64,000 nucleotides of DNA from Eledone cirrhosa (lineage: Eukaryota): NCBI GenBank assembly GCA_964016885.1, contig OZ024746.1, positions 59,024,001 to 59,088,000 on the forward strand, in the 5' to 3' direction. Positions 1 to 64,000 of this stretch are shown piece after piece; within the stretch, counting starts at the first letter, position 1, and each line of letters opens with the position of its first letter. The notes under the pieces are model-generated. The model saw only the letters and a program-made list of their open reading frames with translations. It did not search any database and was not told where the DNA came from. The translations under genes were made by a program, and so were the position numbers.

Positions 1-85
1 GTCGATAAAATAAAGTACTAGTAATACACTGAGTAATTGCTGGCCTTGTGCCTAACGTAGAAACAATTATTATTATTATTATATT
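1..85 (+). mobile_element. 3' part of the dominant tRNA-derived SINE
   Basis: gtcgataaaataaagtac...gctggccttgtgcc..gtagaaacaattattatt matches the 3' half of the SINE seen throughout the window. Confidence 0.85.
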
Positions 86-372
86 ATAAATAATTATATA
101 TATATTCATATATATATGTGTATAAGCAATTATGTATGTATAGCTATGCTGTACACATATATAATATATTCTCCCCTCTTGTATCATAATATGCACTAAA
201 TAACCTTCTGCCATATGAAGGTGTAATAACCAATAATTCGCCTGGAGTAATCTTTCTAAACTACATTTGCTTTCACGCCTCTCTATTGATAGAATTTACA
301 TATATATGTAAGCCTATAGACACATACGCATACACACACACCCGCGCACACAGGCGTACGTGACACACACAC

Positions 373-416
<44 letters not shown>

Positions 417-810
417 CAGTGTGCGTGCTTACTTGTATGAATTTTAATGAGTAGTAGAAAATTGCGTCAAAGAGATATATTGTGTCACAGAGAGGCTTGA
501 ACTTTTTCTGATCTGTGGTTTATTTTCGTGAAATTGATCTATTGATCAAGTCGAACGTTTCAGAATTATATCGTGTCGTTAATTGACCTTTTCATACTTG
601 GTTTTTAATCCTCTAAATCTCCTTTGCGTATTTGCTACATACCTTTCCTGTAAATATCTGAAGAAAGAGCCTGTATACAGAAAAACATACTTAGACTAGA
701 ATGCATTTTTTTTTGTTTTTTTTTATGTTAATACCTATTTTCAGCCTAGAAACTCATCAAGGTAGTTCTTATCATGGTTTCAGTGGCATTTAAAAACTGA
801 AGTTTTAAGA

Positions 811-1107
811 CAGTCTTGGGCAGTCCTGCGGCCCGCGAAGCTTTCTGAATGGCTCACCTAAGTCACCTAAATAAAATATTTCTGATTTTTTTACCCAACT
901 TTTCACTCGTAATTTATTTTTCTGTCGTAATTCATCTTACGATCGAGGAAAACAACGTGTACGAATTCTGAAGAAACAAATCAAAACAACCTGAGTTAAC
1001 ATCCCTTCTTATTAATGTGAGCACGAATGTAAATTAGCACTTGCGGCCCGCCTGTGATGAGCCATACCTCATGCGGCCATCTTCTCGAAAAAGGTTGCCT
1101 ATGCCTG
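811..1107. mobile_element. hAT (Charlie-like) MITE, decayed
   Basis: Imperfect TIRs cagtcttgggcagtc / aggttgcctatgcctg, subterminal gcggccc(gc) motifs, and 8-bp flanks ttttaaga (803-810) / ctctaaga (1108-1115) resembling a hAT TSD. Confidence 0.65.
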
Positions 1108-1371
1108 CTCTAAGAGAAGGCTCCATTTCCTCGAAGCTTGAATCACAAGCTGCTGATGTTGCACGTTTTTAAAATACAACGTGCTGCCCTGGCCTTTGTC
1201 ACGAAGTACAGCCGGTGATACCCACTTCATTAGGCATGCCACTTCCTTATGCGCTTTTTTTAAGTGATACTCTTCTCCAGATTTTGCTAAGGGAAATAGC
1301 TGTTCGGGGACTGAGAAATGTACCAGAGGTCATAATGCCGATATACATGGTAAGAAACTGTATTTAAAGTA

Positions 1372-1372
<1 letters not shown>

Positions 1373-1439
<67 letters not shown>
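1373..1439. repeat. (GA)n microsatellite
   Basis: Pure GA run. Confidence 0.98.
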
Positions 1440-1444
<5 letters not shown>

Positions 1445-1909
1445 TATGCGAGGAAAAGGATTAAAATAGCGAAATGAAAAAGTGACAAAAATATATAAAA
1501 TGTAGAAAAAATATCGGAAAGTGGGAAATAATAGAGAAAAAGAAAGAAATATGGAAGAAGGAAAGAAGGAAGAAATAAAGAAAAGAAAGCCATTTAGTGA
1601 TGAAATCCTACGAGAGGTCTATATAAGGCAACGTAGGTGTGACTTTGGATACTTTGTAAGAAAGAATTATCGGAGATATTGTAAGGTGATATATGTTGTG
1701 AAACTGTTAATCATGTCATACGGCCTTAGGTTTAAATTTGAACCTGGAAAAGCAAAATAGCTGTAGTTTGGAAAAATATGATGGAATGAAATACTGTCGG
1801 TTTCGACGATGAATATTGCAAATGCAATATTCAAAGAAGGGAACAAGCTGCTCGTGACATTAACGTGCAAGTGGCAGAATATTATACAGGCATATGTACC
1901 TTTAGTAAA

Positions 1910-2120
1910 GGCGTGTGGCTGAGTGGTTAGAGAATTGTATTCGCTATCGTGAGGTTGTGAGTTCGCTTCCCGGACCGGGTGATGCGTTATGTCCTTGAGG
2001 AAGACACTTTATTTCACGTTGCTCCTTCTACCTGGAGATGCGACCGATAGATAGTACTAGAAATTGGAAAGACCAATGGAAATATTGTTTCCACGGTCAG
2101 ATTTGACGAAAGTCGATCGA
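1910..2120 (+). mobile_element. Second tRNA-derived SINE family (CORE-like central block)
   Basis: A-box tggctgagtgg, B-box-like gagttcgcttcc, then tgtccttgaggaagacactttatttcac. A reverse-oriented copy lies at ~50075-50290. Confidence 0.7.
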
Positions 2121-4080
2121 CTGTCGATGTACCTTTAACATAATTCTCAGAGATATTCGACTCTTTGAATTACAGACACTTCCCATCTGGTATCACGGTG
2201 TAAGAGGTTGAACGTTGCATAGACACCTGTACACTTTACATTACAGGTACAATCAATCAGAGGCGCTTTGGAAATAATTTTCGTGAACCCAAATTCACTC
2301 ACCAGGCTTGGGTTGACACGTGCTTAGATAAATGAGATCGGATCACGGGCCAAATTATTGCGAAGCGAACTTCTTAAACATATTCGACTATTCTGTATCC
2401 ACGGAAAAAATAGTATACTCGTATGGAAAAAGTGATATGAAGATTTGAACAGAAATGGGTTAATGGTAATGTCAAGATTACAAATAAATATGAATGTAAT
2501 AATATTTTGAAATAAAGCATCGTCTACCTCTCTGACAAGCTTGATAAGATGGTGTCATGACATTTCAATTTATGTAAAGAAATGAATAGTAAAAATATCT
2601 GATAGTCTAAGGAAAGCTAGACAAAAGATAAGATGTGATCATTTTATATTCTCTCATTTCTTTGTTGCGTGTTGCAGTCCATGGGTCGTGGCCATGCTGG
2701 GGCACAGTGAATACTTTTCTATAGTACTGGTTTGATTATATCTATTGTTTATACAATACACCTTTTGTAGTTGGATTTTGATGAATGATGAAATTTGATA
2801 ACACTGCTCAGAGGTCATTCTTTCTGTCGTGTAGTCTAATGTAGTATCTCGTGTATTAGAACTTCTAAGAACTATTTTATGAATATATTAACATCCACCA
2901 CATGTATCTCCTTCATGTTTTCAACAATACATGGAGATGATGTGTGGCTTTGATCCCTTATTTTTTCCGTAATCTAGATATGGAGAGTGTGTGACATATG
3001 GCATTCAGCATTAGCATTTAATTTGGGATTTGATGTTGCTCTCAATGACCAGGTTTTTGTTAGTCATTTTAGGTTTTTCCGTATGCATACATACATACAT
3101 ACATACATACACAAACCACACTTATGTTTGAGGGGTTCCGACAAGGTCATAATATCCCACCTTGAAGGACATGTCCATGCACAGGAACAACAAATACCCA
3201 ACAAGAACCTACAGCACAAAACAGGAAAGTCTTCTGTTGACAATAAATCTAGGCTTGCAAAAGAAAGATATTAGCTACATTATTGCCAACTGTGAAAAAC
3301 ATTTCTTCTATTTAAAACCTTTCCATGAGGCATGATGTGTTAGAACTATCTGGAATGCACTACGGAACACGAACATAACGACAATTAGAGAGACGGATAG
3401 CTGAAAGGAATATTGGTAAAACCTAAAAATAAAACCGCCACTAAATTAAAACAAAACGGACTGATATTGATTTTGTTTTTTGGGGGGTTCACACATTAAA
3501 ACTATGATCTGTTGTAGACGTCAGCTGCCGATTCAATGCTAATGTAATAAGAATACAAGAGGAAACGGATATCTACGGATTCTTGCTAAGATACACGTTC
3601 AGTGTCTCGCTGCTACAGGATATATACCAACCCGTCTAGGCCAAAGTATGCCTGAAAATGGATTTTCGAGAGAAAGAACGCAGCTTCTTAATTCACTTTC
3701 TTTACAATTTTCTTCGGTTTATATCCTTGCCACCTGGGAGGTGGCCAGTCAAGTATAAACTCAAAATTAACTGAAACAGAAAACATACACACACATGCAC
3801 ACACTCAATCCCACACGCATTCTTTCAATAGCTGATAATATCTTACCGGCGCCACACGAGTGAGGTAATTATTTAACCCATTAATGGAGCCCTAACAGGT
3901 ACTACTACTCTGAACCAGAACAGACCTGGGAGTGATAACAACTAAGGTGTAACTCCACATTCCCCACAGCCCTTGAATTCCCGAACTCTTGAAGCCTTGC
4001 CACTGGATGCAGTTTAATGTCATACATACATACAAGCATACAAACCCACTTACATACATGCATACATATATACATACATA

Positions 4081-4631
4081 GTGGCTGCCAACTCGTTTTC
4101 GAGTACGGCCACTACTTTATATCCATGTAGGAGAACCCCTACCGATGCGCTGAACGAGTGTGACTTTTTATTCCAGCCAGCGACTTGAAAACTCTGGTAC
4201 AAACACTACACTTCTGACAATTATTGACACATAGTGCTGGGCCCATGGTACCATGTAACGACAAGTGCAGAGAAATCTCCAGATATAAAGCAATGCCTGT
4301 GCCGTGAAGCTTTTATAGTGAGCAAAGGCACTGCACAAAACCAGTCCCACTCTCTTAACCAAGATGATATTTACCAAAAAGAAGAACAAGTCAACATCAT
4401 TGGATACCATCAGGGTTGCAGGTGTTATATCAGAGTTTTCCTTCTCCTAGAATTCTGCCTTGACAAAGGCTAAGGGGTCATCTCTTCCGGTGATTTTGGA
4501 TGGCCATTGACTCTTAAGAGCTCCTTTGCCCTTTGACAGGTTTTGTTTTTAGTCCTGCAGGATGTCCAAAGTCACCCTCTTCACCAAGAAACCTTGTTGG
4601 GGTTGCCAGTTTAGTCGCCACCGAGCCGACC
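4081..4631 (-). mobile_element. Non-autonomous RTE-derived element, copy 1, flanked by (CATA)n
   Basis: Near-identical to 16964-17328 and 37884-38480. The minus strand has an RTE 5'UTR-like ggagaaggaaaactctga motif and ends in a C2H2 finger CSVCTRVFKSLAGIKSHTRSAHR* (4210-4139). Confidence 0.75.
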
Positions 4632-5224
4632 ATACATACATACATACATACATACATACATACATACATACATACAAGCATACAAATCCACTTACATACA
4701 TGCATACATATATACATACATACATACATACATACATACATACATACATACATACAAACTTACATACATGCATACATACATACATACAAACATACTTACA
4801 TACATGCATACATACAAACATACTTACATATATACATACATACAAACATACTTACTTACATACAAACATACTTACATACATACATACATACATTTCAGAA
4901 GTTTAGGATGTAATAACTGCATACACACACGTGTAGATGTGAAAGTGTATGTATATAAATATATTGCAAAACATAGATTCACAAATGCAATGACATACAT
5001 GCCTACATACGTATATACAAGCAAACGTGCTATAACAAGTCGTTATGAAAAGGAGGTGCTAAGTGTGTATGTGCGTGCGCGAGTGTGTGTGTGGTGTTGG
5101 TAAGAAAGAAAGAAAGAAATAAAGAGAGAGAGAGGGTACTGATGGTGGTGGTCGTCGTGGTGGTCGTGGTGGTAGTAGTAGGGATGTATGTGGTAGGGGT
5201 ATGAAGGCGGTACCAGAGTTTGTT

Positions 5225-5288
<64 letters not shown>

Positions 5289-5415
5289 AAAGTTCTATTT
5301 AAATTGTTGGTATACAACAAGCAAATATTTTTATAACTAATATAAAGCACTCAACAAATAATTTGAGTAAAAATACGATATTAACAAATGGAAACTATAT
5401 TTATAAAACCATATT

Positions 5416-5480
5416 TATTTCATTATACATATTTCAAGGACACCAAGTTAAATTATGGTGTGCTTTCATCAGATAAAATA
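5416..5480 (-). ncRNA. Type I hammerhead ribozyme (minimal stem III)
   Basis: Reverse complement of the 5573-5637 motif, with an intact core. Confidence 0.8.
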
Positions 5481-5572
5481 TAATATAGACCAGTTTTATA
5501 AATAAATATTGACAAACCCTTCCAATAGTAATGGTTGCATTCAATATTTATTTATAAAACTGCTCTATAATA

Positions 5573-5637
5573 TATTTTATCTGATGAAAGCACACCATAA
5601 TTTAACTTGGTGTCCTTGAAATATGTATAATGAAATA
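5573..5637 (+). ncRNA. Type I hammerhead ribozyme (minimal stem III)
   Basis: tattttat CTGATGA aagcacacc-loop-ggtgtcctt GAAA tatgta TA atgaaata. Stems I and II both pair. Confidence 0.85.
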
Positions 5638-5913
5638 AATATCGTTTTATAAATAGAGTTTCCAATTATTTGTTGAGTGCTTTATATCAGTTATAAAAAT
5701 ATTTGCTTGTTGTATCCCAACAATATAATAATATATTTTACATATATATACACAAACAAACTCTGGTACCGCCTTCATACTCCTACCACATATATCTCTA
5801 CTACTACCACCACCACCATATATATATATATGTACATAATATATGTATATATATAAGCAAAAGGGATATTTAATTTGTTGGTAATTGAACAAATATAAAT
5901 GTATATATATTTA

Positions 5914-5999
<86 letters not shown>

Positions 6000-6101
6000 T
6001 TTATATATATATATACATATATATGTATATATACATATATATATGTATATATGTATATATATACGCATATATATATGTATATGTATGTATATATATATGT
6101 G

Positions 6102-6154
<53 letters not shown>

Positions 6155-6739
6155 GAGTATGTGTGTGTATTTATTTATATATGTCTCTTTCTCATTCTAA
6201 TACCATTATACATTTTAAAGGATTATAAATAAAACGAGTAAATCAAACAATGTTGGAATTCCTTTTATTAATATAATCTTCTATACACAATCATACACAC
6301 CCGTGTATATTTATTTATATATATATATATATAACTTATTAATAACACATTTAAAATGATAAATACAAAATTAGAAACTGGTTTCTCGCTCTCACATAAC
6401 TAATTACATAAATGTATTTATGAGTTTTATATCGAATAATTATAATAATATTCAATTCATTTGCAAGCAAACATTTTCATTACGTTATGTTTTTTAAGTG
6501 ATCGCCGTCATCCGTTTGTTCTAACAGTGGGATAGAGAAACAATCTACAATGTTGTTGCAGGGTTATCGCCCTTTGTCAAGATTGTTTATCGCTCTCAGA
6601 TACTCGCTTGAATTGTTGAAAATGTATACAGGCAATATTTATTAGAATGCTGTTAAAGTGGAAATACATTATTTGGGGACATCCTGCATATTTAAAATGT
6701 TATATTAATCTTTATTACTTAGGGGATGTTTGTAATTAA

Positions 6740-6925
6740 TAATTGTTTCTACTTTTGGCACAAGGCCAGCAATTACCCAGTGCATTACTGGTACTTTATT
6801 TTATCGACCCCATAAGGATGAAAGGCAAAGTTAACCTCAGCGGGATTTGAACTCAGATCATAAAGGGCTGTAACTATTTACTGCAAAGCATGGCCTCCGA
6901 CCCTCTACCGATACTACCAATCTAC
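6740..6925 (-). mobile_element. tRNA-derived SINE (dominant family)
   Basis: Reverse complement of the consensus, with B-box gttcaaatcc and the ctttgcctttcatcc..ggggtcgataaaataaagtaccag core. Confidence 0.9.
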
Positions 6926-7174
6926 ATAATGTAATTTTCACAGGGTCAACTAATATATATAAAATAAGCGCAAATATGGCTGTGTAGATAAGGAGCTCAC
7001 TTCGTAACCACGGGGATTCATGGTTCAGTCTCCCTGTGCGGTCCATTTGGGGTACATGCCATGGTTTCAGCAATATCTTGTTAGTGGGATTTAGTAAACA
7101 GAAATTGAGCAGAAGCCCGCTATTCATATATATATATATAAGTATATATATAAGTATATATATATATATATATA

Positions 7175-7355
7175 TATGATAATAATGGAGCTGCGGCGCT
7201 GCAAATGGGTTACATATGAAAAAGTTTGTCCTCATCAGTGGCCTTCCAACCGTCGTAGGCATTTCGTCGCATTAAAGGGCATATACCTCAGGTTGGTGCG
7301 AGCAACGGCTAAAAAAGTCGTTGGGACACGTAAATAAAGGGGACGCTAGGGTAAA
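7175..7355 (-). mobile_element. PLE-like non-coding fragment with 5' half of an HHR
   Basis: Homologous to 23940-24060 (+). Both read gttggaag..caCTGATGA(a)ggac and then lose the GAAA half. Confidence 0.5.
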
Positions 7356-7389
7356 CAAACCAAATGGTTTAAGCAACAGAATATATATA

Positions 7390-7545
7390 TATAACAAAGA
7401 AGGTATGGTCAGAAACTAAGTGGACCATAACGCATCAGAGTACTCGATACTTAGGGTTGTAGGGTGGGTAATAGGAAAAGAGTCAGAATCCCGACGGCTG
7501 AGCTCCAGCCGTTTCGACAGCTAGATCCCTTCGGATTTCTCTCCT
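7390..7545 (-). mobile_element. PLE-like insert, GAAAC-GGCU...AGCC-GUC family
   Basis: Homologous to the inserts at 15776, 19748, 43960 and 46040. Flanked by (TA)n/(TC)n. Confidence 0.65.
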
Positions 7546-7623
<78 letters not shown>

Positions 7624-7689
7624 TTGCAAGGTTTTTGATATGAAATCATGTGTCGAAACAGATATTGTTATACTTGGGGAGGGTCATAT

Positions 7690-7785
7690 TATTGTAATAA
7701 TATTTTTGTAATAATATTGTAATAATATTATAATAATATTGTAATAATATTGTAATAATATTATAATAATATTGTAATAATATTG
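7690..7785. repeat. 11-bp minisatellite (taataatattg)n
   Basis: Direct tandem units visible. Confidence 0.9.
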
Positions 7786-8260
7786 CCAGAAATAATAATA
7801 GAACACACTCACTCTTTGGTTGGTTTTCGCTTCTGCATCTTTTAAATCTCCATAGTTAATTCATTCGGCAATCAATGTTTATCACACTGGAATAGAAAAT
7901 TAGTACTGGAATTGATATGATTGATTAAATGAAAGTGATGATCCAGCATGGCCGCGGACTAATGACTAAAAACATGTAAAATAATAAAGTAATTTTAAAA
8001 AGGTAGTTTTTTTTATGTTTTTATTTCTCTAATAGATTTTTCATATTTATTATTTCTATCTCAATTATGGGAGACGTCAGATTGTTTCTATTTTTTTCTT
8101 TACATATTGTTTTATTTCTATAATTCTGCTATATTTAAAATTATTTTTTTTATATATATATTTATCGATCGTTGTTTATTTTATTTCATTTCTATATTTT
8201 ATTTATTGATCGTTGCCTTTGGGCAACAACCAACGTCTTTCAAATGTATGTATCTCTCTC

Positions 8261-8353
<93 letters not shown>

Positions 8354-8584
8354 GTATATATAATGGCGGTACCCCTACATGACCCGTAGACTGTCGACTG
8401 GAATACGTAATAGAGTAATATATATATATATGTATATATATAATTAAAAGTTTAACAAGGTTCAATGAATTCATCAATGAATAAAGTTTCACAATAGATT
8501 ATAACCACTCTACAGTGAGGTTATCTGGATTTATTAATATTACTTCAAAATATTAATAAATATAGACATTCATGTGATCAAATA

Positions 8585-8650
8585 TATTTAATTATACATA
8601 TTTCAGAGATACTGAGCTATTTCAACAGTACGTCCTCATCAGATAAAATA
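8585..8650 (-). ncRNA. Type I hammerhead ribozyme
   Basis: Minus strand: tattttat CTGATGA ggacgtactg-loop-cagtatctct GAAA tatgta TA attaaata. Confidence 0.8.
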
Positions 8651-8704
8651 TGCCATGACTAAATTACAACCATCAACATAGTCAAGTTATGTCAGGCATC
8701 AACT

Positions 8705-8770
8705 TATTTTATCTGATGAGGACGTACTGTTGAAATAGCTCAGTATCTCTGATATATGTATAATAAAAAA
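8705..8770 (+). ncRNA. Hammerhead ribozyme, GAAA mutated to GATA (probably inactive)
   Basis: Same motif as the other arm but gata at 8751-8754. Confidence 0.65.
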
Positions 8771-8814
8771 TATTTGATCACATGAATGTCTATATTTATT
8801 AATATTTCGAAGTA

Positions 8815-8949
<135 letters not shown>

Positions 8950-9092
8950 TACACGGGTGTGTATGATTTTGTATAGAAGATTATATTAATAAAAGGAATT
9001 CCAACAAGGAATGCAAATTAGGCTACTCAGCCGTTAATATGCATAAGGAAAGTATATACTTTCGGACGTCCAATCATCTGGCAGGAAGGTAT

Positions 9093-9135
9093 ACGTTGCT
9101 GACGATAGCTAATAAGCTTGAAACTAGTACACCGT
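9093..9135 (+). ncRNA. Minimal type I hammerhead ribozyme
   Basis: acgttg CTGACGA tagc taataa gctt GAAA ctag TA caccgt, with palindromic loop 3 (ctag). Confidence 0.8.
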
Positions 9136-9511
9136 TCCTTTGTCAGTGTTGAACAAACGAGCAACGGTGGTTGTTAGACACTACGGCTTATTACGGGATG
9201 ATTGTTTACAAACACACCGAGCATTATTCGGTGAACCCATACGTACATATTTATATGTGTGCATGTATGTATATATATATACATACTACTGTACGTCTGT
9301 ATACATATATGTATGTACGTATACATACTTATATTTAAGTAACAGTTGTACTAAGAGTGGGAAATGAAATTTCGTTTCATTTTTTCCGTTTATCGTTTTC
9401 GGTGCACCCGGCCGATTAACCCACTCGATATGCAAATTGGGCTACTCAGCCGTTAATATGCATAAGGAAAGTATATACCTTCGGACGTTCAATCATCTGA
9501 CAGGAAGGTAT

Positions 9512-9554
9512 ACGTTGCTGACGATAGCTAATAAGCTTGAAACTAGTACAGCGT
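9512..9554 (+). ncRNA. Minimal type I hammerhead ribozyme
   Basis: acgttg CTGACGA tagc taataa gctt GAAA ctag TA cagcgt. Stem I is 6 bp including a G-U pair. Confidence 0.88.
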
Positions 9555-9863
9555 TCCTTTGTCAGTGTTGAACAAACGAGCAACGGTGGTTGCTAGACAC
9601 TACGGCTTAATACGGGATGTTTGTTTACAAACACACCGAGCATTATAATAAATGTTCGGTGAATCCATACGTACATATATATATGTGTGCATGTATGTAT
9701 ATATATATACATACTACAGTACGTCTGTATACATATATGTATGTACGTATACATACTTATATTTAAGTAACAGCCGTACTAAGAGTGGGAAATGAAATTT
9801 CGTTTCATTTTCTCCGTTTATAAATATATATATATATATATATATAAATATATATATGTATAA

Positions 9864-10770
<907 letters not shown>

Positions 10771-10809
10771 TATATATAATAAATAAATATATATATATAT
10801 ATATTAATA

Positions 10810-11482
10810 TTAATAAGGTAATGAATTCTTTTACAATGGAATCAGCTCGAATGAGGAAAATATCCCCTGAGCTGTATATAAATTAATATGTAAGTGATGA
10901 AACACAGATACCAACATATCTGTATATATATTGCAAAAGAAAAATTTAGCCAGATTGAAGTATACTAATTATTATACTACAGTTTGTCCATATCGATTTA
11001 AAATAATAAATCAATGGAGACGAACTGTATTGGCAAAAGGCCGTGATGTTTAGACACATATAAATTTCAAAATCAAACCTGTTCCGTAGATAAGTTTAGA
11101 CTTTAAGATCCAAATATGTTTCGAGTTAAATAAGTGTAGGAATATCATGTCCCGCTCTCCTCAGTAAACATCCAGAGACAAATTGATATGCTTCACTTCT
11201 AAATGATTTAAAAGACTGCGTGACGCACATGGCTTTACAGTATCTAACTAGTCTCATAACCGTACTGCTAGAAATAACAGTCGTATATATGAGACGGTTT
11301 GCAGCTCAAACTAGGAGCAGTTAAAATTAATAAGGTAATGAATTCTTTTACAATGGAATCAGCTCGAATGAGGAAAAATATCCCCTGAGCAGTGTATAAA
11401 TTAATATGTAAGTGATGAAACACAGATACCAACATATCTGTATATATATTGCAAAAGAAAAATTTAGCCAGATTGAAGTATA
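10810..11482 (-). mobile_element. Retrozyme-like insert, ~517-bp unit with ~155-bp terminal direct repeat
   Basis: 10810-10964 is repeated at 11327-11482. One HHR inside, (TA)n on both sides. Confidence 0.75.
11094..11169 (-). ncRNA. Type I hammerhead ribozyme, GUC cleavage site
   Basis: Minus strand: gttta CTGAGGA gag...ctc GAAAC-loop-GTC taaac. Confidence 0.72.
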
Positions 11483-11493
11483 TATATATATAC

Positions 11494-11583
<90 letters not shown>

Positions 11584-11609
11584 GTATCTATATATATATA
11601 TAAATATAT

Positions 11610-11720
11610 AATAATTGTTTATACTTTTGGCGCAAGGCCAGCAATTACCCAGTGCATTACTGGTACTTTATTTTATCGACCTCGTAAGGATGATAGGTAA
11701 AGTTAACCTCGGTGGGATTT
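11610..11720 (-). mobile_element. 5'-truncated SINE
   Basis: SINE 3' half only. Another stub lies at ~12008-12055. Confidence 0.85.
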
Positions 11721-11766
11721 ATATATAATACTTATATATGTGTTAAATACGTGGTAAGCAGCAAGT

Positions 11767-11858
11767 CAACAGATAGTTCAGTTGGTAAAGCAGGGGATTG
11801 TAGTTTGTTATAGGATGTTGTCATCCTTAGCTCAATGGTTCGAATCCGTCTAGTAAGT
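11767..11858 (+). pseudogene. Intron-containing tRNA-Tyr(GTA) pseudogene
   Basis: GATAGTTCAGTTGGTAAAGCAGGGGATT-GTA-G [19-nt intron 11804-11822] ATCCTTAG..GGTTCGAATCCG follows the eukaryotic tRNA-Tyr layout. The acceptor stem no longer pairs. Confidence 0.75.
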
Positions 11859-11968
11859 AAGTAATTAAGCATGGACGCCTATACTCATCCTTCTGCATTT
11901 CTTAGAGTGTTCTAAACCCCACTATCAGGCTAAAATTCATTTCGTCAAAAATACGACGAAAGCTTCTA

Positions 11969-12012
<44 letters not shown>

Positions 12013-12294
12013 GTTTCTACTTTAAGCACAAGGCCAGCAATTACCCAGTGCATTAATTATAATTATAATTATATATATATATATATATTAATAAAAGATC
12101 GGAGGCCATATTTAGTTGATTCAGGTTTATATAAAACTCCGTTTATTAATATATAATGCTCTGTCTTGTACCATTTATACAGGCCGTTGAGCGCTTTGGT
12201 TTATCTGCTTTACAATCGACAGACCATGGTTTGATCCGCACATCCCTGATCTGTTATCCCCTTACTATATATATATATATATATATATATAATC

Positions 12295-12476
12295 ATATCT
12301 CATTTTGTTTGACCCGTTTAGCTTGTTCGCTTTTTTGGCTATGGTGGCTATGGCTTCTTAACCATCGTCTCAGCATGTATGACCATTTTAACTTATGTTT
12401 ATATCTCTGCTATCCTCTTCATATGCATGGAGCGCTTGGCTGCACATTATTGAAGTTGCGATTCTCGCTAAATTAT
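12295..12476. mobile_element. Unclassified (TA)n-adjacent repeat family ending cgat(t)ctcg..aaatta
   Basis: Diverged relatives in the opposite orientation at 24150-24350, 46355-46540 and 49409-49597. All share the same end abutting (TA)n. Confidence 0.55.
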
Positions 12477-12479
12477 ATC

Positions 12480-12562
<83 letters not shown>

Positions 12563-12671
12563 CATTCGTGGGATGCGAGCCGATGCTGCAACTTCGATTA
12601 TACTCACATTATATATATAAAGTAGAAACAATTATTTTAAAGTAGAAACAATGACCCTCCATCTCAACTCT

Positions 12672-12709
12672 ACTTTTGAAAAGCAGAAGAACTGCGAAAC
12701 CGGTAAAGG
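12672..12709 (+). ncRNA. Hammerhead ribozyme, U3-A8 variant core
   Basis: actt TTGAAAA gcag aagaa ctgc GAAA ccgg TA aagg. Confidence 0.7.
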
Positions 12710-12873
12710 AACCAAATAAATATATATATGTTTTTTTTTAAATAAGACTCCAGTTGCATTTTCGATTTCATCTTTTTTTTGTTTATGCTTTCACTCGTGT
12801 AGGACACCTCGGATATTTTTTATTTTGTAAAAAAAACCTCACTTTCTAATAATATATATATATATTAAATTTT

Positions 12874-12940
12874 CATTCTGATGATGGATTTCAGACCGTC
12901 TTTTTTTGCTCTCCTGTCTTCGTGAAACCTTTGGTAAATG
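12874..12940 (+). ncRNA. Type I hammerhead ribozyme
   Basis: catt CTGATGA [irregular stem II] GAAA cc-ttt-gg TA aatg. Stems I and III pair. Confidence 0.7.
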
Positions 12941-12968
12941 TAATAATTGTTTTGTGCTGTTTATTACA

Positions 12969-13083
<115 letters not shown>

Positions 13084-13176
13084 TCATTAGTTAAGCAAAA
13101 CAAGACCACAAATTTCACAAGGAAGATATTATTAAAAGATTGTCAACATATTTTAGTATGATGTAAGGAATGTAGA

Positions 13177-13177
<1 letters not shown>

Positions 13178-13258
<81 letters not shown>

Positions 13259-13276
13259 TAATATTAATAATAATAA
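13178..13276. repeat. (TAA)n microsatellite
   Basis: Near-pure run. Confidence 0.98.
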
Positions 13277-13769
13277 TGTCCGTTTACAATTGTTTCGCTA
13301 CTCCATATAATATTTCTGGATCAGATGACTATATTTCATAATTGATCTGGTTCAGTTGAAAATAATTAACATATTTAAAAGACAGAGCGTGTCATCGGAA
13401 CTTCAAAGGAATATAAATTAAAATAATGAGAGAATGTTACATAATATAATGTTACATATACTGGTTTTTTACTATGGTGTCTTGGTTGCATCAGTTGTCA
13501 GCCATAATCAAGCAATATTCATCTGTCGAGGCTGCATTGTGTGAGATCTGCCTATGGGTAACAAGATGGCTGCCAAAGGACATATTTACCTTACTAATTA
13601 GAGGGTGGTTTCAGGGGAAGTAACTCATCGAGAGATTAGAAATTGTGGGTATTTATAGTTAAGTCTAATTTTTTAATTTTTTAATTGAGGGACAATGTAG
13701 GGGAGGTAACTTATAATTATCTAAGTTGTTCATAGCAATTTAACTTATTAGCTACAAGTAAAATACACT

Positions 13770-13957
13770 GTGTAATTGCTGGCACAGGGCCAGCAATTAT
13801 CCAGTGCATTACTGGTACTTTATTTTATCGACCCCTGTAAGGATGAAAGGCAAAGTTAACCTCAGCGGGATTTGAACTCAGAATGGCAAGGGCCGTAACT
13901 CTATGCGTCAAAGCATGGCCTCCGTCCCTCTACCGATACAGCCAATCCACCGCCCCC
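13770..13957 (-). mobile_element. tRNA-derived SINE, full length
   Basis: Complete consensus from ggcggtggattgg to the tail. Confidence 0.9.
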
Positions 13958-14334
13958 AAAATAAACAATATAATGCTGTAGGTGGCTACGAAGTTGACAG
14001 TATTGAAATGTTTTATATTGTTGGTGATGATGGCGGTGATGGGGATGATGCTAATGACTATGATCATTATCCTAGAGATGATAATACTGATAATAGGAAT
14101 TATAATAACATGAATAAAACCAACATCAGCAATAATAAAAATAATTATAATAATTCTTTCTTTTAATATTGGCCCTAAACCTGCATATTGAGGAGGGGAA
14201 AGTCGATAACATCGACACCAGTCCTTCATATGTTCCATATTTTATCACACACACCACCCCCCAAATATATACTCGGCGCTATTTTGACTAAGAGCTTAAT
14301 AGTTACAACAACAACAACAACAACAACAACAATA

Positions 14335-14715
14335 ATAATTATATCTGGTTTAGGCACAAGGCTAGCAATCGAACCCAGTGCGTGACTGGTACTTAATTTT
14401 ATCGATCCCGTAAGGATGAAAGGCAAAGTTAACCTCGGTGGGCTTTGAACTCAGACCATAAAGGGCCGTAACTCTATGCTGCAAAGCATGGCGTCCGACC
14501 CTCTACCGATACTAATGGTTTCTGATTTAAGCACAATGCCAACAATTTAATCAACTTTTAGGAAGTTGATTAAATTGACCACAGGGAATTACTGGTGCTT
14601 TATTTTATTCATCATGTAAGGATGAAAGGCAAAGTTAAACTCGGCGGGATTTGAACTCAGAAAGTAAAGGACAAATCATACTGGCCGATGCTCTACCGAT
14701 ACTGCCAATTCAAGC
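14335..14715 (-). mobile_element. Two head-to-tail SINE copies
   Basis: Two B-box + core units. Confidence 0.85.
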
Positions 14716-15199
14716 GGAAGTCAAATGTCAACTTGCCTACTAGATGCTAGTAGCCATAACAATAATTTGAATTTGGCCGCCGAATGGATACAATACACAC
14801 AGTACAGACAAAACAAAGACAACAACATCCAGTTGTTATGGCTATAAAAACAAACCGAGACAAAACAAAAAAAAACAGCACCAGCAATACCCACTATTCT
14901 ATCACAACCACCAACACCAGTACATCTCCATCCACGCCACAACCATTACTTCACCGCCTCCGCCGCGGCCTTGACAAATCCAGTACAGAAACCTAAAAGC
15001 ACAATCTAGATATTGTGGCTATTACTACTAGCTACCAGCAATAGTTAGTCGAGAAACAACAACTCAACAGGCACTACCACTTCTACAACAAATAAAAGCA
15101 TTAACAACAAAAGAAAATCAATTATCACAACTCTCGTAGCAATATATACATATAATGACAACAACAAAAGCAACAACTGAAGCAACAGCAGCAGCAAGA

Positions 15200-15500
15200 A
15201 GTAAAAAGAGGCCAAAATTATCGACATATCTGTCCTAGGAGATAGTAGTGAAGGATAATTAGCGAAAAAAGAAAATGATGGAAAAGTATGAACGACTGAA
15301 GGAAGGTTCTGGGGAATGAAGAAGGGTTAAGAGATTCCCGTGGTGACAGGAGCATTGAGATACATATCGGAGAGTTTTGAGGACTGTAAATAGAATCGGA
15401 ATTGATGCAAGATTACAGGTCATATAAAAAAAAAGCACCTTTCTTGATGCAACAAGAATTTTAAGAAAGTCTTGTCTACGTAAAACACAAGAAAGTATGC
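15200..15500 (+). mobile_element. Heavily decayed 3' end of an R4/Dong-like LINE
   Basis: Residual IIDIS, VVTGAL and ATRILRK-like segments parallel the 3' end of the 33394-34748 element. Confidence 0.5.
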
Positions 15501-15775
15501 AGTGAAGGACGTTTGTCAACCTGTTGACTGCTCTCTAACAAAACTTCGAGCAATTTAAACGGGATGGACGAGCCTCTCCAGGTGCCTAGGTGCAGGTCTA
15601 GCGAATTTTCCTGGAAAGGTTTAGCTCCGATTGCCACCTCGTAATCCCTGAGAGCGGTGACGATCATCTGAATGTGTCTGGTGTTCGATACCACAATAGT
15701 GACGTCATGACACGATTTCATATCAGAAACCTTGCAAAATAAATATATATATATATTAAATATATATATATATAT

Positions 15776-15947
15776 AGGAGTAAGTAAGACCCCGACGGCT
15801 CAGCTCAAGCCGTTTTGACGGCTAATTCTGTCTAATTCAGAATCAGCCGTCGGGGTCTTACTTACTCCTATTACCCACTCTACTACCCTAAGTATTGAGT
15901 ACTTTGGTGCGTTATGGTCCACCTGGTTCCTTACCACTTTTCCCTCG

Positions 15948-15948
<1 letters not shown>
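15776..15948 (+). mobile_element. PLE-like insert with 5' fold-back (GUC family)
   Basis: 15776-15870 is self-complementary and is followed by the family tail. Confidence 0.7.
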
Positions 15949-15996
<48 letters not shown>

Positions 15997-16135
15997 GGTT
16001 TGAGGTTCACCACTGTATAGAGCTGGTCTATTCCGTATGGTCAATCGTAATACAATAATATAGAGAGTACTCAACGTAAGGCAGTTCAACCGTCTTTGTT
16101 TTTGTAGTTGGTGGTGCTATTACGGAGTTAAATAT

Positions 16136-16211
16136 TATAATGAAATGACAGGAGGCTGGATTTGTGTAAATCCTTGAAAGGATTTACACAAATCCAGCCT
16201 CCTGTCATTTC

Positions 16212-16217
<6 letters not shown>
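16136..16217. repeat. Perfect fold-back hairpin next to (TA)n
   Basis: tataatgaaatgacaggaggctggatttgtgtaaatcctt-g-aaggatttacacaaatccagcctcctgtcatttcattata. A related single-arm sequence lies at ~50910-50950. Confidence 0.9.
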
Positions 16218-16264
<47 letters not shown>

Positions 16265-16266
16265 CT

Positions 16267-16315
16267 GATTCCTGATGATTTCTAATGAATGAAACAGTTC
16301 TAGTCCTGTAGAATC
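16267..16315 (+). ncRNA. Stand-alone complete type I hammerhead ribozyme between two (TA)n tracts
   Basis: gattc CTGATGA tttc taat gaat GAAA cag ttctagtc ctg TA gaatc. Stem I is a perfect 5 bp and stem III is 4 bp. Confidence 0.85.
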
Positions 16316-16318
16316 TCA

Positions 16319-16356
<38 letters not shown>

Positions 16357-16359
16357 TAC

Positions 16360-16905
16360 AACCCTCTACTCTGCCACTCCAATAGAAGGTATATCCTCCC
16401 TTCTGTTCTGAGAATTGACTCTCACCTACCAATCTGGTTTCTGAAAGAGTAACGAGGTCCATGCTATAGCGATTGAGTTCTCTCGACACCAAAGCAGGTC
16501 TTCTTTCAGAGCGAGTTTCACTGGATTGGGAATCAAGTAAAGTTTTTACATTCCAGCATCCAATATTCAGAGGTTTGAACCTCTTTGCAATTGCAGGATG
16601 ATGACTGGGCCCACGCTGCGGTGTCATGGGACACCTGCCGGGCCAGACCCTTTTACAATAAGTTCCAGATCCCTTACTGCCATAGACTTCAAGGTTATCA
16701 TCTGTCATCATAGAGTTTGGTGCACTTTAGGGCTACGACCATCCACACGAACTTGTAGCAGATCCTGAGCAAGCGACGCTTGGGCTTTGAAGGTTTTTTT
16801 AAGTGGAGAAAGACCTTCCACGCGACCAATCCTACTCTCTTAGCATCAAAAACACTACACGAAAACGAGAACTGGTCAACATCATCGGATGCTTCCGAAG
16901 CCGCA
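16360..16905 (-). mobile_element. RTE-type LINE 5' fragment (5'UTR + APE endonuclease N-terminus)
   Basis: LNIGCWNVKTL...RELNRYSMDLVTLSETRL..E..GGYTFYWSG are APE domain motifs typical of the RTE clade. Confidence 0.85.
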
Positions 16906-16963
16906 CATACATACATACATAATACATACATACATACATATATATATACATACATACATGGTG

Positions 16964-17328
16964 GTGGCTGCCAACTCGTTTTCGAGTACGGCCACTACTT
17001 TATATCCATGTAGGAGAACCCCTAACAATGCGCTAAACAAGTGTGACTTTTTAGTCCAGCCAGCGACTTGAAAACTCTGGTACAAACACTCCACCTGTGA
17101 CAATTATTGACACATATTGTTGGGCCCATAGCACCATGTGACGACAAGTGCAGAAAGATCTCCAGATATAAAGTAATGCCTGTGCCGTGAACCTTTTATA
17201 GTGAGCAAAGGCACTGCACAAAGCCAGTCCCACTCTCTTAACCAAGATGATATTTACCAAAAAGAAGAACAAGTCAACATCATTGGATACCATCAGGGTT
17301 GCAGGTGTTATATCAGAGTTTTCCTTCT
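16964..17328 (-). mobile_element. Non-autonomous RTE-derived element, copy 2 (5'-truncated)
   Basis: Homologous to 4081-4450, flanked by (CATA)n. Confidence 0.75.
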
Positions 17329-17381
17329 GAACGAAAACGAGAACATACATACATACATACATACATACATACATACATACA

Positions 17382-17412
<31 letters not shown>

Positions 17413-17603
17413 TATATGTGCGTGCATGTGTGTATGTGTAAGTTATAAAACGAACAATCTGATAAAATATATAATGCAACAATGAATACACTTCCCAATT
17501 CCGTGGGGAATCAGGAGGGAAATAAGTAACAAAGATACAACACCAAATATAATATATATATGTATGTGATGTGGTGTATACGTCTATATAAGTGTATGTG
17601 TAT

Positions 17604-17706
<103 letters not shown>

Positions 17707-17794
17707 TGTGTATGTGTGTATATATATATGTATGTATATATATGTATATGTATATATATATATATGTATATATGTACATATATATATATATATT

Positions 17795-17826
<32 letters not shown>

Positions 17827-17895
17827 CTGTATATATATATATATATAGATATATATATACATACTGCCTCTCTGTTCTGTCCCTGTTCAATTTTT

Positions 17896-17971
<76 letters not shown>

Positions 17972-18067
17972 GTATATAAATATATATGTATATAAATATA
18001 GGTATATATATATATATGTATATATTTACTGTATATATATGCATATATATATATATATATATATATA

Positions 18068-18137
<70 letters not shown>

Positions 18138-18374
18138 CATGTATATAAACATATGTATATAGAGGGCAGACTTTAACATCACGAAATATTTAGTAGACGT
18201 CAAAGATGTTTAAGCAGAAGAATCTAGAAGCAAAACAGAAGATTGAGAGGATTGAAGAAAGAAAAAAGAAAATGAACGTCATTTCTCCTAAAAGCAAAAC
18301 AACCTGTGTAGCTCAAAGCTAAAGATAGAATATATATAGAGAGACAAAAACACAAAAGCAACACTGAAATAACA

Positions 18375-18772
18375 GATAAGTGTTTCTATGTTAGGCTCAA
18401 GGCCGGCAATTAACCAGTACATTGGTGGTACTTTATTTTATCGACCCCGTAAGGATGAAAGGCACAGTTAACCTCGGCGGGATTTGAACTCAGATCATGA
18501 AGGGACGTAACTCTATGCTTCAAAGCATTGTGTCCGACTCTCTACCGATACTGCCAATGCACCGCCCCCTGAAATAACAAATAATTGTTTCTACTTTAGG
18601 CACAAGGCCAGCAATTAGCCAGTGCATTACTGGTACTTTATTTTATCGACCCCGCATGGATGAAAGGCAAAAGTCAACCTCGGCAGGATTTGCACTCAGA
18701 TCGTAAAGGGACGTAACTATGCTGGAAAGCATGGCGTCCCACCCTCTACTGATACTGCCAATCCACCGCCCT
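18375..18772 (-). mobile_element. Two head-to-tail SINE copies
   Basis: Two full consensus units. The target motif ctgaaataaca(a/g)ataa occurs at 18363, 18569 and 19034. Confidence 0.9.
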
Positions 18773-18784
18773 TAAAAGGACGTT

Positions 18785-19027
18785 AAAGGACGTAATTCGA
18801 GGCATCTTTATACACAACCATCACTCACACAACACACACGCATTCCTTTATTATTTAATTCTTTTACTGTCTTCAAACTGGAGCACCACATTGATTTAGT
18901 TATTTAGTTTATCATATCGATTCTAGTATATATTTTTAAGTTTGGTACTTATTTGATCGATTACATAAACACAGACAAAAACCTAGAAAGAGACACGACC
19001 AGACACCCCCACACACACTTGCATGTG
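18785..19027. repeat. ~240-bp inverted duplicate of 21026-21270
   Basis: Near-identical reverse complement, e.g. cttcaaactggagcaccacattgatttagttatttag. Confidence 0.9.
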
Positions 19028-19198
19028 CATCCTCTGAAATAACAAATAATGTAAGAGGGAGATAACTCTTAGAAGAATGTGTTACGTTCATTGAGTACAG
19101 ATAAAAACGGGATTCGTGGCAGGGTTGAGCAGTGACAAAGTTCGTTATATACCGGTATTGGAATTTTGTAGATGGAATCTGCAGATTTCTTTCATGTA

Positions 19199-19295
<97 letters not shown>

Positions 19296-19296
19296 T

Positions 19297-19405
<109 letters not shown>

Positions 19406-19521
19406 CTTATGGTAGCTAAGATGATTTCCATAAGCGGTATGCCGGTTGAGCACTCTATGTTCTGACAGAGCAGAGTATGATAGAATAGAAAACGAAAAAT
19501 CATCTTAACTCAATTTATTGT

Positions 19522-19609
19522 GTGTTACAATTGTTTCGCCTGCGGACAGCTCGAGACGCGATCATTGTGTGGATCTGTTTGATTCTGGACTCGCAGGTTC
19601 GACGGACAC
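19522..19609 (-). ncRNA. Degenerate hammerhead ribozyme with long stem II
   Basis: Minus strand: gtgt CCGTCGA acctgcg...cgcaggc GAAA caattg TA acac. Two core mismatches, palindromic loop 3. Confidence 0.55.
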
Positions 19610-19638
19610 GTCTAATGATTTCGGAGCATATTCTCTCA

Positions 19639-20032
<394 letters not shown>

Positions 20033-20042
20033 TTATTTCGTT

Positions 20043-20080
20043 CCTTTACCGGTTTCGCAGTTCTTCTGCTTTTCAAAAGG
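20043..20080 (-). ncRNA. Hammerhead ribozyme, U3-A8 variant core
   Basis: Minus strand: cctt TTGAAAA gcag aagaa ctgc GAAA ccgg TA aagg, inside an insert (20030-20230) homologous to 12655-12850. Confidence 0.75.
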
Positions 20081-20222
20081 TGTGTTGAGATGGAGGGTCT
20101 GTGGTTTTTCTCACATTAAAAAAATAAGACTCCAGTTGCATTTTCCATTTCATCTCTTTTTCTTTATACTTTCACTCGTGTAGGACACCTCGGTTATTTT
20201 TCATTTTGTTAAAAAACCTCAC

Positions 20223-20291
<69 letters not shown>

Positions 20292-20296
<5 letters not shown>

Positions 20297-20580
20297 AATG
20301 AATAATAAGAGGTAGACATCATAAAAATGTAATTTATTCTGTGTGCTTACAGCATAACTAGGCTGTATAACCACCGTGGAAACATTTGTAAGCACACAGA
20401 ATAAATTACCTTTTTATGATGTCTACCTGTTATTATTCATTCTTTATCTACACTCCGGAATACAGAAGGATCAGGAACTAAGTTTCTTCAACAATTCTTC
20501 CATAACTCGTTGAGTAACCCTTACCGTTGGTCAACCCTATCCAATGTAGTAATTAACCATTACTGCATCTAGGATAATCT
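20292..20580 (+). mobile_element. PLE-like insert with 5' fold-back and HHR 3' half
   Basis: 20292-20350 is inverted against 20388-20447. GAAA catttg TA agcacac at 20379-20397. Confidence 0.65.
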
Positions 20581-20688
20581 TATATATATATATATATATA
20601 CTGAAGTAAAGGTTAAGCGGAAATATCGTAGAGTAAGACCACTCCGATCATGGGACGAGTTTAGTATAATTAATTACAACCTCGCATG

Positions 20689-20738
20689 ACAGGCTGAATG
20701 TATTGGGGCCAAGAACCCAACGAAACTTGAGTACCTGT
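20689..20738 (+). ncRNA. Degenerate hammerhead ribozyme
   Basis: acagg CTGAATG(ta) ttggg-loop-cccaa(c) GAAA cttgag TA cctgt. Stems are intact but the core 5' strand is altered. Confidence 0.55.
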
Positions 20739-20755
20739 TTATGTCACTGTTGTAA

Positions 20756-20840
<85 letters not shown>

Positions 20841-21543
20841 AATGTATAATTGCTAGAACAGCAGCCGTCAAAGCAGCTAAATGCTGTCAAAGATTGTGAT
20901 GGGCAAAAATGTCCCAGAGGACAGAGACGAGCAGTTAGTGGTAGACAGAGAGACAGCCCACTATGTGACTGACAGGCATATATATATATATGTTTGTGTG
21001 TGTGTGTGTGTGTGTGCGCGCACCCACACGTGCAAGTGTGTGTGAGGGTGTCTGGTCGTGCCTCTTTCTAGGTTTTTGTCTGTGTTTATGTAATCGATCA
21101 AATAAGTAATAAACTTAAAAATATATACTAGAATCGATATGATAAACTAAATAACTAAATCAATGTGGTGCTCCAGTTTGAAGACAGTAAAAGAATTAAA
21201 TAATAAAGGAATGCGTGTGTGTTGTGTTAGTGAGTGGTTGTGTATAGAGATGCCTCGAATTACGTCCTTTTACGCTGAAATGTTAAATTTGCCATTTGAT
21301 AGTGATCGATGAAATAAATTTACTGGATTTCAGTAAGTGGTGAGATCAATATATTTGACTCGACCCCTTTTAAAGCACTCTAATGACTGTAACCAGAAAA
21401 TACACCATTTTATATATATTTTTATATGTGTATATATATATATATATGTAAGTATGTATGTATACACATATTGCCGTACTAAGAGTGAGAAATGAAAGTT
21501 CGTTTCAATTTTTTCCATATATATATATGTATATATATATATG

Positions 21544-21633
<90 letters not shown>

Positions 21634-21673
21634 GTATAATATAAGATCTAAAGATGGTTAAAAGAGTTCCAAG

Positions 21674-21744
21674 TATTTTATTATGCACATTTCATAAACA
21701 AATATCATCATGAGATGACATTTGCGTTTTCATCAGATAAAATA
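21674..21744 (-). ncRNA. Type I hammerhead ribozyme
   Basis: Minus strand: tattttat CTGATGA [..caaatgtcatc tcat gatgatatttg..] GAAA tgtgca TA ataaaata. Perfect 8-bp stem I. Confidence 0.82.
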
Positions 21745-21839
21745 GGGATACATGATATGAAGGTTAAAAAACACACTACTGCGAATAGTGAAGTTTTAAA
21801 TCTTTATTGTGCTACAATAAAACTCACCTCCTACATATA

Positions 21840-21914
<75 letters not shown>

Positions 21915-22984
21915 CAAAAATGCGTGGTGGTATATTTAACTCCTTTTTACTATATATATATAAATATAAATGTATATATATTAGAATCCCGAACAACGCC
22001 GGCCCATTATGCGAGTATATATATATATATAACTAAACGTTACCTCACTGAAGCAGAATACGTGATACTAATTATATTTCCATAAATCTCAATTGGATTA
22101 TATGAATTATATGAAATAAGATAAAGGAAGAATGACAAACTCAAACAGCAGAAACGATTGAAAGGGAACGAGAGGAGCAGACCCCCCCCCCCCCCCCGTC
22201 TTGGCAGCATATATCGATTGCACCACGCAGAAAAGTTAGCAAGATATTTGCCACTTACATCAGCTAATGTCACTTGATTAATCAACCACCTCATGTCACT
22301 GGGCAATCTATTTAGGCGGGATGCACATCCCTTCAATATGACGGAGGAAAGCGATAGTTATGGACCCGGGGAAGGTCACAACGGCAAAGAGCACGAAAAT
22401 GAAGTCATCAGTGAAGTTTTGGTTTGTGGCCGAAGTGGCAATGTTAGGGACGGAGAACGTGTCGCAACACATGACACCCAAGATTGGAGATTTAATTCCA
22501 ATGTGAAGAGGGCTATTCTCCGTGAGCGCTTTCCATCGCCGAGAAGAGGGTTATTCTCTCTGAGTGCTTTCCGTCACCGCCTTTAAGGCCCGCAAACCCC
22601 AGTTGCGATGGAAAATCGGCCGCGTCGTGGATCCCCCTAATTTTGACAATGGAACCCAGAAGGCTTTGAAATATTAATATACTCATATATTTTGGCAGGT
22701 TATTGTTCCAAACGAAAACTAATCCTTAATAAAAAAAAAAAATGATCAAACTGGAGAATAATAGTGTTTACAATATATGTTTAAAGGAAATGTTATTTCC
22801 TACTTATACATATATGTATGTGTGCGTGGTTATGTACGTGTGTGGGTGTTTATGTGCGTATGTGTGTTTTTGTCTGTGTATTTTGTTGTTTGTTCATAGG
22901 TATGTTTTTGTGTGTAGCGTGTGTGTGTTGTGTGTATATATATATATATATATAGATAGATATGCGTGTGTATGTTATATTAAG

Positions 22985-23077
<93 letters not shown>

Positions 23078-23404
23078 ATGTGTGCGTGTGTGTGTGTGTC
23101 ATATTAAGCATATTAGCACACAGATTGTACCATACATTCAATCGAAGTAAATATTATTCTCCAAGCCCAAATCCCAAGTGGAATCCCAAACTTTCGAAAT
23201 GAAACAAGCGAATTCTCTACAGATAAAATGTTGTATACTGTACGCTGTACACTCTATACTTTATAAGATGATGTGTATATGACTTTGGAATTAACTGAAT
23301 GATGTAGAGGGAAGACAAATACAGAAGAAGTGTACTCCATATACATATACAAACATTTCTACAAAATCATATGCACATATACATATATATGTTTCTACTT
23401 GCAT

Positions 23405-23560
23405 ATGAGGCGGCGAAGTGGCAGAGTCGTTAGAGCGTCGAATAGAATGATTTTTATTACTCGTTCCGGTTCTCTGTTATCTAAATTCAAATCCCGCCGA
23501 GGTCAACTTTAACTTTTATCATTTCTAGGTATTTAAAAATGCACCAGTGTAGTACTGCCG
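23405..23560 (+). mobile_element. Diverged SINE copy
   Basis: ggcggcgaagtggcagagtcgttagag...ttcaaatcccgccgaggtcaacttt. Confidence 0.75.
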
Positions 23561-23762
23561 TTGATTCGTCCTCTATATCACTTTCTCATTTTTCTCTCTC
23601 TTACTTTCTATGTTTCTCTGGAAGAAATCTGCTGTATTCAGGCCTGGAGAAGGATGGGCTCCGCCAGGCTTAAAATTATCAAGAGACGCCGTATGTCAAT
23701 ACAGTGCCCCTACGATTCTATAAGAAGTTATGGCACCATACAAATAATGTGTTTTCTGACGT

Positions 23763-23888
23763 CATATACATGATTCTTGCAGCCAATCTAAACTTAACCA
23801 GCTGGAGAACCTATAGTTCCCCTGTAGTTGTTGAGTTTTCATCTTTTACTGGTTAAGTTTAGATTGGCTGTAAGAATCATGTATATGA
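23763..23888. repeat. Fold-back inverted repeat at the 5' end of a PLE-like insert
   Basis: catatacatgattcttgcagccaatctaaacttaaccag / ctggttaagtttagattggctgtaagaatcatgtatatg. Confidence 0.85.
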
Positions 23889-24062
23889 TTCACTTTTCGT
23901 TGCATTACCATCTTTGATTGTTTACAGTCTCGCTCGTTCCCCTTATTTACGTGTCCCAACGACTTTCTTTAGCCGTTGCTCGCACCAACCGGAGGTATAT
24001 GGTCTTTAAAGCGATGAAATACCAATGAAGGTTGGAAGATCACTGATGAAGGACTAAATTTA

Positions 24063-24142
<80 letters not shown>

Positions 24143-24548
24143 TAATTATATAATTTCGGCGAGATCGTATTTCGGCTGTGGTCAAAAACAAAGTGAAACG
24201 CAATTTTCGATATATGCGGCAAGCGCTCAGTGGACTAAAAGAAGACCAGAGCAATTAACATACGTTATAGAGGCCATACAAACTGAAAACGGCGGACATG
24301 AAGCTATCAGCCACCGGAGCCGAAAAAAACGAAGCAAGCTAAACAGGTTACTAGTAATCACTTTATGAAACATATGTAAATATTATGAAATATAGATACC
24401 TGTCCCCTTGTACAGTGAGCGGTGTATGGGTATAACACTTTATCTAATTATATATGTGTATCTAAAAGGTAAACAGAAATAACAACACAATCGGTACAGT
24501 GAGTGGAAGGAATATATTAAGTTAACGCTTGAAATGGCAAGAAGAGGC

Positions 24549-24584
24549 TCTTAAAGTTTCAGTTGCTAGTCCTTCATCAGAAGA
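24549..24584 (-). ncRNA. Degenerate minimal hammerhead (same family as 43305-43340)
   Basis: Minus strand: tctt CTGATGA aggac tagc aact GAAA ct TT aaga. Stem II has decayed. Flanks are homologous to 43200-43430. Confidence 0.6.
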
Positions 24585-25499
24585 AAGAATGAGAAATTAG
24601 AAAGATTGAAGGGACGGGTGTGGCGGAATCGGAAAAAATGTTTGTAGAGAAAAATAACAGGTCCATTCATGTTGCCATCTGTTGGAAAACTGATGATGCT
24701 GGCGTTTTGTGTATTTTTAGAAAAGTGGATGATGGAGCGTGTCTACCTGAAATGGAAAAAATAAAACATTCTGTATATAGAGCTATACGTGTGCGCGTGC
24801 GTATGCGAGCGTATGCGTGTGTGGGTGTGTATGAAAGAGAGGGCGAGAGAGTGTGTATGAGAGAGAGGAAGAGTGATCAAGGCATAGGTGTGGTTAATGA
24901 GTTTGCTATGCAATCTCATATTTCTGAATTCTATCTCGATCCCCTGTACCGTGGGCAAGTATCTTCTACTGTAGTCTTGCACATATATGTCGTATATGTA
25001 TATACATGTGTGTGTTTATGTTTCTTTGTGTGTGTCTACTCATATGTCCTCGTTTGTGGTCCGACAATACTAACATCGATAAAATAAGCACCAGACTTGA
25101 AAGAAATAAGTATTGGTTACCACTAAATCAAATTCGTGTCCTATCATAGCCTGAGTCAAAAGACCGAAAGCAATAAAGGAATAAAATCTAAAGGAATCAT
25201 TTCTTAAAATAATGTTGACTACAGCATATCAAGAGAATTAACATTTACGTGTTTGATGCATGGAGATATATATCTAAAAGAAAAGCAGGTGTTCATGGTG
25301 GTTATGATGTTGCTATATGTGTTGATTTTGTTGATATTTTGGTTGCAGTTTTTGCAGTTGTTGTTGTTGTTGTTTTTGCTGCGGTTGTTGTTCAGTCAAT
25401 TTGTAATAAATAAAATTTATTAGATTTCTCATCGTCTTCTTCTTATATATATATATCTGTGTGTATATGTGTGTGCATATGCATATACAGCACATATAG

Positions 25500-25566
<67 letters not shown>

Positions 25567-26378
25567 ATATACACACACAAACATACACACACACACACAT
25601 ATATAAATACATATATGTATATATATATATATATATATAAACACCCCTTTCTGTAAATTACAAACCACTTAGTGCACATATACACTTCAAAGGAAATAAC
25701 TATAACTTAATCATTAGAAAAACATGGCGAACTTCCCAGACTTTCTAGATTTTGTTTTTGGTCCTTGTTTTTATCTTTTACGCAAACTAACAAAATTATA
25801 ATTATAATCAATACACACACAAACACACACACTCACTCTCTCTCTCACTCCCCCTTCTCTCTCACACACACACGCACACATACACACACATACACACTCA
25901 CACACGAATTTGTATAATTATAAAATTAAAACTTTCTTGAAACGAAGATGAAATAGCTGTTGACATATTTTCTTGTGGCGGCCATTGTTGTAGATGGTAT
26001 AATTTATCATATTGTTAGTTTGTTGTATTTTATTTTGAATTTTTGGGGGGTTTTTGTTCTTGTTTTTCTCTTGATTGTGTTGGTGTTAACTTTCCGACGA
26101 ACTTAGTTATTAAAGATTCAAATATTACTATTATTATTATTATCTTAGCCATCAAAAATGTCCGTGATTGAAATACATACACTTCTCCTATTTTCCTGTT
26201 TTCGTTTAATGTGGTGAGCTTATATTTGATTGGTTTATTGTGTGCCTTGTAATTTTTAAATATTGTCTCATTTATCTATCATTTCTTGGCGATTGAAAAG
26301 TAAATTTCTTGTTGCTGTTGTTGTTGTGGGTCGTGAATGGTGGTTTAGAAACGAAACGAAACGAAGTGAAGAGCTGGT

Positions 26379-26519
26379 AGAAGAAGAAGAAGAAGAAGAA
26401 GAAGAAGAAGAAGAAGAAGAAGAAGAAGAAGAAGAAGAAGAAGAAGAAGAAGAAGAAGAAGAAGAAGAAGAAGAAGAAGAAGAAGAAGAAGATGATGATG
26501 ATCATGATGATGATGATGA
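26379..26519. repeat. (GAA)n then (GAT)n microsatellite
   Basis: Pure runs. Confidence 0.98.
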
Positions 26520-26646
26520 CGCGTATCATAAAACCATAGAAATGATGAGTACAAAAAATAAGAAATGACAAAACAACTGGAGTTGTGTTGTATATGTGGG
26601 CAACATTTACTATTCGTTATAATATGAAGTTACTATTTCTCTTTTC

Positions 26647-26732
<86 letters not shown>

Positions 26733-27412
26733 ATGTGTATATATATGTGTGTGTATGAGAGAGAGTGAGAGAGTGTGTATGTGTGTGTACGTGTACATAA
26801 AGTCTATCTATATATATATATCTGTATATATATATATATATGTGTGTGTATATATATATATCTGTATATAAAATATAAATTCATATGTGAATATGTGAGT
26901 GTGTGTAAGTTTGTGTGGGCTTGTATGAGTGTGTGAGTGTGTCAGTGTGTGTGCGTGTGTCTGTGTGTGAGTGTGTATGTGGGCGTGTTTCTGTGTGTGA
27001 GTGTGCGTGTGTGTGTGCGTGTGTCTGTATGTATGTATGTACCAGGCATAGATATAAAGCTACAAAGCCAGTGTATATGTATAGGTGCACTTGTGGAACT
27101 TAAAACTCCATGTTCTTTGATATAACTGGATAACAAGAACTCAACTCGTTTGAATGGTTGAATAAATGAGGTTTCGCTCTGGCTTCTTATTGAATGTACA
27201 AACAACAAGAATCAAATGGAATATTACGAATAAGTGGTGAGAGACGAAATGGATGTGGAAATGCATGGAAATGACTGAAAGATAAAAGAAGATTGCTTGG
27301 CCAGTATGTGTGTATGTATGTATGTACGTATGTATGTAGTCATGTATGTATGTATCAATGCATGTGTGCGTATATATGTATATACATATATGTATATATA
27401 TATATGAATATT

Positions 27413-27458
<46 letters not shown>

Positions 27459-27484
27459 CATATATATATGTATATATGTGTATA

Positions 27485-27561
<77 letters not shown>

Positions 27562-27733
27562 GTATATATATGTATATATATATATATGTGTGTGTATGTG
27601 TATGAGTGTATGTATGTATGTATGTGTATATACACATAGAGAGAGAGAATGGGAGGAAAACAACAGAAACAGAAAATGTGATCGATTGATAGGTAGATAA
27701 ATAGATTAATAGATAGATGCACAAGCACACACA

Positions 27734-27900
<167 letters not shown>

Positions 27901-28239
27901 GGAGAAGAAGGGTGATGGGAAAATGCAGAAAGCAAGTAAATGATGAAAGACTTGAAAATAATATAAATAAAAAAATTACAAAAGAATAATTGATTTAATA
28001 TTAATAAAAAAAGATGAAATGAAAGATGAGAGATAGAGAGAGGATAAAGATGAAAATAAGGAGTAGGAGGAGGAGAAAGTATAAGAAAATTATGATCAAA
28101 TTTTCAATTAATGCTGCAACATACAAGCATTTCCCCGGCAAAAGTTGGGTTTAGCCTGACAAACTTTATACATAATAAGGTTACGTTCTCGAGAAAATCT
28201 AAACTAAGAGGACAAGGGAACTGACAGAGATCATGTTTT

Positions 28240-28570
28240 TGAAGCCTTCGCCCGTTCCGTTGTGAGCCCTCAACCTGGTGCAGTCTGCGACTAACCTAGG
28301 TTCTGCTGCACATCGGGCTGAGGAGGCCAAACTCTTCAAATACCGGTCGCACTCCGACAGGTTTGCGGTTGTACCCTTGGCAGTGGAGATTTCTGGTGTT
28401 CTCCTCACTAGGGCTACCTCCCTACTCACCACCATAGGCGCTGAGCTGGTCAGCCGCAGGTGTGAGCCCCGCGAGTTGGAATGACTTTTCCAGCGCCTCT
28501 CCCTGGTCGTCCTCCGGAGAAACGCCTTCTCTATTCTGTCCGCCGGGGCTGTGGGGGAGGCCACCGATAT
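28240..28570 (+). mobile_element. CRE-like non-LTR retrotransposon 3' fragment (restriction-like endonuclease region)
   Basis: GSAAHRAEEAKLFKY..RFAVVPLAVEISG..IG...EPRELE*LFQRLSLVVLRRNAFSIL pattern. Confidence 0.7.
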
Positions 28571-29587
28571 GATTGACTGACCTGATGTTTAGATGTCAAA
28601 CGTGGACATTACACAAGAACCAAATCAACTCTCTTGGTGCATTTTACAAGAGATGAAAACCAAATAAAAAATGTCGTTCCAACATAACAGTCAGTCAATC
28701 TCAGCTATAACCGACATTGAAACTTTAAAAACAAATTCTAATAAATTCCCCTCCACAGCTTTGCACAGGCACAAATGTGAAGTAAGTTGACCATCTAACT
28801 CTACTACCCATAACAAAGCAAAAGCTAGCCTAAGCAAGCCCCTCCCCCAACCAATCTCTCCCATCCCAGCCGGTGAGGTGACATTGTCACAGAGTTCATG
28901 TCTGCCAATAAGTTATAATTTACTACTAGTCCAACGTCAGAACAGCAGCCGACCAGAAGTCTGTGGTAGGGCAAATATTTCATTACTATCGCTATTGTAT
29001 ACTTATTGCTACTGCTATTGTTATTCTTGTTCATGTGGTTAGATAATTTGGTCTTTTCGGGCCTATGTTTTTCATCCAGATTTTATTATTGTTTCTTACA
29101 ACACCTAGCAATACGGTGTACCTATATTAAACTTGATTCAAACAGCTCAGTGAATACAGTAACATTACACATGAATACAAGACGTTGAAAATAGATTATT
29201 CTGACATATTTCAAGTGATTGGACCCCTTTTTATGTCTATGGAATGCAATCAGGTTTTCAGGTAACACCATGCGACGTCATTTTCGATTTGATATCAGAT
29301 ATGGAATGGATCCTCAATAGAACGTCCATCTCATGAATTAACGTATATTTGGTTGGGTATCCCACAAACTATTATACCCCTTATTTTGTTAGAACACACG
29401 CATAATGGGTAGGTCTACAAGATGCAGATCTCAAGTTGTCAAATATGTCACGTTAAATAATGTAGTATGTAATACACAACTACATTAAACACAACCACAA
29501 GGATATGGTCCGAACGTGGAAGAGCAGCTAAACTCACACTGTCATCGCCTCCATCTCACTCGCCCTCCCCATCTCTCTGTATGGTGA

Positions 29588-29665
29588 ACAAATAGGATCC
29601 CACGCACTGGCCTTCCCACAGCCCCGGCGGACGGAATGGAGAAGGCGTTTCCACGGTGGAGGTCG
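29588..29665 (-). mobile_element. Second short CRE-like 3' end, inverted
   Basis: Reverse complement matches 28510-28563 (aaacgccttctc.att..gtccgccggggctgtggg..ggcca). Confidence 0.65.
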
Positions 29666-30059
29666 CATTGTATAACAAAGCTGACCATTTGAATTACTGG
29701 TAAAGTCTATATTCTTTTATAGTGCAAGTAACTGAGTATTCTACCGACATTTCCACTCCGGTGGTGATAGGTGGATGTGTAACCTCAAATCAGTCATGAT
29801 AGTGCCTAGCTTTTGTCAAAAGTATTCCATCTATGACTGTCTTCCTTATAGGTCAAATGTGTCCATTTTATTAAAAAAGGTAGAGCGTGATATGAGGCAT
29901 GTATAGTTGTTATTTTTAGCATAGCAGTGACTACGTAGAAGTATTCTTCTATCACTGTTTGGTATTTAGTAGTAGTAGGAGGTGACATTCAGCTAACCTT
30001 CAATCAAATATATAGCGGACCTTTGCTTCAATTAATATTAATCACGAAAAATAGTTTCC

Positions 30060-30690
30060 TGTTCTACCACTACCACCACCGCCACTACCGCCACCACCAA
30101 TACCGCAGCCACCACCACCTCCATTATCTTCGTCAGTGCTAGCTTCAGGTCTCACACCAATCGCACCATCGTCATCACCACCACCAACAACAACAACGAC
30201 ATCAACACCAATACCAATATCATTACAATCACTACCAACGGCCACAACAACAATAATAACAATAGTAACAGAAATACGACCAATACTAGCAGCAATAAAA
30301 ACAACGACAACAACAACAACAACAACAAAAACAGCAACAATAATAATAGCAACAACAACAACAACAAAACAACAGCAACAGTAGCAGCAACAACAACAAT
30401 AACAACAAAAACAGCAACATTAACAGAAGCAACTACAACAACAATAATAGTTGCTACAACAACAAACGGGACCAACAAAAATAGCAACAACATTAAAAAC
30501 ACACCAACAAAAGCAACTTCTATAACAATAAGAACACTAACACCAACAATATAAACAACAGAATCAACGAGTCCAACAATAACTACAACATCAGCAAGTC
30601 CAACAACAACTACAACAACCACAAGAGGGCAACAGCTCCAATGACTACAACAAGAACTACTACAACACCAACAACAGTAACACATAAACA
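30060..30690. repeat. Degenerate (CCA)/(CAA) low-complexity tract
   Basis: Trinucleotide-derived composition. Confidence 0.9.
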
Positions 30691-30824
30691 AAATAAATAT
30701 TTATCTCAACCCACATATAAATCAACAGAAACAGCAAACTGATTGTATTTTATATACCTAAAGACATCAAATACTGTTTGTAAATATATATATATATATA
30801 CATACGTATATATATGTATGTACT

Positions 30825-30912
<88 letters not shown>

Positions 30913-31065
30913 GGTGTGTGTATATATATATATATATATGTACACACACACATATATGTATATATATATATATATATGTATGCAAATACACACAGACAGA
31001 CATATATATATTATGTATGCATGTATACATATATATGTATATATATATATATATGTATATACATA

Positions 31066-31149
<84 letters not shown>

Positions 31150-31472
31150 TATATGTGCATATATATACGTATATATGTATGTACATAGACACACATACAC
31201 ACGCATACATACACATACACATGCATACACACACGTACACATGCATGTATGGTCCAGAAATACTCGGCCATAAATCTGCCTATTTTTATTATCAACGCTA
31301 GCTTGATATATCTGCTTGAAGTTAACGTTTCATCCAAAATAGAACAGACGCTACTCTGACGCAGCAGGTTTTATTTACTTGTTGTTGTTGCTGTTGTTCT
31401 TGTTGTTGTCGTCGTTGTTGTTGTTGAAGTTGTTGTTCTCTTTTTAACGTTTAATTAAAAACCATTTCAATC

Positions 31473-31660
31473 TAATAATTGTTTCTACTTTTTGGCACAA
31501 GGCCAGCAATTACTCAGTGCATTACTGGTACTTTATTTCATCGACCCCGTAAGGATGAAAGGCAAAGTTAACCTTAGCGGGATTTGAACTCAGAATGGCA
31601 AGGGCCGTAACTCTATACGTCAAAGCATGGCGTCCCACCCTCTACCAATACTGCCAATAA
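31473..31660 (-). mobile_element. tRNA-derived SINE
   Basis: Consensus match. Confidence 0.9.
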
Positions 31661-31907
31661 TGTACTTAAACAAGAAAGCCTGTGAGAAATAATGGTTTCT
31701 AATTTTGGCACAAGGCCAGTAATTTTTTTTTTTCGAATGCGTGTGTGGTGTGTGAGAGAGTGGTGTGGAGTGGGAGAGGTGGTGGTGGGGCGGTGAGGTT
31801 TGGGGTGTGGGAGAATATTTTGGTTTAAATCGATCGTAGTACGTGACTGGTATTTTATCTTATTGGTGCTGTAAAGATGAAAAGATGAAGGGGGGGAAAT
31901 GATGATT

Positions 31908-32087
31908 AGAAAGAAGAAGAAGAAGAAGAAGAAGAAGAAGAAGAAGAAGAAGAAGAAGAAGAAGAAGAAGAAGAAGAAGGAGGAGGAGGAGGAGGAGGAG
32001 GAGGAGGAGAAGAAGAAGAAGAAGAAGAAGAAGAAGAAGAAGAAGAAGAAGAAGAAGAAGAAGAAGAAGAAGAAGAAGAAGAAGAAG
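31908..32087. repeat. (AAG)n-(AGG)n-(AAG)n compound microsatellite
   Basis: Pure runs. Confidence 0.98.
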
Positions 32088-32089
32088 AC

Positions 32090-32700
32090 TACAACAAGGG
32101 AGAGCAACGTGAATGACAAAGCTCTCCATAGCTTTCTACTTGAAGAAAACAGAATTCAGAGATCTGCTGATAGGGTGCTGATTAAAGAAAGGGAACATTA
32201 AGAAAGCTACTGGCTGCACGGGAGCAAGTCCTTAGAACGAAGTGGATGAATCATGATATTGATAATAAGGAAAATAGTCTTCTCTGAAGGATCCGTGGAA
32301 AAAGAGAGGAAAGTGTGGCTCATATCGTATTCGAGAGTAAACACGTAGCCCGGACTCATTATAAAGGATGGAGCCATGATATCATAGAAATCATAGATGA
32401 GTGCCAGAAAAGGAGAGGGGGAAAAGTAACTGGTACCATGATCTAATGTGGGACCTGAATAGGATTTGCGACTGTCATGAGATGAAGATTGTCCCTAATC
32501 TCAAAGGATCACTAGGTACTATTAAAAAGTTTCCAAGGCCGGTTAAAGACCATCACCCAGGCCCCTTGTATGGAACACTTCGAAAGACATGCCTACTGGG
32601 AAAAGTAAGGAATCTTTGATACGTCCTGAATATCTCAATCTGCTGGTAGCGGGTTTGTGTTCATTGGGGCAATTTTTCCGGTTACATAACATCAATGACT
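32090..32700 (+). mobile_element. Decayed R4/Dong-like LINE 3' fragment
   Basis: Residual LLAAREQVLRT, E.VAHI, GSLGT and K.CLLG..R.L segments, with many stops and frameshifts. Confidence 0.55.
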
Positions 32701-32714
32701 AACATATCAAATTC

Positions 32715-33372
32715 ATAATAAAGGCTTCTGATTTAGGCACAAGGTCAACAATTCCGGTGGATAACTCCAGTATATTGTTGGTACTTTATTTAATCAACCC
32801 GTTGAGGATGAAAGGCAAGGCTAATTTCGGTGGAATTTAAACCTACAATGTAAAGCCATAACTATATGCCACAAAGCATGTTGTCCGGCGCCCCAGCGGT
32901 TTTGTACTCCACCGCCCTTCAGAACGTAGTAATAACAAAACTCTAATAATAATAATAATGATTTCTAGTATAGGCACAAGGCCAGTAATTTGGGAGGAGG
33001 GGGAAGTCGATTAAATCGACCCCAGTGCATTACTCGTGCTTTATTTTATCGACCCCGTAAGGATGAAAGGCAAAGCTAACCTCGGCGGGATTTGAACTCA
33101 GATCGCAAAGAGGCGTAACCCTCTGCCGCAAAGCATATTGTCCGACGCTCTACCGACACTGCCAATCTACCGCAATAATAATAATTGTTTCATTTTTTGG
33201 CACAAGGCCAGCAATCACCCAGTACATTACTGGTACTTTATTTTATCGACCCCGTAAGGATGAAAGGCAAAGTTAACCTCGGCGGGACTTGAACTCAGAC
33301 CGTAAAGGGACGTAACTATGCTAGAAAGTATGGCGTCCAACCCTCTACCGATACTGCCAATTCACCGCCCCA
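32715..33372 (-). mobile_element. Chain of three head-to-tail SINEs
   Basis: Three units separated by (TAA)n tails. Confidence 0.9.
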
Positions 33373-33393
33373 ATGCGCAATAATAATAATAAT

Positions 33394-34748
33394 ACTGAAG
33401 CGAGGTAGGATTAATAAGATGGAAGGAATTGCATTACCAGACGGACAAGTTATGAGGGAAATTGACGACAACTTAGTCATCCTGGACACAACCCAAATGA
33501 AAGAGAAGGAAATGACAGAATTATTATCAAAGGAATATAAATGGAAACTGAAGTTAGTGTTAAAAACAACGTTAAGAGGTAAGAATCTGGCTATCAATAC
33601 ATGGGCTGTTGCAGTGCTAAGGTATAGCAGTGGTGTGATAGAATGGAGATGTGATGAACTTAAGGGGCTTGATAGATCAGAAAAATGATGACTCTACAAG
33701 GGGCTCTACAACCTAAAAGTGACATGGCCAGGTTGTATCTATCACAACATAGAAGTGGAAGAAGTCGCATTAGCTGTGAATTGTGTGTGAAGTCGGAGGA
33801 AAATAATATAGCATTGTATGTAAAGAATTCAAAGGAGAGAGTGATGGCAGGAGTAAGAAATATAAAGGCCCTAAACAGTGATGAGGCAAAGGAAAGGGGA
33901 GAATTTAAACAAGACAGACAGAATTATACATTGAATAGATGGAAGAAAAATGACGTATGGTCAATTCTCGAGTGAAATACCGAGACAGTTGACAAAGATA
34001 AGAACTGGAAATGGACTAGGAAAAGTGACTTAAAAGTTGAAACTGAGGCCTTATTTTTGCAGCGCAGGTACAAGCACTGAGAACGAATTACTGTATATCA
34101 AGTTCAATATTGACAAGTCAGTGAATTCACCACTGTGTGGTGAGAAAGGTGAGACAATAAACCACCTTATTAGTGAATGTAAGATGCTTGCACAGAAAGA
34201 GTACAAGAGAAGATACGACAATATTGCCAGATTGGTTCATTGCAATGCTGTCATAAGAGTGAAATGGTATGAACACGAAACTGAAAGGGTTGCTGAAAAC
34301 GAACACTATAGGGGCATGGCCAGCCAATGTAACAATTTTATAGTGTCTAGAAAGCCTTGCATTGTTGTCGTAGAAAAGAAGAATAATAAGGCAAGTATTT
34401 TTGATATCGCTTCACCGTGGGTCCATAGGGTGAATGAGAAGGAAAATGAGAAAGTTAAGAAGTACCAGGAGTTGAAGGGGGAAATCATGAAACTATGGAG
34501 AATCAGACACTTATAAGTTGTAATTATTCTGGTTGGTAGCAGTTAGTAAAATGTTACATGCATGGCTTGAAAAGCTAGGAATTATCATCAGGATGGGATT
34601 GGTGCTAGGAACAGCAAGGATTTTAAGGAGGGTCTTGGAAAGTTAAAGGAAAAAGAATGACCCAAAGTACGTTTCGCCATTGGCTATGGCTCGCTCTTTT
34701 GGAATAGTGTCGGTATAACATCTGCCAGAGCAAAAGCGGTACGATAGA
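33394..34748 (+). mobile_element. R4/Dong-like non-LTR retrotransposon, 5'-truncated pseudogenised copy
   Basis: AINTWAVAVLRYS, GAL.PKSD..RLYL, knuckle LCGEKGETINHLISEC, and REL endonuclease RKP(C)IVV..DIASP..EK..KYQEL. Begins and ends in (TAA)n. Confidence 0.88.
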
Positions 34749-35070
34749 CAATAATAATAATGGTTTCTTATATAGACACAAGGCCAGCAATTAGTAGGCA
34801 GGGGAAAGTATATTTAAATAGACCCCAGAGCGTGACTGGTACTTTATTTTATCGACCCCGTAAGGATGAAAGCAAAGTTAACCTCGGAGGGATTTGAACT
34901 CAGATCATAAAGGGCCGTAACACTATGCTGCAAAGCATGTTGTCCGACGCTCTATCGATATTGCCAATCCACAGCCCTAAGACAATAATAATAATAATAA
35001 TTGTTTCTGATTTAAGTACAAGGCCAGCAACTCTGAGAGAGGAGGAAAGTCGATTAAATCGAACCCAGTG
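34749..35070 (-). mobile_element. SINE plus SINE 3' stub
   Basis: Consensus match. The tail overlaps the LINE's (TAA)n end. Confidence 0.85.
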
Positions 35071-35980
35071 AGTATAAGATTGGAATAATAAAGTTTGAAA
35101 GATATAGAACATGTAGTGTTTTGGAGGCAGGTATACAGTAAATGGTGTGTGCGGAAATGACGAGGATGTGAGAGATTTTGCATTTGTGTATGATTGTTTC
35201 TATATGTGTGTGAATTGCGTGTGTCTGTGTACAAATTTCGTGTGTGCGAATGGCGGGCAGTGTGTAAGAATGGTGTGTATGAGTATATAAATAGAGTATA
35301 TGAATGTGTGTATATATTTCTGCATGTGTATATGTTTTTTATATGTTATCCAATAATGTAGTATATACCAATCATGGCGGACAAATGCAACTATTTTTAA
35401 CTAACTATAAAAAGTTATAAAACTACTAGTTATGGTTAATGTTGATTCCTTGTAGTGATGGTGATGATATGTTGTGGGGGTGACGGTGGTGGTGTTATGT
35501 TGTTGCTGTTGTGGTGGTGGTGGAGGTAGGGATGGCAGTGTTGATGGTGGCGGCTATGGTGGTGGTGGTTGTGGTGGTGGTGGTGTTGGTAGTGTTGGTG
35601 ATGGTGGTGGTAGTCGTGTTGGTGGTGATGGTAGTTGTGATGGCAGCTTCTGAGGTGGTGGGCTGTTGCTGATGATGATGTTGATGATGGCTATGGTAGT
35701 AATGTTTGTGGAGTGGTATCTGACAGGATTGCTTTGTTTTTTTAAATTTTTACGGTTTTTCTTTCATTATTAGTTTTTACTTTGTTGTACATTTACACAG
35801 TTTTATGGGCCGTTTATTATTTGTTGTTGTTGGTGATGTTTTCACTATTTGCCCCGGACATGATATAAATACATGCATATTATATGTCATACAAACATAC
35901 ATATAGACTGTATATATATAGTTATGCATGCACATATATATATACTTTAAACACACACATATACATATATATATATATAC

Positions 35981-36020
<40 letters not shown>

Positions 36021-36089
36021 GCATACACACAGACACACACACATATATATATAAATATATATATATATGTATGTATATATGTATATATG

Positions 36090-36184
<95 letters not shown>

Positions 36185-36507
36185 ATGTATGTATATATAT
36201 ATATATATAGTCATATCTGTGTTTATGTAAATAAAGGCATACATATATAATGTTTACACGTTGGTGTATATACGTGTCTATATATAGAGTGTGTATATAT
36301 ATATATATATATATATATGGATGCATATATATATATATACACACACATATACATACACACATATATATATATACATACACACACATACACACATACACAC
36401 ATACACATCCACACACACACATATATATATATATGTATATATATAAAGTTAGAAATGCATACATATATAACTTTTACACATTGGTGTTTACATACGTATC
36501 TGCGCGA

Positions 36508-36553
<46 letters not shown>

Positions 36554-37044
36554 GTGTGTGTGTCTGTGTATGTGTGTGTGTGTGTGTATGTGTGTGTGTG
36601 TGTGTATTAGTGTATGTATGTGTGTGGGGAGGAGGGGGGTAGATGTGTTAGTTAACTTCAAAAGTTAACTAATCGAAACTAATTAGTGGAAACAACCTAT
36701 TCTGGGTCGTTTTGGTAATAAAGTAACAAGCAACGTTAAACCAAGTTGAAAGGAACTGAATGCTTTTGTTAGTCGTATAGAACAGAATATGAAAGGAATT
36801 GAAAACAAAACCAGGTGGTTTACACCCGTATTGAAGATCGCTTTGATTCAGGAACATGTGTTTTAAAACAAAAAATTACAACGGAAATAGTTTTATGTAT
36901 TGCTAAGTAACTAATGGCTTTTTTTTTCACTCACTTTTTAGACGGAAAAAATTCAGAAACGTTGAAGGTTACATGTAATTGCTTCACGAAAAAATAAAAA
37001 AATTAAATAAAAAAGAAATCTGAAATATTTTTCCACCTCGATGT

Positions 37045-37305
37045 ATAAACCAATGGAGAAGTTTCTGTGACTAAATCACCGTTCTGTATACTAGAAATAA
37101 TAGCCAAATGTCTTTTAAATCATACTAACATCTCTTTGGAGTACAAACCAATGAGGTCTGTTTATTTGTGATTGTTCCAACTACTAGAAATTATAGCCAA
37201 ATGCCTTTTAAATCATACTATCACCTTCTCGGTGCACAAGCCCATGAGGTATTTTCTATGTGAGTGTTCCAACTACTAGAAATACTAGCTAAATGTCCAT
37301 CTTAA
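37045..37305. repeat. Three diverged ~90-bp tandem units
   Basis: Recurring (aa)cc(a)atg.g...actagaaat.atagc.aaatg.c blocks. Confidence 0.7.
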
Positions 37306-37502
37306 AGGAATCGTTTGAGTATAGTATGTAATTCGATTGTGTTTCTTTTGTCTGATTTAGTCAGTAGACTGCAGCCGATCTGGAGCGCCGCCTGGAATTA
37401 GTCGATCAGTAATTTTCGTTCAAGTTGGTGCTTATTTCATCGATCCCTCGTTTGTCTAAACACCGAGTTAAAGAGTATAACACACACACACACACACACA
37501 CT

Positions 37503-37589
<87 letters not shown>

Positions 37590-37883
37590 GTATGTATGTA
37601 TGTGTATGTGTGAGTGTGTGTGTGCGCGTGTGTATGTGTGGAGAAAGAACACAGTTCCCTAATTCGTAAACTACAAATGGCTGCGGATGCTGGCACCTTC
37701 AAAATTTGCAAAACATTCTTGAGATTGAAGAGATGACAATTTGTTTCCTTTTACAACCTTGCCACCGGGAAGTTGGTCGGTCAAAAATGTACTCGAAACT
37801 AAGAGAAAGAGATACATACATACATACATACATACATACATACATACATACATACATACATACATACATACATACATACATAC

Positions 37884-38480
37884 GTGGTGGCTGCCAACTC
37901 TTTTTCGAGTACGGCCATTACTTTATATCCATGTAGGAGAACCCCCTACCGATGCGCTGAAAGTGTGTGACTTTTTAGTCCAGCCAGCAACTTGAAAACT
38001 CTGGTACAAACACTACACTTGTGACAAATATTGACACATAGTACTGGGCCCATGGTACCATGTGACGACAAGGGCAGAGAGATCTCCAGATATAAAGCAA
38101 TGCCTGTGCCGTGAAGCTTTTATAGTGAGGAAAGGCACTGCACAAAGCCAGTCCCACTCTCTTAACCAAGATGATATTTACCAAAAAGAAGAACAAGTCA
38201 ACATCATTGGATACCATCAGGGTTGCAGGTGTTATATCAGAGTTTTCCTTCTCCTAGAGTTCTGCCTTGACAAAGGCTAAGGGGTCATCTCTCGCGGTGA
38301 TTTTGGATGGCCATTGACTTTGCCCTTTGACAGGTTTTGTTTTTAGTCCTGCAGGATGTCCAAAGTCACCCTCCTTACCAAGAAACCTGGTGGGGTTGCC
38401 AGTTTAGTCGCCAACAACCCGACCATGAGACAGGTTTTACTGGGATACATGTTACCAGTAGCACCAACTGGTGACCTGAT
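37884..38480 (-). mobile_element. Non-autonomous RTE-derived element, copy 3 (longest, ~600 bp)
   Basis: Homologous to 4081-4631 with extra 5' sequence, (CATA)n on both sides. Confidence 0.8.
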
Positions 38481-38565
38481 ATACATACATACATACATAC
38501 ATACATACATACATACATGCATGCATACATACATACATACATACATACATACATACATACATACA

Positions 38566-38598
<33 letters not shown>

Positions 38599-39179
38599 TG
38601 CATCTGTACTTCCCGTCTAATGACTTTCACTCGCAAAGCAATCCGAAGTTACAGTAAAAAAACACCTGCCCGAGATGCCGCGCAACGAGATTGAACCCAG
38701 AACCAACAAGTTACAAAACGAACTCCTTAAAGACACAGTCATCCCAGTGCCTAGGATCTGATTTCTTGTATTTCTTGTAAATCACAATTGGATAATATTT
38801 TCCCCGGTTCTCTTGTTACACATAGAAACGCACAAACGAAACGACCAAGTCCGGAATAAATGTGTTCTTTGATCTTCTCGATTGGGACTCTTCAACAACA
38901 GCAGCATCATGTTCAACAACAGGAACAACAAAATAAAATTGTTAGGCGAATGAGTTTAAGAAAGATGAAAAAACGTCGCCAAAATTTAACTTAACACTGA
39001 AAACTAGATGAAAATATTAGAAACGTATTTGTTTCAGACATTACATATACAGGACTATATGTATGATTTGAGATAAATATGGCTGCTACATGTTACATTA
39101 AATTTGCAACATCTTTTCAGGTTCTCAATTATATTTCGTTAATAATGGTCTATTAGAATAAAGCTATTAGTTATAATCA

Positions 39180-39239
39180 TGTGAAAGTAATGATAGATAT
39201 GTGTGTGTATGTGTGTATGTGTGTATATATGTGTGTTTA

Positions 39240-39337
<98 letters not shown>

Positions 39338-39620
39338 CAGGGTTAACAGGATTTTGTATCAGATCAAGAGAGAACAGATCAATGCTAAACAAACCGCGTT
39401 ATTAAATGACTTAAGTTAAATAATTATATGTAGCCATTTGAAAGTAATGATAGATATGTGTGTGTATGTATATATATATATATATGTGTGTGTGTGCATT
39501 TATGTGTGTGTATTGGGGAAGTAGGGTTACGAGGATTTTGGAAGACATCTCGATGCTAAAAATATACCTCGTTATTAAATGACTTAAGTTAAATAATTAT
39601 ATGTAGTCATTTGAAAATAT
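39180..39620. repeat. Local tandem duplication containing microsatellites
   Basis: cgttattaaatgacttaagttaaataattatatgtag at ~39397 and ~39570; gaaagtaatgatagatatgtg at ~39183 and ~39440. Confidence 0.8.
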
Positions 39621-39626
39621 TGATGA

Positions 39627-39687
<61 letters not shown>

Positions 39688-40902
39688 CGCGTGCGTAATG
39701 GGAGTGAGTAATACGATTTTGTATCAGAACATACGAGAATGATGCTATATCAGTGAAGACACAACGATATGATATATTATTCAAAGATAAACGGAAATTG
39801 GAATATGTTGACCTACATTTTTGCCTTATAGAAAATTCTCAGATATTCTATGCGCCTTTTGTAAAACTGGTAAACCGGGATTCCGGAAATAGAAATCGAT
39901 TTCATTGATTTCAATTCGTTATCAAACAATATCTTCAGAGTAGTCTCCCCTTGTGTTCGTAGACAGCTGGCTGTGGCGGATAAAAGACGATACATCCGTT
40001 TGTAAGGGCGATCAGATGAGAGAAAATAGGTTTCTCTCCGAACTATTTTGAAGAAGATTACAGTTAACTAGTGTTTCTGTAAAAGAATATGGCGGTCAGT
40101 CTATGATTAAAACGATGTGTATGTATGTCTGTGTGTGTGTGTGTATGTGTGTTTTCAATAAGGAATGCTGGTCTAGAATAGGCCTATACTTAATGTGGGT
40201 GTGGCAATGGAGGAGAAGAGTGAGCAGTAGAAGAGAAAGAAGCAATTTCCATTATCTCTTAAGACGGGCGTAGCCCGATGACGGAGAGTATGTATAAATA
40301 TATGAATGTGAGTGTGTGTGTGTGTGTGTGTGCATATGTGTGTGTATGAATGTGTGTGCGTGTGTAAACACGCATGTCTTAGTGAGTAGGGTATTCGGCT
40401 TACGATCGTAAGGACGTGTGTTCGATTTATTATGCCGCTTTATTTTAAATTACTACGGTCTACTGAGCAGCGAAAATGTTATACCTGTAGTTCAAAGGCC
40501 CAGCCTTATCAAACATTGTAAAGTGCTGAATGACCCTATAAACCAGGAACCCTATAAACATACGGCTCTTTACAAGCACACCTGCGCCCGCACAAAGGTA
40601 TTTACAGCGCGAGCATGTTTTATCTTTGTAATATAAAATAAAAAAATGTTAGTTGTAATGTTCGCACTTAGTTGTCATGTGTGGTTCTCAGACAACACAT
40701 GTGGCCCTCGGGGGACCCTCAGTTTGGCATGCCTGCTATAAACTACGTTAATTGTACATGTATCTGTGGAATGCTCAGACACTTGTACGTCAATTTTAAG
40801 AGCAGGATGTTCCGTTGGTCACCTCAACAGGTAAACTTGTTTTCGGAAATGATGAATGTCTGACGAAAATATATCTATATATATGTGTGTGTGTGTGTGT
40901 GC

Positions 40903-40974
<72 letters not shown>

Positions 40975-40976
40975 TT

Positions 40977-41038
<62 letters not shown>
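40903..41038. repeat. (TAG)n microsatellite
   Basis: Near-pure run. Confidence 0.98.
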
Positions 41039-41239
41039 CTGTTTCTATGGTAGCCAGAATAAAATTTTAAAATATATAGCAGAAAAGAACTCACTTCATA
41101 ACACACTAGAATCTTGCAGCATCGTAGGCGTTTTCTTATGAATTACATGTCTACGGCTATGTTAACACACACGCACACACACACACAAACACACACGCAC
41201 ATAAACACGCACACACACACACACAAACACACCCTCACA

Positions 41240-41338
<99 letters not shown>

Positions 41339-41340
41339 TT

Positions 41341-41720
41341 ATATATTGGTAAAAGGAAAAGAAAATGCTGACAAATTGTTCCCAGTGAAAAATAGTTTAA
41401 TTAGGAATAAGTAAAAATTAGTAATAATATTGGTTAGTATTCAGTTTTGGCTTTAAGTTTTACCGGTTGCGCATTTCTAATGCTTTTCAAAAATAATTTT
41501 GAGATAGAGCGCCCGTGATGTTTGCTCAGATTAGAGCAAACATCACGGGTGCTCTATCTCAAAATTATTTTTGAAAAGCATTAGAAATGCGCAACCGGTA
41601 AAACTTAAAGCCAAAACTGAATACTAACCAATATTATTACTAATTTTTACTTATTCCTAATTAAACTATTTTTCACTGGGAACAATTTGTTAGCAATTTT
41701 CTTATCCTTTTACCAATATA
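41341..41720. mobile_element. Near-perfect ~185-bp-arm fold-back with a U3-A8-type HHR remnant in each arm
   Basis: Centre at ~41530. ttt TTGAAAA gcatt agaa atgc GCAA ccgg TA aaa at 41568-41603, with GAAA>GCAA in both arms. Confidence 0.8.
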
Positions 41721-41996
41721 TCATAACTTGTGTGTTACACCTCTATTCTTTTAAATATATATATATATATATATATAAGTATGTATACGTACATACATAT
41801 ATGTATACAGACGTACAGTAATATATATATATATATATACATATATATACATACATGCACATATATATATATATGTACGTATGGATTCACCGAACATTTA
41901 TTATAATGCTCGGTGTGTTTGTAAACAAACATCCCGAATTAAGCTGTACAGTGTCTAGCAACCATCGTTGCTCATTTGTTCAACACTGACAAAGGA

Positions 41997-42039
41997 ACGC
42001 TGTACTAGTTTCAAGCTTATTAGCTATCGTCAGCAACAT
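41997..42039 (-). ncRNA. Minimal type I hammerhead ribozyme
   Basis: Minus strand: atgttg CTGACGA tagc taataa gctt GAAA ctag TA cagcgt. Confidence 0.85.
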
Positions 42040-42595
42040 ATACCTTCCTACCAGATGGTTGAACGTCTGAAAGTATATACTTTCCTTATTCATATTAACG
42101 GCTGAGCAGCCTAATTTGCATATCGAGTGAGTTAATTGGCCGAGGTACCGAAAACGATAAACGGAAAAAAATGAAACGAAATTTCATTTCTCACTCTTAG
42201 TACGGCTGTTACTTAAATATAAGTATGTATACGTTTAAATATAAGTATGTATATTGTTTACAAACACACCGAGCATTATAATAAATGTTCGGTGAATCCA
42301 TACGTACATATATATATGTGTGCATGTATGTATATATATGTATATATATATATATATAAATATATACATACTACTGTACGTCTGTATACATATATGTATG
42401 TACGTATACATACTTATATTTAAGTAACAGCCGTACTAAGAGTGAGAAATGAAATTTCGTTTCATTTTTTCCGTTTATCGTTTTCGGTACCCCGGCCAAT
42501 TAACTCACTCGATATGCAAATTAGGCTGCTCAGGCGTTAATATGCATAAGGAAAGTATATACTTTCAGACGTTCAACCATCTGGCAGGAAGGTAT

Positions 42596-42638
42596 ACGTT
42601 GCTGACGATAGCTAATAAGCTTGAAACTAGTACAGCGT
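42596..42638 (+). ncRNA. Minimal type I hammerhead ribozyme
   Basis: acgttg CTGACGA tagc taataa gctt GAAA ctag TA cagcgt. Confidence 0.88.
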
Positions 42639-42795
42639 ACCTTTGTCAGTGTTGAACAAATGAGCAACGATGGTTGCTAGACACTGTACGGCTTAATTCG
42701 GGATGTTTGTTTACAAACACACCGAGCATTATAATAAATGTTCGGTGAATCCATACGTATATATATATATATATATATGTGTGCATGTATGTATA

Positions 42796-42871
<76 letters not shown>

Positions 42872-43014
42872 CTACTGTACGTCTGTATACATATATGTAT
42901 GTACGTATACATACTTATATTTAAGTAACAACCGTACTAAGAGTGAGAAATGAAATTTCGTTTCATTTTTTCCGTATATCTATATATATATATATATATA
43001 TATATACATACATA

Positions 43015-43170
43015 TATTTAAGAAAAGGTAAAGAATGACTTCACTTCTAGTTCTAAGCAGTTTTATTTTATTTTATATTATTATTTGGTACCAAATAATA
43101 ATATAAAATAAATATTAAATCAAATTGTTTAGAACTACAAGTGAAGACATTCTTTTCCTTTTTTCTAAAT
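43015..43170. repeat. Spacerless fold-back centred on ggtacc
   Basis: Diverged inverted arms around 43087-43092. Confidence 0.85.
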
Positions 43171-43304
43171 ATACCAAACTGTACCAAGGATTTCATATAT
43201 TTTGCAAAAGATGTCAACATGAATGAACCTGTTATTTTTATCTAAAGACATTTTTTCCAATTCCATCCCGCCCGTCCCCGCAATCTATTTTATTTCTCAT
43301 TCTT

Positions 43305-43340
43305 TCTTCTGATGAAGGACTAGCGTCCGAAACGTTAAGA
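43305..43340 (+). ncRNA. Minimal PLE-type hammerhead ribozyme
   Basis: tctt CTGATGA a ggac tagc gtcc GAAA cg TT aaga, with palindromic aacgtt. A truncated relative lies at 49275-49290. Confidence 0.8.
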
Positions 43341-43437
43341 CCCTCTTCCTTCTATATCAAGCGTTAACCTAATATATACCTTCCATATACTGTACCGATT
43401 GTGATGTTATTTCTGTTTACCTTTTACATATATATAT

Positions 43438-44193
<756 letters not shown>

Positions 44194-44769
44194 ACATTAT
44201 CTGTAGATGTGAAAAGGAAAAAGGAAAACAGTGCTCAACCGGTAAGAGGGGAGAATATCATTATATTATTTATTTATGTTCATACACGGAACAAACGAGC
44301 TACCCATGGTTTCATGGTCCAAATTTTACCATCCCTCCAGTAAATAAGAAGCATTAAAATAGTAATCTTTCTTCAGGCACTAATACGAGTTTATAAGATA
44401 CAGTTAATAGTAAATATTGCTAAGACTCATGTTTACGAAAGATAACGTCAAAATATAAGTAGAAATAATTCCAAGATGTAAATATGAATCATGAGATCAA
44501 CCACATGTTTGCGTTCGTATACTATAGCAAAAGTATTTATATCAAATCCTTTGTGTACGAGGCAGATATTATACACAAGACTGGGAAGTCCCTAATACTG
44601 GGAAAGTTATTTTGTTTAAATTTTACATTGTTTTCCATGTTTTGGTTCCAAACGATTTTACTCACCAACACCCACACTATAAGGTACTGCAGTGCCATGT
44701 GCCAACTTGTGTCATCTTTAACGTTTTCTTAATGTGAGCCCTGCAAGGTTAATAAAGTAATCATTATTA

Positions 44770-45330
44770 TTAGGGCGGTGGATTGGCAGTATCGGTAGAG
44801 AGTCGGACACCATGCTTTGCAGCATAGAGTTACGGCCCTTTACGGTCTTAGTTCAATTACCACCGAGGTTAACTTTGCCTTTCATTCTTACGGGGTCGAT
44901 AAAATAAAGAACCAGTCACACACTGGAGTCGGTTTAATCGACTCCCCCCTAAACTACTGGCCTTGTGCCTATATAAGAAACCATTATTATTATCTTTGGT
45001 TAACTTTGCCTTTCATCCTTACGGGGTCGATAAAATAAAGTACCAGTAATATACTGGGTAATTGCTGGCCTTGTGCCTAAAGTAGAAACAATTATTATCT
45101 TTATCAAGGGTGGTGGATTGTTATAATCAGTAGAGCGGACAATATGCTTTGAAGCATAGAATTACGACCATTTGCGCTTTTACTTCAAATCCCACCAAGG
45201 TTAGCTTTACCTTCCACCTTTATGGGGTCGATAAAATAAAGTACCAGTAATACACCGAGTTCGATTTAATCGACTTTCCCCTCTTCTTCAAATTGTAGGC
45301 CTTATGGAAAAAGTAGAAACAATTATATTT
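44770..45330 (+). mobile_element. Chain of three SINE copies
   Basis: Full, truncated and full units head-to-tail. Confidence 0.9.
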
Positions 45331-45460
45331 ATGAGTAGATGTATATATGTACTTAATATTTATTTATCTACACACACGCATACACACACACACATACACA
45401 CATATATACATATACATATATTATATATATATACACACATATATGTATACATATAGAAAG

Positions 45461-45527
<67 letters not shown>

Positions 45528-45696
45528 TATAATATATACATATATCTAGATATATAATTATATATACATATTATATTTATTATATTATATATACATATAT
45601 ATATATATTTTTTTTTTTTTTCTTTTCAGCCATTCGTAAACAATTCTCAATTTTCAATATGTCTAGGCCGCTCACTCTTGAAGAGAGAAAAATAAT

Positions 45697-45741
45697 TGTT
45701 TCTACTTTAGGCACAAGGCCAGCAATTACCCAATGCATTAC
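45697..45741 (-). mobile_element. Very short 5'-truncated SINE with 18-bp TSD
   Basis: tgaagagagaaaaataat at 45679-45696 and 45742-45759. Confidence 0.85.
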
Positions 45742-46039
45742 TGAAGAGAGAAAAATAATAACAGTAGGAAATGATTATAGGTAATCTAGACAGTAACAAA
45801 GAGGATTCACCCAAGTCTAAAGTAATAAGACAGACTCTACATATCTACTGGATGATGCAGTTTTGATATATACACCAGTCTTTCAATGGGTCTATTGCAG
45901 TTCTAGAATCTTGTAGCATAACGAACAAGATAACTCGTCAAGTGAATAGGTTCATTGTGGACATAGAATTATAAAGGAAAATATATATAAATATATATGT
46001 CTGTGTGTGCGTATATGTATATATATATATATATATATA

Positions 46040-46265
46040 TGTAACGAAGGAAATGTGGTACGGAACCAGATGGACCATAACGCACCAAAGTACTCAATAC
46101 TTAGGGTAGTAGAGTGGGTAATAGGAACGAGTAGGACCCCGACGACTGAGCTCAAGCCGTTTCGACGGCTAATTCTGGACTAAAAAAAATAATAAAATAA
46201 TTTTTTTTTTTAGTCCAGACTTAGCCGTCGAAACGGCTTGAGCTCAGCCGTCGGGGTCCTACTCG

Positions 46266-46271
<6 letters not shown>
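46040..46271 (-). mobile_element. PLE-like insert with fold-back (GUC family)
   Basis: Hairpin 46124-46271 with an A/T-run spacer. Nearly identical to 19748-19963. Confidence 0.75.
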
Positions 46272-46353
<82 letters not shown>

Positions 46354-46705
46354 TAAATTATCGAGAATCGCATTTCGGCCCACGAAATAACAAAAAACAG
46401 CCTCCGAGATGTGTGGCAAGTGCTCAATGATTCAGATGAAGCAGAGCTATTACAAACGTTAAAGGCCAAACACACTGAGACGATGGTTAAACAATCATTC
46501 GCATAGCCCAAAAAACGATCAAGTAATTCGGGTCAAACAAATAAAAAATATCTGTGATTGAAAATTTACCCGGACCCCTGGAAGGTTGGTAAAATCCAGC
46601 ATTTGGGTTTCTGGGGCTCCTAAATCAAGTAGTATATATATAAACACGTATAAAAGAACAGACACAGACAGACACATATATATACATACATATATATATA
46701 TAAAC

Positions 46706-46770
<65 letters not shown>

Positions 46771-47177
46771 GAGAGAGAAAGAGATATATATATATATATA
46801 TGTACATATATATATTTATATAAATATATATATATTAAACATATATGCATACATACGTGTGTATAAATGTATATAAAATTTTAATCACAATTATTCAGTC
46901 CATTTATCAATATATATTTATTGTCGCTTTGTTTTCATTTAACACCCTTATCGTTGATATTGATATGTATATATGTATATGTATATAAATATACATATAT
47001 ATATGTGTGTGTGTGTGTATGCGTGTTTGTGTGTGTCTTTGTGTGTATGTGTGTGTGTTTCTATGTGTGTCTGTGTGTGTCTGTGCGTGCACAGCACATA
47101 GTTAAGTATATATGATTGCATAGATATATATGTGTGTATGTATACATATATATCTATACACCCACATATCCACACAT

Positions 47178-47295
<118 letters not shown>

Positions 47296-47311
47296 TATAT
47301 ATATTTATATT

Positions 47312-47345
<34 letters not shown>

Positions 47346-47363
47346 TATATATAAATATATATT

Positions 47364-47477
<114 letters not shown>

Positions 47478-47509
47478 CATATATATATACATATATATAT
47501 ATATATTTA

Positions 47510-47606
<97 letters not shown>

Positions 47607-47862
47607 TAAGTGCATACTTATACATTCTTAGTGTTATTAAATTCTTCTCATTCAACGTTAGAAAGTTTGACATTCTGATAATTGAGGAAGTAACAACAAG
47701 TGGCTAAAATGAAAGGATAGTATTACACGAATGATTTAGTTATTGTAATTTTAAAATATATTAAAATAAAACAACATATGTGTGTGTATGCGTGTGTGTC
47801 TTTGTGGGTGTTTGTGATTTCGTATGTAAGTATGTATGCATGTATATATATATATACATATA

Positions 47863-47895
<33 letters not shown>

Positions 47896-47900
47896 CTGTA

Positions 47901-47933
<33 letters not shown>

Positions 47934-47983
47934 GTGTATTTTTATATATGTATATTTATATTTATATAAATATATATATATAC

Positions 47984-48132
<149 letters not shown>

Positions 48133-48569
48133 GAGAGAGAGAGAGATCAACAGAGATTCTCTCTAGGTCATCTGTTTTTAATGAAAAACTACAGTGAAAG
48201 AGCATACATCAACCCATAACAAGTAGAAATTAAAAGAGTTTCATTTTCCAATAAGCAACAAAGCTCTATACAGAACACTAGAGGAAACAAGAAGAACAAC
48301 AATTTCAATAACAAAAGTACCAACAGCAACTTTAACAACGACAACAACGAGATCAATATCAATAATATCGTTAACAACAACAACAAAAACAAGAACAGCA
48401 ACGGCAATGACAAAGGAACAAACAGATAAAGTTAAGTGATGTATGGTAGTCTGTTAGTATGATGCAGTACAATCACCGTATTGCTGGAAGTGTTGAATTA
48501 ACGTTATTGAATCGCTTTGTGGCGAACAACTTCAAAATGGTTGGCCTTGTGGAGAACCTATTATTATGG

Positions 48570-48885
48570 GGGTAGTATCGGTAGAGGGTCGGGCGCCATG
48601 GTTTGCAGCATAGAGTTATGGCCCTTTGCGGTCTGAGTTCAAATCCCGCCGAGGTTAATTTTGCCTTTCATCCTTATGAGGTCGATGAAATAAAGTACCA
48701 GTAATGCACTGAGATAATTGCTGTCCTTGTGCCAAAAGTAGAAACAATTATTATTGGTAAGGTGGCAAATTTTGTAGAGTCGTTGTAACGTAATATAGAT
48801 GAGTGGGTTTCGCCTGTCTCTGCTTTGAGTTAAAATCACGCCAAGGTCAAATTCGCCCTACATCATTTCCAGGGTGATAAACTTA
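48570..48885 (+). mobile_element. SINE plus diverged SINE
   Basis: Consensus match. Confidence 0.8.
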
Positions 48886-48889
48886 GTTC

Positions 48890-49072
48890 AATAATTGTTT
48901 CTACTTTAGGCACAAGGCCAGCAATTACCCAGTGCGTTACTGGTACTTTATTTCATCGACCCCGTAAGGATGAAAGCAAAGTCAACCTCGGCGGGATTTG
49001 AACTCAGATCGTAAAGGGACGTAACTATGCTGGAAAGCATAACGTCCGACCCTCTACCGATACTGCCAATCC
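48890..49072 (-). mobile_element. SINE with 10-bp TSD
   Basis: gttcaataat at 48886-48895 and 49073-49082. Confidence 0.9.
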
Positions 49073-49296
49073 GTTCAATAATGGGATCCATTTTACCTGC
49101 ATATATATTTCTTATTCTTTCGCTCCTTCTCCCTCTCTCGCTCTCTCTCTCTCTATATATATATATATATGTATAAGAGATTTCAACATGAATGGACCAG
49201 TTATTTTTATCTAACGATATTTTTTCCAATTCCATCTCGCTCGACCCTTTAATCTATCTTATTTCTAAATTATTTTTTCTGATGAAGGACATAATA

Positions 49297-49404
<108 letters not shown>

Positions 49405-49592
49405 AATATAATTTCAGCGAGATCGTATTTCGGCGGTGGCCAAAACAAGACGAAACGCAATCTTCGAGATATGCCGACAAGCGCTCAATGGACTAAGAAG
49501 AAAATGTGTTATAAAGGACAGATCAAATGAAAACAGTGGTTGTGAAGTCAACAAGCCACGTTAGCCGAAAAAACGAACAAGCTAAACAGATT

Positions 49593-49809
<217 letters not shown>

Positions 49810-49857
49810 CATATATATATATATTTATATATATATATATATATATATACATATATG

Positions 49858-49911
<54 letters not shown>

Positions 49912-50074
49912 GAGAGTGGAGGCCCGACGGCTGAACTCTTGCCGTTTCGACACCAAATTCCAGGGAACTGCCACTACAGCCAGGAGTTTGACCAACAAGA
50001 CAAATACGGTGTAATGGCCTTACTGGTTTCAAAATCGGTAAAATCCCGATCTCTCTCTCTATATATATATATGA

Positions 50075-50290
50075 CAGTCGATTGACTTTCGTCAAATCGG
50101 ACCGAGGAAAAAATGATTCCATGATCCATTGTTCTTTCCAATTACTAATACTATGTATCGGTCCCAAATCCAGGTAGAAGGAGCAACGTGAAATAAAGTG
50201 TCTTGTCCAAGGGCATAACGCATCGCCCGGTCCAGGAATCGAACTCACAACCTCACGATTGAGAGTTCAATTCTCTAACCTCGCCTTCAC
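50075..50290 (-). mobile_element. Second SINE family copy
   Basis: Reverse complement of 1910-2120. Confidence 0.75.
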
Positions 50291-50375
50291 ATATATATAT
50301 ATATATATTTCCCATTTCCTTAACATGTTCAACATCACATTATTTTCTCTACAACATTTTATACCAATACAAATT

Positions 50376-50418
50376 CCCCTCTTTGATAATGCATAAAATG
50401 CTGAAACCGGTAATAGAC
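50376..50418 (+). ncRNA. Hammerhead ribozyme, U3-A8 variant core (UUGAUAA)
   Basis: cctct TTGATAA t gcat aaa atgc t GAAA ccgg TA atagac. Stem I is imperfect. Confidence 0.6.
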
Positions 50419-50651
50419 AATTATTAAATATATAAATAAATAAATGCCATTGTTAATTAATAAATAAATTAACTAATACCTTAACACTTCACACAAAGTA
50501 AAATATTTTGTTTTAAACATTTTCTAACCCAGAAAAAAGAAAAAAAAGAAAAGGAAAAACAATTTTTTTCTTCCTAATAATCGTCTTTTTCTCCCTATTT
50601 ACATATATATATATATATATTCTAACTCGTGTGCTCCTTCTCCACATTTTA

Positions 50652-50807
<156 letters not shown>

Positions 50808-50943
50808 TTTAGGTCTATTATATTCCTTTGTAAAATATTCGAATACCGGATGTGACCGGATTCATACTGAACCCTGTCATTGAAATGTTCATAGTATAAT
50901 AAACCTTTAAGGAATTAAACCTGTCCAGCCTCCTGTTATTTTA

Positions 50944-50987
<44 letters not shown>

Positions 50988-51037
50988 TATTTGATCCGTG
51001 TATGAACATAAATAAATAATATAATTATATGTATACT

Positions 51038-51075
<38 letters not shown>

Positions 51076-51089
51076 AATATAATATATAA

Positions 51090-51343
51090 TATATAAGATC
51101 AAAAGATGGTTAAATGAGTTCCATGTATTTTATTATGCGCATTTCAAAAACAAATATCATCATGCAATAACGTTGTTATTGCATGATGATCTTTGTTTTT
51201 GAAATGCGCATAATAAAATACATGGAACTCATTTAACCATCTTTTGATCTTATATATTATGTATACTCCAGTTCTACAAATTGTAGAGTGCTTCTTATCC
51301 GATATCTGCATTGCTTTATTGTACTGCAATAAAACTCACCTCC

Positions 51344-51345
<2 letters not shown>
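51090..51345. mobile_element. Fold-back of the 21640-21835 HHR family, broken inside stem II
   Basis: Hairpin 51090-51255 centred at ~51173. Each arm keeps GAAA tgcgca TA ataaaata but not CTGATGA. Confidence 0.8.
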
Positions 51346-51417
<72 letters not shown>

Positions 51418-51539
51418 TATATATTTACACACATATATATATATTACACCTCTATTCTTTTAAATATATATATATATATATATATATACAGATATATATA
51501 CATACATATATATATATATTTACACATATATATATACTC

Positions 51540-51650
<111 letters not shown>

Positions 51651-51847
51651 CACATATATATATACTCATATATATATATACACATATATATATATATATA
51701 TATACTCATATATATATATATATATATATACCATTTAACCTTGACTGTATGGCCAAAACGTCTTAGATAGATAGATATATATAGATATATAGATAGATTG
51801 ATTGATATTTTAACACCATCAACAGACTAATGCAATAACATTATTTC

Positions 51848-52252
51848 ATGGCAGTATCGGTAGAGGGTTGGACGCCATGCTTTCCAGCATAGTTACGTCC
51901 CTTTACGATCTGAGTTCAAATCCCGCCGAGGTTGACTTTGCCTTTCATCCTTAAGGGGTCGATAAAATAAAGTACCAGTAATGCACTGGGTAATTTGCTG
52001 GCCTTGTGCCTTATGTAGAAACAATTATTTCATGGCAGTATCGGTAGAGGGTCAGACATGCTTTCCAACATAGTTACGTCCGTTTACGATCGGACACCAT
52101 GATTTGTGGCATAGAGTTATGACCCTTTACGTTCTGAGTTCAAATCCCGCCGAAGTTAACGTTGCCTTTCATCCTTACGAGGTCGATAAAATAAAGTACC
52201 AGTAATGTACTGCGTAATTGCTGGACTTTTGCCAAAAGTAGAAACAATTATT
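51848..52252 (+). mobile_element. Tandem SINE copies
   Basis: Two cores plus a duplicated head. Confidence 0.9.
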
Positions 52253-52474
52253 TCAGCAACATTTAAAGTCATAGGAATATTTATATAAAAGAGGGAGGAG
52301 GGAGATCTGCGAACACAAATATTAGCCCAGTTATAGATTGTTCCATTATTTTGCCTAAGGGGTGTGTACAAATGTCTAGGTTATTTCATATTTATCTCTC
52401 TTATTTATCTCTATCTCTTCCTATACATATATCTATATATATAAGAAGCGATAGACATAAATATATAGATAGAC

Positions 52475-52539
<65 letters not shown>

Positions 52540-52541
<2 letters not shown>

Positions 52542-53562
52542 TGTTCCTCGTGAGGAGGTTGTATCTCAGCTTCTTCGGGAGCTTCCGCCGGTCGCAGATG
52601 TTGGTCCAGGCGGCGTTGATGTGCTCCTCTATCTGCGCGGGAGTGATTCCCGTGACCTTGGAGTAGAAGTTGTCATCGTCAAGGTGTTGGAGGGCCAGGG
52701 TGTTGTAGGCCTCTCTGCTGATGACGCAGAATTCTTTTCCCTTGTCGGAGGGGAGATAGATGAGATTCTTCGATTTCGGGTTGGAGAGAGTGGTGAGTTG
52801 AGATTTGGTGAGGTTGTGTGTTGTGCGTGTGTGTGTTTGTGAAGTATATCCGAGATGGAGTGTTTTAGCCTGATGAGTTTAATGTCGAGTTCGTGGTTGG
52901 TGGGTGGTGGGTGGAGGGTGTTGTCGGGGTGGTAAGTGGGGAACTTGGGGTGGGTTGCGTGGGCGTTGTTATTTTCCGTGGCGATGTTGATGGCGGTCAC
53001 CCATTTAAGTTGGTAGGCGGCTCGACAGAAGTTGGCTTCGATGTCGAGTTTGAGTCCGTCGTCGAGTCGTTGTGAGACGATGAACTTGGGTCCGAGGCGT
53101 AGGAGTTTCAGCTCGTCGCTCGTGAGGGTGCCGGTTAGGTCGGTGACCACGTGCGTCGCATCGTTGAGGTGTGGCTCGGTGTTGGTGGATGCGGCGGCGG
53201 CGGCTGTTACATTGTTGTTTTCCACGTGGTTCTGGTCTGTCTGTTTGTTAGTGTCGCTGTTCTCGTTGTGGAGTTTAGACAAGATCCACTCGTTTTTTCT
53301 TCGTATTGGACTCTGGAGTGGTAGCACTGGTCGATTGCTTTAGTGATTTTAAGGAGCAAGTCGCCGGGTATTATTGGCAGTCGATGTGTCCGCTCTGAGA
53401 GTGTCCGCTTATGGATGTGTAATTGGCGGTTGAGATGTCTCAGGATCTGTTTGATACACGTGCGATGTATGCGGTTAGTGGTGTTTTGGAAAGCTGGTGT
53501 ACGTAGGCTTCCTGGTAAGCGGATGTTCCTGATGGTGGTGGGGATGACATCGTCAATCGAAA
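52540..53562 (-). mobile_element. Penelope-like element ORF fragment (N-terminal region to the DKG motif of RT), two frameshifts
   Basis: VVTDLTGTLTSDELKLLRLGPKF, then in the next frame NLTKSQLTTL..LIYLPSDKGKEFCVISREAY..QHLDDDNFYSKV. GC-rich and bounded by (TA)n on both sides. Confidence 0.85.
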
Positions 53563-53979
53563 ATATATATATATATATCAATAATTATACTCACTCGTTT
53601 GGTGTCTATGTATCATGCAAATAAATCGATCCAGTATTACACTACCCATAAATAAATCTAATCAGATAGAAACAACTTAAGTAATGGGGAGGTAACTGTT
53701 GCTAGAACACAAAAAATACAAAACATTAACAGATGAAAAACAACTATAACAGCAACAACAAAAACATTGTCAATTACAACAGCACAAACAACAACAACAT
53801 AAATTACAAGAAAAGTGATTTTATGTGAAAAATTTCTGTTTAGAATTAATCGCTGTTTTATTACCTTCATAGAAATCTGACTATTAAACAGTGTCTTGTT
53901 ACTTGAGGTGAGTACGATAAGTGTTGAATGGTTGATTTCACTGGTCTTTATATGTATATATGTATATATATGTGTTTTG

Positions 53980-54014
<35 letters not shown>

Positions 54015-54055
54015 ATATATATATATGCGTATATATACATGTATATATGTATATA

Positions 54056-54190
<135 letters not shown>

Positions 54191-54219
54191 GCGTATATAT
54201 ACATATATATATGTATATA

Positions 54220-54269
<50 letters not shown>

Positions 54270-54434
54270 TATATATACATATATATATAAATATATATAT
54301 ATGTATATATATGTATATACGTATATCCATAATAATACATATATATATACACCCACATATTGTTACCCCTACACTTACACACACATATATATACATATAT
54401 ATATAAATATACATACATATATAAATATATGTAT

Positions 54435-54493
<59 letters not shown>

Positions 54494-54509
54494 AATATAT
54501 ATATATATA

Positions 54510-54540
<31 letters not shown>

Positions 54541-54593
54541 GTGTATGTATATATATATATATAAGTATATACATATATATGTGTACATATATA

Positions 54594-54673
<80 letters not shown>

Positions 54674-54891
54674 GTATATATAGATGTATATATATATATA
54701 TATATATGTGTGCGTGTGTGTGTGTGTAATTGTAGGGGTGACTATATGTGGGGGTGTATTTGTGCGTAAAACACAAAAACTATTAAATTCACTTTAGAGT
54801 TATCATTTATTTCTTCTCGCAATATTTGCGTCCTGATCACTGACTCAGTGCAATTGTAGTATATATATATATATGAGTGTTTGTGTGAGAG

Positions 54892-54978
<87 letters not shown>

Positions 54979-55077
54979 ATATATATATATATAACCCCCC
55001 CTCACTCTCAAGAGCGTGAACCTAATAGACCTTTGTTTGTACTGCCTCTCTGTTTTTGTTCCCGTCCAAGTTTTCAG

Positions 55078-55108
<31 letters not shown>

Positions 55109-55121
55109 TTGTGCGCGTGTG

Positions 55122-55231
<110 letters not shown>

Positions 55232-55907
55232 TATATACATATATATATACAAAAAGACAGAGGAGAGAGAGGGAAAGAGGGAGAAATAAAAAAGAAATGA
55301 GTAGAGGGATAGATAAAAAGATATGCGTATGCGTACATATACACAAATACGTATACATGTGTATATACATACATGTGTGTATATACAGCATATACTTGAA
55401 TGTATGTAAAATTATATATATCTATATTTTATAGGTTTGTGCATAGTAAAATCTATTACTAAACAATTGTTCTCTCATGTATTATCATATGCATTCATTC
55501 ATACATGTTATGATATACCATGATATATATGTATAAAATTAAACACATCTGTCATTTTCCTCATGTTCTCTCTTACTCCCACTACAAATCCCCCCCCCCC
55601 TCTCAATCTCTCAATCTCTCTCACCCTTCCTCAGTCTCCGTCTGTGTCGCCTTGGCTTTCTCTAATTTTCTTGTTTTACTATATGTCTATAAAAAGAAAG
55701 CCGGAGTTGAGAGTGAGAGGTAGAAGCGAAGATTGTGGTGTAACCAGATATATGATCAGTATAATAATATACATGCCAAGTGTATATATATATATATATA
55801 TACACCCATCTATATATATATCTCGCTATCTCTCTCTCTATATATATCTCTCTATCTCTCTATATCTCTCTCTCTCTCTCTCTCTTCATATTTATTATAT
55901 ATATATA

Positions 55908-56085
55908 TAATTGTTTCTACTTTTTTTATACAAGGCCAGCAAATACCCTGTACATTACTGGTACTTTATTTTATCGACCCCGTAAGGATGAAAGGAAAAG
56001 TTAACCTCGGCGGGATTTGAACTCAGAACGTAAAGGGACGTAACTATGCTGGAAAGCATGTCCGACCCTTTACCGGTACTGCCAA
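55908..56085 (-). mobile_element. tRNA-derived SINE
   Basis: Consensus match. Confidence 0.9.
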
Positions 56086-56149
56086 TACATATAATCAATG
56101 ATGTATATACTCAACACGGGCAGAGGGAGGATGCAGTCTGTAGTTGATT

Positions 56150-57420
56150 ACGACTGCCATCGAGAGAAACCATGGGAGAAGCAGAAGATAGTAGCTATAA
56201 ATATTTGGGGATCTTAGAGCTAGAAGATATTTTGCTCGCAGAAATGAAAGAAAAGGTTAGAGAGTTATATTTAAAAAGAGTAAAAATCAAACCCAACTTC
56301 AATGCAAGAAATCTACTTACTACAATGAATATCTAGGGAGTTGCAATGGTTAGATATAATGCATCCATTCTCAGTTGGACTGAAGAAGAAACATCAAAAT
56401 TAGATAGGAAGACGAGAAAATTAATGATATTGTACGGAACTTTACACCGCAAAGCAAATATTAATAAACTATAGATGAAGAGACAGAATGGTGACAGAGA
56501 CCTCAACGCTGTAGATCATTGTATAAGGAGTGAAAGGAGAAAGATTACATGATATTTGATAAACAGTGAAGATATGGGTATACATGCAGTAGAAATAGTT
56601 GGAAAGGAAGGGCTTAACCAAAAATTAGAAGAGAAAAGAAGAAAAAATCTTCTAGAATGAGAATGCATGGTCAGGCTGAGAGAAATACACAGGATATCAA
56701 AGGTAAAATAACAGCGTGAACATGGCTTAACATTTGAAGTGCCCATTGAAGGCCTTATAGTTGCAGTGTAAGACCAAGACCATGTTACCGATTCGGTGAA
56801 ATATAACATCTCACATCTTGCAACGCAGACACAGTGGAAAGAATGGGCAAAATGTGGCCCACCTGGAGCCTTGTGCAAAAAGAATACAAGTGTCGCCATG
56901 ATAAAGTATATATATACCTTCATTGGATTCTGTATAGTAAATGCCAATATGAAGTCGTACAGAATTGATATTTACATGTGCCTTGTAAAGTAATGCAGGA
57001 GGATGAGAAAGCAACGATATTCTGGGATTATGACTTTCAAACTGATAGAATAATTAAGCATCGCCGACTGTATATCGTCGTGTTGACCAGGAGAATGAAA
57101 TATTGTCAGATCATCGACGAGGCCATACTAAATGACACGAACATTGCGAATAAGGAGATAGAAAATATCAAGTATACTGAATTGAAAGTGGAGCTGGCAA
57201 GACTATTATAGAAATTCAAGAAGGTAATGTGATCGGAGCATTAGTGTTAATCCCATCGAAATTTCAAGACTTCTTAAAGGGACTGGGGGAATACTATACA
57301 GGTTACGTTTCATACAAAAAAGTGGCTTTATTAGATACTGCGCACATGTGTGTGAGGTCCTTGTTGCGACTTGATAGATGACTCCTTTGCATAGTCCATA
57401 TGTAATGTGTGATATAGCGA
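56150..57420 (+). mobile_element. Decayed R4/Dong-like LINE
   Basis: SYKYLGILE, LDRKTRKLM..GTLH.K, LVQKEYKCRHDKV, IFWDYDFQTDRIIKHRR(PD>LY)IVV..IID..IKY.EL. Confidence 0.8.
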
Positions 57421-58050
57421 TAATAGTTTCTTATATGAGCACAATTTGGGGGGAGGGGAAAATCGATTAAATCGACCCCAGTGGGTGACTGGTACTTTAT
57501 TTTATCGACCCGTAAGGATGAAAGGCAAAATTAACCTAAGCGGGATTTGAACTCAGATCATAAAAGGCCGTAACTCTATGCTGTGGAGCATGGCATTCGA
57601 CGACCCTCCACCGATACTGCCAATCCACCGACCTGATAATAATAATAATAATTGTTTCTACTTTAGGCACAATGCCAGCAATTTGAAGGGGAGGGGAAAA
57701 TCGATTAAATCGACTCCAGTGCATTACTGGTGCTTTATTTTATCGACCCCATAAGGATGAAAGGCAAAGTTCACCTCGGAGGGATTTGAACTCAGATCAT
57801 AAAGGGGCGTAACTCTATTCTGCAAAGCATGTTGTCCGACCTTCAACCGATCCTGCCAACCCACCGACCTGATAATAATAATAATAATTGTTTCTACTTT
57901 TGGTATAAGGCCAGCAATTACCCAGTGCATTACTGGTACATTATTTTATCGACCCCGTAAGGATGAAAGGCAAAGTTAACCTCGGGGGATTTGAACTCAG
58001 AATGCCAAGGGCCGTAACTCTATGCGTCAAACCATGGTGTCGGACCCTTA
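57420..58050 (-). mobile_element. Chain of three head-to-tail SINEs
   Basis: Three units joined through (TAA)n tails. Confidence 0.9.
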
Positions 58051-58428
58051 ATAATAATAGATTTAAAATCCCGCAAACCGTAATTTATCGAAAGTATTCG
58101 GGTGTCTTTCGGCAAAAACAAAGATAAACACATTTGAATGTTACGTCTGGAAATTAATAGACAACAGATGTGAGACTGAATTTATACATATAATTGTAAA
58201 AGATACAAGTAACATTGGAAATATGGAATAAACTAGACTTTCCTTAATATGGTTAGTTGGAGGGGGCTCCGAAAAAAGTTTATTTTACCTAAAGAATAAC
58301 AGAAAGAGATATAGTAGATATAGGGAATTAAGAAGACGAGAGAAAGAGAGCGAGAGAAACAAGGATAGTGTGAAAGAGGAGGGTATGAGAGAGAGAGAGA
58401 GAGAGAGGAAGAGAGAGAGAGAGAGAGA

Positions 58429-58488
<60 letters not shown>

Positions 58489-59040
58489 TGAAGTGGGAGA
58501 TAGGGAGAGAACAAAGGGGAAACAGAAAAAGGAAAGCGTTAATTTTACTTAAATCAAATCATAGTCGTTTATTTCTGTTGTAATATCGTCTCACGTACAT
58601 CTCGATTCTCAAATCTTTTGCACAAACTGGCATTACATGTGAATTGCGACATTCATGCGCGAAATTGTGAGCAGGTGACTGATGAGTTACAGATACAGTT
58701 GCCTGTTCGTCTTATGTAACTGTTTTTTCTGTATGCATTTACTATATATATGCTGATACTATATTTATATGTTATATCACGCTACACAGTTTCAGAAAAA
58801 CACGTACACACGCATACATATGAATGTTTGTTTGTGTGTGAGCGTGCTTACAAACATATATATATATATAAATGTATGTAAGTATGTGTATATATATATA
58901 TATGTGTGTGTGTGTTACTAATATATATATATATATAAATCCCAAGCATGCGCCATACCGACTGTAGAAGCTCAAAGAAAAATTCCAAGGAATTATTTAC
59001 ATATATATATCAATCGATCTTTTAATTATATAATATATGA

Positions 59041-59140
<100 letters not shown>

Positions 59141-59202
59141 GTACATATATGCATGCATATATATATATAAAGATATATGTATATATACATACACACACAC
59201 AC

Positions 59203-59249
<47 letters not shown>

Positions 59250-59257
<8 letters not shown>

Positions 59258-59331
59258 CATACATATGTGTACAACAACATATATATATTCATGCATACAT
59301 ACGTACATATATACAGACATCAATACATACA

Positions 59332-59367
<36 letters not shown>

Positions 59368-59427
59368 CATACATACATGCATACATCATACATGCATGCA
59401 TACAGACATACATACAGACAGACAGAC

Positions 59428-59476
<49 letters not shown>

Positions 59477-59648
59477 CATACATATGTGCACAACAACATA
59501 TATATATATTCATGCATACATACGTACATATATACAGACATCAATACATACATACATGCATACATACATATATATACATACATACATGCATACATCATAC
59601 ATGCATGCATGCATACAGACAGACATACATACATACAGACAGACAGAC

Positions 59649-59703
<55 letters not shown>

Positions 59704-59872
59704 CATACATATGTGCACAACAACATATATATATTCATGCATACATACGTACATATATACAGACATCAATACATACATACATGCATACATACATATATAT
59801 ACATACATACATGCATACATCATACATGCATGCATGCATACAGACTGACATACATACATACAGACAGACATG

Positions 59873-59932
<60 letters not shown>

Positions 59933-60135
59933 CATACATATGTGCACAACAACATATATATATATTCATGCATACATACGTACATATATACAGACATCAA
60001 TACATACATACATGCATACATACATATATATACATACATACATGCATACATCATACATGCATGCATGCATACAGACAGACATACATACATACAGACAGAC
60101 AGACATGTATATATATATATATATATATATATATC
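59250..60135. repeat. Higher-order tandem repeat, four ~220-235-bp units of compound microsatellite
   Basis: atgtg(c/t)acaacaacatatatatattcatgcatac...cagacatcaatac recurs at ~59264, 59484, 59711 and 59940. Confidence 0.9.
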
Positions 60136-60683
60136 AGCAGCAGCAATACTATATGTCCTAAGCATCTGGGGCAGCTGGTGTTGTGCTAATTCAACTTTTT
60201 CATATTCAGAAAAGTTTTAAAGTGTTCTTCTTAACTTCAATGATTAATTTACGTCCGACTTTAAAAGCTCGCAGCTCGCAGCTCTCAAACTAAGTACTAC
60301 CTTTAAAACTTGTATTTTCAAAGGAAATGCTATTCGATTGCCAGCCATCTTTGATAAGCACTAAAATAGATAACTTGCTGGAGGGATTTTTACCTTCATC
60401 TTTCGTTTTTCTCTCTCTATCGCTCTATTCCACACTAGTTAACTATCTATATACATATCGATATATCTCCGTCTATCTTTCTCGGTCTGTCGCTCTCTTG
60501 CTCTTTGTTAACCTCTCTCCCTTTTTCTCTCTCTTTCCTTCTCTCTCTGTCTGTCTCTCACTCCCTCGCTCTCTTTGGTTATTTTCCTATCTTCCTATCT
60601 CTCTATCGAAGTTTCCTATTCTCCGTTATTCAATTTTTATTCAATTCACACACTTTCACCATCCTTTTCCTTCTTTCTATACA

Positions 60684-60781
<98 letters not shown>

Positions 60782-60870
60782 ATATCGCTCACTCTCTCTC
60801 TCTTTCCTCTCTCCCCTATCTTCGATTGTATATATATATATGTGTGTGTATATATAATTATATATATATT

Positions 60871-60921
<51 letters not shown>

Positions 60922-60929
60922 ATATATAA

Positions 60930-60996
<67 letters not shown>

Positions 60997-61189
60997 TGTG
61001 TGTGTGTATGTATGTAGGTATGTATTTATGTATGAAAAACCACCATTTAAACCTAACAATTACGGTGAGCCAGAAGGAAGATATAAATCTGCCAAATACA
61101 ATTAAAGATCGGTCCGTTTGTTAGTGGCTATACAATATGTAGAACTATCTTTAACTTAACAGGACTAATTTCCTCCTTTCCACAGCACT

Positions 61190-61900
61190 CCAGCATCATC
61201 GCCATCAGCACTAGCATCTCTTCCATCACTGCCACCACCAGCATTACCAACACCAGAATCACCACCATTGCCGCCACCAGCACCACCACCAACATTACCA
61301 CCACTGCCACCACCAACACCACCACCATCACCACTAGTATCTCTTCCATCACTGCCACCACCAGCACCACCGCCAGCATTACTATCGACATAACTACCGC
61401 TAACACCACAACCATCACTACTGCCATCAAGACCACTACCACACACACACACCGCCATTACCATTAGCATTACTACCTCCACCGCTGCCATCCCTCCCCT
61501 CAAAACAACCACTTCCAACCAGATTCTTTTTAAATGAATCTTTTATGATTATAAAGCCAAGTCAGTGCTAAGAATGTACAACTGCCGCCGCCATTACTGT
61601 CACAGCCACCACCATCGCCATTGCTACCGCCTCCAACACCAACAGCACCACCACCACCATCACCATTGTTACCGCCTCCAACACCAACAGCACCACCACC
61701 ACCACCATTACCATTGTTACCGCCTCCAACGCCACCACCACCACTACCACCACCATCACCATTGTTACCGCCTCCAACACCAACAGCACCGCCACCACCC
61801 TCACCATTGTTACCGCCTCCAACGCCAACACCACCACCACCACGACCTTCATACCTACCGCCACCAACCACCATCGACCCTACCACCGACGCCACCACTG
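61190..61900. repeat. CCA-derived minisatellites (~117-bp duplication, then 45-51-bp units)
   Basis: cactag(c/t)atctcttccatcactgccaccaccagca occurs twice, and cattgttaccgcctccaac five times. Confidence 0.85.
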
Positions 61901-62239
61901 TTTCTTTAGAGACCGGAGGCTGTGTACATCTGTTGAAGGCATCATCAGTTATGAAGTAGACCGAAAATAACATCAACGGAATTGAGGGAAAGTAAAGTAA
62001 CTCTCAACAACATCGTTAAAACATGTCTACCTCAACAACAACAACAACAACAACAACAGCAGCAGCAATAGCAGCACCAGCAGTAACTAAAGCAACTAAA
62101 GCAACAACAGCAGCAGCAGCAACAACAGCAGCAACCACTCCTATAAAAATTTCGCCTCAAGTTGAGAGATTTCCATTTCAATAGTGTATGGCTCAGCTAT
62201 ATTTGTTGTTTAGCGGTGGGTGTCGGATGTTGGTAGATT

Positions 62240-62750
62240 GGTGGCTCTGTGGTGTGGTGGCGTGGTTGTTGGCTGCGTGGCGTGGTGTGGTGGCGTGGTT
62301 TTGGGCTGTGTGGTGGCGTGGTGTGGTGGCGTGGTTGTTGACTGCGTGGCGTGGTGTGGTGGCGTGGTTTTGGGCTGTGTGGTGGCGTGGTGTGGTGGCG
62401 TGGTTGTTGGCTGTGTGGCGTGGTGTCGTGTGGTGCGTTGGTGTCCTGGTTGGGTGTGTCGTGTGGTGGTTGTTGGCTGTGTGGTGGCGTGGTTGTTGGC
62501 TATGTGGTGGCGTAGTTGTTGGCTGTGTGGCGTGGTGTGGTGTGGTGTGGTGCGTTGGTGTCCTGGTTGGGTGTGTGGTGTGGTGGTTGTTGGATGAGTG
62601 GCGTGGTGTGGCCTGGTTGTTGGCTGTGTGGCGTGGTGTGGTGTGGTATGTTGTGTTGGTGTCGTTTTGGGGTGTGTGGTGTCGTGGTGACGTGGTTGTT
62701 GGATGGTTGGTGTCGTGGTGTCGTGTTTGTTGGATGTGTGTGCTGTGGTG
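62240..62750. repeat. GT-rich minisatellite (ggcgtggtgtggtggcgtggttgttggctg..)
   Basis: Tandem 30/63-nt units. Confidence 0.85.
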
Positions 62751-63694
62751 ATCGTGTCTACGCTTATGTTGAGATGTGTTGCGGCGGTGATTATGGCTAC
62801 TGTGTAGTGTGTATTTGTTGTGTGGTGTATAGTTAATGTTTGGTATAGGGTGTGGTTATTGTGTAGTGTATGACGTTGTGATCCAATATGTTATATAGTG
62901 TAGTGGATATATATATACTCTGGTATTCATGTGTGTTATTGTGATTATTGTTGCAGTGTGGTGCAGAGTGTTCGTGCAGTGTGGTATGGTGTGGTGTGGT
63001 GTGGTTTATTTGTGCTATGCTGAAGATCACTAGAACGTTCTTCTACTTTTCTTCCTTACTGCAAATCTGCAAATAGCTTATTTGTTGATTTCTCTTCGAT
63101 TCTTCATTCAGTGCTTTATCGAAGGATTACAGAATCGAACATTTGATAGATTTTTTTTCTATTGCCATCGAACTTAAAAGCTTATCTTGGGGTGGAAAAA
63201 AAGGAGGGAAAAACATTATTGATCGAGAGTGTATGATTATAAACATATCAATTTTGTTTTTCTTCTTCTTATTAAGTAAGTCACTAACTATGTGATTATG
63301 TTGTGAGTATAAGAAAAATAACTTAAGTGCAGGAAAAAGCTTCTAATATTTGGTCAAGACTACTTTTGTGTTCGAAGAGTTTCCATTTTCTACATAGAGG
63401 AAGAGAATAAATTAGAGTGAAAGACTTTTTCTAGAAAATTGCTGCTTCCATTTGTTAGTTAATGTATTATTAATATTAAATAAAAGCTTGTTTTATAGTT
63501 TGGTGTACTAAACACAGTAAACATGCCCATAATGAAGATCTTATATATTGTTCATAGAACCAATATAATATTTATCAATAATGGTGAATGTTTACTTCAA
63601 AGGTTTGCCTCAATTACCGGTTTAACTAAACAGTCATAATAGTCCTGTAACTTTGGTCAAACATCGAAGTAAACAGTTACTATTAATAAATATT

Positions 63695-64000
63695 TGGATT
63701 GGCAGTATCGGTAGAGGGTCGGACGCCATGCTTTCCAGCATAGTTACGTCCCTTTACGCTCTGAGTTCAAATCCCGCCGAGGTTGACTTTGCCTTTCATC
63801 CTTATGGGGTCGATAAATTAAAGTACCAGTAATGCACTCGGTAATTGCTGGCCTTGTGCCTAAAGTAGAAACAATTATTAATAGTATGGTGAAGGGCGGT
63901 GGATTGGCAGTATCATTAAAGCGTCGAACAACATGCTTTGTGGTATAGAGTTGCGGCCCTTTACGTTCTGATTTCAAATCCCGCCGAAGTTAGCTTTGCC
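63695..64000 (+). mobile_element. Two tandem SINE copies (second cut by the window end)
   Basis: Consensus match with A and B boxes. Confidence 0.9.

Follow-up and report, generated by a model that had tools for sequence, protein, structure and literature searches.

A dispersed hammerhead repeat of Eledone cirrhosa with PLE-type insertion ends: a probable non-LTR retrozyme family

Introduction

In the genome of Eledone cirrhosa, a tandem repeat that carries one hammerhead ribozyme (HHR) motif in each of its units raises the question of what kind of element it represents, and of how such an element might be copied and inserted. The repeat lies within a window of 64,000 nucleotides (assembly GCA_964016885.1, contig OZ024746.1, positions 59,024,001 to 59,088,000 of the forward strand; positions below count from the first letter of that stretch), in a host genome of 3.0 Gb and 1,796 contigs that is both AT-rich and microsatellite-rich. 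A first-pass annotation of the sequence had proposed that the repeat was a non-LTR retrozyme and a source of circular RNA. According to excerpts of a 2020 review (PMC7761336), metazoan retrozymes seem to be without a promoter or a motif that names their mobiliser, and Penelope-like elements (PLEs) were proposed for the latter role from co-occurrence; part of that text thus leaves two points open, the mobiliser and the promoter, and the tail signature and candidate promoter described below address both.

Results

The tandem copy and its hammerhead motifs

Tandem Repeats Finder reported a repeat at 9011-9821 with a period of 419, 1.9 copies and 94% matches, in agreement with the direct repeats (CTGACGA at 9099 and 9518) that had first drawn attention to the locus. 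Alignment of the two units (Table 1) gives 375 identical columns, and a 9-nt deletion in unit 1 sets them 419 nt apart at the HHR but 428 nt apart over the 3' half. The earlier statement that the repeat lacks an open reading frame (ORF) also held, the longest ATG ORF consisting of 53 low-complexity codons; retrozymes likewise encode no protein. The unit length of approximately 419 nt given at that time is correct for this copy and particular to it, because 30 monomers from other loci measure 420-433 nt. The cut-to-cut monomers (n=31, 419-433 nt, the window copy included) fall within the retrozyme unit range of 150-450 bp, and their GC content of 0.37-0.38 lies below the retrozyme ceiling of 50%.

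The copy begins exactly at an octamer and contains two HHRs, each with the palindromic loop CTAG and GAAA at its core, so that one HHR per unit, as annotated, was recovered; the predicted cut positions likewise coincide with those first assigned. In helix I, a run of 6 bp is followed by an internal loop, then by 4 bp and one more helix; helix II comprises 4 bp on a U.U base; and helix III comprises one or two pairs and the palindrome ACUAGU, for which the 6-bp duplex that would pair two motifs as a dimer is computed at -4.8 kcal/mol. As predicted from its letters, the motif is a canonical type I hammerhead, with a 6-bp helix I, a 4-bp helix II and a short palindromic helix III. In the definition contained in part of PMC4209133, this layout of helices I and III is that of the canonical metazoan type I form and not of the minimal form, so the label 'minimal HHR' in the first-pass annotation was mistaken. 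A minimal PLE-type HHR, which has neither helix III with loop 3 nor an extended helix I, is ruled out by the presence of both.

The motif combines two weak features, namely a helix III of 1-2 bp and a U.U base to helix II. Rfam returned no hammerhead match in the window, either at gathering thresholds or at E values up to 10; the matches at E up to 10 were all sub-threshold and were led by miRNA models on an AT-rich hairpin. In a comparison of 12 sequences, both partners have changed in 6 of the 17 base pairs, and 92% of cells are paired, against at most 49% in a sliding control; those sequences represent two or three independent lineage events, not twelve, and all of the related lineages were found through HHR-core patterns. 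In a sister family, B, the commonest core, with 52 of 65 counts (overlapping loci kept in), combines G10.1-C11.1 with a GUC site, and in two further lineages, D and E, the palindrome ACAUGU replaces ACUAGU and dimer pairing is kept. Within family A, to which the window copy belongs, selection on the HHR core was not detected, the catalytic columns containing a mean of 2.5% non-major letters versus a median of 1.5%.

When folded as a circle, the predicted monomer of the window copy reaches -118.7 kcal/mol with 68% of its bases paired (z -5.5, 25 shuffles), corresponding to the highly self-paired predicted circle of retrozymes, and three monomers treated in the same manner gave z scores of -5.5 to -7.0 (25 shuffles each), part of which stems from an AT-rich internal palindrome. 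Release of a 419-nt monomer from this copy appears possible on paper. The copy may be a fossil, because its two units differ by 3.7% in their core and helix I of the first hammerhead contains a mismatch, and, being aged, it may well be inactive, by analogy with a study of frogs (10.64898/2026.07.22.740005) in which one of nine predicted retrozyme dimers cleaved in vitro, and in which the link to PLEs came from pLTR homology.

Table 1. Features of the repeat locus and of a second insertion in the window
Feature	Position	Strand	Details
3' end and tail of a coding PLE family (family of L109/L113)	8950..9005	-	89% identity over 75 nt including flanking microsatellite
Unit 1	9011..9429	+	419 nt, 9-nt deletion; its start is the 5' truncation point of this copy, not a family boundary
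Octamer ATGCAAAT	9011..9018	+	again at 9430-9437; extended motif also in two U6 genes
Candidate snRNA-type proximal promoter	9027..9058	+	TCAG box at 9027 and TATATA at 9053 (again at 9446 and 9472)
Type I hammerhead 1 (predicted)	9086..9140	+	core 9099, helix II 9107-9118, predicted cut after 9129; U.U at 10.1-11.1, palindrome ACTAGT 9123-9128, helix I mismatch at 9132
Predicted 419-nt monomer	9130..9548	+	circular fold computed
Tail between fixed 3' ends	9335..9393	+	S near 9334-9337, T at 9393; unit 2 counterparts near 9762-9765 and at 9821
Unit 2	9430..9821	+	terminates at the T end, the distal of the two fixed 3' ends of the family; (TA)n comes next
Type I hammerhead 2 (predicted)	9505..9559	+	helix I intact, predicted cut after 9548
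(TA)n tract 3' of the retrozyme copy	9822..9975		inferred target
Second insertion, same family	41770..42980		head-to-head inverted arms: S end (minus) and T end (plus)

A dispersed family and its relatives

A genome-wide count of copies, which the first-pass annotation had proposed as a check, returned 9,756 exact matches to the 32-nt HHR core, dispersed and in tandem; the reversed control returned none, and the core is therefore far beyond chance. A second 25-nt motif gave 10,912 exact matches genome-wide and none in its control. The copies are spread over many contigs, mostly as stretches of 0.5-2 units, and the window locus is one 5'-truncated copy (1.9 units) of this dispersed non-coding family. 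The second insertion in the window carries HHR cores at 42033 (-) and 42602 (+), and a short diverged T-end fragment of the retrozyme, 76% identical, lies at 21437-21522 (+).

Fifteen diagnostic sites resolve 45 haplotypes among 76 loci. Units within a single insertion agree at those sites in 876 of 974 comparisons in tandem and 600 of 659 in inverted arrangement, whereas agreement between loci is 59%. Some arrays are very young, as at L153, where the array is 7.6 units long and nine segments differ by 0.3%; four other arrays (L026, L161, L182 and L183) are mixed. An array of more than 10 kb at C3:72261961-72272254 (L254-L267) has a spacing of about 428 bp and a shared 1-nt deletion.

Sister family B has a 470-nt unit that is 60% identical to that of family A, with 254 of 424 columns matching in an alignment that spans the entire monomer (1,834 first-look candidates, of which the 40 scored are 98-100% alike). 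A pattern combining the octamer with the HHR core, built to exclude A and B, produced 222 matches and none in its control, and the 30 matches fetched (L333-L362) hold six more lineages, C-H. The eight related lineages, A-H, share a layout in which an octamer, a TCAG-like box and a TATA box closely precede the HHR. In family C, loop III has four bases, and a second palindromic segment, headed by an octamer, is found close by.

Insertion ends

The ends of insertions were surveyed at 99 de-duplicated loci on contig C1, chosen by either motif and comprising 158 arms; 30 best-hit loci, arms touching a locus edge, matches to the AT palindrome only, and local duplicates (L185 and half of L162) were left out. 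With q denoting the position within 9011-9429, on which scale the predicted cut follows q119, 128 of the 158 arms end at one of two sites, 57 at S (q316-329) and 71 at T (q370-385), and 30 end elsewhere. The S and T ends lie 56-59 nt apart and mostly run into (TA)n; a target-site duplication of more than 4 bp, a retrozyme criterion, is unreadable in such sequence. A hairpin in the intervening tail (9359-9387) is kept in family B, where the tail measures approximately 70 nt. In run X1, whose type is unrecorded and which may derive from the sample used for the assembly, 56 loose ends pass at 9393 into (AT)n; runs X4-X6 contain a few contigs of low depth, to which no weight is given for range or expression.

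Inverted arms joined head to head form 48 pairs, of which 29 combine an S end with a T end, one combines two T ends, none combines two S ends, and 18 have an unclassed end. That 29 of 30 classed pairs should be S+T has a probability of about 3e-8 if arms chose freely. An earlier, overlapping set contained 29 S+T pairs among 50 and none alike, and in family B (21 loci) 16 of 18 pairs are S+T, again with none alike. At the window copy, the two ends brought together are both of T type and belong to different families.

PLE-mobilised insertions are characterised by a tail bounded by two fixed 3' ends, by 5' truncation, by partial tandems and by inverted arms, all of which this family shows. In PMC11167929 the PLE tail was described as the stretch between two internal sites at which reverse transcription starts, and was called unique to PLEs; both target strands were cut and extended, and the protein was predicted to be a dimer. 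Portions of PMC8557442 similarly describe PLE partial tandems, inverted 5'-truncated arms, a tail that is often present on one end, and a bias towards (TA)n. S and T are accordingly inferred to be the sites at which reverse transcription of the present family would start.

The same distribution bears on the proposal that the repeat is a minisatellite spread by duplication at the DNA level, with the HHR as a passive leftover. Local duplication after insertion does occur: the A-B-A-B array at L158 reflects a later 842-bp duplication, identity at a lag of 842 being perfect over about 900 nt and not over the first 180, and similar events are visible in L162 and L223/L224. Nevertheless, the copies are dispersed over many contigs and mostly span 0.5-2 units, their 3' ends are fixed while their 5' ends are ragged, and inverted arms occur; this distribution largely refutes the minisatellite reading and leaves it exceedingly improbable. 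A dimeric circle, considered as the origin of the L158 array, was rejected in favour of that later duplication.

The template for insertion

After 5'-end exposure was corrected for the way in which loci had been chosen, no pile-up of 5' ends was found at the cut or at the predicted start of transcription among the loci of the 99-locus census. Two arms begin within 4 nt of the cut site versus 2.3 expected (approximately 70 at risk), and three begin at the predicted start versus 3.7 expected (approximately 112 at risk); five arms at octamer +63 to +69, against 3.2 expected, do not form a cluster. Because 5' ends show no excess at the cut and 48% of arms exceed one unit, cut linear monomers are not the main template. 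The absence of a stop at the cut fits a circular template or a long read-through template, and the haplotype shared within insertions fits a circle and also long uncut transcripts of uniform arrays. In PMC11167929, cutting by the HHR was unneeded for insertion in vitro, uncut RNA was the main template, and no reads ended at the cut site; as uncut RNA served as the main template in that system, long read-through transcripts of arrays account for the missing stop no less well than circles.

These observations bear on the possibility that the family is a non-autonomous PLE derivative copied from uncut multimeric array transcripts, its HHR being a relic or protein-aided and no circles being made. 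Long arrays that could act as sources are present (7.6 units in L153 and more than 10 kb on C3), although shorter source loci would give a pile-up of 5' ends at the predicted start, where none is seen. Mutation of the HHR left insertion unchanged in the in vitro system of PMC11167929, no reads there ended at the cut site, and the core columns of family A display no excess conservation; in contrast, both the stems and the helix III palindrome have been kept by compensatory change across families that are 60% identical. The four mixed arrays are unexplained by one circle, and the cleavage of one in nine frog dimers (10.64898/2026.07.22.740005) also speaks for uncut transcripts, yet the many source haplotypes (45 among 76 loci) each gave largely uniform insertions. 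Copying from uncut arrays alone is considered rather unlikely.

Coding PLEs and the search for a partner

The genome holds 10,597 GIY-YIG candidates, of which 150 were scored and 62 PLE-protein loci were examined. Their ORFs reach 1,096 amino acids; all five of those scanned match RVT_1 and four of the five match GIY-YIG at E <0.01. Several contain a CxxxxCxxC linker and, following a description in part of PMC8557442, can be read as Neptune type from their predicted proteins. A BLAST comparison of the retrozyme unit with the 62 PLE-protein loci revealed no homologous end, and only independent insertions (L067, L097 and L118) and a fragment of family B (L116). Likewise, eight PLE 3' regions contained no homology to the unit, most PLE copies lying outside that sample.

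Such sampling leaves some room for the suggestion that the units derive by truncation from the pLTRs of an ordinary coding PLE with full-length copies outside the sample, and the PLE insertion anatomy would agree with it. The units themselves, nonetheless, join seamlessly head to tail with no ORF between them, rather than enclosing the RT and GIY-YIG ORF that lies between the repeats of an autonomous PLE; and no unit is continuous with a PLE ORF among the PLE-protein loci, the fetched copies and lineages C-H, none of the 30 fetched loci of those lineages having a PLE ORF on the same strand. PLE ORFs that do neighbour units are on the other strand, or are separated from them by (TA)n and a 3' end of their own. 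Furthermore, a genome-wide pattern for copies that retain the T-end 16-mer and diverge 13-18 nt beyond it gave 49 matches, each of which, judged by its letters, is the unit altered by an indel or a truncation, and the 30 that were fetched showed no PLE protein match. An origin as ordinary pLTRs is thus judged very unlikely. The first-pass annotation had set an ordinary pLTR and an independent element as the only alternatives, and that division proved too sharp, because the element is without a coding body and yet inserts with PLE anatomy, so that it appears to be a non-autonomous PLE passenger. Its classification as a non-LTR retrozyme agrees with the DNA evidence, namely the non-coding nature, the single type I HHR per unit, the dispersed partial tandems and the lack, among the loci examined, of any unit continuous with a PLE ORF.

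Joins between retrozymes and PLEs were nevertheless found. In the window copy the PLE 3' end (56 nt) and the retrozyme's 5' end meet head to head across a 5-nt gap, and among 78 free 5' ends such joins to PLE 3' arms occur at the window, L053, L188, L226 (twice) and L227. They involve three different PLE families, and can be explained both by co-integration and by later deletion between clustered insertions. In a composite insertion at L226:5307-6807, an S-type and a T-type arm from a single PLE family are cut at an identical base and flank two retrozyme arms, which are joined to them 5' to 5'.

Several other PLE-related sequences lie within the window. A broken N-terminal part of a PLE ORF is located at 52558-53584 (-) (9,453 first-look candidates genome-wide), and its relatives at L103 and L108 have open frames of 859-881 amino acids. 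The segments at 41339-41777, 6192-6353 and 7597-7690 are 3' ends of three coding PLE families, the first being an inverted pair with a tail on one arm only that adjoins the second retrozyme insertion. HHR-like cores of other families occur at 43309 (+), 24580 (-) and 16272 (+) and in inverted pairs at 5472/5581 and 8642/8713; both pairs are head to head (8522-8650 with 8705-8833 is 92% complementary), and these cores are probably 3' ends of other PLE-type elements. Probable LINE fragments, with weak zf-RVT/endonuclease matches below Pfam cut-offs, were noted at 33293-34516 (+) and 16316-16726 (-).

A candidate promoter

The octamer at q1 is the best-kept block outside the HHR between families A and B, and its extended form is found at -76/-77 of the two top-scoring U6 genes of this genome, with a TATA box at -30; a U6 array carries a one-base variant. 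Eight U1/U2 promoters lack the octamer and contain TCAGT at -56 to -58, followed near -31 by a TATA-like box. The octamer of U6 at -77 is unusually close, and TCAGT is placed at -57 in U1/U2; a distal motif of CTCCCTT type near -250 to -285 is shared by the U1, U2 and U6 promoters at L303-L321 and L363-L381. In the retrozyme lineages TCAG or CCAG lies at octamer +16 and TATA at +40 to +45, which is 2-7 nt closer than in U6.

With a two-part U1/U2 matrix, six of eight lineages had this site among the best-scoring 2.6% of about 420 offsets, the site ranking first of about 420 in family A and failing in B and E; the anchored test was set post hoc and the lineages are related. An unanchored, ungapped 37-column matrix from the eight U1/U2 promoters scored the monomers at -2 to -9, against 5-26 for true promoters, and no better than 300 shuffles, and a control set of other octamer sites was uninformative as it held family members. 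Given an offset picked with the data in view, the relatedness of the lineages and the failure of the unanchored test, an snRNA-type promoter in these lineages is a candidate and a lead. A PSE in the tail, the first guess, was dropped.

From the spacing in the U1/U2 genes, transcription would start near 9084 (q74) and 9503, at the 5' arm of helix I and 46 nt before the cut. A T6 run hinders Pol III read-through, and its occurrence in the unit for that reason favours Pol II. Part of PMC2220036 describes newt satellite 2 as driven by an internal snRNA-type Pol II promoter.

Discussion

A model for mobility

Given its copy number, its lack of an ORF, its covarying HHR stems, its fixed 3' ends and their S+T pairing, the absence of a stop at the cut and the haplotype shared within insertions, all of which are read directly from the DNA, this dispersed type I HHR repeat with PLE insertion ends is likely to be a non-LTR retrozyme, the RNA of which would be self-cut into monomers of unit length, would likely close into circles, and would likely be copied into (TA)n sites by a protein that a coding PLE supplies. 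The individual steps of that scheme differ in their strength. Transcription of each unit from its own octamer/TCAG/TATA module, starting near 9084 and about 46 nt before the cut, is slightly favoured. Cleavage by the HHRs, aided by pairing of two ACUAGU palindromes, and closure of the monomer by a host ligase appear quite probable for the family, and less so for the aged copy in the window. The involvement of a PLE protein, probably as a dimer, is highly probable, while the particular arrangement in which it would nick (TA)n and prime cDNA at S and at T from two DNA ends is an evenly balanced proposal. Finally, a circle that allows cDNAs to run through the cut junction, and hence to produce copies of more than one unit, is the somewhat better-favoured template.

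A broader and much more speculative possibility is that at least eight retrozyme lineages have captured a host snRNA promoter and make self-cut RNA circles unaided. A PLE dimer would then insert these, priming from both ends of the target on a single circle, with one subunit per fixed site. Those lineages might borrow several unrelated PLE families and not one cognate partner, a suggestion that derives from the head-to-head joins with three PLE families.

The insertion ends described here carry the tail signature that was called unique to PLEs (PMC11167929) and provide exact predicted start sites for reverse transcription, and the pairing of S with T is near-strict in two families. Young copies in 99% identical arrays coexist with long PLE ORFs in one genome, making direct tests of the circle as template, and of the role of hammerheads in PLEs, possible.

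Comparison with known systems

The literature searched contained no report of cephalopod retrozymes, or of tails or inverted arms in retrozymes, subscription papers and the supplement of PMC7229834 being outside its reach. Metazoan non-LTR retrozymes from coral, mussel, axolotl and frog (described in part of PMC7229834 and in 10.64898/2026.07.22.740005) share with the present family a non-coding tandem unit of a few hundred bases, a GC content below 50%, one type I HHR, thousands of copies, a well self-paired predicted circle and the presence of PLEs in the genome. The sections of PMC7229834 that deal with axolotl provide a precedent for each weak feature of the HHR: HHR_Amex1 has the same helix III of one pair and a palindromic tetraloop, and HHR_Amex2 has the same U.U base to helix II. 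In axolotl those features occur in separate motifs, whereas here both occur in one; the axolotl monomers cleaved at 6% and 22%, and dimers much better. RNA has been demonstrated for the metazoan retrozymes, while that of the present family is predicted from its DNA; conversely, the former seem, according to PMC7761336, to be without a mobiliser motif or promoter, while the latter displays a PLE tail, inverted arms and a candidate promoter.

PLEs with a C-terminal GIY-YIG domain (Penelope/Poseidon, Neptune, and the PAc element of PMC11167929) likewise have a tail bounded by two fixed 3' ends; their copies are truncated at the 5' end, form partial tandems and inverted arms, lie in AT-rich targets and carry an HHR upstream of the ends. 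The present family differs from them in having no ORF, a tail of 56-59 nt (approximately 70 nt in family B) rather than 30-40 nt, and a canonical rather than a minimal HHR, and shares no sequence homology with the PLE ends sampled here. Newt satellite 2, as presented in part of PMC6155905, is likewise a tandem HHR repeat with a weak palindromic helix III and an extended helix I; the family studied here, in contrast, has a promoter that is only predicted and consists mostly of dispersed short copies. Non-autonomous Chlamys PLEs such as MRC1 (from excerpts of PMC8557442) are also non-coding PLE passengers with pLTRs and head-to-tail multicopy insertions. Their 3' ends resemble those of an autonomous partner and they mostly lack an HHR, whereas here an HHR is present and no homologous partner was found among the PLE loci sampled.

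Taken together, these comparisons suggest a new retrozyme family of a known class, the DNA footprints of which point to mobilisation by PLEs and to a candidate promoter. The class having been known already, the family extends and sharpens the existing model and does not overturn it.

Follow-up and report, generated by a model that had tools for sequence, protein, structure and literature searches.

The closest described relatives of the motifs analysed here are the hammerheads of the Cercyon Penelope-like elements (PLEs) of Schistosoma mansoni, for which Cervera and De la Pena (2014, PMC4209133) reported a covariant U3-A8 core pair and about 1,300 matches. The same report describes palindromic helix III sequences in PLE hammerheads of several invertebrates, with low activity as dimers, and those of Drosophila virilis Penelope, rotifers, shrimps and mosquitoes are presented there with a self-complementary helix III, a short helix I and a dimer requirement. 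PLE hammerheads with small palindromes are also credited to Lunse et al. 2017 (as cited in PMC6765202 and PMC6466107), and Perreault et al. (2011, PMC3088659) reported active natural hammerheads with U3-A8 and with U10.1-U11.1 as the first stem II pair. As for the elements themselves, the Neptune and Nematis endonuclease-bearing (EN+) PLEs of Craig et al. (2021, PMC8557442) are described with a reverse transcriptase (RT), a CX2-5CxxC linker, a C-terminal GIY-YIG domain, pseudo-LTRs, inverted 5' copies, insertion at (TA)n, an optional frameshifted ORF1 and a hammerhead near the 3' end whose function is called unclear in that paper (for further context see bioRxiv 10.64898/2026.07.22.740005, PMC6466107, PMC7229834 and PMC6962438). 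Our literature search on U3-A8 hammerheads surfaced PMC4209133 alone, and searches on C3U with G8A and on octopus hammerheads in Penelope elements gave, respectively, no paper and nothing on the present motifs; the Lunse et al. 2017 catalogue of PLE hammerhead variants lay outside the reach of these searches.

The stretch of DNA that we analysed (the window; 64,000 nucleotides of the Eledone cirrhosa genome) carries motifs that share with the Cercyon hammerheads the U3-A8 core, a pseudo-LTR site, a predicted dimer and an occurrence mostly as single truncated copies and opposite-strand inverted pairs. They differ from those described in PMC4209133 in number (at least 23,494 + 12,930 here), in having a helix II of 4–5 rather than 7–8 bp and a CCGG loop III, in the presence of one family with C13, and in that most families lack an extra nucleotide separating position 9 from 10.1. 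Unlike the D. virilis, rotifer, shrimp and mosquito motifs they have U3-A8 as core pair, and a non-systematic look found no intron end at helix I; the Perreault et al. variants, with which they share U3-A8 and the U10.1-U11.1 pair, are few in copy number and are not high-copy retroelements, and the accessible passages of that report contain no A13C. An earlier note on this DNA implied that the U3-A8 core was new, but this core had already been published for PLE hammerheads (PMC4209133); the motifs here are further members, and the core pair by itself adds little.

The motifs at 12676(+) and 20076(−) (named here by the position of U3) both read exactly TTGAAAA-GCAG-AAGAA-CTGC-GAAA-CCGG-TA, as the earlier note had described them. 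Its description of 41571(+) is right in the compensatory change of stem II, but the motif is TTGAAAA-GCAT-TAGAA-ATGC followed by GCAA-CCGG-TA, an A13C change that went unmentioned; 41490(−) is its mirror copy. The form written for 50383 has to be replaced by TTGATAA-T-GCAT-AAA-ATGC-T-GAAA-CCGG-TA, in which an additional U stands on either side of stem II (U10.1·U11.1). By folding, contiguous helix I is 3 bp at 12676 (with an A·G mismatch beyond), 4 bp at 20076, 3 bp at 41571 and 1 bp at 50383. The loci at 20076 and 41571 are inverted pairs, window positions 12653–12865 share 93% identity, across 215 nt, with the 3' end of an element that encodes RT and endonuclease (RT-EN; locus L032), tblastn with the family A protein found no coding remnant in the window, and a repeat search of the window was dominated by microsatellites, in which this AT-rich genome abounds. 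From sequence comparison the window motifs (Table 1) are assigned to truncated or inverted copies from three related families of one Penelope-like lineage.

Table 1. Positions of Penelope-like fragments and their hammerhead motifs in the window.
Feature	Position	Strand	Details and basis
3' end (pseudo-LTR) of Penelope-like family A, 5'-truncated, ends (TA)n	12653..12856	+	Matches L032, L131
Predicted type I hammerhead motif, family A	12673..12708	+	Sequence, pattern scans, folding
Helix I of this motif	12673-75/12706-08	+
Helix II of this motif	12683-86/12692-95	+
U3; A8; A9 of this motif	12676; 12681; 12682	+
G12-A15.1 of this motif	12696-99	+
ACCGGT palindrome of this motif	12699-12704	+
Predicted cleavage, after A17	12705	+
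Family A fragment with second motif	20012..20116	−	Motif 20043-20080, U3 20076, 4-bp helix I; sequence, family A/L131 comparison
Inverted partner segment of the same insertion as 20012..20116	20118..20235	+	Pseudo-LTR part 3' of motif; 94% to L131
Family E pseudo-LTR fragment	41526..41849	+	Motif 41568-41603: U3 41571, A8 41576, C13 41592
Mirror arm of the family E insertion	41327..41531	−	Motif 41458-41493, also C13
Family B pseudo-LTR fragment	50308..50620	+	Motif 50382-50413: UUGAUAA core, U10.1·U11.1, 1-bp helix I

The carrier was identified at loci outside the window. At L032 a 510-aa frame with RVT_1 and GIY-YIG matches over the Pfam cut-offs and a Cx4Cx2C linker is followed, after 1,373 nt, by the family A motif; the Cx4Cx2C linker is found between RT and EN in families A and E alike. 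Of the 84 scored matches to the family A protein, many have a 775-aa open frame; in 25 of the top 30 loci a sense-strand motif follows the RT + GIY-YIG frame by 1.0–1.6 kb, all of these motifs are U3-A8/GAAA, and the 11 full frames are 99.6% identical. Full copies have the motif again ahead of ORF1, at a motif spacing of 4.7–4.8 kb, and pseudo-LTRs in tandem and inverted copies stand at both ends of L131, L120, L156 and L158; the order at L131 (inverted motif, motif, ORF, motif) is the layout described for Penelope-like elements in PMC8557442. Families B (50383), D and E (41571) each follow their own RT-EN, about 50–59% identical to that of family A in most segments, and the family B motif was found about 430 nt past an RT-EN remnant at L033, L078, L081 and L082. 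On these sequence features the carrier is an endonuclease-bearing Penelope-like retroelement, with the motif as the putative type I hammerhead of its pseudo-LTR. The CX2-5CxxC linker is common to Neptune and Nematis (PMC8557442), and the likeness is one of features, the tree having no named Neptune references. In that quick tree of 54 proteins, which has short rows (family B covers 25% of columns) and long branches, the six rows from this genome fall in one 14-row clade (SH-aLRT 99) together with eight database proteins, and families E and B are sisters. Among 83 outside loci scanned, 29 unrelated metagenome loci had a sense motif; five of the 29 motifs were U3-A8 and none had C13, and in the five closer outside relatives where a motif was detected (41–49% identity) it was C3-G8. 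The simplest reading, which these sequences do not prove, would be one origin of U3-A8 in this lineage and recurrence elsewhere. A non-LTR retrozyme was rejected as carrier: the motifs sit in 4.7–4.8 kb coding units, not in 170–400 nt non-coding tandem repeats.

Several further observations were made on these elements. In full-length A and E copies ORF1 and RT-EN overlap (L131:3444-3470 (+) and L165:1500-1520 (+)) at the sequence CAT TTT TTA GAC in both, a site conserved despite 56% protein identity between the two families. It contains U UUU UUA, which we take to be a −1 slippery heptamer, so that the overlap is likely a programmed −1 frameshift; no strong structure was predicted downstream of it. 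Family E 3' ends lie 1.6–2.1 kb 3' of family A frames at L124, L125 and L126, which suggests that one family has inserted beside the other in nested fashion. One upstream pseudo-LTR (L131:2138-2150 (+); a single case) has a duplication of about 10 nt just 3' of the predicted cleavage site. PLE RT-EN proteins also occur under bacterial or symbiont names (L454, L455, L456; P0012, P0039, P0042, P0056), three of them with adjacent hammerheads, and these are likely animal host DNA in those assemblies.

Pattern counts in the 3.0 Gb Eledone cirrhosa genome, with the reversed pattern as control, show how common the U3-A8 core is. Exact matches of the pattern UUGANAA…GAAACCGGU number 23,494, and those of its control 61; for C3-G8 with the identical 3' half there are 121 (control 163), and of the 100 listed almost all come from other families. 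The UUGAUAA form has 2,730 matches. Mismatched cores with the identical 3' half number 245 for C3·A8 and 201 for U3·G8, about 1% each, which fits drift after insertion. A CUGANGA family consensus with the U3-A8 copies as mutants, an outcome considered in the earlier note, was thus not borne out, since UA predominates on these counts; in this genome U3-A8 is what the families normally carry and no product of decay, and the proposal of a real variant lineage holds. The argument by which that proposal had been reached, joint change of both positions at four loci, does not survive, because the four loci are retrotransposed copies of three families and are not four independent covariations. Moreover, in an alignment of 12 representative copies (row G of which is misaligned by one base and row H of which is an A8C copy) the 3-8 pair is U-A in 11 and is never changed on both sides. 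The U3-A8 pair stands with U16.1, A17 and a G12 A13 A14 A15.1 core in families A (12676, 20076) and B (50383).

The expectation that CUGANGA-type searches overlook the motif agrees with Rfam, which gave no hammerhead match at E ≤ 10 on 12620–12760. This test is insensitive for PLE motifs, since a C3-G8 control motif at 9500–9571 matched Hammerhead_HH9 (E = 0.0049) with 20.4 of the 52 bits of the gathering score. Among the Rfam matches listed for the whole window (150 of 385) there was no hammerhead, and these consisted of hairpin and microsatellite noise. A MALAT1 match at 12625–12710 was dismissed as chance (E = 0.1, 25 of 70 bits), and a microRNA hairpin reading of the motifs was likewise rejected.

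In the 12 representatives helix II is paired in 93.8% of cells, and all four of its pairs show two-sided change; this covariation is partly a matter of register shifts between families and of related sequences. Helix II is base-paired in all families; the 10.1-11.1 position that closes it is G-C in A, C, D and E, and family B has U·U, U-A or U·C there, a variation published as tolerated (PMC3088659). A15.1-U16.1 and the C-G pairs are invariant, and ACCGGU is present in 12 of 12 representatives (which were chosen with CCGG); it is self-complementary, with a duplex energy of −8.3 kcal/mol, and most predicted dimers pair intermolecularly. Position 17 is A in 308, U in 6, C in 3 and G in 2 of 319 copies, UC and UU occurring as family states, and U3, U4, G5, A6, A8, A9, G12, A14 and a non-G residue at 17 are kept across families that are 50–59% identical in protein. 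Helix I is paired in 66.7% of cells, and folding gives it 1–4 bp in every U3-A8 representative, where two C3-G8 controls of this genome have 6–7 bp. In the predicted fold of 41571 the 5' core strand is buried in another hairpin.

Family E departs further from the hammerhead consensus, in that A13, invariant in type I hammerheads, is replaced at 41571. This motif has 10,329 exact matches in the genome, with GCAA in 98 of the first 100 listed; U3-A8 motifs with a residue other than A at 13 number 12,930 (control 208), and C13 is found in 99 of the first 100 of these. A search with the family E protein gave 70 scored matches of 98–100%, and 24 of the top 30 loci (which, as best matches, are biased to young copies) have a 784-aa open frame (median identity 99.7%), with YLDD in 22; the frames also carry an LIY…YIG motif. 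C13 is present in all 26 downstream motifs of the 30 top coding loci, in all 52 parsed upstream motifs, and in both E subfamilies (94–97% ORF identity). Family E is a young sister family with coding capacity, its copies numbering over 10,000, in which C13, a second core change, is fixed. Changes of A13 cost 10–100 fold according to PMC4075628, which cites earlier work, and C13 on top of U3-A8 would likely weaken self-cleavage. No paper on A13C was found in our search, which did not extend to the catalogue of Lunse et al. 2017, where C13 may be listed. We suggest, tentatively and at somewhat less than an even chance, either that family E is a natural core mutant that barely cleaves, so that PLEs would retrotranspose without need of cleavage, with the ACCGGU dimer signal retained, or that U3-A8/C13 may constitute an undescribed working core.

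If cleaved RNA were the template for insertion, 5' ends should accumulate after A17 of the upstream motif. For family A, 90 of 136 ORF1 matches were classified: 56 traverse an intact upstream motif, five end inside it, one has its end within 3 nt of the site and 28 stop downstream. The corresponding numbers for family E (90 of 93 ORF1 matches) are 55, two, four and 29. The single family A junction at the cleavage site compares with 0.9 expected (P = 0.61), so there is no pile-up in that sample. The four of family E also compare with 0.9 expected (P = 0.013), but they are placed in a tandem 8-nt repeat that makes their placement ambiguous, and this excess is not used as evidence here. The templates are mostly uncleaved or re-ligated, two states that the junction test has no power to tell apart.

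The reading that we favour, and consider reasonably probable, is that the motifs, in EN+ PLE pseudo-LTRs, cleave slowly after A17 as double hammerheads joined through their ACCGGU palindromes, probably with help from protein, and that this cleavage is likely not needed for insertion. Two motifs, either 4.7–4.8 kb apart along one tandem transcript or carried by separate transcripts, would pair through ACCGGU to form helix III; U3-A8 would take the place of the C3-G8 tertiary pair, leaving position 8 its 2'-OH and G12 its role of general base, if known hammerhead chemistry applies. Cleavage, presumably slow and protein-assisted, would occasionally trim read-through or tandem transcripts about 170–190 nt ahead of the ORF1 start, and uncleaved or re-ligated RNA would serve as template. 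The anole PLE hammerhead offers a precedent: it is reported to cleave only with protein, insertion in vitro proceeded without need of cleavage, and there were no reads at the site (PMC11167929); the mechanism proposed here also follows PMC4209133 and PMC6765202. Against this reading stand the helix I of 1–4 bp, the predicted misfolding of 41571, the fixation of C13 in a young coding family and the family A junctions, of which one in 90 falls at the site. In addition, in a type III construct only a C-G to G-C swap was reported to rescue, all other double mutants of the region being low (PMC9901934), a result that counts against easy tolerance of U3-A8.

The short helix I and the A13C change of an amplifying family would also be expected if catalysis had been lost and the motif retained as a structural signal (helix II with ACCGGU dimerisation, or protein binding), U3-A8 being the relic of an active ancestor. 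The occurrence of U·U, U-A and U·C at 10.1-11.1 of family B and the missing junction pile-up of family A point the same way, but core residues and a non-G at 17 have persisted across families with only 50–59% protein identity, unrelated PLEs also have U3-A8, which is reported active (PMC3088659), and the PLE motif of D. virilis has a helix I of 2 bp (PMC4209133), so that we regard such a loss as unlikely. More improbable still is a fully active ribozyme essential in vivo, in which transcripts would be cut at the two motifs, ligation would close them into a circle of unit length, and reverse transcription beyond one unit would restore an intact motif at both ends, C13 being tolerated. Such a circle was proposed in PMC4209133, and the intact upstream motifs are equally expected from it; the 10–100 fold cost of A13 changes (PMC4075628) is moderate enough to allow it, and the majority motif is the same in both E subfamilies, although they differ at 21 of 203 resolved flank columns, a comparison weakened by the copies having been picked by motif. 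The anole PLE, in which cleavage is not needed and the site has no reads (PMC11167929), and the weak predicted folds argue against it. That the motifs are decayed CUGANGA hammerheads or chance matches has a negligible probability, given the 121 C3-G8 cores with the same 3' half, nearly all of other families, against 23,494, the presence of U3-A8 in young intact elements, and the three matches of TTGANAAN{8,24}GAAACCGGT in the window against none in each of 100 shuffles.

Families A (A13) and E (C13) form a matched pair of young coding elements for a direct test of the hammerhead's role in PLE mobility, and the C13 family would, if the barely cleaving alternative is true, be a living-genome demonstration that PLE retrotransposition can do without hammerhead cleavage. 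CUGANGA descriptors and Rfam overlook at least 36,000 copies of the motif in the genome analysed, and since such descriptors miss U3-A8 copies, hammerhead counts in similar genomes are low.

The window also holds other hammerhead-like motifs and repeats. A canonical C3-G8 hammerhead family (CTGACGA…GAAA-CTAG-TA) is present at 9099(+), 9518(+), 42602(+) and 42033(−); its 10.1-11.1 position is U·U, and helix I reaches 6–7 bp in all but one of these copies. There is an inverted hammerhead-like pair (CTGATGA…GAAA-TATG-TA) with an 8-bp helix I at 5581(+) and 5472(−), and a TTGACAA…GCAA motif with an 8-bp helix I lies at 6580(−). Near-perfect long palindromes, which stand between (TA)n tracts and belong to another repeat family, occur at 19768–19865 and 46131–46264, and also at about 15905(−); they are probably the inverted ends of another retroelement. 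Finally, positions 52539–53277 match L040:5366-6082 at 91%, a segment that overlaps the start of a frame whose RVT_1 match is only 26% identical to family A, and this segment is probably a fragment of a different retroelement.
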